Source: Stegostoma tigrinum
Taxonomy: Eukaryota
Direction: 5' to 3'
Length of the DNA stretch: 64,000 bases
Assembly (NCBI RefSeq): GCF_030684315.1
Contig: NC_081358.1
Span: 127,540,967-127,604,966 of the forward strand
Under the pieces are notes generated by a model. That model saw only the letters and a program-made list of their open reading frames with translations. It did not search any database and had not been told where the DNA came from. Shown piece by piece: positions 1 to 64,000 of the stretch (position 1 is the first letter of the stretch; the number at the start of each line of letters is the position of its first letter). The position numbers were made by a program, and so were the translations under genes.

Positions 1-42
1 CTGTTTTTGATCTGGCACAGCTCAGATTATAAAGACATTTAC

Positions 43-99
43 CTCTGGAGTCCCAGCTTGTAACAGCTGGCTCATTGCTGCTTTGAAAAGTTTCTCAGC
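43..99 (-). CDS. TTC19: TTC19 coding exon 5 (gene continues beyond the left edge)
   Basis: 57 nt, CTGCAG acceptor, GTAAA donor. AEKLFKAAMSQLLQAGTPE resembles TTC19 AEQLFKATMSYLLGGGMKQ. Confidence 0.9.
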
Positions 100-290
100 C
101 TGCAGAGTTATAGAAAAAAAAAATGAGAACTGATTATTTAACAAAACAAGCTAGATCCAGGAACGGGAGGCAATAGAGAGACAGAGAGGAGAGGAGGAGG
201 AAGAGGAGGACAAAAGGGGAAATGGGTTGGAGGCTGAGGAGGGGCAGAGATGTTTTAAGCTTGACAGGACTGAACATTCCGATCACTTAC

Positions 291-329
291 ATTAAGTAGG
301 TCTCCTCGGAGAAACGCCAGGTTGGCCAT
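291..329 (-). CDS. TTC19: TTC19 coding exon 4
   Basis: 39 nt, TTTTGCAG acceptor, GTAAGT donor. MANLAFLRGDLLN resembles TTC19 MANLAFIRGQLEN. Confidence 0.93.
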
Positions 330-1139
330 CTGCAAAATATCAGGGCAGAGGGATGGGGTACACAGGAGTACAGAAAGAGAGACAGAGACAGAGAGAAAGA
401 CAAAGTGTGTGGAGAAAATAAAACAGTGTGAGGCAGGGAGAGGGAGGAGACAGAGAGAGGGGGCAGCAGGATGAGGAAAAGAAAGACAAGAGTAGACAGA
501 GAGAAGAGGGAGGGGGAAGGAAGGAGGGACAAGGAGAGAATATGCATCAGAGAAACATGGTCCATTCAAAATATAGACAATATGTGCAGTAATCACCTCA
601 GAGGGAAATGACCTTTGCTACATGAGATGTGGAGTCAAAGCTTTCTACCTTGCTCGTCAGGACTCATATGCAAGAAAACCCAACTTCAGAAAGGAAGCAA
701 AAGAGCCTTGCTGCTCAGTGATAGTGTCCCTACTCTCAATCCCACATGCCTCAGAACAGTTTCATAACATGTCTGAGCACACTGCTTAAACAAAGGAAGC
801 ATTGATTTATACAGAATACGAGAGGGTGCTGATTGATCACAGTCATGGTGGCGTGGAGGTTCTGCAGGAACTGTTAACTCTCTTACTAACAGATTAAATT
901 CAAGACAGGCAAGATGGTAATGTACCTGCTGTGGGGATGTAGTAGGGATTGACTATCAACTGCGCCTCTTTCTTTCACTGAGGCAAGTGTGTGCACTGGA
1001 TACTGTTCTAATGTGGCAGTGTTAATCCTTCCATGAGCATCCAAAGGCTGCAAAACTCAGAACACAGTTGACAATAATAGATGTGATTCGACTGTACAAC
1101 ACTGACTAAATATTGATTGCACTAAGAATTCACCAGAAA

Positions 1140-1520
1140 CTCTCTTTGAAAAGAAAAATTAGTGAAATTGGGCTTATTCTCCATGGAGTAGAGAAGATCT
1201 TATTGAGATGTTTCAAAATCATGAACAATGTTAAAAGGGTGAAGAAAGATATTTTGTTTACACTAGATAGTGTGTCAGTAACTAGGGGTTGCAATTTCAA
1301 GACTATCAGCAAGACAGCTGGGATGACACTTCTTTACTCAGATTTGGAATGCACTGCCTGGGAAATGGTGCACGCAGATTCCATTGGAGATTTCAAGAGA
1401 GAGCTATTTATGTATTTGAAACTGATGAGTTGAGAGGTTGGGCTGGAGAAGGGAACTAACTGGGAACTCTTTCATGAGCCAGTACCAACACAATCAGTTG
1501 AATGGCTTCCTTCTATACTG
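1140..1520 (+). mobile_element. CR1 LINE 3' fragment (degenerate)
   Basis: Decayed ORF2 C-terminus (L...FKIM...TRG.NFK) and CR1-type 3' UTR. Confidence 0.65.
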
Positions 1521-1636
1521 TAAATTGAATGATTAGCAGTCAGGCACATAACGTCCTTTATTTGATCATGCAAGAAGACACATTCAATCTCACGTAGGAC
1601 TTCACAGTCTGGAGGCAAAATATCCTTGTGTATCAG

Positions 1637-1827
1637 AGATAATGGGAACTGCAGATGCTGGAGATTCCAAGATAATAAAATGTGAGGCTGGATGAACACA
1701 GCAGGCCAAGCAGCATCTCAGGAGCACAAAAGCTGACGTAGGATGAAGGGTCTAGGCCCGAAACGTCAGCTTTTGTGCTCCTGAGATGCTGCTTGGCCTG
1801 CTGTGTTCATCCAGCCTCACATTTTAT
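1637..1827. mobile_element. Mini fold-back Penelope-like insertion with 16-bp TSD
   Basis: Two inverted copies of the PLE 3' end. TSD TATCCTTGTGTATCAG at 1621-1636 and 1828-1843. Confidence 0.85.
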
Positions 1828-2146
1828 TATCCTTGTGTATCAGTCCTGATTAGCAACAACTAAAAATCTTCAAATCAAAGTCAGTTCTTAGAAACATTTG
1901 TGAACCGTCTTGACCCTCTGACAGCACGGCCCTCCTTTGGCGCTGCCATTGAGATGCCTTGATTATGTATCCATTTCTCTAGAATATACCTTGATCAAGA
2001 TTTAGGGGTGACTTCTAGATTGACCTGGGAACTACATGGCTGGTTACTCTGTATGTTGTGTCTTAGTGTCACTCACCCTATAGTTGCAGTCTCTAAAAGT
2101 GAAGCAAGCAAATGCTCAGCAGGCAATGGCTTGTCTGCACTGGTGG

Positions 2147-2422
2147 ATATGTCCACAGAACATGTAAAATCTATCTCTTGATCCTGTAACTAGGGAACCA
2201 ACATCCATGAGGACAGGGTCACAACACGGGGTGGAGTGAGATCAGCTGGAGATCACTCTTCACTGCCCTACCCCAACACGCTGCACACACTCCAGGCACA
2301 GGGAAAACAGCCCTGCCTGACAAGCTCCACGTCCCATAGACACCAGGACAACAGCCCCCTCTCCTGAGAGGCTGTCCCCCATTGAGAGAGCAGCTTCAAA
2401 CCTCTCAGGACAGACTCCCCAT
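2147..2422 (-). ncRNA. Candidate intronic structured RNA (H/ACA-like 3' end), copy 1, TTC19 intron 3
   Basis: Near-duplicate of 5034-5286. Several hairpins. Homology ends at ACATAT on the TTC19 sense strand. Family not recognised. Confidence 0.4.
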
Positions 2423-2453
2423 GGCCTTTGAACCCTAGGCCCGCGCTGCTTAC

Positions 2454-2564
2454 CTGTGTGTAGGTATAAGTGATGGCCTGGTTGTTCTGTGACTGCTGGG
2501 CAAGTTTTAGCGCCTGGTGCAAGTAACGGTCGGCATCTTCAAGCTCCCCTGTCATGGCACTCAG
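2454..2564 (-). CDS. TTC19: TTC19 coding exon 3
   Basis: 111 nt, AG...GTAAG boundaries. LSAMTGELEDADRYLHQALKLAQQSQNNQAITYTYTQ resembles TTC19 LSIMKDEPEEAELILHDALRLAYQTDNKKAITYTYDL (TPR helix). Confidence 0.93.
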
Positions 2565-3019
2565 CTGTAGAGAGGCAGGGAAGGTTAACAGGGAGCCAAA
2601 CAACCTCCCTCATCAATACAGAAACAATGTCTAACCAGAGCTCACACAAAAAAATGTACTGGCCAGAGCACCAGCTTGGAAACTGCTCAAACATCTGTGG
2701 GTTTTCCAAACTTGACTGTGGACAGAGAGCATGAAGTTGGTTGTTCAATGGCACAGAAGACCCTTACTACCATAAAACTGTACCCTCAATCTCTCCAAAC
2801 ATCTCAGCCTTTTGTGGGGAGGTGCAAGGGGAGTTGGGAAGAGGGTTCCAGATTTAGTCACGCACCCCTTCCCAACTATATTAGGGAGTTCTGAAGAAGA
2901 GTAATATCAGACTCAATGCTAACAGCTTCTCTCTCCAGAGATACAGCCAGGTCTTGGAGTTTCTCCAGTGTTTTGTTTTTTATTTCAGACCTCCAATATC
3001 TGCAGTATTTTGCTTTTAA

Positions 3020-4600
3020 GACCAGAAGGTTTAGGAGCAGGGGTACACCATACACCCATCAAGTTTTCTCTGACTGAACTGATAACCCTCAAGTCCACTT
3101 TCCTTCCTTCTCCCCAACAACTCTTGATTCCCTACCAGATAAAAACTCTGGAAGGATTTTGAACGTTCACTATCATCTGAGAGAAGAAATTCTTTCTCAA
3201 TTGTCTCAAATGTGTGACCCCTTATTTTGAAATTATGCCCTCCAGGGGAAACAACCTCTGCATTAACCCATGAACCTTGCATGTTCCAGTAGGTCCCTGC
3301 TTATTCTTCTAAACTTCAGAGTACAGGCTCAACCTACTCAAACTATCTCACAAGAGTATCCCTCCTTATCCAGGATCAAACTACTGAACCTTCTCTAAAC
3401 TGTCTCCAATGCCAGTGTGCCTTTTATTGGATAAGGGGCTCAGAACTGCTTCAAGTATTCAACTACAGTCTGACTTGTATAGGCCTTGTATAGTTTTAGC
3501 AAAATGACTCATTCCCTTTGTAAAAGGAAAGCGAAGATTGCATTTGTCTTCCCTATTACCTGCTGAACTTGGATACTGGCAATTTGAGATCCGTGCATGA
3601 GAAATCACAAACTCTATGCTGTAGCTTTCTGCAGGCTTTCTCTATTTAAATAATATTTGCCTCCTCTATTCTTCCTCACATGTCCACCACATAATATTCC
3701 ATTTAAAGTTTTTGCCCACTTGCTTAACCTGCCTATATGCCTCTGCAAAGTCTTTGTGTCACCCTCACTACGAGCCTTTCCACCTATCTTTGTGCTGTCC
3801 ACAAATTGGACTACAGTACAAATCATGAAAAGGGTAGATAGAAGTGGATAGTGAGAAGTTCCTTCCACTTGCAAAAGGAAGGAAAATGAGATGGCGTAAA
3901 TTAGAAGTCTCGCAAAAGCAGCAAATGTGATGAGAGTTCATTCTTTTCCACCTAGTGAACAATTAGGGTCTGGAACGTGCAGCCTGGAAACATGGTCGAG
4001 GCAGCATTCACTGATTACTTGGATACAATAACATGCAAGAGTGTGGCGGAGCAAGGACGTAGGAGATCGGTCACACATGACAATGTTCATTTGAGGAACT
4101 GTCGCGCCCAATGGCATCAATCTGCACCATAACAATTCTGTGATATATTGCAAATAATTGCAAGAACAGTATTGATCCCTATGGCACTCAACTAGTTATA
4201 GGTTATCATCTGAAAATACCCTCCGTTATACAAACTGATGTTTTAGCCAATTCTCTATCCAGGCTAATATAGTGCCTCCTTCTCTTATTAAATAGCATTA
4301 TGTGTGGTACCTTCTCAAACACCTTCTGAAAATCCTAACACATCACATTCACACTTTTCCCCTTATCTAATCCTCTTCATTATTACCTCAAAAGAATTCT
4401 AGAGAACTTATCAGGCATGTTTCCCATTGATGAAGCCATCTTACTATTGCTTGATTATATTTCTAAATGCTCTGCTATTACATCCTTTATAAAAGACGCT
4501 AGCACTTTCCCCAACAAGTGATGTTAAGGTAACTGGCTTACAGTTACCAAGCATTTTGGTTGCTTCTGTTTTCAAATTAAGGTGTTACATTGGCAGCTTT
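3020..4600 (-). mobile_element. CR1 LINE fragments, mixed orientation
   Basis: Decayed RT motifs (FVDSTKIGG, GHNFKIRG) on minus, with an internal plus-strand piece at ~3825-4140. Confidence 0.7.
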
Positions 4601-4759
4601 ATTATACTTGATCCGTGCTGACACCACAAGTTTATTCCTCCTGGTAAGGGTGGACGTCATTTGGGCCAGAATGGACAGCCAGAGGACCTACTGCTGACTG
4701 ATGAGATGACAATGTTTGAGCTGGCATAAAGGGAGAGTGAGAAGCAAACCATTCTGAAC

Positions 4760-4851
4760 CTTGGACTTTTTGATCAGTAGGATGATCGCATCCTCAGGGT
4801 CCTGTTGCTCCTTCTCATGGTGCGAGAACAACTGGATGGCAGCAAGAAACG
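4760..4851 (-). CDS. TTC19: TTC19 coding exon 2
   Basis: Pyrimidine tract + CAG acceptor, GT donor. Encodes FLAAIQLFSHHEKEQQDPEDAIILLIKKSK, resembling the TTC19 ...EAEIIQLLKRAK segment. Confidence 0.88.
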
Positions 4852-5033
4852 CTGGAGAGAAGGAAATCAGAAAACAGCACTTTAGAGAAAGTGAAAGAAA
4901 AGGAGGCTGGTTGGTGATCACAATTATGAGAGAGTCCAGAGTGAAGTAAGTGGATTGGCATGCTGACTATAATGGGGCAATCACCAGGGTAGGGGGAGGA
5001 ACAGGGGTGAACACTGCAGGGAGGGAGGGCGAC

Positions 5034-5286
5034 ATATGTCCACAGAACATGAAAAACCTATCTCTTGATCCTGTAACTAGGGAACCAACATCCATGAGGA
5101 CAGGATCACAACACTGGGTGGAGTGAGATCAGCTGGAGATCACTGTTCACTGCCCTACCCCAAGAGGCAGGGCACACCGCCTGACAAGCTCCATGTCCCA
5201 TCGATGCCAGGACAACAGCCCCGTCTCCCGAGAGGCTGCCCCCCACTGAGAGAGCAACTTCAAACCTCTCAGGAAAGACTCCCCAT
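5034..5286 (-). ncRNA. Candidate intronic structured RNA, copy 2, TTC19 intron 1
   Basis: Near-duplicate of 2147-2422. Substitutions in the first hairpin become G-U pairs on the minus strand. Confidence 0.4.
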
Positions 5287-5294
5287 AGTCCGTG

Positions 5295-6000
5295 GGGGGG
5301 GGTGATAGGGGAAGGTCGGGTGGGTGTGGGACGGGGGGGGGGTGATAGGGGAAGATCAGGTGGGTGTGGGACGGGGGGGGTGATAGGGGAAGGTCGGGTG
5401 GGTGTGGGACGGGGGGGGGTGATAGGGGAAGATCAGGTGGGTGTGGGACGGGGGGGGGGTGATAGGGGAAGATCAGGTGGGTGTGGGACGGGGGGGGTGA
5501 TAGGGGAAGGTCGGGTGGGTGTGGGACGGGGGGGGGTGATAGGGGAAGATCAGGTGGGTGTGGGACGGGGGGGGTGATAGGGGAAGGTCAGGTGGGTGTG
5601 GGACGGGTGGGTGGGGGTCACGGGGAAGAGGAGAACGGGGTAGGTGGAGGAGGGGGGGGAGAAGAAGAGAGGAAGGTCACGCGGGGGGGAAAGAGGGGAA
5701 GGTCACGGGGGGGGGAAGAGGGGAAGGTCACGGGGGGGGGAAGAGGGGAAGGTCACGGGGGGGGGAAGAGGGGAAGGTCACGGGGGGGGAAGAGGGGAAG
5801 GTCACGGGGGGGGGAAAGAGGGGAAGGTCACAGGGTGGGTGGGGAGGGGAAGGTCACGGGGAGGGGTGGGGCAAGGTCACGGGGAGAGGGGGTGGGGCAA
5901 GGTCACGGGGAGAGGGGTGGGGCAAGGTCACGGGGAGAGGGGTGGGGCAAGGTCACGGGGAGAGGGGTGGGGCAAGGTCACGGGGAGGGGTGGGGATCAC
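5295..6000 (+). repeat. Two G-rich minisatellites in TTC19 intron 1
   Basis: ~8 copies of ~40-nt G(n)TGATAGGGGAAG(A/G)TC(A/G)GGTGGGTGTGGGAC (5295-5610), then ~25-28-nt AAGGTCACGGGG-containing units (5670-6000). Confidence 0.95.
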
Positions 6001-6019
6001 GGTGAGGGTCAGAGCACTG

Positions 6020-6380
6020 CATGGACCCTGCGGCCCGGGCCACGGGAGCCCACAGAGAGGGGAATCAGGTCGGGACTGAGGACGTCGGGGGGAGGCGGGG
6101 TCAGTGCAGGCTCCGCCCAGGGCCGGGTGACCGACCGGTTCCACCCCTCTTACCCACTGCCGCCGCGCTCAGGTTCCCATTTCCGGGGCGGCCGCGGCTC
6201 TCCGTTCGGGCGTGGGCGTTGGCCGGGGCGGGGGCGGGGGCCGCGGCCCAGGCGCCGCGAATCCTGACCCTTCGGCCGCAGCTCAGGCCCCGGGATACTG
6301 CCGACGGCAGCATCACCCCGGCAACGGGGCGGAAACACGTCAACACCGGAAACAGGTAGCGGAACATTTGATCAACAGAC
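6020..6380 (-). promoter_or_regulatory. CpG-island-like TTC19 promoter/exon 1 region
   Basis: High GC and CpG density, GGGGCGGGG boxes, CGGAA (ETS-like) motifs upstream of the ATG. Confidence 0.6.
6154..6313 (-). CDS. TTC19: TTC19 coding exon 1 (putative mitochondrial presequence)
   Basis: ATG at 6313 reads MLPSAVSRGLSCGRRVRIRGAW... (Arg/Ala-rich, acid-poor). GTAAGA donor at 6153. 160 nt, phase 1, joins exon 2 in frame. GC/CpG-rich region. Confidence 0.75.
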
Positions 6381-6382
6381 AT

Positions 6383-6467
6383 TTAAAGGGCCAGGTACCC
6401 CCATGTTCTTAAAGGGCCAGGTACCCCCATGTTCTTAAAGGGCCAGGTACCCCCATGTTCTTAAAGG
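6383..6467 (+). repeat. Perfect 26-bp tandem repeat, 3.3 copies
   Basis: TTAAAGGGCCAGGTACCCCCATGTTC starting at 6383, 6409 and 6435, partial at 6461. Confidence 0.95.
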
Positions 6468-6735
6468 AGTCTGGAATTAAAGTGTCTGGGTGGCGGGATG
6501 TGTGTCAGACTGATTTCTGATTTTGTGAGAACACGTTTTCTCACTGCTTTTTTGGTGGACTTTATAAAGTTAAGGTGTAAATTTAACCAGAAATAGTGTT
6601 TATTTCACACATTGTCAGGTGTACGGTGGGCAATACTTTACAACAGATACATGCTGACATGGCTGCACAAGGATTAAATTGAAAAGGATAAGGCAATTGT
6701 TCAGTTCGTAAAAAGTGCAAACAAACCGAGTGATA

Positions 6736-8086
6736 AAATGTGAGGCTGGATGAACACAGCAGGCCAAGCAGCATCTCAGGAGCACAAAAGCTGACGTTTC
6801 GGGCCTAGACCCTTCATCAGAGAGGGGGATGGGGGGAGGGAACTGGAATAAATAGGGAGAGAGGGGGAGGCGGACCGAAGATGGAGAGAAAAGAAGATAG
6901 GTGGAGAGAGTGTAGGTGGGGAGGTAGGGAGGGGATAGGTCAGTCCAGGGAAGACGGACAGGTCAAGGAGGTGGGATGAGGTTAGTAGGTAGCTGGGGGT
7001 GCGGCTTGGTGTGGGAGGAAGGGATGGGTGAGAGGAAGAACCGGTTAGGGAGGCAGAGACCGGTTGGACTGGTTTTGGGATGCAGTGGGTGGGGGGGAAG
7101 AGCTGGGCTGGTTGTGTGGTGCAGTGGGGGGAGGGGACGAACTGGGCTGGTTTAGGGATGCAGTGGGGGAAGGGGAGATTTTGAAACTGGTGAAGTCCAC
7201 ATTGATACCATATGGCTGCAGGGTTCCCAGGCGGAATATGAGTTGCTGTTCCTGCAACCTTCGGGTGGCATCATTGTGGCAGTGCAGGAGGCCCATGATG
7301 GACATGTCATCAAGAGAATGGGAGGGGGAGTGGAAATGGTTTGCGACTGGGAGGTGCAGTTGTTTTTTGCGAACTGAGCGGAGGTGTTCTGCAAAGCGGT
7401 CCCCAAGCCTCCTTGGCAACTGCACCTCCCAGTCGCAAACCATTTCCACTCCCCCTCCCATTCTCTTGATGACATGTCCATCATGGGCCTCCTGCACTGC
7501 CACAATGATGCCACCCGAAGGTTGCAGGAACAGCAACTCATATTCCGCCTGGGAACCCTGCAGCCATATGGTATCAATGTGGACTTCACCCGTTTCAAAA
7601 TCTCCCCTTCCCCTACTGCATCCCTCAACCAGCCCAGTTCGTCCCCTCCCCCCACTGCACCACACAACCAGCCCAGCTCTTCCCCCCCACCCACTGCATC
7701 CCAAAACCAGTCCAAACTGTCTCTGCCTCCCTAACCGGTTCTTCCTCTCACCCATCCCTTCCTCCCACCCCAAGCCGCACCCCCCGCTACCTACTAACCT
7801 CATCCCACCTCCTTGACCTGTCCGTCTTCCCTGGACTGACCTATCCCCTCCCTACCTCCCCACCTACACTCTCTCCACCTATCTTCTTTACTCTCCATCT
7901 TCGGTCCGCCTCCCCCTCTCTCCCTATTTATTCCAGTTCCCTCCCCCCATCCCCCTCTCTGATGAAGGGTCTAGGCCCGAAACGTCAGCTTTTGTGCTCC
8001 TGAGATGCTGCTTGGCCTGCTGTGTTCATCCAGCCTCACATTTTATTATCTTGGAATCTCCAGCATCTGCAGTCCCCATTATCTCT
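6736..8086. mobile_element. Penelope-like (Neptune-type) fold-back element, ~630-bp inverted arms
   Basis: Arms ~6733-7362 and ~7417-8046 encode the GIY-YIG C-terminus (RFAEH..VANHF..RRLQEQQLIFRLGTLQPYGIN). TSD AACAAACCGAGTGATA at 6720-6735 and 8087-8102. Confidence 0.92.
7959..7986 (+). ncRNA. Minimal hammerhead ribozyme motif in PLE terminal repeat (mirror copy 6793-6820 on minus)
   Basis: CTGATGA-A-GGGTCT/AGGCCC-GAAA-CG-TC: core boxes, stem II and palindromic ACGT stem III. Stem I is only ~2 bp (CT/AG). Confidence 0.7.
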
Positions 8087-8269
8087 AACAAACCGAGTGA
8101 TACCAGTTCATCAGTGTCTTTGATTTTGAAAATAGAAACCAAATGGTTGAGGCCAGAAGTCGCAGCATGAAATGAGGATGAATGGTGATCGATTGGCTGA
8201 CGAGCTGTTCAGAAGTCAGAGATAATTTGTTCCCCTTAAAAATTCCTTATAAACTCAACTCAAGAATAT

Positions 8270-8690
8270 TCATAGAATCCCTGCAGTGTGGTAGCAAGCC
8301 ATTAAAGTCCATCAAGTCCACACCACCCCTCTGAAGAGCGTCCCATCCAGACCCATCCCAACTGTCTTATCCCCTGCCTTTCCCATGCTTAATCCACGCC
8401 AATTCTTGGACACTGTGGGCAATTTCCCATGGCCTGTTCACATAACTTGCAAACCTTTGGACTGTGGGAGGAAACCAGAGCACCTGGAAAAAAAAACAGA
8501 GATAATGGGAACTGCAGATGCTGGAGAATCCAAGATAACAAAGTGTGAAGCTGGATGAACACAGCAGGACAAGCAGCATCTTACCACACAGGGACAGGGA
8601 GAATGTGAAAATTTCACATGTGGGTGAAATTGAACCCAGGTCCCTAGCATTATGAGGCAGCAGTACTGACCACTGAGCCACCATGCTGCC
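8270..8690 (-). mobile_element. tRNA-derived SINE (HE1/V-SINE-like) interrupted by a PLE tail (~8498-8582)
   Basis: Minus strand GGTGGCTCAGTGG A-box and GGGTTCAATT B-box; CR1-like tail. Confidence 0.8.
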
Positions 8691-9699
8691 TAATATTGCT
8701 GTAATTTAATTTTGATTTAACTGCTTTAACAAAAGAAGGATGATTACTTTGAGAGCACACAACATACAGGTTCTGACGAGTTATTCCTGACCCGAAGCAT
8801 TAACGTCTTTTTTTCTCCACAGAACCTGCCAGACCTATTTGGTTTCTCCAGCAATTTCTGTGCTTTTCAAATTTGTTTGCCAGATGCTGTAGTATTTTGC
8901 TTTTATACAAAAAGCACGTTATTAACTGCTTTTTACATGGCAGAGTCTTCTCCTTTGTCGCCTGGAATTATGTGTTTCGATATCATTGAATATATCTGTA
9001 AATAAATACATACAGCAGAATTAAAAGGTTCAGAACTGAAGGAACCATGTGATCAAGCTTCCAGGGGGGAGGGCATGTTGGTGGAGGGGTGCAGAGTGAA
9101 GAGGGGTGTAACCAGTTATTTTGAGACAAACAGTTGCATTCCACATAAACACGTCTGCTACAGAATAGGGCTACCTTCTAATTTTATTGAGGATGATATT
9201 CTTCCCAGGAACAATCAGTCTCTGTGGCACTTTATAACACAATAGTTGGAATTCCAGTCCCATCATGGGGTGTTGATTATCCAACTGACTCTGACTTCAG
9301 AGAAGCTTCTGGTTAGTTAATGCTAAGTTTTTGTAACCAAGTGAGCACTAGTGAGTGGTATCTTTGTGCACTTTTTGCTGTACTTTATGTGTTCCTGTAT
9401 TTAGTACATGTGACAAATAAATGAATCTAAGTCCAGTGACATTATTGTGACAGCATCTTTATTGGGCTGTTTAATATGTTTCTAAGAGTCATAGAACATA
9501 GAACAATACAGTGCAGAACAGGCCCTTCGGCCCTCAATGTTGCGCCGACCTGTGAACTAATCTAAGCCCCTCCCCCTACATTCTCCCATCATTATCCATA
9601 TGCTTATCCAAGTCACTAAATATAGCCCTAAGAGAAACAATTAATCACTTTTTTTCTTTACAGAACCAGCTTCAGCAGTGCCCTAGACCAGCAATAGTA

Positions 9700-10185
9700 G
9701 GACATTCAGCCCATCGAGTCTGTTCCGCAATTCAATGAGATCATGGCTAATCTGATAATCCTCAACTCCACCTTCCTGCCTTTTCTTCACAACCCTTGAT
9801 TCCCTTTGCTGATGAAAAATCAGTCTTAAATATACTTAATGACCCTGTCTCAAAAGCCCTCTGTGGTAAACAATTCCACATCTTCACAGCCCTCCAAAAC
9901 AGGAAATTCCTCCTCATCTTTGTCTTAAATGTACGAGCCTTTATTCTGAGATTAGACCCTCTGGTCCTAAACTGTCTGATCTTTCTGCATTGACACTGTA
10001 AAGCCCGTAAGAAACTTGCATGGTTCAATAACGTTGTCTCTCGCTTTTCTAAATGACAATGAGTACAGGCCCAATCTATTCAACCTCTCTTTATAAGACG
10101 GTTACACTGTACCTCGCATCAGCCACGTGAACCTTCTCTGGGCTGTCTCCAATGCAAGGACATCTTTTCTTAGATAAGGGGCACA
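9700..10185 (-). mobile_element. CR1 LINE 3' fragment
   Basis: ORF 9762-10028: RTRGSNLRIK..RRNFL..VKMWNCLP. Confidence 0.75.
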
Positions 10186-10669
10186 ATTTTAATTCTAAAA
10201 AGGCATTTCTTACAATGTTGTCAATTTCTGCTGTTTTTCCTTGTTCTCTTGTAATTGCCCTGATGGTTGTTTTTTTCTGTCCTTAGTTTGCATTGTTTGT
10301 CCTGTTTTGTTTTCTATCATTATTTAGCATCATTCAATAATTTTAATAAGCACAGTATGGACTCAATGGACTCCCAGCAAATTCTAAAACATTGATATAA
10401 ATTGCAAGAAGCTGAGGCCCCAGCTCTCCTGTGATAGCAAATGCAATTCTATTATTCAAAAAGTGAGGAAGACAGAACACTCAGGTGATGCTGAGGAAGT
10501 GGGGAGGCTGCAGAATGACTTGGACAGGCTAGAAGAGTGAGAAAAGAAGTAGCAGATGGAATACAATGTGGGAAAGCTTTGGTAGGAAATTTGGTAGGAA
10601 GAGTAGAGGCTGAGACCATTTTCTAAATGGGGAAAGGCTTCAGAAATCTGAAGCACAAAGGGACTCAGT

Positions 10670-13250
10670 CATAGAATCATAGAAAGAGGCCCTTCAACCC
10701 AAACTGGTCCATGCTGACCATGGTGCCCATTCAGCTAGTTCCAATTGGCCACATTTGGTCCATATCCCTCTAAACCCTTCCTATCCATGTACTATCCAAA
10801 TGTTTTCTAAATGTTGCTATTGTACCTGCCTCAACTGCTTTCCCTGGCAGCACAATCCATATACTCACCACTCTCTGTCTGGAGAAGTTGCCCATCAGAT
10901 ACCCCTTAAAATCTTTCCCCTCTCACTTTAAACTTATGCCCTTCTAGTTTCCGATTCCCCGTCCCTGCGGAAAAAAGACTGTATGCATTCATCCTATCTA
11001 CAGCTCTCATGATTTTATACACCTCAGTAAGGTCACCCCTCATTCTCCTACATTCCAAGGAATAAAGTCCTATCCTGGCCAACCTCTCCCTGTAAATCAG
11101 GCCTACCAGTCCTGGCAACATCTTCATAAATGTTTTTTGCACATTCTCCAGTTTAACTATGTCTTTCCCATTACAGATTGATCAAATTACTCCAAGTGCG
11201 GCCTCACCAACAACTTATACAACTGTAACATAACGTCTCAACACCTATACTCAATACCTCAACTTGTGAAGACCAGCATTTTAAATGCTGTCTTCACCAC
11301 CTTGTCCACCTGTGATGATACTTTCAATGAACTATGTATTTCTACTCCTTGGTCCCTCTGTTCCACAACACTCCTCAGGACCTTACCATTTACTGTATAA
11401 GTCTTACCTCAGTTTGACTTTCCAAAGTGCGAAATCTCACACTTATCTGTACTGAATTGCATTTACCTGTCCTCAGTCCACTTCTCTATCTGATGGAAGA
11501 TCCCTCTGTGATTTTTGATAACCTTCGTTATCAACGATACCTCCTAATTTTGTATCATCTGCAAACTTATTAATCATGTCTTGTACATCCACATCCAGTT
11601 CTTTTATGTAAATAATAAATAACAAAGGTCCCGAGAACCGACTCCTGTGGCACACCACTTGTCACAGGCCTCCAGTCCAAGAAACAACATTCAACCATCG
11701 CCTTCTAGTTTGACTTTGGTGCATGGGAAAATGTGCCTCATAGCACTAGGGACCAGGCTCAGTCCCAGTCTCAGGCAACTGTGTGGAGTTTGCAAGATAA
11801 TAAAATGTGAGGCTGGATGAACACAGCAGGACAAGCAGCATCTCAGGAGCACAAAAGCTGACGTTTCGGGCCTAGACCCTTCATCAGAAAAAACGTCAGC
11901 TTTCCTGCTCCTGAGATGCTGCTTGGCCTGCTGTGTTCATCCAGCTTCACACTTTGTTATCTTGGATTCTCCAGCATCTGCAGTTCCCATTATCTCTTCA
12001 ACCGTCACCCTCTGCTTCCTACCATTGAGCCAATTTTGAATCCAGTTAGCTGGATCTCCCTGGATCCCATGCAACCTAACCATCATGATCAGCCTGCCTT
12101 AAGGGACCTTGTCAAAGGCCTTACTAAAGTCCATACAGACAACGTACACTGCCCTATCCTCATCTATCATCTTGGTTACCTCTGAAAAACTCTAAAAGAT
12201 CTGTCAGACATGACTTCCTGCGTATAAGTCAATGCTGACTATCCCTAATCAAACCTTGACTATCAAAATGGTGGTTGATCCTGTACTTCAGCATCCTCTC
12301 CAATAACTTGCCTACCACTGATGTCAGGTTCACCGGCCTGTAGTACCCTGGCTTGTGTTTGTTACCTTTATTAAACAATGAAACAACATTCTTCCAGTCT
12401 TCTGGAACTTCAGCTGTGACTAAAGTTGAAGCAAACATTTCTGCAACGGCCTCTGCAATTTCTTCCAGAGCCTCCCACAACATCCCAGCATTGACTTGAT
12501 CAGGCCCAGGGGATTTATCCACTTTGATACATTTTAAGGCTGAAAACACCTCATCTCTGGTAATATATGTGCGATCCAAAACATCCCCACTTGTTTCTCT
12601 TATTTCCATAGCATCCACAATTCTCTCCTCAGTAAACACTGAGGAGAAATATTCATTAAAAATCTCCCCCATCTCCTGTGGCTCCATACATGGACAGCCA
12701 TACTGGTCTTTAAGGGGACCTATTCTCTTCCTAGCCACCCTCTTACTTTTAATATAGTTACAGAACCCCCTGGGACTATCATTAACCTTATCTGCCAAAT
12801 CCATCTCATACCATGTTTTGACCTTCTGGTTTCCCCCTTAAGTGTGCTCCTGCACTTTTTATAGTTATCTAGCGATTCATTTGACAATAGACAATAGACA
12901 ATAGGTGCTGGAGTAGGCCATTCGGCCCTTCGAGCCAGCACCACCATTCATTATGATTATGGCTGATCAACCACAATTAGAATCCTGTTCCTGCCTTATC
13001 CCTATAACCCAATAGCTTAAACCTAATGCATGCCTTCTTCATTTTCCTGACCAGAGTCTTAATACCCCTTGTCAGCCAGGGATCTCTAAACCTGCCAGCT
13101 TTCCCCTTCTCCCTCACAGGGACATACAGTCCCTGGACACTTGATATCTCACTTTTAAAAGCCTCCTATTTGCCAGTTGTTCCTTTTCCTTCAAACAGAC
13201 TCATCCCAACTGACCTCTGCTAGGTCTTGCCTAATGGTCCCAAAATTGTG
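10670..13250 (-). mobile_element. CR1 LINE ORF2 remnant, interrupted by a SINE piece and a PLE palindrome (~11720-11996)
   Basis: ORFs 12229-12804 (KSPGPD, YRPVNLTSVVGKLLE), 11473-11658 (GPLLFIIYI..KFADDTKLGG) and 10906-11142. Confidence 0.88.
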
Positions 13251-13309
13251 AGTCCCAGTTCAGGATTCTCTCGAGGTTAACAGTAGGTTCAGCTGGTGGT
13301 TGGTTCGGC

Positions 13310-14040
13310 AATGCAATGTTGGTATTCATTTCAAGACGGCTAGAATACAAGGGCCAAAGTGTACAGGTGAGGCTGTATAAGGATCTCATCAGAGTGCATT
13401 TGGAATATTGTAAGCAGTTTTGGATTCCGTATCTGAGGAAGGATGTGCTTGCCTAGGAGGGGGTCCAGAGAAGGTTTACAAGAATGACCCTGGGGATGAA
13501 GGCCTTGCCATATGACCAGTGGTTGATGGCTCTGGGGTCTGTACTCGGAGTTTAGAAGGATTGAGGGGAATCAGATTAAAGCTTACAAAATTCCGAGAGG
13601 CCTGGCTACAGTAGACTTGGAGAAGATGTTTCCACTAGTAGGGGAGACTAGGACCTGAGGGTGTAGCCTCAGAGTGAAAGAACTATCCTTTAGACTGGGA
13701 TGAGGAATTTCTTCAGCCATGTGGTAGGAATCGTTAGAACACATTGTGGCAGAAGGCTGTGGTGGCCAAGTCACTGAGTGATGGACAATTTCCCGGTAAC
13801 AGGATCAAGGGTTACGGAGACAGTAAGGGTTGAGAAGCACCAGCCAAGATCAAATAGTCGAGCAGACTTAATGGCCTAATTCTGCTCCGATATCTTTATG
13901 CTCCTATGGTCCTAAAGCTATAGGCCAGTTAAATTCCTATCGAGGAATAGGGTTGAAAACGTATCAGCCATGATCAAATGGCAGAGCAGACTTGATGGGC
14001 CAAATGGCCTAACTCTGGTCCTATGTCATATGGTCTTATC
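13310..14040 (+). mobile_element. CR1 LINE 3' fragment with duplicated tail
   Basis: Decayed HLEYC.QFW.PYLRKD motif and CR1 3' UTR present twice. Confidence 0.7.
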
Positions 14041-14694
14041 GTATGTTTGTATGTACTTTACAGTCTTAAAGGAACAAAAACTTTAAAGGTATAGGCACCC
14101 TTGGATTCAATTTAATTTACTTCAATCCTTGTCTCTGTCATTTCCTCCATTGACACGGTTCAAACAATCTCAGCTCCTTCTCCACACTTCTTCCCACCCA
14201 ACAAATTCCACCCAATCATTCTCACCAAACCCCTATCCCTGTTTTTCATCACCCTCAATTCCTCCTCCAATCCCAGCAAACTGACCACTCCAGAAAATTT
14301 GTAAAGACAGTTAGAGGCACACGCTGAAAAGTTGGAGAGTCTGAGACAGGCCTGAACAGGGTAGAAAGAGTGTGTGAGACAGTGAGAACCCCGAGGGCAG
14401 GAACCTGCAGAGACACTTCACATTCCTTACCTTATTTGGAAGAAAACTCGAGCACACGAGAGTGTCGATTATAGGTGTGGCAGGCGAGAGAACGAGTAAA
14501 TGACATGGTAATATCGGAAAGAGATCTCAATCAGGAGCCTCAATGTCCCTTCCAAAGAAGCGTTTAAGTGATTGAGAACTAGCAATTCCAAGCTGGTGGG
14601 GAAATAACAGTGATTAACTCATTACCTGTAATCCCCAAAGCCTGTCCACCATTTACAGGACACAACTCTGACATGTCCAAAGTGGGAATAGTGG

Positions 14695-15180
14695 CAAAAA
14701 TAGAAATTACTGGAAAAACTCAGCCACACCTGTGGAGAGAAACATTTTGAGTCGAGCGATGCTTCTTCAGGACTGATGATATGCTAGGAAAATGCCGGTT
14801 TATTTGCAGAAGATAGGGTGAGGGTGAAGGGGTTAAGGAGTAAATGATTAGTGGCGATAGAGCCCAAAGAGAGAGAAGGACAATTGGAAAGACAAAGGAG
14901 TGAGTAACAATTTGGCTGGGAGGGTAAATAGCTGTTAATAGGGACTGTTAGTGGCTAACAATAGGTGGGCTCTATCCCCACTAATCATTTACTCCTTAAC
15001 CCCTTCACCCTCACCCTATCTTCTGCAAATAAACCGGCATTTTCCTAGCATATCATCAGTTCTGAAGAAGCCCGAAACGTCAGCTTTTGTGCTCCTGAGA
15101 TGCTGCTTGGCCTGCTGTGTTCATCCACCTTCATACTTTATTATTATGTTGATAACAAGGCCTGGTTGTGAAGTCTGGGG
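14695..15180. mobile_element. Chimeric PLE-end structure with ~105-bp inverted repeat
   Basis: 14761-14866 is inverted at 14966-15072, then switches into the dominant PLE family at the GAAACGTC box. Confidence 0.7.
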
Positions 15181-15203
15181 TAAGGACATCCCCTTCTCAG
15201 AGA

Positions 15204-15463
15204 GGTTAGGGTCTGGAATGTACTGTCTGAGAGTGTTGGGGGGGAGGCAGGTTTGCTCGAGGGGTTAGGGTCTGGAATGTACTGTCTGAGAGTGTGGGGG
15301 AGGCAGGGTCACTCAGGGGGTTAGGGTCTGGAATGTACTGTCTGAGAGTGTGGGGGATGAGGCAGGTTCACTCGAGGGGTTAAGGTCCTGAATGTACTGT
15401 CTGAGAGTGTGGGGGGGGTGCAGGTTCACTCGAGGGGTTAGGGTCTGGAATGTACTGTCTGAG
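15204..15463 (+). repeat. ~60-bp minisatellite derived from CR1 ORF2 3' end
   Basis: ~4.5 copies of GGTTAGGGTCTGGAATGTACTGTCTGAGAGTGTGGGGGGAGGCAGGTTCACTCGAG, matching the CR1 VRVWN.LP..VVEAGSL region. Confidence 0.85.
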
Positions 15464-16312
15464 GTTGTATCCTATGAGAATTCGATACGCATTGAAACAG
15501 AGCTATTGTTTGGGTGAAAGATGGGAGAGAATGAACCTCGCTGAGCTGCTTTTGCAGAGATGTAGTGCTGAGAAGATGGGCTGAAAAGCCTCTCTCTGTG
15601 TTATAACCGTTTCATGATACTATGCATTTAATTTGCAGTTTTCTTTGTCCAGGTGTAAAAACAAGAAAAATGAGATTATGGCATCCACCACCATCTCATG
15701 CATGAAGGAGAGGATTCAAACAAATTACACTGTCTTAATGTTCCCTCAGGAGCGCCCACAACCCCCAGTGCCTGCACCTAGCCCTTCCCCTGAATCGCAT
15801 TGGATGTTTTCAGATCCACAACCCTGACGCTCAGTGGATGGTGACCTAATATGATGGGGAAGGGTGTGAATGTGATATTAAAGATGTAGCACTGAGAGAT
15901 ATTTTAATTGATCTGGATTTTGCTTTGGAGAGGATATTGCACACACTTGCTGAGCAGGTGATTTACTGAAATATTCAGCTGGTCTAAAAGCGGGTGAGTG
16001 GTTACATCTGTGCTTATTTCGAGAGAGAGAGAGTCCTACAGCACAGAGACACACCCTTCAACTCAACTGGTCCATACCAACCAAAATGTCCATCCACACT
16101 AACCCCACTTCCCTGCATTTGGCCTATAACCTTCTAAACCTTTCCTGTCCACTTATTCAATCCAAATGCCTTTTAAATGTTAATGTACCTGCCTTAACCA
16201 CTTCTGCTGGCAGCTCGTTGCATATGTGTACCATCCTATCTGTGTGAAAAAGTTGCTCACAGGTTCCCATGTATTCTCTCCCCTCTTACCTTAAACTGAT
16301 GCACCTTAAACT

Positions 16313-17583
16313 GATAACAAAATGTGGGGCTGGATGAACACAGCAGGCCAAGCAGCATCTCAGGAGCACAAAAGCTGACGTTTTGGGCCTAGACCCTTCA
16401 TCAGAGAGGGGGAAGGGGAGAGGGAACTGGAATAAATAGGGAGAGAGGGGGAGGCGGACCGAAGATGGAGAGTAAAGAAGATAGGTGGAGAGAGTGTAGG
16501 TGGGGAGGTAGGGAGGGGATAGGTCAGTACAGGGAAGACAGACAGGTCAAGGAGGTGGGATGAGGTTAGTAGGTAGATGGAGGTGCGGCTTGGGGTGGGA
16601 GGAAGGGATGGGTGAGAGGAAGAACCGGTTAGGGAGGCAGAGACAGGTTGGACTGGTTTTGGGATGCAGTGTGTGGAGGGGAAGAGCTTGGCTGGTTGTG
16701 TGGTGCAGTGGGGGGAGGGGACGAACTGGGCTGGTTTAGGGATGCAGTAGGGGAAGGGGAGATTTTGAAACTGGTGAAGTCCACATTGATACCATATGGC
16801 TGCAGGGTTCCCAGGCGGAATACGAGTTGCTGTTCCTGCAACCTTCGGGTGGCATCATTGTGGCACTGCAGGAGGCCCATGACGGACATGTCGTCTAGAG
16901 AATGGGAGGGGGAGTGGAAATGGTTTGCGACTGGGAGGTGCAGTTGTTTGTTGCGAACTGAGCGGAGGTGTTCTGCAAAGCGGTCTCCAAGCCTCCGCTT
17001 GGTTTCCCCAATGTAGAGGAAGCCACACCGGGTACAGTGGATGCAGTATACCATATTGGCAGATGTGCAGGTGAACCTCTGAACCTGGAGGTATCAATGT
17101 GGACTTCACCAGTTTCAAAATCTCCCCTTCCCCTTCTGCACCCCTAAACCAGCCCAGTTCGTCCCCTCCCCCCACTGCACCACACAACCAGCCCAGCTCT
17201 TCCCCCCCCCCCCCCCCCCCCACCCACTGCATCCCAAAACCAGTCCAACCTGTCTCTGCCTCCCTAACCGGTTCTTCCTCTCACCCATCCCTTCCTCCCA
17301 CCCCAAGCCGCACCCCCATCTACCTACTAACCTCATCCCACCTCCTTGACCTGTCCGTCTTCCCTGGGCTGACCTATCCCCTCCCTACCTCCTCACCTAT
17401 ACTCTCTCCACCTATCTTCTTTTCTCTCCATCTTCGGTCCACCTCCCCCTCTCTCCCTATTTATTCCAGTTCCCTCTCCCCATCCCCCTCTCTGATGAAG
17501 GGTCTAGGCCCGAAATGTCAGCTTTTGTGCTCCTGAGATGCTGCTTGGCCTGCTGTGTTCATCCAGCCTCACATTTTATTATC
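16313..17583. mobile_element. Penelope-like fold-back element
   Basis: Minus arm ~16313-17080 encodes VYCIHCTRCGFLYIGET (GIY-YIG). Inverted plus arm ~17090-17583. Hammerhead motif in both arms. Confidence 0.9.
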
Positions 17584-17799
17584 ACAGACTAGTCAAGCGA
17601 CAGCCTGAGGGCTGTGGAGGCCAGGTCATTGAGTATACTTAAGACATAGATAGGTTCTTGATTGTTAAGGGAATCAAAGGTTACTGGGAGAAAGAATGGG
17701 GTCAAGAAATGTGTCAGCCATTATGGAATAATGGAGCAGACTCAACAGGCCAAATGGCCTAATTTCTGTTCCTATGTCTTATGGTCTTATAGTCCTAAG

Positions 17800-18980
17800 A
17801 TGAAGGCAAAGTGATGAATTTTGTTCATATGGACTTCAACAAGGCTCCTCATGGTAGACTGTAAGCAAGATTACGTCACATGGAATCCAGGGAGAGCTAG
17901 CCAGTTGGATACAAAATTGGCTTGAAGGTAGGAAACAGAAGATGGTGGTGAAGGGTTACTTTTCGGACAGGACACCTGTGACCAGCAGTGTCCCACAAGC
18001 ATCAGGTCCACTGCATTTTGTCATTTATATAAATGATTTGGGTGTGGACATAGGAGAAATGGTTAGTAAGTTTGCAGATGACACTAAATTTGGTGGTGTA
18101 AGAGACTGTGAAGAAGATTATCTCAGAGTACAGTGGGACCTTGATGAGGTGGGCTGCTGGGCTGAGGAGTGGCAGGTGGAGTTTAGATAAATGCGAGGTA
18201 TTGCATTCTTATAAGGGAAATCGGGACAAGACTTATACACTTAATGGTAGAGACCTTGGGAGTGTTACCAATCAAAGAAGCTTTGCAGTGCAGGTTCATA
18301 GTTCTTTGAAGGTGCAGTCACAGGTAGACAGGATTGTGAAGAAAGTGTTTACTACATTTGCCTTTATTGGTCAGTACACTGAGTGTAGCAGTTAGGGGAT
18401 GTCATTTTTGTAGTTGTACAGGACATTGGTCAGGTCACTTTGGAGATTGTGTAGAATTCTGGTCTCCCTGCTATAGGAAAGATGTTGTTAAACTTGAAAG
18501 GGTTCAGAAAAGATTTACAAGAATGTTGTCAGGGATGGAGAATTTGAATAGGGTGTACTGAGAGGTTAAAAAGGTTGGGACTATTTTCTCTGGAGCGATG
18601 GAGGGCAAGCGGTGACCTTTTTGAGGTTTATAAAATCATGAGGGGCATGGATAGTGTGAATAGTCAAGGTCTTTTCCCTAGGGTGGGTGAATCCAAAACT
18701 AGAGGGCATAGGTTTAAGGTGAGAAGGAAAAGATTTAAAAGAGAACTAAGGGGCAGCCTTTTCATGCAGAGGGTGGTGCGTGTATGGAATGAGCTACCAG
18801 AGGAAATGGAGGTTGATAAAATTAAAACATTTAAAAGGTATCTGAATGGGTATTTGAATAGGTAGTGTTTATAGGAATATGGGGCAAATGCTGGCAAATG
18901 GGATTAGATTAATTTAGGATATCTGGTCAGCACGGATGAGTTGGACAGAAGGATCTGTTTCATGCTGTAAAACTCTATAA
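17800..18980 (+). mobile_element. CR1 LINE RT/3' fragment
   Basis: Frameshifted ORFs 17942-18865: SSVPQ..GPLHFVIYIND..KFADDTK, ERVQKRFTRM, TRGHRFK. Confidence 0.9.
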
Positions 18981-19039
18981 CCACAACTATCTTCCTATGT
19001 GCCAAAAATGAATCAAACTAGTGGAAAGTTTTCTCAGAT

Positions 19040-20820
19040 TCTCATTGATTCCAGTTTTTCTCGGGCTCACTGATGCCAAACTCGGTTGAATGCAGAGTTG
19101 ACCTTAACAGCTGTCACTCTCACCTCACCTCTGGAATTCACCTCCTTTGTCTATGTTTGAATCAAGGTTGTAATGAGATCAAGAATTGAACGGGCCAGGC
19201 GGAACTAAAGCTGAGTGTTATTGAGTAGTTCATTGCTGACCAAGTGATGCTTGATACTGTTGACAGAACAAAGAACAAAGAAAATTACAGCACAGGAACA
19301 GGGCCTTCAACCCTCCAAGTCTGCGTGATGACGCTTTAATGATGATTAAGAATAGGCTAATGGGATGGTAATTGGTCTGGTTAGGTTTATCCTGCTTTTT
19401 GTGCACAAGACATACTTGGGCAATTTTCCTCACTTTCAGATGTCAGTGTGGTAATTGTATTGAAACAGTTTGGCTAGGGGTGTGGTAAGTTCTAGGGCAG
19501 ACGTTGCCAGTCCTGGTGATTTATCCACTTTCAGCCCTTTCAGTTTTTCCAGCACATTCTACCTTGGTGATCATGATTACACTCAACTCTGCATACACAG
19601 ACTCTCTTGAATTGTTAGCATGTTGCTCATGTCTCCCACCATGAAGACTGGCAGAAGGTACTTGTTCAGTTCCTCTGCCATTTCTTTGTTCCCATTACTA
19701 CTTCTCCAGAGCAAATTTCCAGCTGCCCAATGTCCACATTTGCCTCTCTTTAACCCTCTATATAGCTAAAGAAATTCTCACAATCTTCTTTTATATTACT
19801 GGCTAGCTTACCCTCATATTTAACGTTCTCCCTCCTTATTTCTTTTTTTGTTGCCCTCTGTTGGTTTTTGTAAGCTTCCCAATTCCCTGGCTTACCCCAC
19901 TCTTCGCCACATAATATGCTTTTCCTTTTGCTTTTATGCTGTCCCTGAGTTCCCAGGTCAGTCATAGTTGTCTCCCTTGAGTATGTTTCTTTTTCCGAGG
20001 GATACATTTTTGCTGTGTCTCCCAAATTATTCCCAGAAACTCCTGCCATTGCTGTTCTGATGAAGGGTCTAGGCCCGAAATGTCAGCTTTTGTGCTCCTG
20101 AGGTGCTGCTTGGCCTGCTGTGTTCATCCAGCTTCACACTTTGTTATCTCTGCCATTGCTGTTCCACTGTTTTTCCTGCCAGGCTCCTCTCCCAGTCAAT
20201 TCTGCCCAGATCCTCCCTCAACCTCTGTAGTTGCCTTTATTCAACTGTAATACCATTACAACTGATTCCAGCTTCTCCCTCTCAAATTGCAGAATAAATT
20301 CTATCATCTTATGATCACTGCCTCCTAAGGGTTCCTTCAGATTTAGCTCCCTTATCAAGTCTGCATCATTGCACAACACTAAATCCAGAATTAAAGAAAA
20401 TGGGAACTGCAGATGTTGGAGAATCCGAGATAACAAAGTGTGGAGTTTGATGAACACCCCAGGCCAAGCAGCATCTTCTGATGAAGGGTCTAGACCTGAA
20501 ACGTCAGCTTTTGTGCTCCTGAGATGCTGCTTGGCCTGCTGTGTTCATCCAGTTCCACACTTTGTTATCACTAAATCCAGAATTGCCTGTTCTGTCATGG
20601 GGTCCACCACAAGCTGCTCCAAAAAGCCATCTTGTAGACATTCAACAAGTTCCTCTGCTTGCGATCCACTACCAACCTGATTTTCCCATCCACCTGCATA
20701 TTTGAAATTCCCAATGATCACCGTAACCTTGCCCTTCTTACACACTTTTTCTGTCACCTGCACTCCTATCACTTTGGAGGCCTGCACATAATTCCAGCTA
20801 TGGTCTCTTTCACTTTTGCA
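19040..20820 (-). mobile_element. LINE remnants (L2-like plus CR1 endonuclease region) with two small PLE insertions
   Basis: NYHPISL motif; IIGNF..CLQDGFLEQLV.DP..EQAILDLV; PLGGSDH. PLE insertions at 20058-20149 and ~20393-20568, both with TSDs. Confidence 0.8.
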
Positions 20821-20844
20821 GTTCCTCATGAGCCTTTAAAGGGA

Positions 20845-21155
20845 TGGCACGGTGGCTCAGTGGTTAGCACTGCAGCCTCACAGCACCAGGGACCTGGGTT
20901 CGATTCCTCCCTCGGGTGACTGTCTGTGTGGAGTTTGCACATTTTCCCTGTGTCTGTGTAAACTTCCTCTGGGAGCTATAGTTTCTTCCCACAGTCCAAA
21001 GATATGTGGATTGGCCATGCCAAATTACCCATAGTGTCCAGGGGTGAGTAGGTTAGGTGGGTTACAGGGGATGGGTCTGGCTGAAATGCTTTGATGATCA
21101 GTGTGGTCTTGTTGGGCCAAAGGGCCTGTATCCACACTGAAGGGATTCTATGATT
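20845..21155 (+). mobile_element. tRNA-derived SINE (HE1/V-SINE-like)
   Basis: GGCACGGTGGCTCAGTGGTTAGC A-box, GGTTCGATTCC B-box, CR1-like tail. Confidence 0.85.
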
Positions 21156-21168
21156 ACTCAACTGTACC

Positions 21169-22302
21169 ACATAGAACATAGAACATAGAACAATACAGCG
21201 CAGAACAGGCCCTTCGGCCCTCAATGTTGCGCCAACCTGTGAAGTAATCTAAGCCCCTCCCCCTACACTATCCCATCATCATCCATATGCTTATCCAAGA
21301 ACTGTTTAAATGCTCCTAATGTGGCTGAGTTAACTACATTGGCAGGCAGGGTGTTCCACACCCTTACCACTCTCTGAGTAAAGAACCTGCCTCTGACATC
21401 TGTCTTAAATCTAACACCCCTCAATTTGTAGCTATGTCCCCTTGTACAAGCTGACGTCATCATCTTCGGAAAAAGACTCTCACTGTCCACCCTATCTAAT
21501 CCTCTGATCATCTTGTATGTCTCTATTAAATCCCCTCTTAGCCTTCTTCTCTCCAATGAGAGCAGACCCAAGTCCCTCAGCCTTTCTTCATAAGGCCTGT
21601 GCTCCAGACCAGGCAACATCATGGTAAATCTCCTCTGCACCTTTTCCAATGCTTTCACATCCTTCCTGTAATAGGGTGACCAGAACTGCACGCAATATTC
21701 CAAGTGAGGCCGTACTAGCATTTTGTACAGTTGCAGCATGACATCATGGCCCCAGAACTCAATCCCTCTACCAATAAAACCTAACACACTGTAAGCCTTT
21801 TTAACAGCACTATCAACCTGGGTGGCAACTTTCAGGGTTCTATGTACATGGACACCAAGATCCCTCTGCACATCCACACCACCAAGAATCTTTCCATTGA
21901 CCCAGTATTCTGCCTATTATTCTTCCCAAAGTGAATCACCTCACATTTATCCGCATTGAACTCCATTTGCCACCTTTCGGCCCAATTCTGCAGTTTATCC
22001 AAGTCTCCCTGCAACCTACAACATTCTTCCACACTGTCCACCACTCCACCGACTTTAGTGTCATCTGCAAACTTACTAACCCATCCACCTATGCCTGCGT
22101 CCAAGTCATTTATAAAAATGACAAACAGCAGTGGTCCCAAAACAGATCCCTGAGGCACATCACTAGTAACCGGACTCCAGGCTGAATACTTTCCATCAAC
22201 AACCACATGGTGCCTTCTTACAGAAAGACAGTTTCTAATCCAAACTGCTAAATCTCCCTCAATCCCGTGCCTCTGTATTTTCTCCAATAGCCTACCATGT
22301 GG
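21169..22302 (-). mobile_element. Relatively young 5'-truncated CR1 LINE
   Basis: ORFs 21832-22287 (DVPQGSVLGPLLFVIFIND..FADDTK) and 21263-21877 split by one frameshift; (TTCTATG)n tail. Confidence 0.93.
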
Positions 22303-22679
22303 ATGATGTAGAATCTACCTGGAAGGGTCTAGGCCCGAAACGTCAGCTTTTGTTCTTCTAAGATGCTGCTTGACCTGCTGTGTTCATCCAGCTCCATGCT
22401 TTGTTATCTCGGATTCTCCAGCATCAGCAGTTCCCATTATTTCTGATCAACAGCCAGGTTTGGGCTCATAACAGGCAAGTAACATTCGTACCACACAAAT
22501 GCCAAGCAATGACCATCTCCAATAACACAGACTCTAACCAGCTCCACTTGACATTCATTGACAGTACTGAAACTGAATACTCCATTTTACCTCTCTGGGG
22601 CAGCATGCTGAAAATCAAGCCTGCTAATTACTGGAGTCATCAGAAAAGGTAATGCTTTTTAAAAGGATGCAGCAGTCAG

Positions 22680-23100
22680 AGCGATACAGCATGGAAATAG
22701 ACCCTTCGGTTGAACTTGTCCATACTGACCGGATTTCACAAACTAAACTACTTCCATTTACCTACATGTGGCCCATATCCTTCTAAATTATTCATATCCA
22801 TGTACCTGTCCAAATGTTGTAACTATACGTGCATCAACCACTTTCCCTGGCAGCTCATTCCATATACACACCATCCTTTGTGTGAAAATGTTGCCCTCAC
22901 GTCTCTTTTAAATCTTTCCCTACTTAGCATAAACCTATGCCCACTGGCTTTGACTCCCCAACCCGAGGGAAAGGATTTTTGCTATTCACCTTATCTATGC
23001 TCCTCATGATTTTATAAAGCTCTATAATGTCACCCCTCAACCTCCGACACTCCAGAGGAAGATGTCCCAACCTATCCAGCCTCTCCTCATAACTCAAACT
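22680..23100 (-). mobile_element. CR1 LINE 3' fragment
   Basis: SYEERLDRLG..RRLRGDIIELYKIM. Confidence 0.8.
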
Positions 23101-23804
23101 TTTCTCATGAACTTTCAGATTTGCCTCATTCTTCAAGAATTGTAGAACTGTTGCTGCTTCTGGTACATCTTCAGTTCAGGACGAAAGCTTTCAACCCAAC
23201 CTGGCATTTAGTTTCTCTTGGATATTGTACTATCCTGTAGAACCTCCTCATCCTACTTTTTCTTGGAGTCATGTCTCTTTCTCATATGCAGTTATTGACC
23301 GAATGAGTTCTGGCCAATAAAGTCACTAGAGAACAGGTTAATCTGCAAACGGGTACATGTGCTTCTAAGAAGTGTCACTGGACAGCTATCAACAGCTGAA
23401 ACACAGGCTGATTTTCTACCTGCATTGCCCAAGGATGCAAACTCAATCTGTTACCTCCTGCCACACCAGTCCAGGAAAGATACATAGCAGAGAATGATAC
23501 AGCACACAAGCAGGCCCTTCACATCTATGCTAGCTTTGAAGGAACTATCCAATCAGTTTCACTCTGCTGTTCTTTCACCATCATCCTGCAATGGTTTTGA
23601 GCTTAGAGTGTTTCTCAAGTGAATGTTATGATTGAGTCAGCTTCTTCACTTTATCAGCTAATGTACTCCAGATCAAAATTATTTGAGTTGCCTCGGACGC
23701 TTCTCTCAATTGTCTTAAATCTGTGTTCCTCGGTTACTGAACCTTCTGCCCCTGGAATCTGCTGAGTTTTATTCAACCTAACAATGCCAGTCGTGACTTT
23801 GGAT

Positions 23805-24030
23805 ACAAAAACTGAAAGAGCTGCAGACGCTGTAAATCAGAAACAAAAATAGAAGTTGCTGGAAAAGCTCAGCAGGTCTGGCAGCATCTGTAGTGAGAAG
23901 TCAGAGTTAATGTTTCGGGTCTGGTAACCCTTCCACATGACAGTTCTGAGGTTGGGTCACCGGACCTGAAACATTAACTCTGATTTCGCTGCACAGATGC
24001 TGCCAGACCTGCTGAGCTTTTCCAGCAATT
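23805..24030. mobile_element. Mini fold-back of a second PLE-end family
   Basis: Inverted arms centred near 23940; degenerate CTGAGG..GGGTCACCGGACCTGAAAC hammerhead-like motif. Confidence 0.7.
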
Positions 24031-25829
24031 TATGATTTTGGACATCTTTACTCTGTCTCCTTGTAACAATTTTTTAATTCATTCACAGGATGTGGGTATG
24101 CCTGGCTAGGCCACCATTTATTACACATCCTCAATTGCCCTCGAGGTGATGGCAAGTTGCCTTCTTAAACTGCCACAGTCCTAAAAGTATGGAAACATCC
24201 ACAATGCTCCTAGCGAGGGAACACCAAGATTTTAACCCAGTGAGAGCAAAAGGACAGTGATATATTTCCAAATCAGGGTGTTGTGCAACTCTGAGAGAAT
24301 TTGAGGATTTTGGTGTTTCTATGTGTCTGCTGCCCTTGGCATCCCAAATGGAGAGGTTGCAGGTTTGGAAGGTACTGAGTTACTTCAGTGCATTTGCAAT
24401 GTACACATGAGATAACAGAGTGTGGGGCTGGATGAACACAGCATGCCAAGCAGCATCTCAGGAGCACAAAAGCTGACGTTTCGGGCCTAGACCCTTCACC
24501 AGTGAAATGTTTATGGTGCCCAGTACTGGACACGATATTCCAGTTCTGCTTAACCCATGTTTTACAAAGGATTAGCATAGATTCTTTGGTTTTGTACTTT
24601 GTTCTGCTATTACATTTACTTACAGCTAAAGATCCTATTTGAATTTTGAAATGTTTTCTCAACTACTTTTTCTACCTTTCAAACATTTATTATTTCCCAC
24701 ATCTCTCTGTATCTGCACCCTTATTAAGGTTGTAAAAGCTAATCTATATTGTCTCTCCTCATTCCTCTGAACCAAATGTATTGTCTCATACTTCTCTGTT
24801 TATTTCATTTGCCGTTCATCCGCGTATTTCATCAGCTTGTAGATATCATCCTCACAGTCAACAACATTCCTGGGTTTCATATCATTTACAGATTATGAAA
24901 TTTCTTTGCCTCAATGACGGTAATTTCCCAATTAACCTTCTTTCATACCCAGGTTCTCAAAAAGTATGAACTAGGTTTTTATACTTCACCAAAATTACTA
25001 TTTCCAATAATGTAATTAGACACTAGCAACAGGAAAGCAATTATGAATCATGGGCAAATAACTACAAATTATAATTCTCAGACCCCTATAAAACCCCTTG
25101 TGAAAACACACACAAAAATATCTTGGATCTTATGGATAGAGGGAAAACTGGGAAAGCAGTTCAGTGATCCGCTGAGATGGTTCATATGTTGATCAGATGC
25201 TACTTCTTGGTCTTCCCTACCTGGATCCTACTCTTGTATTGAAAGAGACAATTTTCTCAAAGTTTCTTGACTTTTTGCTCTGGAAGTTCTCTTGCAACCT
25301 TGCCTGCTTCAACTAATATGATTCAGCTTCCATTATTTCCTCTCCTGCTTTCTCACCTGCACCCATTCTCCAGCTCCTGACTTACACGTAGCATTTCCAA
25401 GTGATATTGATATTGAGGGGCAACTTGATCAACTGACTTATAATCCATTCTGATAAAGTGGCATATCGGACTCAAAATATTCCTCTGCCCAAACCTGCTG
25501 AGTTTCTCCAGGATAGTTTGTGTTTACTTTGGATCTCCAGCATCCATTCTATTTTGGTTTTATTTGACTGAGTGCAGTGGATTTTCTCCTCCTGGTTGCT
25601 TGCGAGTTGTATAAATCTGAGATGACGGATCCTCGTCAATTCTCCTGCTGAAGACACAGCTACAGATTGGGTCAGAAACCCATTGCTTCAAATGCACCAC
25701 AACTAGCTTCACATCACATTTAACCTTTGGGAAAAGGAGCTATTCAACTGAAAGAGAGACCAGAAGGGATCCATCTCCTGGAGCAAAATTGTTACATATC
25801 AAATTACTTTGATGAGATATTGGAATTTC

Positions 25830-27180
25830 AACAGCAGCTCATAACCAAACTCAAAAATCTCCATACACTCAACTCAATTTCAGAACAGTGGGATGAAATA
25901 AAGTCAGCTACACCAGTCACCTGTATCCTGAACATTGGGTTCAAGCAGGGCTGGTTCAATAAAAACAATGCAGAATTATGTGACACCCCTCCAGAACTAA
26001 GGTAAGCAGCCCCCACCAGCAGGCAGAATAATGTGGGGTCACAAATCAACATGGCAGAACTCCAGCAGCTCAACGCTGAATTTCAAAGACAAAACTGGAA
26101 GAGAAAAGGGGAAATAAAAGGGCAATGCGACAGGATGCTAACCATCCCAAAACGCAAAGCTTTTCCGAAGCCACCAAGGTTAAATGGGCTAAATCTCCCT
26201 TGCTCACTGGACAGTGTCTCTCTTCTTAAAGTTTATGATGGTGCCATCCATCAACACTGGAAAGAACATTTCCAACAACTACTCAACTGTAAATCACTAG
26301 TAGCAGTTGCCACACCTGAAGTTATGTCCCGGTACATGTTTTAGAGTCTACGAATGGATTGCAATTAATAGGAGATGTGCAACAATCATTCAGACACATG
26401 GAAAACAACAAAGCCGCTGGCCCTGACAATATTCCAACTGAGACCTTCAAAGCTGGTAATGGGATTTTGCTCACATCACAGTTTTGTGCATTCATCCTAC
26501 GGATTTGGGAAGAAAATAAACTTCCCCCAACCCTGACTTCAGGGATGCAAACAATTCTAATAGCTTTCAAGAAGGGAGATAAATTATTGGGTTAGTGCCC
26601 TCTGCTCCAGATCCTGACCACCCCCAATTGATTCCGTGTAGAGCTGGATGAACACAGCAGGCAAAGTAGCATTTTAGGAGCACAAAAGCTGACGTCTCGG
26701 GTCTAGACCCTTCATCAGAAAATGTCTGGGCCTGAAACATCAGCTTTTGTGCTCCTAAGATGCTGTTTGGCCTGCTGTTTCATCCAGCTCTACGCTTTGT
26801 TATTCTTGGATTCTCCAGCATCTGCAATTCCTATTATCCCTGTTGATTAACCTCCTTTCTGTGACTGAGGAAATCCTCCTAGAGACTTAGTGCAACTTTA
26901 CATCTTCCAACAGAACATCTGTCACAACCATTGTAACCAGAAAATCTCAAGAAATATAATTATGATAACACCAGGACATCTTCATTGTATCTGACTCAAG
27001 AAATTTAAATGACTCAGTCGATTACTCACCAAAGATTTTAATTTCCAAGGAACTTGATCGCAATCATGCGTCTGCACCATGATGACACAGTTACAACTGC
27101 CTTGAGGAGATCTGAAACAGATGGCTTCAAAATCCATACTGGTGTCAAGCAAGGCTGTGTGATAGCCTCCCACTCCTTAC
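25830..27180 (+). mobile_element. RTE-clade LINE remnant with PLE palindrome inside (~26635-26840)
   Basis: MENNKAAGPDNIPTETFKAG..IWEENKLP..FKKGD and TGVKQGCVIA motifs. Confidence 0.7.
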
Positions 27181-27789
27181 GATTTACAATCCATCTTGTT
27201 CACTTACTTGATCTGGCCTACATGTGACTCCAGATCCCACAGCAATATTGTTGACTCTCAACTGCCCTCTGATATGGTCCAGAAGTCACCGAAATGTATC
27301 AATTGCTCGAATAGATAAAGGGAATAAAGCTAGAGAGACACTTGGCATTGACCAAGGCACCAGGAAAACAACCATGTCAATCGTGCAAAGTGCTCCTTGC
27401 TAACTACTGAGGGTGAGTGCTGAAATTGAGAGAGCTGTCTCACAGACTTGTCAAGCAACAGCCTAACAGAGTCTTATTGAATCAGGGAATTCCCTACAGT
27501 GTGCAGCCATTTCATTTGACCCATCAAGTCCACACAGACCCTCTGAACAATATCCCACTGAGACCCACATCCCTTCCCTATCCCTGTAACCCTGCATTTT
27601 CCATGGCTAACCCACCTAGCCTGCACATCCCAGGACACTATGGACAATTTAGCACGACCAGTCCGCCCAACCTGCACTTCTTCAGACTCATGAATCATAC
27701 AGACAATGGGCTAGACCCCACCATCACCATCACTGGATATGTCATGTCCTACCAGCATGACCCTCCTGTCAAATTGAGAGATCGGAGAG

Positions 27790-28120
27790 GCAATGGCCTA
27801 ATCGTATTCTTGCTGGACTGTTAATCTGGAGACCCACATAATATTCTAGGGACCCAAGTTCAAATCCCGCCACACAGATGGTGGAATTTGAATTCAATCA
27901 AAAAAAAACTGGAGTTAGGGGTCTACTAATGACCATGAATCCATTGCTGATTGTCTGGATTCACTAATGTCCTTGAGGAAAGGAAACTGCCATCCTTACC
28001 TGGTATGTGACTCCAGGCCCACAGCAATGTGGTTGACTTTTAACTGCCCTCTGGGAAACTAGGGATGGGTAATAAATGCTGGCCTGGCCAGTGATGCTCA
28101 CATCCTGTGAATAATTTTTA
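27790..28120 (+). mobile_element. tRNA-derived SINE (second family)
   Basis: TGGCCTAA..G A-box-like and AGTTCAAATCC B-box; tail ending AATAAATGCTGGCCTGGCCAG. Confidence 0.65.
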
Positions 28121-28249
28121 AAAATAGCCGACTATCCCTGGCGATGACATTTGCAGGGGGAGTGTGTCTGGCTCTGGCTTGTCTCAGATGACACAGTTTG
28201 GTTGGTGTGGTTGTTGGAAGCACTGAGGTGTAGTGATTGTAATGAGGTC

Positions 28250-31200
28250 ATCCAGGGGGACCTCACAGAATATAAGTTCCCTGACTGGGGTTGATTATTA
28301 CTCTGATCCAATCAGGGAGCCCTGGCTGACAGATAAGAACAGGAGAGTCAGGCATCCTATTCACGCCGAGAGCTGGCTCTGAGGGAGCTGGATTAAGGAC
28401 TCTCCATATGTCAGTAAAAAGTGACTTGGTGACAGGATACCGGCCTGTGTGGAGTTATTTAATGAGGAGCGTGCAGGATGCAGGTGGTCACACCACAGCT
28501 ACAGTCAGGTAGATGAGTGACTGCCAGGAAAGGTAATTAGGTGGTGCAGGAGTCCCCTGAGGCTAATCCACTCTCAAACAAGCATACCATTTTGGATATT
28601 GTTGGGGCAATATAACAGCTGCAGCCAGGTCTTTGGCACCATGACTGGCTCCGCTGTAAAATAGAATATGGTAAAGTCCAAGCAAGCAATTGTGATGGGG
28701 GTCTCACTAATCAGGGGCACAGACAGGCATTTCTGCAGCCAACAGCAAGACTTCAGGATGATATGTTTCCTCACTGATCCCAGGGTCAAGGACATCTCTG
28801 AGCAGTTGCAGCAAATTCTCAAGGTGGACCAGAAGGAGGTTGTTGTACAGAAATAATGGGAACTGCAGATGCTGGAGAATCCAAGATAATAAAGTGTGGA
28901 CCAGGATGAACACAGCCGACCAAGCAGCATCTCAGGAGCACAAAAGCTGACGTTTTGGGCCTAGACCCTTCATCAGAGAGGGGGATGGGGAGAGGGTTCT
29001 GGAATAAATAGGGAGAGAGGGGGAGGCGGACCGAAGATGGAGAGAAAAGAAAATAGGTGGAGAGGAGAGTATAGGTGGGGAGGTAGGGAGGGGATAGGTC
29101 AGTCTGGGGAGGACAGACAGGTCAAGGGGTCGGGATGAGGTTAGGAGGAAGGAAATGGAGGTGCGGCTTCAGGTGGGAGGAGGGGATAGGTGAGAGGAAG
29201 AACAGGTTAGGGAGGCAGAGACAGGCTGGGCTGGTTTTGGGATGCAGTGGGTGGAGGGGATGAGCTGGGCTGGTTGTGTGATGCAGTGGGGGGAGGGGAC
29301 GAACTGGGCTGGTTGTGGGATGTGGTGGGGGAAGGGGAGATTTTGAAGCTGGTGAAGTCCACATTGATACCATTGGGCTGCAGGGTTCCCAGGCGGAATA
29401 TGAGTTGCTGTTCCTGCAACCTTCGGGTGGCATCATTGTGGCACTGCAGGAGGCCCATGTTGGACATGTCATCTAAAGAATAGGTGGGGGAGTTAAAATG
29501 GTTCGCGACTGGGAGGTGCAGTTGTTCATTGGGAACCGAGCAGAGGTGTTCTGCAAAGCGGTCCCCAAGCCTCCGCTTGGTTTCCCCGATGTAGAGGAAG
29601 CCACACCAGGTACAATGGATACAGTATACCACATTGGCAGATGTGCAGGTGAACCTCTGCTTAATGTGGAAAGTCATCTTGGGGCCTGGGATGGGGGTGA
29701 GGGAGATGGTGTGGGGGCAAGTGTAGCATTTCCTGCAGCTGCAGGGGAAGGTGCCGGGTGTGGTGGGGTTGGAGGGAAGTGTGGAGCGAACAAGGGACCC
29801 CCGGAGAGAGTGGTCTCTCCAGAAGGCAGACAAGGGTGGGGATGGAAAAATGTGTTGGGTGGTGGGGTCGGATTGTAGATGGCAGAAGTGTCGGAGGAAG
29901 ATGAGTTGTATCCGGAGGTTGGTGAGGTGGTGTGTGAGAACGAGGGGGATCCTCTTGGGGCGGTTGTGGCGGGGGCAGGGTGTGAGGGATGTGTTGCGGG
30001 AAATGCGGGAGACGTGGTCAAGGGCGTTCTCAACCACTACGGAGGGAAAGTTGCGGTCCTTGAAGAACTTGGACATCTGGGATGTGCAGGAGTGGAATGC
30101 TTCATCGTGGGAGCAGATGTGGTGGAGGCGGAGGAATTGGGAATAGGGGATGGAATTTTCACAGGAGGGTGGGTGGGACGAGGTGTATTCTAGGTAGCTG
30201 TGGGAGTCGGTGGGCTTGAAATGGACATCAGTTTCTAGCTGGTTACCTGAGATGGAGACTGAGAGGTCCAGGAAGGTGAGAGATGTGTTGGAGATGGCCC
30301 AGGTGAACTTGAGGTTGGGGTGGAAGGTGTTGGTGAAGTGGATGAACTGTTCGAGCTCCTCTGGGGAGCAAGAGGCGGCGCCGATACAGTCATCAATGTA
30401 ACAGAGGAAGAGGTGGGGTTTGGGGCCTGTGTAGGTGTGGAAGAGGGACTGTTCCTCATGACCTACAAAGAGGCAGGCATAGCTGGGGCCCAAGCGGGTG
30501 CCCATGGCCACCCCCTTAGTCTGTAGCAAGTGGGAGGAATCGAAAGAGAAGTTGTTGAGGGTGAGGACAAGTTCGGCTAGGCGGATGAGGGTGTCGGTGG
30601 AGGGGGACTGGTCGGGCCTGCGTTACAGGAAGAAGCGGAGGGCCTTGAGGCCATCTGCATGCGGAATGCAGGTGTATAGGGACTGAATGTCCATGGTGAA
30701 AATGAGGTGTTGGGGGCCAGGGAATTGGAAGTTCTGGAGGCGGTGGAGGGCGTGGGTGGTGTCACGGACGTAGGTAGTGAGTTCCTGGACCAAGGGGGTG
30801 AAAATGGAGTCCAGATAGGTGGAGATGAGTTCGTTGGGGCAGGAACAGGCTGAGACAATAGGTTGACCAGGGCAGGCAGGTTTGTGGATTTTGGGAAGGA
30901 GATAGAAACGGGACGTGCGGGGTTGGGGAATAATAAGATTGGAGGCTGTGGGTGGGAGGTCATAGATGGTGTTGGAGATGATGGTTTGGTGCTCAGGGGT
31001 GGGGTCATGATCAAGGGGGCAGTAGGAGGAGGTGTCGGAGAGTTGGCGTTTGGCCTCGGCAATGTAGAGGTCAGTGCGCCATACTACTACTGCGCCTCAC
31101 TTGTCTGCGGGTTTTGTGGTGAGGTTGGGGTTGTACATATTGGTACCAACATAGGTAGAAAAGGGAATGAGGCCCGACAGACTGAATAGAGGGAGTTAGG

Positions 31201-33750
31201 AGGTTAAAAAGCAGGACCTCAAGGGTAGTAATCTTTGGTTTACTCCTGCTGCCATGTGCTGGTGAGAGTAGGGTTAGGAGGACAGGGCAGATGAACGCAT
31301 GGCTGAGAATTGGAGGGGGCAGGAATTTAGATTGTTAGATCATTGGGATTTCTTTTGGCAGAAGTGACCTGTACAAGAGAGTTGTACCTGAACTGGAGGG
31401 GGAAGAATATCCTCATGGGGAGATTTGCTGGAGCTACTTGGGAGGGTTGAAAACTAGTCTGGCAGGTGAATGAGACCCTAAGCAGAGGTGAGGCAAGAGA
31501 AAATGTTAAGGCTGGTACAGAATTTACCAAGCCTAAGTTAAATAGACAAGACAGTAAAGAGCATGGCAGAGAACAAGGGGAGACTATGAATTAAACTGCA
31601 TTTATTTCAATGCGAGAGGCCTGACAAGTAAGGTGAATAAATCCAGAGCATGGATGGGAAAATGGGGCTTGGATATCAAAACTGACTGAGGAAGGGACAG
31701 GACTGTCAGCTCACTGTTCCAGCTTATAGATGCTATAGGAAGGATTGAAGGGGAGGCAAGAGAGGAGGGGGAGAGGCGTTTTTGATTAGGGTAAACATCC
31801 CAGCAGTACTTAGAGAGGATATTCTAGGGGGATCATACAATGAAGCGTTATGGGTGGTACTGAGAAAAATAAAAGGCATGATCACTTTGAAGGGATTGTA
31901 CTATACGCTCCCCCCCCCCCCATATTCAGCAGGAGTATGTTGGGAGATCGCAAATAGCTGTAAGAATAATATGATTGTAATTGTAAGGGATTTTAACTTT
32001 TCAAATATAGACTAGGAGTGTTAAGGGCTTGGATGGGGAGGAATTTGTTAAATGAGTTCAAGAAAACTTTCTCAATCAATGTATTGATGGACCTACTAAA
32101 GAAGATGGAAATCTCAAACTCCTTTTGGGAAATAACGCAGGACAAGTGACCAAGGTATTAATGGGGTAGCACTTTGGGACCAGTGACCATAATTCTACTG
32201 GTTTTAAAATAGCTATGGAAAGGGATCACCCTGGTCCACAAGTTAAAGTTCTAAATTGAGGCAAGGCCAATTTTGATAGCATTGATCGAGAACCTCCAAA
32301 AGTGATTGAAGGTGTTTGAAAACAAAGGGAAGCATGGAAATTGGGAGGCTTTCAAAAGCCTCAAGAATTCAGGGTCAGCATGTTCCTGTTAGTGTGAAGG
32401 GAAAGGTTGGCAGGAGTAGAGAACACTGGATGACTGGAAATATTGAGGCTCTGGTCAAAAATAGAAGAAGGCATATGTCAGGTATAGACAGCTGGGATCA
32501 AGTGAATCCCTTGAGGAGTTTGGGGATGTAGGATTGTTTTTAAGAGGGAAATAAGGAAGGTAAAAAGGGGACATGCGATAGCTTTGGCAGATAAGGTTAA
32601 GGAGAATCCAAAGAGTTTTACAAGTATATTAAGGGTGAAGGAGTAACTACGAAGAGAATAGGGCCCCTTTAAAGATCAAAGAGGCCATCTATGTATGGAA
32701 CCACAGGAGACAAGTGAGTCCTAAACAAATATTTTGCGTCAGTATTTACTGTTGAGAAAGATATGGAAGCTATGGAACTCAGGGAGATAAACAGTGATGT
32801 CTTGAAAAGAGTCCACATAACAGAAGAGGAGGTGCAGAGGTCTTAAAATGCATCAAGTTTAGATCACATGGGATGCAGAGAGGGCTAACCAATTGTATAT
32901 AAAATTGGCTTGACAGTAGGAGACAGAGAATAGCGATGTAGAGTTGTTCACACTGGAGGCTTGTGATTAGTACTGTGCCCCAAGGATCGGTGCTGGATCC
33001 ACTGTTGTTTGTCATTTATATAAACGATTTGAATGACAATATAGGAAGCATGGTTAGTAAGTTTGTGGATGATATCAAAATTGATATAGTGGACAGTGAA
33101 GTAGGTTTTCTAAGAATACAACGGGATCTTGATCAACTGGCCAGTGGGCCCAGGAATGGCAGGTGGAGTTTAATTTATATCAATGTGAGGTGTTGTATTT
33201 TGGTAAGGCAAATCAGTGCAGGGCTTATATGCTTAATGGTAGGGCCCTGGGGAATGTTGTTGGACAGAGAGGCCTAGGGGTGTGGGTACATAGTAACATC
33301 ACACATTGACAAGGTGGCGAAGGAAGTGTTTGGCACGCTTGCTTTCATCAGAGCACGAGTACAGGAGTTATGATGTCATGTTATGGTTGTATAAAACATC
33401 GATAAGGCCACATTTGGACTGCTGTGTACAATTCTGGTCGCCCTGCTCTAGGAAGGATATTATTAAACTGGAAAGGGTACAATAGCAATTTACAAAAACA
33501 TTACCGAGGCTGTAGGGTTTGAGTCATAAGGAGAGGCTGGATAGGTTGGGACTGTTTCCCTGGATGCCAAGGGGTGACCTTATAGAGTTTTACAAAATCA
33601 TAAGGGCATAGATGAGGTAAACAGGAAAGGTCTTTTTCCCAGGACAGGGGAGTCCAAAACTAGACAGCACAGGTTTAAGTTCAGTTCAGGAAATGGGGTC
33701 AATATGACAATGGGGCTGAAGGGCCGGTTTCCATGTGCATGACTCTATGA
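28250..33750 (+). mobile_element. Near full-length degenerate CR1 LINE split by a PLE
   Basis: ORF1 esterase-like motifs (IVMGVSLIRG..RVKDISEQL..|VVHIGTN), then endonuclease (YFNARGL, DFNF, GTSDH) and RT (VPQGSVL.PLLFVIYIND) remnants. Confidence 0.85.
28850..31129 (-). mobile_element. Penelope-like retroelement (Neptune-type), 5'-truncated; 440-aa ORF at 29207-30529
   Basis: RT motifs QTKGVAMGT and YIDD, thumb (VHFKPTDSHSYL), Cys linker CSCRKCYTC, GIY-YIG (NVVYCIHC..LYIGET). Hammerhead-bearing 3' repeat. GTTGTACA duplicated at 28842-28849 and 31130-31137. Confidence 0.93.
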
Positions 33751-34419
33751 CCCACTGGAGGTGGTGTACAGTAGGGAGGAAGTTGCCTCAGCATTGAATT
33801 CTCATGGCGTTGGGTTAAACATGGGCAAGGAAACCTCCTGCTGATTATCACCTACCGTCCTCCCTCAGCTAATGAATCATAACTCCTCCATGTTGAATAA
33901 CACTTGCAGGAAGCACTGAGGGTGGCAAGGGCACAGAATCTGGCTGAGGGATTTCGCTGTCCACCACCAAGAGTGGCTCAGCAGCAGTACTGCAGATCGA
34001 GCTGGTCGGGTCCTAAAGGGCGTAGCTTCTAGGCTGAGTCTGCCAATCGTGGTGAAGGAACCAACAAGAGGGAAAGATATACTTGATCATTTTTATCAAT
34101 CTGCCATGTGCAGATGCATCTATCCAAGAAAGTATCAGTCCTTGGGGAGCTGAAGTCGCATTTTAACATTGCAAATTTCCTTCATTGTGTTCTGTGGCAC
34201 TATCACTATTCTAAATAGGACAGACTTTGAACAGATCTAGCAACTCAAGGCTGGGCATCCATGAGGCGCTGTGGGCTATCAACAGCAGCAGGATGGTACT
34301 CCAGCACAATCTGTAACCTCATGGCCCAGCATATCTCTCTCAACTTTACCACCAAGACAGGTTCAATGGAGAGTGCAACAGGGCATGCTGGGAGCAGTGA
34401 CAAGCAAATTAATAATGAG

Positions 34420-34659
34420 TAAAAACCAAAAGAACTGCGAATGCTGTAAATCAGGGACAAAAACAAAGTTGCTGGAAAAGCTCAGCAAATCTGGCAGCAT
34501 CTGTGGAGGAGAAAACAGAGTTAACGTTTTGGGTCCGGTGACCCTTCCTCAGAACAGTTCTGAGGAAGGGTCACCGGACCCACAACGTTAACTCTTTTTT
34601 CTCCTCCACAGATGCTGCCAGACCTGCTGAGCTTTTCCAGCAACTTTGTTTTTGTTCCT
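34420..34659. mobile_element. Mini fold-back of the second PLE-end family with 13-bp TSD
   Basis: Palindrome centred at ~34555; CTGAGGAAGGGTCACCGGACCC..AACGTT motif on both strands. TSD AATTAATAATGAG at 34407-34419 and 34660-34672. Confidence 0.85.
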
Positions 34660-34717
34660 AATTAATAATGAGGTGTTAACCTAGTGAAGCTATAAAACAG
34701 GATTGCTTGCATACCAA

Positions 34718-34931
34718 GATAACAAAGTGTGGAGCTGGATGAACACAGCAGGCCAAGCAGCATCTCAGGAGCACAAAAGCTGACGTTTCGGGCCTAGACC
34801 CTTCATCAGAGAGGGTCTAGGCCTGAAACGTCAGCTTTTGTACTCCCAAGATGCTGCTTGGCCTGCTGTGTTCATCCAGCTCCACACTTTGTTATCTTGG
34901 ATTCTCCAGCATTTGCAGTTCCCATTATCTC
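34718..34931. mobile_element. Mini fold-back of the dominant PLE family with 14-bp TSD
   Basis: TSD TGCTTGCATACCAA at 34704-34717 and 34932-34945. Confidence 0.85.
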
Positions 34932-37244
34932 TGCTTGCATACCAATCAGCATAAGCATCAAGTAATCGACAGGAGCGAAGCAATCCCACGAACAATGAAT
35001 CATATCTAAGTTCTGCAGTCCTGCCACATCCAGTCATGAACGGTAGTGGACAATTAAACAGCTTACTGGAGGAGGAGAATGCTCCACAAACATTCCCATT
35101 TTAAATGATGGAAGAGCCCAGCTCATCAGTGCAAAAGATAAGGCTGAAGCATTCACAGCAATCTTCAGCCAGAAGTGATGAGTGGCTGTTCCATCTCTCC
35201 CACCACCAGAGGTCCCTGGCAGTATTGCTTCCAGTCTGCAGCCAACTCACATGATACCAGGAAATGGTCAGAGCCATTGGACGTTCTATTCATTAGTGTG
35301 AGCATCTTGGGCTAGGCCAGAATTTACTGGCCATTCCTAATTGCCCAGAGGACAGTAAAGAATCAACCACATTGTTGGGGCCTGACAACATTGCAGCAAT
35401 AGTACTGCTGACTTGTGCTCCGGAACTTTCCACACACCTAGACAAGCTGTTCCAGTAAAGCTACAACACTGGCATCCCCTGACAATGTGGAAAATTGCCC
35501 ACAGATCTCCAATACACAAAAAGCAGGATTACTCCAATCCAGCTAATTTCTGCCTCATCAGTCCACTCTTGATCATCAGTAAAGTGATTAAAGGTGTCAT
35601 CAATAGAGTTAGCACTTACACAGGAATAACCCGCTCAGTGGCATCCCGTTTGGGTTCCGCCACACACCTTATTACAGCCTTGGGTCAATCAGGAAAAAAA
35701 GAGCTGAATTCCAGAGGTGAGGTGAGGGTGACAGCCCTTGACATCATATATACAGTCATATATCAAAGCCGCATTTGACTAAGTGTGGCATCAGGGACTC
35801 CTTGCAAAACTAGAATCAATGGGAGTCAGAGGAAAATCTCTCCATGGGTTGGCACATAAGAAGATGATTGTGATTATTGGAGGTCAGTCATCTCCGCTCC
35901 AGGACATCGCTGCAGGAATTCCTCAGGGTAGTGTCCTACGCCCAGCCATATTCAGCTCCTTCATCAATGACATGAGATACAGTCTGGCGCAACGGTGGGT
36001 AGGCTCCCTGTCTGTGTGCACAAAGTAGCTCTACTGCAACTTTTTGATGCTAATTGCTGGTGACCCCTGCAGTGCCAGTCTGTTTTTCCGGAATGTTCTG
36101 CAAGTGTATCAGAGATACGTTGTAAACGGCAGATGCCGATGTCCTCGGATGAAGGATGCATGTAGCTAGTGCTTGTTGATTGTGCCCTAGTATGCTGTTT
36201 AGCCCTGAGCAACACGGACATCCTTCAAAGCAAGTGGCAATCTGAATTCACCTGCTAACCTTCCTGAAATCCAGGTCGAGTTTTCTTGATGTCGTGCATA
36301 TTTGGTAATATCGGAAGCTGAATATTAATGTGGTGAATTGGGCTGTTAACAAGGCGTTTCATTGGCAAAAATTTTCCTTAAAAGGCTACTCATTGCTGCC
36401 TAGTGAGAAACTCACCACACTTGTTGTGAAAAGCATGAATGATGAAGCAAGATACTTACAACGTTCCTCAGACTGTTACAAGATTACGTTCTGTGTTTCC
36501 ACACTCCTGCGTCAATTGTTGAGTTAAGAATCTACATGTAAAAAAAATAAATGAAGCAGGATTAGGCCATTCAGCCCCTTGAGCCTGATCACCCATTCCA
36601 TAAGATCATTGCTGATCTGATACAACATTAATTCCACTGTGCTGTCCAGCCCCCAGAACACTTGTTACTCTAAAATATGACTAGCTCAGCCTTGTATAAA
36701 TTCAACGACCCACTGTCTGCTGCTGGGAGGGGTCAGGAAGAGAATTCCAATGACTTATGACCCTCAAAGAAAAGGAATTTCTCCTCTTCTCTGTTTTAAA
36801 TGGGATATGTCTTATTTTGAAACAGTGAACCTTAGTTCTAGAACCCCACACAAGTCACTTTCAGGGAGAAGGATAGAAAGTGAAAGGGAAATAGGGTGCA
36901 GAAAGACAGAGAATCATGCAATTAAATTGACTCCTTGAACATTTTCATGATTGGCTTATAAATGTCTATCAAGCAAGGTGTTGAAATTACCAGGGGTAGG
37001 ACAGAATGTGGACTTGATCTTACAATCAAATCAACCATGATCTTAATAAATGAAGAAGCAAGATCAAGGGGCCGATTAGCCCACTCCTGCTCCTTGTTTG
37101 TATGTTCATGTGTGCAGCATCGGAGATGTAAATATGAATATTAAAAACAAATAAGAAAGTGAATGATTCTTCAAATAAATTGAAGATTTGAAAGGTGAAT
37201 TAATGAGATTCTCAGCTCTGATCCAGGCACTTTTTTTGCCCCAA

Positions 37245-37449
37245 CCTTCACTTCCTGTTGGTGACACCCACCCTACATTAATTGGTTTTTCTTCACTCCA
37301 CCCCCAGATATCAATTGGTTGCTTTGGTGCTCCTCCCCATTGCTGACTCTCAGGGCTAGTACCAGCACTAATAAAGGCAGAAGTCTAGTATCCCTTTACA
37401 GCATTCCTCCTGGTCATAAGGCAACAGAGTTTGGTGTGAGATAGTAAGT
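37245..37449 (+). promoter_or_regulatory. Putative promoter and non-coding exon of actin copy A
   Basis: ETS-like CACTTCCTGT (~37250), CACCC boxes, two ATTGG (reverse CCAAT), AGATA, TAATAAAG at 37369, GTAAGT donor at 37444, acceptor at 37707. Confidence 0.55.
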
Positions 37450-37714
37450 GGGGCTTAGCAGCAAGGAGTATTAGGAAATAGGGTTTGTGCTTTACTTAAA
37501 TTTGTTGGAAAATGTTTGGTTTTTAACTTTTAAATATTGTGATATTTGTTGTGGCTTTAAAGACTTTAGTTTGTGTTGAATTTAATAAAGTTTTTGTAAT
37601 TTTTTTTCAAACAAAAGGGCTGGTTCTGGTACGCTATGTTAATGAGTCTAAAATGTATTATGCTTGGGTCTGTCTATTTTATGAAAAGTTTCCCTTGTTG
37701 CCGGCAGATTCTAA

Positions 37715-37858
<144 letters not shown>

Positions 37859-40200
37859 TAAGAGGCTTTGTTTTGGTCTTTTCTGTGTGGGGAACTTGAT
37901 CCTTCTTGTAAACATACCAAACCCCTCTAGCCTTTTATGTAGTCTGTCTCCTCTTAACTGGTGTGTACTATATGCAGTAAGAGCAGTTTATGTTGTTTCC
38001 AAATTAACATCAAAGTAGACTTAAGTCACTTGACAACCTCTGAATTGCTGCCTTGCTATGTGGTGAGGATAGAGTTAAGATCACATTTGATCATTGCTTT
38101 TCCTGATTTCTCAATCCTGTAGCTGAAAACAAGTGTTGGCTGTCTGTTCCTCTCTCAGAATTCTTCCAGTGAAGCACCCTTTTCCCTTAATTCAGTGTTT
38201 TGGGAAGCACAAAAGCTGACACTTTGGTTTTCTGATGAAGGGTCTAGGCCTGAAACATCAGCTTTTGTGCTCCCCTGATGCTGCTTGGGCTGCTGTGTTC
38301 ATCCAGCTCCACATTTTATTATCTTGGATTCTCCAGCATCTGCAGTTCCTATTATCTCTGAGCCCTGCCCCATTTTACTGCCAGTGTTCTCCAATCTTCT
38401 TTCAGCAACCAGGTTCAAAATTCCTAACTGACCTCCAACTTTCTTGGGTGTGTACCCTGACTTTTAGGTCTTGTGCTTCCTGATATCATTGCTGAAAACC
38501 TTGCTCTAACTGTCACACTAAACACCTAAGGTGTGTTCCTTCCCCTGAGAAGGAAACAACTTATTCAGACCCCCAAATAAAGATCTGGTGTTTATCACTC
38601 TTTAAACCTTGCTTCTCTCGTGTTAGTTACATTCCTGAGCAAGACCATGCATAATTCAAAAGTTTAGCATTACCACTTGGATCAACTTATCACTCGTTGG
38701 TTTCTTCTTTTCTTCTTCTCATGAAGATATTACTTGCTTGGATGTCTATGCTGCCTTTTCTCTATAGAGGCAGCCACTATGCTGTCAGGAAAGGGCTTGA
38801 GGGTTTGGTTAGTGGCAGAATGAAGTGCTCCAAGTCAGTATGGCATGAATTGGAGTGGAACTTGCTGGCAGTGGTGTCATCGGTCTTTGTCCTCACTATC
38901 CTAGTAGTTGTGGTTCAGAAGGTGCTGCTAAAAGGCCTTGGTGTGTTACTACACAGCAATTTGCAGATGGTATACCCAACTATATCACAATGGTGAAAGC
39001 CAAAGCTTTTTAACTTGCAGTTTATGTAAATACCTGATGCAAAGGGTAAACTCATCTTGTAAAGCTTAGGTATGTAGTCACAATTGGACTAACTGGTGTT
39101 ACCATGGAGAATAATCTAGTTAAATAATTTTAAAGCAAACTCTAGTTAGCTATCACTTAACCACCTGAAGGCATTGTCCTGATGAATGAACCACTGGTTT
39201 TTTTAGTTGAGGACAGGGCTGAGTGGTAACATGGACCTCCCTTTATCAGCAATTGAGCTGAATGTCAATGTTAAATTGGGTTTTCTCCAAGTATCATTCT
39301 TGGGATATTCAGCAAATGCTGCCCAACACTTATGGGATACTGCAATTGGGCAGCAAGCCTGGTTGGGTAAAGTCAGTGCCTTTCTTATCTCTTGTAAGCT
39401 GTTTCTTGCTGTCTGACACCAAACAAGCAGTGTTTTGGACCTATGACCCATACACCTGGCACTATACCAGCACTGAAATTCCTATAGCACGTCAGTGTAA
39501 TAGGTAGAACATAACCTTGGCTTGACAGCAGCATACTACTGGCAATTGAATGTGACTGGTTTTATTATACTATAATCTGGCTTCACCTGTTAATAAGCTT
39601 GTTTTTGCACTAGGTCTGAATGCACTTTTTAAGAATGGAAGTCTAGACTGTGTTCATGACAGCTGACTACAGCAAGGAATTCTCAGCATGACCTAATAGC
39701 TGTCAGGATATCTTGCTAATTATAATGCCTTAACTGCCTGAGTTTGCTTTCTCCCATTCTGTGCTGGGATGCATGCTTCAATGGTTGGTCAGCAGTCACT
39801 GCCCATCCCTAGTTTACCTTGAGGTGGTGATGAGCTGTAGCCTTGAACTGTTGCAGGTAGGCCCAAAACATTAGGGAGGGAATTCCAAACCTAGTTCCAT
39901 CTAAAGATCAGTAGAACAGATACATGGGAGTGCTAATTAGAAGTTTCCCCTCAAATCACATGAATCGGAGATGTATTGCTTCAGTCAGTCAATCTGAGTT
40001 CACAACCCCACCCCATCACCCCCATGACTACAATGGTTCAAGAAGCAGCTTCCACCTCTTTAAAAAGGGAATCTAGGGGCAGGCATTAAAGTTGGCCCAC
40101 AAGTGAATTTTTAAAAAGACTGTCTCAATTGGCATTCCAAACCAGTTTTAAATCTAGCCATCAATGCTTGAGTTTACTTTTTGTATGTTGTTTCTCCTAG

Positions 40201-41205
<1,005 letters not shown>

Positions 41206-41639
41206 CTTGCTGTAGGGTTCTTTTCATTGAAAGTGACCAAGTCCTAGACAATAAGTGTCTCCTTCCCACTCAGACCTGCCTTTGCCCAGGTTAATCTAAT
41301 GCATTCTGCCCAATTCCACCTGCTTCCTCTTCCATCCACACTCTGCACTTGTGTGTAGATCCAACTCCAATATTGCCTTTTGGGCAATGACTACAATACC
41401 ACTGATCTATGAAATGGGGTGTAATTGCCAATGAAGAATTAAAAGTAGCATTGTTATCCATTTAGTTCATGAGCTGGGTGGTAACCTCCATGTGACATTG
41501 AAGGCTTGCATAGTGGTGAATGTTCCTTTGTATACAAATATTGTCAAATAAATTACTCATGCTTTATTCCAAGCTGATCTTTTTATTTCTCTAGCACACC
41601 AGAAACATGAATTCAGTGAGATCTTCATTAGTCTCAGTC

Positions 41640-42430
41640 TACTTGATGATTTCTCAGAAGTAGATGCAGCCAGAAGTGCTGACTTCTTCCAGTGGTGAAG
41701 AGAAATTGGAGTTGATGTTTTTCAGATACAGTGACCCATTTTGGGGTGGGGGGGGGTGGGAAATGGTAGTTTACTGAAGATGTGGATTGAGCCCAAAGAC
41801 AGGAGTGGACAGACAGCCAGATAATGATCTGGTTAGGAGGGTGAATAGTTGTTAATGGAGACTTATTGGCTAACAATCAGTTTAATAAAAGTAAACTGAT
41901 AACAAGGCCTGGGTAGGGGGCAGGACATGTGGGGAGTTCAGGCCCTAAAATGATTGAACTCACTATTGAGTCTGGAGGGCCATAGGCTCCCAAGTGGAAG
42001 GTACAGTACTGTTCTTTTTTCTCTTTCAACTTATGCTGGAACATTGCAGCAAGCCTGACAGATGTTGGACAGGGAACAGGGTAATGTGCTGAAGTGGCAA
42101 GCAACTGGTATCTTAGGTTTTCTAGGATGTAGATGTTCATGCATTGTTTCTCTTCTTCCCTCCCCCCCCCCCCCCCCCCCCCCACTGTAAAGCTGACTAC
42201 TGCATTCACTGTCACAACTGTAGACTAGATTTGTGCAAAAGTGTTGCTTTGCACAAGGTATGTTTGAGCCCTTGGATACTGAAGAAGGAAGGGGTAAATG
42301 GGCAGGTGTTACCCCTCCCAGGGTTGTGGGGATGGGATGGGTGTTGGGAATAAAGGAAGTGGATGAGGGTGTCCTGGAGGAACTTCCTCCATGTAAAGCA
42401 GACAAGGGAGGAATATGTCTGCAAGGGTGG
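41640..42430 (-). mobile_element. Old degenerate PLE fragment
   Basis: Decayed GIY-YIG-like text (NLVY.CD..CSQLY, PVACHFS, FHLG) and shared sequence with 14900-15170. Confidence 0.55.
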
Positions 42431-45400
42431 CAATGGGAGCTGTAGATTCTAGTGCAATGAATGGAATTTTAATGGGACTAATAGGGGAAGTACAATTGGC
42501 AGAAGTTGCCTGAAGGAGCAAATTCAGCATGGTTGTGGCATCAGTTGGCTGAATTTGTCATAACAGGAACAGCAATTATTTGCTGTACCCAAGAAAGTTG
42601 TTTTTCTCATTTATCCTGTCTTTTAAATGACTACCATTGGCCACACCTGGCTTGGAACAGCAGTGACTGTACACTCTACATTGTTCACTAGAACCACCTG
42701 CTCATGAAAGGTACTCTTTATTCCTGCTCCTGTTTCCTTCAGGTCAAATGTGGAACTTCTTTCTTCCCTAAATAACAAATTTAAAACTGTCTGATGTAGA
42801 CAACACTTGATGTTTCCATTGTGGGATTCTCTGCCTAGAGCACATGGTGTCCTCCAGAAATTCTTTGCCATCTGAGTTTTAAATTCTATACAGCAGTGTT
42901 GTGTAGGTGGCAGCAAAATTTTTAAAGGATTGAGGCAAAGCAGTCCAGACAATCCTATGGAATGTTGGGTCAGGTTCAGGGCCTGAATAGCCTGCGTCTA
43001 CTCCTATTTCTCAAATCTGCTTGTTATGGAAAGCTCTCGCTCTTGCTTCCTGAAAGAGAGGAATACTGCAAAATTCTTCATCTTGCATTTACCAGGACAA
43101 GAGGGGCTAAACAGTTCATGTAGAAGGTTGACTGTGTGGCAAGCATTGGGTTCCAGTGGGAAATTACCATGGAGAATGCACAAGAGCAACCCCTCTACTG
43201 ATCTGTTCACTGTATTATTAATTTTGCCCCTTTTAACTGGCATTTCTCATGACTCGTTCTGATTGCTGTTAAATAAATGCAATTCTGAAGTTCTAAGAAC
43301 AAAATTTTCTTTTAATCTAACAAGTGACCAATCAGTCCATCACTAACCACCATGAAGGATAGTCTGGTTTCACACTTGCAGTGATGATGGGGAGGAAGAT
43401 GATTAGAATTCTGTAGATAGTGTGCCAAGCCTAAAGGCTTTCCCAACTATGTTTGCATAGCTGTGTCCACAAGGAAATAGACTTGAGGATGTGGCAGACC
43501 TATGTCAGTTTGTGGTAAGATAAGAGAGGGAGGATTTTTCCACTTGGATATGGCGGGTGTTAATGTTCTGTGGCAGCAGGGACTAGTCCAGCTGAACAAC
43601 TTTATCTAAAGGGCTCAGACTAACATCCTTGCTGACGCTGACTTCAGTTGATTGTGTTAAGTAATATTTGTGCCTTAGATAATGACTGACTCTGACTCTG
43701 TCTAACCGGAGAAACTCTACACACCCCAGTGCTGAGACAAAAATATGCTTTGGATGAGGAAAATGAATGCTCTATAACCAAGAATGTAGATGACAAAAAT
43801 AGGTGGGAAGACAGGGGGTGAGGATGTGGGCAGATGCATTATAGATAGATAATGGAAATAGGCAAAACAAAACTTGGTAGATGGACTGAAATGTGAGGTT
43901 ATGTACTTTAGCAGGAAGAATAAAGGAGCTGAATATTATTTAAAGTTAGAGTGGAAAAAGCTATTGCTCAGTGATTTAGGAGTCCTTGTCATAGGAATTA
44001 AGAGCAGGAACAAGACATTTTAATTTTTAACCCATTCTGCTGTCCACTATAATCACGGCTGATCATCCAACTCAGTACTCTCTTCCTGCTTTCTCCCCCA
44101 GGCCTTTGGATCTCTTTAACCCTCAGTTTCTATGTATAGCTCGTGGACTGTAGTGATTTCACAGGACAGCTCACTGTCCTCTCAAGGGCAACTAGGGCTA
44201 GGTGTTAAAAGCAGAGGTTGACCCTCTGCCTCTGACCCACCCCCATTGATAACTGAAATGCCTAGAGAAGATCACCTCACCCTGTAACCTGTTAAAGAAT
44301 GAAGTGTGGTATAACCTGCCTCCCTTCCCCTCTCTCTCTGTTATAAAGGAGTGCTTAAATGAAATAAACTCCTGATACTCACTCTATAATCAACAAGTAA
44401 CAATTTATTTACCTTATTCTGATAGTGAATAAATTAAGTAAGCTATTAACAAACTGAACAATTCTCCCCTAACTAACTATTCCCAAATAACAAAATTTCA
44501 ATGGTATGCTGTTACAATAAATACAAGTCCCCCTTATATGAACCAAATTTTTTTTTAAATTAGAACTTAGTGTCATGAAATTATAGCCAGGTTATGTCTT
44601 CCGCAATGTTCTGTGTCTTCTCTACTATTAGGAATGCCTTTTCGGTGAATCCTTCCATCAGGAATGTTTTCTCCATCAAATTCTTTTATCAGGAATATTA
44701 ACTATTACTACTGTTAGTGTCTTTAATTTAGATGGAGCTAACTCTAAAGGCTTAGCGAATACTGTGAGGACCAGTGATTCTTTCTCTTAGAACTAGGACC
44801 TATTCTCTTGGCAGATGACAGTGGGCTTGCCCCCAATTTTCCAGAAAACCTCATCTTTTATAGCCTTGATGGCATATCAATTTCTTACAAAAGGATTAGT
44901 CCTATATTGTATAAATTGTCAGATTTAAATTTACTTGATTTCAGTATCTAAGCGCCTGGTTTAAATTAATTGGCTAAATCAAAACTTGACTTGATAACAA
45001 AACTGTGGCTTGTGCTGCTAACCATCCTGCCTATTGATATAAAAATGTTACAATGCAGGTACTCCATGCACCTGCAAACGACAAGCTGCCCACAGAAATT
45101 TTTTTTAATCTTCAGGTATAGAAATAAAATGCAGCATCTTTTAAAGGGACCATGCAGTGCTTTCCCCATAGTATTTTCTAAATCTTAATATTTCACAAAC
45201 ACCAAATTCTAACTTCCTGCCTTCCGATCCACAATTACTCTACTCAACTTTGCAACACAGGTAATGAATTCTGGCCCAGCCAATGACATCCACATCCCAC
45301 AAGTGAATTTTAAAACAAAAAATCTCTAACTCCTTCTTAAGCACTCAATGTTTTGGCCTCGACCACTTTGTATGGCATTGAATTCAATAGGCTCACTACT

Positions 45401-45482
45401 CGCTGTATGATGCAATTTCTCCTCCTCTCAGCCCTTAAGATATACTGGCAATGGCGACAGCCAGACATGGATGGTTCACTAG

Positions 45483-45692
45483 TGATAATGGGAACTGCAG
45501 ATGCTGGAGAATCCAGGATAACAAAGTATAGAGCTGGATGAACACAGCAGGCCAAGCAGCATCTCAGAGGCACAAAAGCTGACGTTTCGGGCTCACTGAT
45601 GAAGGGTCTAGGCCCGAAACGTCAGCTTTTGTGCTCCTGAGATGCTGCTTGGCCTGCTGTGTTCATCTAGCTCCACACTTTGTTATCTTGGA
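45483..45692. mobile_element. Mini fold-back PLE insertion
   Basis: Inverted PLE ends, intact CTGATGA...GAAACGTC at ~45597, ATGGTTCAC duplicated on the flanks. Confidence 0.82.
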
Positions 45693-48134
45693 TAGTATGG
45701 TTCACGAGGCTTATACCTGGTATGTAGGGAGTCTTGAGTAAATTGGGTCTGTATTCACAAATTTAGAATGAGGCAAGCTTGTTGAAATATACAAGACTCT
45801 TAACGCAGTCAATAAAGCAGATGCAGAAAGGTTATTTCCCTGATGAAGTATCATCTAGACTCACACTGTTAGCTTGCTTTCTCTCCATCGATGCTGCCTG
45901 ACCTGCTGCAATCTCCAACATTTTGTTTTTCAGTACAGATTCCAGTATCCCAAGGTTGTTTCTCTTGCACAAGAGTCTAGAACTAGAGGGCATAATCTGA
46001 GAATAAGAAGTTGCTTATTGAAGACATGTTTCAAAGGTTTTAACATTACTGACTCCTGCACAATCAACTTCCTCAGGGTTCCTATTGACCAAAAAGCGAA
46101 TTGGACCATTACTGCACTTATGTGAGCAGGTTAAAAGTCAGTAATTCTGTGCTGAGTAACTCACCTCCTGACTCCCCAAAGCCTATCCACCAACTACAAA
46201 TCTCAAGTCCAACAAAAGACATTTGATACTATTCAGGACAAAGTAGCCTGCTGGATTGGCAACACATTCTACTCATTCCACATCCTCTCCTTACACTTTC
46301 ACTCCCACCTATGATGTAGTTTGACAAGTGTGTATTTCCTACAAAAGGCATTGCACCGACTCACTAAGGCTCCTCCAGAAGCATCTCTCAAGCCCGCAAC
46401 CTCTACCATTTAGAAGGCAAGGGTAGCAAGTGCATAGGAGTACGCACCAAAAGAATATTTTCCTCCAAACCACACACAATCTTGACTTGGAAACAGATTA
46501 TCGCTCCGTCACTGTCACTGCCTCAAAATCCTGCAACATCAGTGTGTGCGTACCTACGTCAGGAGCTGTAGCGAGTCAAGAAGGCAGCTCACCAATGTTA
46601 TTCATGGATGTGTTGGGATTAATTTTTTGACTGAGTTCAATAAGCACCAACCATTGTGACAATATTGTGTGGAGTATTAGAGTAAAATAGCACCTTCTGG
46701 GGAACAGACCTCAAGTGAGCTCTTCCCAATAGTCTTCATAGTCAGGTCATGTTTATTCTTACAACTTACAAACAGTTTCAGAGATGCAAAGAAAAACTAC
46801 TTAACTACTTAATTTACAAGCCTTGTCTCATTAGACTAAAAGTTGGCATGTAAACAGGAAAGAGCCCACCCACTCAGAAAAGGTGGATAGCAATTCACAG
46901 TGATCATCACCTTCTCCAGGGCAATTAGGGATGGGGAGTGAATGCTGACATAGACAGCATTACCAACATACCATGAATAAGTACATTTTTCAAAATTAAT
47001 GAGAATGTGGGGGATGAGTCAAAATTAATTTAGTTTCGGTATCAGTAAAGTTGAAACAAGGTGCACAAGGGACTAGGAGAAACATCTTGAATCAATATGA
47101 AATCAGGTGACAACAGGGAGGGTCCAAGATAGATTGGAATGGAGACTAGTGTAACAATGTTTCCAGCACAAATATCCACGTAAGAAAATTTTTACAGAGA
47201 CCAAGCTCCAGAAAAAGAGGCCTGGATCATCAATATTCCTGAATATCAGGTGTACAAGAAAGAGAGGAGAAACAAGATATCAGCAGTTTAAATAATTGTG
47301 CCTGAAAGATTACAACATAGTGTTTGAGAGGTAGAACCATGAAACAGTGTGTAAAATTCTACCTTTAGCTATTATTTATTCAATGTTCATCACAACTGAC
47401 AGGGTCCACAATAAACTGGGTCCATCTGTTCATGCTTAACAGTGACAAGCTTAGTTGAACAGGTTCAAGAGAAATTAATGTGAAACAAGCAGGTTTATAG
47501 GAGACAACAGCTCTCCTGCCAGAAGATAGACCCATCGACAAATAATTAGCTAGGGACGACGGAAAAACACCAACCTTGGTTGTAACAGCAAAAAATACCA
47601 GATGTAAGCCAATCTTGACAAACTTTGGCAAATAGAACATCAAGAAAGAGCTGTAATTTAAGAAACAGGAAGAACTCCAAATGGGAGCCTGCAAAAATAT
47701 TCTAAGAAGGATATCAAAGTCAAGGCAAATGATTACAATGATTTTAGGGCAAAAGGGATCAGAGCCAATGTGGATCCCTTAAAGTGATAACAGTGATATT
47801 TTCAGTGAAAATCAAAGTGGCAGGCATGCTGTATTAAGAGATAACAAGGTGAGGAGCTGGATGAAAACAGCAAGACAAGCAGCAGCAGAGGAGAAGGAAA
47901 CATGATGTTTCGGGTCTGCACCATTCTTCAGATATGGGGGAGCGGAAGGGGATTCTGAAATAAACAGGGAGAGAGGGGGAGGCAGATAGAAGATGGATAA
48001 ATGGTGCCAATACATACTCTAGAGGAAGGAGTCACTGGCTGACCATGATAAGCAAACATATATTGAGACAAGGACTCACCGAGATGAATGTATCAAAGTA
48101 ACAAAAGTAAACACTGAAGGGAAAGAGAGACAAA

Positions 48135-48790
48135 CCTCCGACAGTGTTGCACTCCCTCAGCACTGACCCTCTAACAGTGCTCACGCCCTCAGCACTGACC
48201 CTCTGACAGTGCAGCGTTCCCTCAGCACTGACCTCTGAGAGTGCGGTGCTCCCTCAGCACTGGCTGTCTGACAGTGTGGCACTTCGTCAGCGCTGACCCT
48301 CCGACAGTTCACACTCCCTCAGCACTAACCATCTCACAGTGCTCCCACAGAGCAGCAGTCCCTCAGCACTGACCCTCCCGCAGTGCGGGGGCTACCTCCA
48401 CACTGACCCTCTAACAGTGCTTCGCTCCCTCAGCGCTGACCCTCTGACAGTGCAGCATTCCCTCAGCGCTGATACCCTGATCATGCAGTAATTCCTCAGT
48501 AATGAATCTTTGAAAGTGCTGTCCTCCACAAGTCCTGATATTCCAACAGAATAGCGTTCCCTCAGTATTACCCCCCCAACTGTGCATATGACTTTCAATC
48601 CTGAATCTGCAACAATATGACACTCCCTCAGAACTACAGTGCTGCATTTCCTCAGTACTGACAGTCCAACAGTGTGCATACCTTCAGCACTCCCTCACCA
48701 CAGACCCTCCAACAGGGCAGCACTCCTTCAGTACTGACGCTCTGACAGTCTGGCACACACACAGTTATGACCATCTGACAGTGCTGCACA
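48135..48790 (+). repeat. 33-bp minisatellite (degenerate array)
   Basis: Unit CACTCCCTCAGCACTGACCCTCCGACAGTGCGG. Confidence 0.9.
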
Positions 48791-49272
48791 CTCTCTGTTC
48801 TATATTACTTGATATATACATAAAACATGTCCTGAACCAAACCCTTGGGCCTAAAACGTGAACCTGGAAGCTCCTGCCTGACAGGCAGCCTGAACCAATC
48901 AGATCCTCCTCTTGCAGATCATTGGCTGTCTGCTGAATGATGAGACTGGGAGGGGATCAGTACTAATAGTTAACAGGCAGGCAGAGTGACAGTCTCATTT
49001 CTTGCTTGCAGAAGGAAAGGCAGTGTTCTGGGTGAGAGGTAGGTGTAGCTTGGAAAGTAAGTTGTGGCAGGAATGAAGGCTTGTTTTTACTTGGAGGAAG
49101 TGTAATGGGTATTAGCTGTGAATCTATACTTTCTATTTTTTAAACAAGAAGGAAGTCTCAGAAGTTGTTGAGCCATGTCTTGTGCATTTTCTGTTGGTGT
49201 TTTCCTTTCTGTCTTGTCTATGCCAATAGATGTCTCCTTTTATCTCTTTCAGTCACCTCCTGCAGATTCTAA

Positions 49273-49557
<285 letters not shown>

Positions 49558-51599
49558 TAGAGACTATGGTTTGACTTTAACCCTTGCTGGTTCCTGCTCT
49601 TGCAATTTGGGTGTGGCTGTCAGTGTGGGTTTGGTCCTGTTTGGAGCTCTATCTGACCCTTTTTACTGAGGTGTTCCTGTTTCTGTACAATCATGATGGT
49701 CTATTTCTAGAATCAGTGGGGTAACTGACAATGGCTGAAAGTTAGGTTTTATTTTGAGTGCAGTGGGACCATTTAAGTGATCCTTTAATCCATCAAAGGA
49801 TGTGAGGCTGAAAAATGCACTTAAATCTGCACATATGAAGTGCATGGTTTGACTGGATACAAGAGTAATAACTCCTGAAAGATAAGTGTAAATATCTGTA
49901 GCTGGTGTTGCAGGGATGTTAGAAGTGGGGCTAACAGAATTGCTGTTGGAATGAGCCAGCAGAGGCTTTTTTCTTTCCCCTCTTCCTCCTACATGGTAGC
50001 ATTCTCAGTCTTTAAACCAAGTTGAAGCTGGGGGAACAGAAACCTGAGCCATGGACCTTGAATCATGGCCAGGACAGGATTAAGCCAGGGGTAGGATGAT
50101 CTAGCTATACCTGGGCATTTCTTTCCCAGTGTTGTCTCCTGGAGCACTGTTTGAGCATCTGTTCCTCCTCTAGATTTCTCCTTATTCTGTGCCATTCCTA
50201 ATCCCTGGTGTGTGTTAACCCTGTCAAACAGATGGTTCAACCTGCCTGGGAAGCAGCAGGAGGAAGTTGCTTGCGCCTTGAGCCACTTCTCTGATTCAAT
50301 TAAGTTGTGCCTGTTGCTTATGTTAAACCTTGATTTTTATGGCTTGATATCTTTGGGCACCTGAATCTGATTTGGCCTGTCAAAATTGCCAGTTGCTTCC
50401 CCTATACCCAATTGTGTATCAACATTTTTTTGGTTTTGGCATTGCTCTGTATCTAAACAAGCCATACACCCAACTGAGCTAACCAACCTCCACCTCCCAC
50501 AATAAGAAATACTTCATCACTTCTAGCCTGGTTCTGTTTTAACATTATCCCTTTTTTTTTGGGGGGGGGTTCTGGGCTTTTCCGGCCAGCATCTTGATTC
50601 CCCTCCCAAAGTGGAAGTGGAGCCAATTCACTGCCACCTTGTCCTTTGTTTTCCTCCATTCCGCAGTCCTACATTCCAGCTACTTCCTGGTGTATCACTG
50701 CTGTTATCCCTCCTTGGACCTCAAATGTACTGTTGTAAGAAGTTCCAGGTTCTTTAATCAAAATAAAAGCAGCTACTCGTGATATAAGCAAGTAGTGACA
50801 CATTCACTGTCTCCAAGCTGAAGTATTGTCAGTGTAGGTGGGCTACAGTGTGCTGTAGGCTTTACTCTTGAGCTGTCAGTTGGTTGAGTCCGAGTACCTT
50901 TCCAGATACCAGTGTAGTCAATGCAAGGTTAAAATGGTCATAATCACAGACGACTGTTCTCTTTGGAGAAAGATGACTAGTAACCTGAAGGTGACTGGAG
51001 AAATTGCGAAGTAGAGTTCTTACGGTAACTTCAGTCTGCAGGAATTGAGCCCAAGATGTTAATCTCATCCATGCAGCATAAAACATTTTGGCATTGCTCT
51101 GTATCTAAACAAGTCATGTAGCCAACTGAGCTAACCAACTCCCCTCCCCACTTCACCCACCCCCCCCGCCAAAAAAAAAGTGATGGTTGCTTAGTAACAA
51201 AATTACTCTGATAGGGCCAATGACTTCAAGTCAATGGTAGCATGCTTTGTCCTGGGTCTGCATCAGGGTTCCAGCAAAGCTCTTTCCAAGCGGGAGGAAC
51301 AATAACTATCCCTTCACTGACTGTACAATTCCATAGTGAGTTATGCAATTTCAAACCAGTTCTCCATTCTCATTAATTTCTACCTTCTGACTTTGATCTC
51401 CAGATAGAGGAAAGAAACAACACCACGTTCCAGCCTCTCAGTTCTGATAATGAATCATGTGGTCTTGAAACTTTAGCTGTGTTCCTCTTGACACAGCTGC
51501 TGTCAGATCTGCTGAGTTTGTCCTCCTTTTTTATTGAAGCCAATGTTGCAGTCAAGACTAGGTGGGTAAAGAGTGGGAGAAAGATCTAGTCTATAGCTG

Positions 51600-52850
51600 T
51601 GAGGCTGGAAAAGCACAGCGAGTTGGACAGCATCAGAGGAGCAAGAGAGTCAATGTTTTGGGCTTAAAACCTTCCCTCAGAACTGGAGAGGTGGGGATGG
51701 TGGGAAGCCCAGAAAGAGGGGGAGGGGTGTGTGCCTAGGGGGAAAGATGGAGAGATTTTGTTTGAATGTGGGTTGGGGGTGTTATTGTGATTGGGAAGAT
51801 GTATAAGTTTAGCTCTCCTCAAGAGTGGGAGGGCCAGACTTGGGATAACATTGGGGGTAGAGGGAATTTGAAGCTGGTGAAGTCAGTGTTAAGGCCACTT
51901 GGGCTGTAAGCTTCCACAGTGAAATATCAGGTGTTCTAGTTCGTGTGGCCTCACTCCTTGTGGAGGAGGACAAGGATGGACATCCCAACAGGAGAGTGGG
52001 AAGCAGAATTAAAATGAATGGCATTAGAAGGTCAGGTTGGTTGATGCAAGCAGAACGCAGATGCTCTGTAAGCTGGTCCCAGAGTCTGTGGTCCTATCTA
52101 TTATCAGGGAGATCAAATCAGGAGCTACAGTTGAGTATGTAATGTTGGATGGATTGCTTGAACCCTTGGATGGCGGTGAGAGGGAAGGCGTGGGGGCAGT
52201 GTTAACCTCTTGCAGTTGCAGGGAGAAGTACTGGGTGTGGTGAAGAAATTGATGGGGGATTTAGAGCTGATAGAGTCAGAGGACAGGAGTAGGAAGGGAA
52301 ACATTGTTTTGGTGGGGCTGGATTGTCAGTGGCTGAAATGTCAAGTTATGTTGGATTTGGAGGTTGGTGGGGTGATAGATGAGGACTAGGGGGACTCTCC
52401 CCTTCCTGCTATTTGGGGAAAGGGGGTTTGAGAGCAGAAGTGCAGGAAATAGGGGCGATGCTGTTGTTGATGGCACTCTTAATTGGGGAAAATTCTGATC
52501 CCTCAAGTAGGATATCCGAGGTCCTAGAATAGAACACCTCATCCTTGGAACAGATGTGGCAGAGGAATTGGGAGTATGGGATGCACTTCTATTTTTTTCA
52601 GGAAGGTGGAAGCAAGGTGTAGTCAAGGTAACAGTGGGAGTCTGTTGGTTTGAAATGGATGTCAGGTGAGTCAGCTTCTGGAGATGGAGACAGGCTGAGG
52701 AAGCTGTCGGAAATAGTCTAGGTGAATTTGAGGGTAGGGTGGAAAGTGTTGAACTGCTCAAAGTCCTCCTGAGAATGAGGCCATATTGATGTAGTCATTA
52801 ATGTAGCAGAGAAAGAGGTGAAGGATGGTGCTAGTGTAGTTGCAGAAAGA
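51600..52850 (-). mobile_element. Old degenerate PLE in the actin B intron
   Basis: Decayed RVPLVLIYHPTNLQIQ linker and GIY-YIG tail. Confidence 0.7.
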
Positions 52851-53346
52851 AGCTTTGTCGAAGGATCACTGATGTTACCTAGTATGGTGACGAAACGTCT
52901 GAAAACGAACCTTCCAGCTCAGCGAGCAAACTCACATCCAAAAATACCCACGTCCAAAATGTCTAATGTCAACTACTACTAATGAATGTTTACCTATCTG
53001 CTATCTTGCTGTTGTCATCTCTATTTGAATTAAAAAATGAAAGATAGTCACTAGAACATAATTGTGGAAGAGAGACAAATGTAAGCTTCTGATCTCTGCC
53101 TTAAAATGTCCAGAATGAAATGTAGTCACCTAGGCCATAACACATTCAATCTATCCTACACTAAGCAATCAACTTTAAAGCATATCATAATGTGATAGGT
53201 CTGTGAGCAGTTCAATTTTTGGTGCAATCAGATGTCCTTCAGCGGTGCTCAGTATTCTTCAGAACAGGAAGTCCTTGATGGCGAGTAGACCAGCCTTGTT
53301 TGAGTTCATTGTGAATTCATCCTGTTTGTTTTATTTCTCCATCTAG

Positions 53347-54351
<1,005 letters not shown>

Positions 54352-57319
54352 CTTGCTGTAGGGTTCTTTTCATTACCTAGGGCTTGTTCACACTCAATAA
54401 AACTGTCTTTTCACAGCAGTGCCTTTGCCCAGGTTAATCTAATGCATTCTGCCTAGTCTTCCTCCTGCGTCTTCCACTCCTCTGCACTTCTGTGCAGACT
54501 CAGCTTTATACAACTTTTAGATTGGGCAATGGACACTGCTGTTGTGAGCTGTGAAGCAGGTAGAATTGTCAATGAGAAATTTAAAGCAGTATCACTCTTT
54601 GCCTGCCTGATCATTCACTTGAAGGATATCTCCATGTAAAGCTCAAGGTTTGCTGAGTTTGTTACTTTGTCTGAACATTGAAATAAATCACTTCAGATTT
54701 CCTCTTGGCTGATGTAATGTTTTAATTTTCTCTAGAAATAAAATTTCACAATCCTGTTGAATAATTGATTAGTCTCCTCCATCAATGAGTTGAGATTTTG
54801 ACTTTCTAATTTCTAAAGAGTCCTGAATGTGGCAACTTTGCTTTTCAAGGGTTTAAGGATATAGTAAGGCATCACTTTTTTTAAATGTTAAATTAGTCCA
54901 CTAGAATTATTGGGGTTTTTTTTTTGTGGGGAGGGAATGATGGAGAGATGGGATGGGAAGTGCAGTTTGTACTTGTGCTGGCTGACAGCAAATTTAAGTA
55001 ACTGTTTTTCTGGTTTTGATTGAAGTGAATGGTATGGATTTAAGTCCACAATCCTGATGCTCTGCTGCAGTGTTAGATGTCTCTTTGGATGAGATCCTGC
55101 TGACCACTTTATCAAGTGAATGTTCTAAGTGCTCATTAAGAGCTTGCAGGGTATTCCTTGGAGTCAATTGCTGCACAGCAGGAGGCCACTTGCTTGGCTC
55201 CATTGAGAAAGGACACACTTCAGCTGACCCATGTTACAACTATAGCCGTAGAAGTCTACTTTCATCACAGAATGAATTTCCTCAACTCATTGTATTGTCT
55301 TGGCCTCCAATATTTTCTCTTTTTAAGCAGAGAATTCCAAGTCATTACTATTCCCTGCATTTTTCTTTTCAAAAAATTTCCCTCCCCCATTTCACAGCTG
55401 CCATTGCCCAAAAGCTTTAAATTTGTTCCCCTAATCCTTGCACCAAGGTGATGGGAACATCTTCTCTACCTTACCTGAGGAAACTGTTTGGCAGTTAGTA
55501 AATGATTTCCTAACCACTATAACATTTGATGTTTTAAAGGAGTTTGTTGTCACATTTCCCAACTCTGACTTCCCTACGGATGTACACAATTGAGGGATGG
55601 GCACTACAGGCTGCCTCCTTGTGAAATGTGCTATATAAATTCTAACTTTGTGTTCCTGCTCCTATTTATGTTCTTTGATTTTAGATTGTAGACTATTGTG
55701 GAGTAGCAAAAGAAATTGACTAAAATGCAGTCCTGCTTCTTCTCATTAGCCACATACTGCAAATGAATCATGAAACTTTCATGGCATAATGCTAAGTGAA
55801 TTAAAGTTTCCACAACTATCTCCATTGGAACCAATAATTTTGGGAAGAAGGATTTTTCATATCTTTAAAGTTTCTGGAAGAAGACAGGGAGAAACTTAAA
55901 ACTTAAAGGACTTGTGCTCTATTTATTATACCTGCCCTGTCTCTGGAAATCACTTAGCCTTGCTGCAACTATTCACAGGTTCTATTAGTCTTTGTGGGAA
56001 TAACAAAAATGTGTTTACCGGCCTCTCCTTATAGACCAGAAGGTGGCTACCCCTATGCTACCTGAGCATGCAGGTCAGGAATAATCAACATATGTGGAGA
56101 TGGATGGCAGTACACAACTGTCGTTGTCCATCCCTAATTGCCCTCAGAAATTAAAGCTGGCAAAGACATACCCATGTCCTGTAACTAAATACATTTTCAA
56201 AAAATGAGAATGGTGGAGGGGGTTCTCGTAAATGCTGATACCAAAACTAATTAGTATAAAGTGCACAGAAGGATGCGATGAAACAATGGAATTGTTAGAC
56301 CGTACAGAAAGTTCAGGGGATCCACTGTAGATTGGAGTAGAGGAAATGTGACAATATTTCCAGTTTCCAGCACTGACCCCACTGTTGCTGGGGTGTGCAC
56401 TCAATGGTGAGTATCTGACGTGTGGCAATTGTAGGGTTCATACTGCATGGAAGCAGGCTTTTGAGTCTCAACTCTGACAGTATGGCACTTCCTCTCTACT
56501 GAACCTCCAACAGTGCAGTGTTCTCTCAATACTGGCCATCCAGCAGTGTGTTTCTACCTGAACAATGACCCTCTGATAGGCTCAGTACTGAGGGAGTGCT
56601 GCACTCTGACACTGCAGCCCTCCACAACAATGCAGAGTCACCATGTAGAGACTGATAGCCAAGCTTGGTGCCCATGAGGATGGACTCAACCAGGATTGTG
56701 GGCTCATATATTACAGGTGAGCCCACCACTCATATATACACACAAACACACAGATTTTTTTTCTCTCATGCATCCACACACACGTGCGCACTCTCACATA
56801 CGATTATGAGGTAAAATTGTATTTGCATATTCTTTCTATTTTGTTGAAAAAAAGCACACAATTTATTGACAGTCAATGTGGCGTTTTATGAATTCCTACC
56901 TGAGAAATAAAAATAGTCTGATTCCAAACCAAAACACACACAGATTCTGAACAAGGCTATTGATGATAGTACGAGGTAGGGGTGGAGGTTAGATAGGCCT
57001 TAGGCTTAGGGTAAAGGTTCAGCACAACATTGTGCGCCAAAGGGCTAGTACTGTTCCATGTTCTATGTTAAGGCCTCTGTACAAACATACATTGTATGAC
57101 CTGAACTATCACCTCTTATGTACACCGACAAAACCTTTAGTTCACTCATGACAGTGACTTGAAAGGAATTTGGTGAGTTACATTATGTATTAATCAATTA
57201 AAACCTTCTGATTGGAGATTTCGTACATCCTACATTTGTTTACTATATCCTTCACTAACACCTGAGGAAGGAGTGAACCTCCAAAAGCTTGTGTTTTCAA
57301 ATAAACCTGTTGGACTCTA

Positions 57320-58620
57320 TCACCTTCCTGGACCTCTCTGCCTCCATCTCAGGCAACCACCTAGGAACTGAAATCCATTTCAAGTGCACCGACTCCCACC
57401 CACCTTCCTGCAAAAATGCCATCCCTTATTCCCAACTCCTTTGCCTCCGCCGCATCTGCTCCCAGGATGAGGCATTCCACTCCCGCATGTCTCAGATGTC
57501 CTCGTTTTTCAAGGACCGCAACCTCCCCCCTCGACCGTGTCTCCCGCATTTCCCGCAACTCATCCCTCACACCCCGTCCCCGCAATAACCACCAAAAGAG
57601 AATCCCCCTCATCCTCATGTACCACCCCACCAACCTCCGGATCCAAAGCATCATCCTCCAACACTCCCGCCATCTGCAATCCGACCCCACCACCAAAGAC
57701 ATTTTTCCCTTCCCGCCCTTGTCTGCCTTCCGGAGGGACCACTCTCTCCATGACTCCCTCGTCCACTCCACACTCCCCTCCAACCCAACACACCTGGCAC
57801 TTACCCCTGCAACCACAGGAACTGCTACACCTGCCCCCATACCTCCTCCCTCACCCCCATCCCAGGCCCCAGTAAGACTTTCCACATCAAGCAGATGTTC
57901 ACCTGCACATCTGCCAATGTGGTATACTGCATCCGCTGTTCCCGTTGCAGCCTTCCCTATATCAGGGAGACCAAGTGGAGGCTTGGGGACCGCTTTGCAG
58001 AACACCTACACTCGGTTCACAACAAACAACTGCACCTCCCAGTCGCAAACCATTTCAACTCCCCCTCCCATTCCTGAGACGCCATGTCCATCATGGGCCT
58101 CCTGCAGTGCCACAAAGATGCCACCCGAAAGTTGCAAGAACAGCAACTCATATTCCACTTGGGAACCCTGCAGCCCAATGGTATCAATGTGGGCTTCACA
58201 AGCTTCAAAATCTCCCCTCCCCCCACTGCATCCCAAAACCAGCCCAGCTCGTTCCCCCCCCCTCCTTAAATTGTTCTTCCTCTCACCTATCCCATCCTCC
58301 CACCTCAAGCTGCACCCCCATTTCCTCCCTACTTAGCTCTTGACCTGTCTGTCCTGCCCGGACTGACCTATCTCCTCCCTACCTCCCCAACTACACTCAC
58401 CTCTACTGCCTCCATCCCTGTCTCTTTAACTTGTCTGTCTCCTCTCCACCTATCTTCTCCTCTATCTTCGATCCACCTCCCCCTCTGTCCCTATTTATTT
58501 CAGAACCCTCTCCCCCTTGCCCTTTTCTGATGAAGCGTCTAGGCCTGAAACATCAGCTTTTGTGGTCCTAAGATGCTGCTTGGCCTGCTGTGTTCATCCA
58601 GCTCCACACTTTGTTATCTC
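57320..58620 (+). mobile_element. Penelope-like (Neptune-type) fragment inserted in another PLE end
   Basis: Frameshifted thumb/linker/GIY-YIG (NVVYCIRCSRC..YIRET..RFAEH); hammerhead-like motif at ~58528. Confidence 0.88.
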
Positions 58621-58786
58621 GGACTATAACCTGGTGTTTGATTACTGACCTTGTCCACCCCAGTCCAACACTGGTACTTCCACGTCATGACCCTCTAATA
58701 GTGTAATCTTCAAACAGCACACCACTCCCTCTGTACTGACCCTGCAATAGTATAGCACTCCCTCAACATCAACAATCCAACAAGGG

Positions 58787-59122
58787 GTGGCACGGTGGCA
58801 CAGTGGTTAGCACTGCTGCCTCACAGTGCAAGGGACCTGGATTTGATTCCAGCCTCAGGAAGCTATCTGTTTGGAGTTTGCACATTCTCCCCATGTCTGC
58901 GTGGGTTTCCTCCCACAGTCCATAGGTATGCGGGTAGGTGGATTGGCCATGCTAAATTGCTCATTGTGTCCAGGGATAAGTAGGTTAAGTAGATTAGCCA
59001 TGGGAAATACAGGGTTACAGAGATAAAGTAGGGGGCTGATTCTGAGTGGGATTTTCTTTGGAGAGTTGGTATGGACTTGTTGGGCTGAATGGCCTGTTTC
59101 CACACTTTAGGGATTCTATGAC
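58787..59122 (+). mobile_element. tRNA-derived SINE (HE1/V-SINE-like)
   Basis: GGCACGGTGGCACAGTGGTTAGC head; same body as 20845-21155. Confidence 0.85.
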
Positions 59123-59129
59123 ATTCTAT

Positions 59130-60660
59130 AATGTGGCACTCCCTCAGCAGCGACACTTCAATGGTGCTGCCTTAACTCGATGCTGACTCTCCAACAGTAC
59201 GACAGTCTCTCAGCACTGAAGCTCCAACAATACGGTATGTGCTCAGTACTGACCCTCTGACAGTGCAGCATTCTCTCAGAATTGACCCACCAGTGTGTCG
59301 ATCCGTCCGCACAGATCCTCCGACAGTGCAGTAATCCCTACGTACTCATGTTTTAACAGTGTTGACCACCAACAGTGTGGCACTCCCACAGCAATGACGC
59401 TGCGACAATGCTTCACTCCCTCAGTACTGACCCTCTGCCAATATGTCACTCCCTCAGCACTGACTGTCCAACAGTGCAATGTTCCCTCAGCACTGACCAT
59501 CCAAAAGTACGGCACTCCCTTGGTTCTGACCCTTCGATAATGCAGCACTCCCTCAGCACTGACCCTCCGACAGTGCAGTGCTCTCTCAGCACTGAACCTC
59601 CGAAGGTGCGGTGCTCCCTCAGCAATGACCCTCCAACAGTACCCTCTCCCTCGGCACTAACCCTCTGACAGTGCAGCACTACCTTAGCACCAACCCTTTG
59701 ACAGTGTGGCGCTCCCTCAGCACTGACCCTCCAACAGTGCCTGCTCCCTCAGCACTGACCCTCCGACAGTGCGGCGCGCCCTCAGCACTGACCCTCCGAC
59801 AGTGTCCGCTCCCTCAGCACTGACCCTCCGACAGCGCGGCGCTCCCTTAGCACTGACCCTTCGACAGTGCGGCACTCCCTCAGCACTGACCCTCCCACAA
59901 TGCGGTGCTCCCTCAGCACTGACCCTCCAACAGTGCGACACTCCCTCATCTCTGACCCTTCAACACTGCAGTGCCCTCCGACAATGCAGCACTCCCTCAG
60001 CACTGACCCTCCAACAGTGCATGCTCCTTCAGCACTGAACCACCAACAATGTGTCAAACCCTTAGCACTGGCCCTTAGACAGTACGGTTTTACCACAGCA
60101 TTGAGCCTCCAACAGTGCAGTGCTCCCTCAGATAGTGCAGCACTTTCTCAGTACTGTCTCTCTGACAGTGTGTCACTCCCTCAGCACTGATCCTGCAACT
60201 ATGCAGTGCTCCCACAGCAGTGACCCTACAACTGTGCTGCCTTCGCTCATATGGAACCTCCAACTGTGCTGTCTTCACTCAGCACTGATCCTCTAACAAT
60301 ACAGCACTCCCTCAGCGGTTACCCTTCAACTGTGCTGCCTTTGCTCAGCACTGATCTTCTAAGATGATCCAACAGTGTGACCTACAGTCAGCACTGATCC
60401 TCTGACAGTGTGGCATGCCCAATGTACTCACCCTCCGACAGTGTGGCACTCTCAGCACTGCCCCTCCAACAGAGTGGTGCTCCCTCAGTACTGACCCTCC
60501 GACAGTGCCCACTCCCTCGGCACTGACCCTCTGACGAAGCAGCACTCCCTCAGTACTGACCCTTCATCTTTGCTGCCTTCATTCAGTTCTGACCCTCTAA
60601 CTATACGGTCTTCACGTAGCACTGACCCTCTGACAGTACAGCACTCTCTCAGGATCAATC
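59130..60660 (+). repeat. 33-bp minisatellite, main array (continues at 61335-61610)
   Basis: Dozens of CACTCCCTCAGCACTGACCCTCCGACAGTGC-type units, most homogeneous at ~59540-60030. Confidence 0.93.
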
Positions 60661-60669
60661 CTCTGATAT

Positions 60670-61325
60670 GGGGCTCAGTGGTTAACCCTGCTGCCTCACA
60701 ACACCAGGGACCTAGTTCAATTCCAGCCTCGGGAGACTGTCGTGTGAAGTTTGCACATTCTCTCCATGTCTGCGTGTGTTTCCTTTAGGTGCTCCACTTT
60801 CCTCCCACAGTCCAAAGATGTGTAGATTGCCATGCGAAATTACCCATAGAGGATGACTAGGTTAGTGGCTTAGTAATGGGAAGTACAGGGTTACAGGGAT
60901 AGGGTAGAGTGTGACAACACAGTGTGGAGCTGGAGGAATGCAGCAGGCCAGTCAGCATCAGAGCAGGAAAGTGACATTTTGGGTTGGGACCCTTCTTCAG
61001 AAATGGGGGAGAAGGAAGGGAACTCGTAAATAAATAGAGAAAGGAGGGATGGGGTTGGGGAAGGTAGGTGGCATGGTGACAGTTGGGTGCAGGTAGGAAG
61101 TGGTGGGGATTGATCAGTGAGGTAGATAAGGCGAATAGGTGGGAGAGAAGATAGATGGTTTGTGTCAGGTCAAGAAGGTGGGGCTGACAGGGAGGGTTGG
61201 TCATAGGAGAGGCGAGGGATGGGGAGATTTTAAAACTGATGAAACGCGGGTGCAACACCTCATATTCCACCTTGGGAGCCTACAGCCCAATGGCCTAAAT
61301 GTGGATTTCACGAGTTTTAAAATCT
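60670..61325. mobile_element. SINE fragment (+) followed by degenerate PLE ends
   Basis: SINE head at 60670; PLE 3' repeat on minus from ~60915; short inverted GIY-YIG tail at ~61250-61325. Confidence 0.7.
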
Positions 61326-61537
61326 ATTTATTTTCTGACCCTCTGACAATGCAGCACTCTGTCAGCACTGACCCTCTGACAGGAAAGCAACACTGATCTT
61401 CTAACAATGAAATCTCCTTCAGTACTGATCCTCTGACAATGAAGTACTCTCTCAACACTGACTCTCTGACAATGGAGTACCCTCTCAATACTGCTACAGT
61501 ATGGAGATCCCTCAACACTGATTCTCCAATAGTGCGG

Positions 61538-63237
<1,700 letters not shown>

Positions 63238-63326
63238 CTTTTTCTTTTTGGTTTAGTGTTGGGCTTCTCCTGTGCTCTGAAGAAATGCTTTCTGACATCA
63301 CCTCTGGCCTGGCTCCCTTTTTAATA

Positions 63327-63866
63327 GATAATAAAATGTGAGGCTGGATGAACACAGCAGGCCAAGCAGCATCTCAGGAGCACAAAAGCTGACGTTTTGG
63401 GCCTAGACCCTTCATCAGAGAGGGGGATGGGGAGAGGGAACTGGAATAAATAGGGAGAGAGGGGGAGGCGGACCGAAGATGGAGAGTAAAGAAGTTAGGT
63501 GGAGAGAGTGTAGGTAGGGAGGGGATAGGTCAGTCCAGGGAAGACGGACAGGTCAAGGAGGTGGGATGAGGTTAGTAGGTAGCTGGGGGTGCGGCTTGGG
63601 GTGGGAGGAAGGGATGGGTGAGAGGAAGAACCGGTTAGGGAGGCAGAGACAGGTTGGACTGGTTTTGGGATGCAGTGGGTGGGGGGGAAGAGCTGGGCTG
63701 GTTGTGTGGTGCAGTGGGGGGAGGGGATGAACTGGGCTGGTTTAGGGATGCAGTAGGGGAAGGGGAGATTTTGAAACTGGTGAAGTCCACATTGATACGA
63801 TTAGGCTGCAGGGTTCCCAGGCGGAATATGAGTTGCTGTTCCTGCAACCTTCGGGTGGCATCATTG
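63327..63866 (-). mobile_element. 5'-truncated young PLE in the actin C intron
   Basis: GIY-YIG tail plus terminal repeat; TTTTAATA duplicated at 63319-63326 and 63867-63874. Confidence 0.88.
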
Positions 63867-64000
63867 TTTTAATATTGTTGTCCTCTGTTCTGGGCTTTTC
63901 TCCGGGATAAAGTTGATCTGCCCACTTGATCAAACAGCCTGCCTTTCTGTCAGCCGATGCTACCTTCACCACTTTATGCCACCTTTTGTCACCTACAAAC

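Follow-up and report, generated by a model that had tools for sequence, protein, structure and literature searches.

A two-copy intronic element in TTC19 of Stegostoma tigrinum as a candidate atypical box H/ACA-type RNA

The TTC19 gene of Stegostoma tigrinum contains a near-identical element of 255 to 278 nt in two of its introns, in both cases on the sense (minus) strand. The analysis is based on a stretch of 64,000 nucleotides (the window; RefSeq assembly GCF_030684315.1, contig NC_081358.1), and the positions of the features are collected in Table 1. The host is identified by its exon 3, the translation of which matches shark TTC19 proteins (top match a Stegostoma tigrinum record, 97%). tblastn with shark TTC19 proteins as queries assigns copy B to intron 1 and copy A to intron 3, in agreement with a first-pass annotation of the sequence. 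That annotation also described 2147-2422 and 5034-5286 as near-copies with unrelated flanks, and both statements are borne out. The copies align on the minus strand with 85% identity over 276 columns (a 23-nt length difference counted in), or with 94% identity outside the rewritten block (15 substitutions in 237 positions), and their flanks align no better than shuffled sequence (330/1000 and 973/1000 shuffles align equally well). The position within introns 1 and 3, in sense to a Pol II host, is the one that membership of the box H/ACA sno/scaRNAs requires.

Intron 1 is filled by C-rich tandem repeats (units of ~39 and 25 nt) from 5294 to 6014, directly adjoining copy B on its 5' side, and read cover is thin over this part. 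Upstream of TTC19, some 400 bases from its start codon, two retroelement fragments of 630 nt (6733-8046) form an inverted repeat with 99% complementarity and a spacer of 54 nt. Elsewhere in the window, two near-identical unbroken reading frames of 334 codons are found 13 kb apart (40201-41205 and 53347-54351), which we take to be actin, presumably as tandem, intron-poor genes. Degenerate 33-nt repeat arrays (48124-48784 and 59139-61597) are present on both sides of the second actin region.

Table 1. Features of the element and of its host gene, in window positions.
Feature	Positions	Strand	Basis or remark
Copy A, 278 nt as analysed, TTC19 intron 3	2147..2424	-	alignment, tblastn; begins 29 nt past exon 3 donor
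Copy B, 255 nt as analysed, TTC19 intron 1	5034..5288	-	alignment, tblastn; stops ~180 nt short of exon 2 acceptor
TTC19 exon 3 (host)	2454..2564	-	protein match, tblastn
TTC19 exon 2 (host)	4760..4851	-	tblastn
TTC19 exon 1, coding part (host)	6154..6313	-	tblastn, query residues 1-53
Rewritten block (39 nt in A, 16 nt in B)	A 2276..2314, B 5163-5178	-	alignment and fold; own local hairpin per copy
47-nt run without differences between A and B	A 2171..2217, B 5058-5104	-	length no greater than chance, p=0.47
ACA box, copy A	2150..2152	-	3 nt short of homology end
ACA box, copy B	5037..5039	-	3 nt short of homology end
Candidate H box ACAGGA, copy A	2182..2187	-	sole ANANNA of copy
Candidate H box ACAGGA, copy B	5069..5074	-	sole ANANNA of copy
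Closing helix, 5' strand (predicted)	A 2413..2421, B 5277-5285	-	also 5' antisense strand of tentative helix 69 match
Closing helix, 3' strand (predicted)	A 2191..2199, B 5078-5086	-	
Hairpin 1 (predicted)	A 2362..2410, B 5226-5274	-	
Best-supported long-range helix, 5' strand (predicted)	A 2327..2344, B 5191-5208	-	partner A 2200-2217, B 5087-5104
UAGUUAC, 7/7 complementary to 28S helix 69, tentative 3' antisense strand	A 2186..2192, B 5073-5079	-	not significant in free null
Part of copy B used as coding exon (MGHG...SW)	5157..5201	-	RefSeq isoform X2; donor G|GTAGGG at 5158

A high genomic copy number had been named in advance as the sign of a transposon. A genome-wide BLAST search (3.2-Gb genome) returns two matches, which are the two TTC19 copies, and the search with a 23-nt pattern allowing two mismatches finds the same two. 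Profile searches of the 64-kb window, the 60 kb downstream and 11 other RNA loci reveal no third copy, and no further copies are seen inside TTC19. Depth per bin is exon-like (8-27 for copy A, 1-15 for copy B) against 10^2-10^6 for most neighbouring repeats, and neither a poly(A) tail nor a target-site duplication was found at the element ends. Given the single-copy depth and only two genomic copies, the transposon reading fails. Depth and ends were checked on four public runs, all contigs of one study, for which the kind of data is not on record. At window position 2411 all four runs have T where the assembly has C. This allele or assembly difference corresponds to a sense G->A change at element position 14 (numbered from window 2424 of copy A), a variable position that is U in copy B.

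On the sense strand the homology halts exactly at GG-ACA-TAT in both copies, as the first-pass annotation had claimed, and the same ends are present in contigs from the public runs. If the end of the homology is taken as the end of the RNA, the ACA is placed 3 nt from the 3' end in both copies, as in H/ACA RNAs. ACAGGA was put forward as the conserved ANANNA and is indeed the sole one in either copy. The earlier remark that it is not at a clear hinge holds only in part: it is mostly engaged in pairs of the 3' hairpin, but it also follows 3 nt after a predicted long-range closing helix. In this gene region the frequency of ACA, and likewise that of ANANNA, is 0.017 per base, so each box placement amounts to a coincidence of a few percent, judged post hoc. 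As a control we used U17, for which five of the seven matches in this genome were aligned, giving ten paralogue pairs. Seven of these stop aligning at or near the ACA (76-94% identity) and three keep aligning through the flank. Signatures of other classes are missing from the element. The CAB box (ugAG) of H/ACA scaRNAs is absent from the terminal loop, with the sole UGAG in the stem of hairpin 1, and there is no terminal C box (RUGAUGA) and only an internal CUGA, so that the C/D and composite C/D-H/ACA classes do not apply. Neither copy has an Sm site, a telomere template or the U17 motifs m1 and m2.

The best-supported predicted helix joins element positions 81-98 with 208-225 (p 0.84-0.98), and the three paired substitutions in it are all G-U compatible. 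The first conserved bases (4-12) are predicted to form a closing helix with 226-234, at p=0.87 for B and 0.36 for A, and ACAGGA is located at 238-243. The resulting predicted layout consists of a long branched 5' domain, the H box, a 29-nt arm, the ACA and 3 nt. Folding of either copy predicts hairpin 1 (15-63) as well as a hairpin at 150-198. Of the hairpins drawn in the first-pass annotation, two are supported, hairpin 1 with p>0.9 when either copy is folded singly and the GGGGT/ACCCC-GATC hairpin with p about 0.6-0.7. The third one (TGTCC..ATGT/ACAT..GGACA) has to be dropped: TGTCC instead pairs with GGAC(A/G) at 91-95 (p 0.98), and copy B reads TCAT. Typical H/ACA hairpins measure 55-70 nt (passages of PMC5207380). 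The element does not adopt this canonical two-hairpin form, with a branched 5' domain of predicted 205-230 nt and a 3' arm that, with the H box unpaired, has 29 nt and about -2 kcal/mol. Preferred folds pair ACAGGA with UUCUGU, and unpairing the H box costs 5-8 kcal/mol.

At least three architectures fall within 15 kcal/mol in both copies. A giant-hairpin fold (1-7/266-272 plus 8-13/253-258) is permitted in both at 8-15 kcal/mol above the optimum, and the alignment fold favours 7-16/250-259 (p 0.51). Such folds would suit a structured intronic RNA of another class that is not dyskerin-bound, either as a giant hairpin closed before the ACA or with a protein-binding role. The missing C box, Sm site, telomere template and U17 motifs argue against this, as does a similarity to RNase MRP, RNase P, telomerase RNA and U11 that does not go beyond shuffles, and we consider this reading very improbable.

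Copy B is more stable than shuffled sequence (z=-3.5) and copy A is not (z=-0.6). The differences in hairpin 1 had been described as G-U compatible on the sense strand, which is true for positions 32 and 60 but does not extend to all 15 substitutions, where the fold is kept at chance level. The substitutions break 6 pairs in the sense fold of B (6.97 expected, p=0.38) and 5 in that of A (5.55 expected, p=0.47), the antisense-strand controls give p=0.21 and 0.48, and none of the 82 predicted pairs has a compensatory change. Since pairs are broken as often as by random substitutions on either strand, the G-U argument is weightless overall. This randomness with respect to the fold would fit G-rich intron sequence that was duplicated locally, neutrally and fairly recently (or that belongs to a mobile fragment of very low copy number), with the ACA+3 end arising by chance. 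The same can be said of the 47-nt identical run, which is expected by chance, of the z-score of copy A, and of the fact that no family, target or orthologue is assigned. Yet the ends are sharp, with unalignable flanks and no target-site duplication or poly(A), two box coincidences would be needed, copy B is stably folded and the genome has no other copy. We regard neutral duplication as a rather unlikely explanation.

A further reading concerns the splicing of the host. RefSeq TTC19 isoform X2 starts with MGHGACQAVCPASW, which corresponds to window 5201-5160 inside copy B, and is spliced to exon 2 at G|GTAGGG. Its first 14 codons are taken from copy B in place of the N-terminal exon, which likely carries the mitochondrial targeting peptide. 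As RefSeq models usually rest on spliced reads, this suggests that transcripts extend over at least a part of copy B. The element might be a structured cis element of the TTC19 pre-mRNA that governs splicing (as cryptic or poison exon, or through donor choice), and not, or not only, a free RNA. Copy A retains the same donor sequence and begins close to the exon 3 donor, bamboo shark TTC19 isoforms skip exon 3 or exons 4-5, and there is precedent for intronic snoRNAs that steer host splicing, e.g. SNORD2 (passages of PMC10324135). Nonetheless, conservation continues for ~125 nt beyond the donor and halts at ACA+3, candidate acceptors are not alike between the copies, the donor is weak and in copy B lies inside a B-specific hairpin, and the isoforms are automatic models. 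Altogether we find a splicing element unlikely.

The first-pass annotation did not recognise the family, and comparison with Rfam 15 agrees with this: no match to the element is obtained at gathering (window plus 60 kb downstream), and at E<=10 (1900-5500) only chance matches appear. Genes for telomerase RNA, SNORA74, SNORA53, SNORA73, SCARNA13, RNase MRP and RNase P were located elsewhere in this genome, and none of them aligns with the element convincingly above shuffles. The nearest misses among many comparisons are U17 (6/200 shuffles), telomerase RNA (7/200) and a 33-nt stretch of SCARNA13 (28-153/1000). Over 20 comparisons the local similarity to SCARNA13 and U17 is not significant. Some words of the element resemble, as we presume, RNase MRP, 7SK and U11; for RNase MRP and U11 the similarity is no higher than in shuffles. 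Two RNAs from other vertebrates were set aside as well, chicken Ggn68 (227 nt), which is SNORD97-like and located in LARP4, and Xenopus pugU2-43 (214 nt), for which no U2-43 pocket was found in the element.

Searches of the literature on TTC19 with snoRNA, scaRNA and intronic-RNA terms and on element words yielded no description in the portions of the sources that were searchable. No mention of TTC19 occurs in the text and supplement of PMC6984369 as far as searched, in the searched passages of PMC2770669 or in three searched supplement files of PMC4914119. A metagenome pattern scan for orthologues of the element gave 0 matches, and translated-frame searches for orthologous host stretches gave no usable match (one protein match was repeat-inflated and discarded). 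The exon 3 alignment scan retained one locus from 385 candidates, which proved to be bacterial sequence lying between tRNA-like genes and was discarded too. Relative to Rfam 15 and the human, chicken and Xenopus lists searched, the element is likely uncatalogued; the exceptional snoRNAs of Marz et al. 2011 are outside this comparison.

Guiding of pseudouridylation would be the likeliest job of such an RNA. Targets were sought in the 18S, 5.8S and 28S and in nine snRNAs, all of this genome. Contiguous antisense to rRNA or snRNA does not exceed 13 nt, G-U pairs included, and is treated as chance. The scan for two-part pockets leaves 4 of 1457 uridines with the highest score, 13, where the null gives 1.7 on average. 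One of the four is a known pseudouridine: the helix 69 site that is modified in human (28S 3743) and Xenopus (supplement of PMC6984369). This uridine is flanked by matches to GGGGAGU (5-11) and UAGUUAC (233-239), 14 nt ahead of AGAGAUA. A five-pair lower stem is possible in this layout and compatible with both copies. With the share of modified uridines taken as 9%, the match is not significant (p about 0.14), and p 0.008 is obtained only with the 5' strand restricted post hoc to the first 15 nt. It also requires AGAGAUA as a non-canonical H box, a type of box that entered the scan after the match was noticed, and opening the fold would take 18-24 kcal/mol before the target is bound. SNORA14 is a case in which a non-canonical H box is tolerated. 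Neither canonical box offers a convincing pocket; a 28S match with score 13 that uses the canonical H box (GAAUCAAC-U-AGCCCUG) was rejected, having no upper stem and a site that is unmodified in human and Xenopus. Elsewhere in the genome a shark SNORA74 has an intact pocket for the same helix 69 site. The best single candidate target, albeit a doubtful one, would be the uridine of helix 69 that corresponds to human 28S Psi3743.

Summarizing, we think it fairly likely that the element is an uncatalogued, atypical intron-encoded RNA of the box H/ACA type. This reading is favoured by the ACA+3 boundary, the sense intronic position and the layout of closing helix and H box. The H/ACA-like behaviour resides in the ends; the canonical two-hairpin test failed, and the element is no member of any named family tested. 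Of the functional intronic RNA proposed in the first-pass annotation, the end, the position and the distinction from a transposon are retained, whereas the G-U argument and the third hairpin are lost. The two copies would be paralogous genes of one H/ACA-type RNA of about 255-280 nt, trimmed by exonucleases from spliced, debranched TTC19 introns and ending 3 nt after the ACA (compare passages of PMC5207380). By analogy with established H/ACA biology, dyskerin, NOP10, NHP2 and GAR1 on the boxes would block the exonucleases. The copies may be kept alike, as the flanks drift, by selection acting on the RNA, with gene conversion or without it. In the predicted fold the 5' domain is long and branched, its closing helix running from the first conserved bases to 3 nt short of the H box, and the 3' arm is very short. 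RNAs whose hairpins are aberrant reach only low levels if no BIO loop assists them (passages of PMC5207380), and as no BIO loop is evident in the element this counts against high expression. A more far-reaching proposal, which we hold to be quite improbable, is a new H/ACA RNP architecture with a 200-nt multibranched 5' domain and a minimal 3' arm, acting as a switchable guide or chaperone of helix 69 and modulating TTC19 splicing as well. Here the closing helix would hide both antisense strands and open only on 28S helix 69, a part of the joint reading to which we give the same low credence.

If expressed, the element adds a long H/ACA-type family that is missing from Rfam 15 and from the searched human, chicken and Xenopus lists. 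To our knowledge, snoRNAs of the shark lineage are known almost solely by homology. Its layout would test the shortest 3' arm that dyskerin tolerates, with a bearing on the biogenesis of telomerase RNA and AluACA RNAs. The helix 69 guides we know of (SNORA23, SNORA74 and SNORA53) are all unusually long, and a fourth one, if true, would be worth having. In case of an ordinary orphan snoRNA the gain is one catalogue entry.

Several known RNAs resemble the element in part. SCARNA13 (U93, RF00231) is of the same size class, and its shark gene has the 33-nt stretch that is similar to the conserved block, but this similarity is not significant (28-153/1000 shuffles over 8 tests), the four-hairpin layout with two H boxes is lacking and the gene is located elsewhere. 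SNORA73 (U17/snR30) is a long H/ACA RNA with paralogues across several introns and a similar boundary behaviour; however, m1 and m2 are missing from the element, and the U17 cluster is found elsewhere in the genome. SNORA74 (U19, RF00090) is likewise long, has similar antisense words (GAGAGU/UAGU) and guides 28S Psi3741/3743 (supplement of PMC6984369), the site of the tentative match. It differs by its own pocket 14 nt from the ACA, whereas no upper stem closes the pocket of the element, and the alignment is not significant (72/200 and 113/200 shuffles). The single SNORA74 found (C15:75481538-75481744) has in its predicted 5' pocket GUUAG where the helix 69 pairing wants GUUAC, giving one pair fewer.

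The H/ACA domain of telomerase RNA and the long AluACA RNAs share with the element an abnormally long 5' hairpin ahead of the H box (passages of PMC5207380), but the element is without a template, a CAB box in a loop or a recognisable BIO loop and is not repeat-derived. This genome has two near-identical telomerase RNA genes of ~590 nt on separate contigs (C17:77593428-77594013 and C22:22567746-22568336). SNORA53 (ACA53, RF00563) is, like the element, intronic and ~250 nt in length, with an ACA-NNN end and a long branched 5' hairpin, and it has an upstream antisense strand near its 5' end and a target in 28S helix 69 (passages of PMC8763049). Unlike the element it possesses a complete 3' hairpin and a canonical H box behind the pocket; there is no sequence similarity (17-96/200 shuffles as good), and true SNORA53 is found on other contigs. 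Two SNORA53 copies lie 4 kb apart (C33:53100441-53104868), and more dispersed matches include C50:11663145, with six of eight over the cut-off. The geometry of the helix 69 match recalls the upstream antisense strand of SNORA53, located at nt 10-17 under an unstable distal stem, and SNORA53 is a 250-nt guide that is functional despite its long branched 5' hairpin and poor distal stem (passages of PMC8763049). In its predicted layout the element comes nearer to SNORA53, telomerase RNA or the long AluACA RNAs than to a guide of 135 nt.
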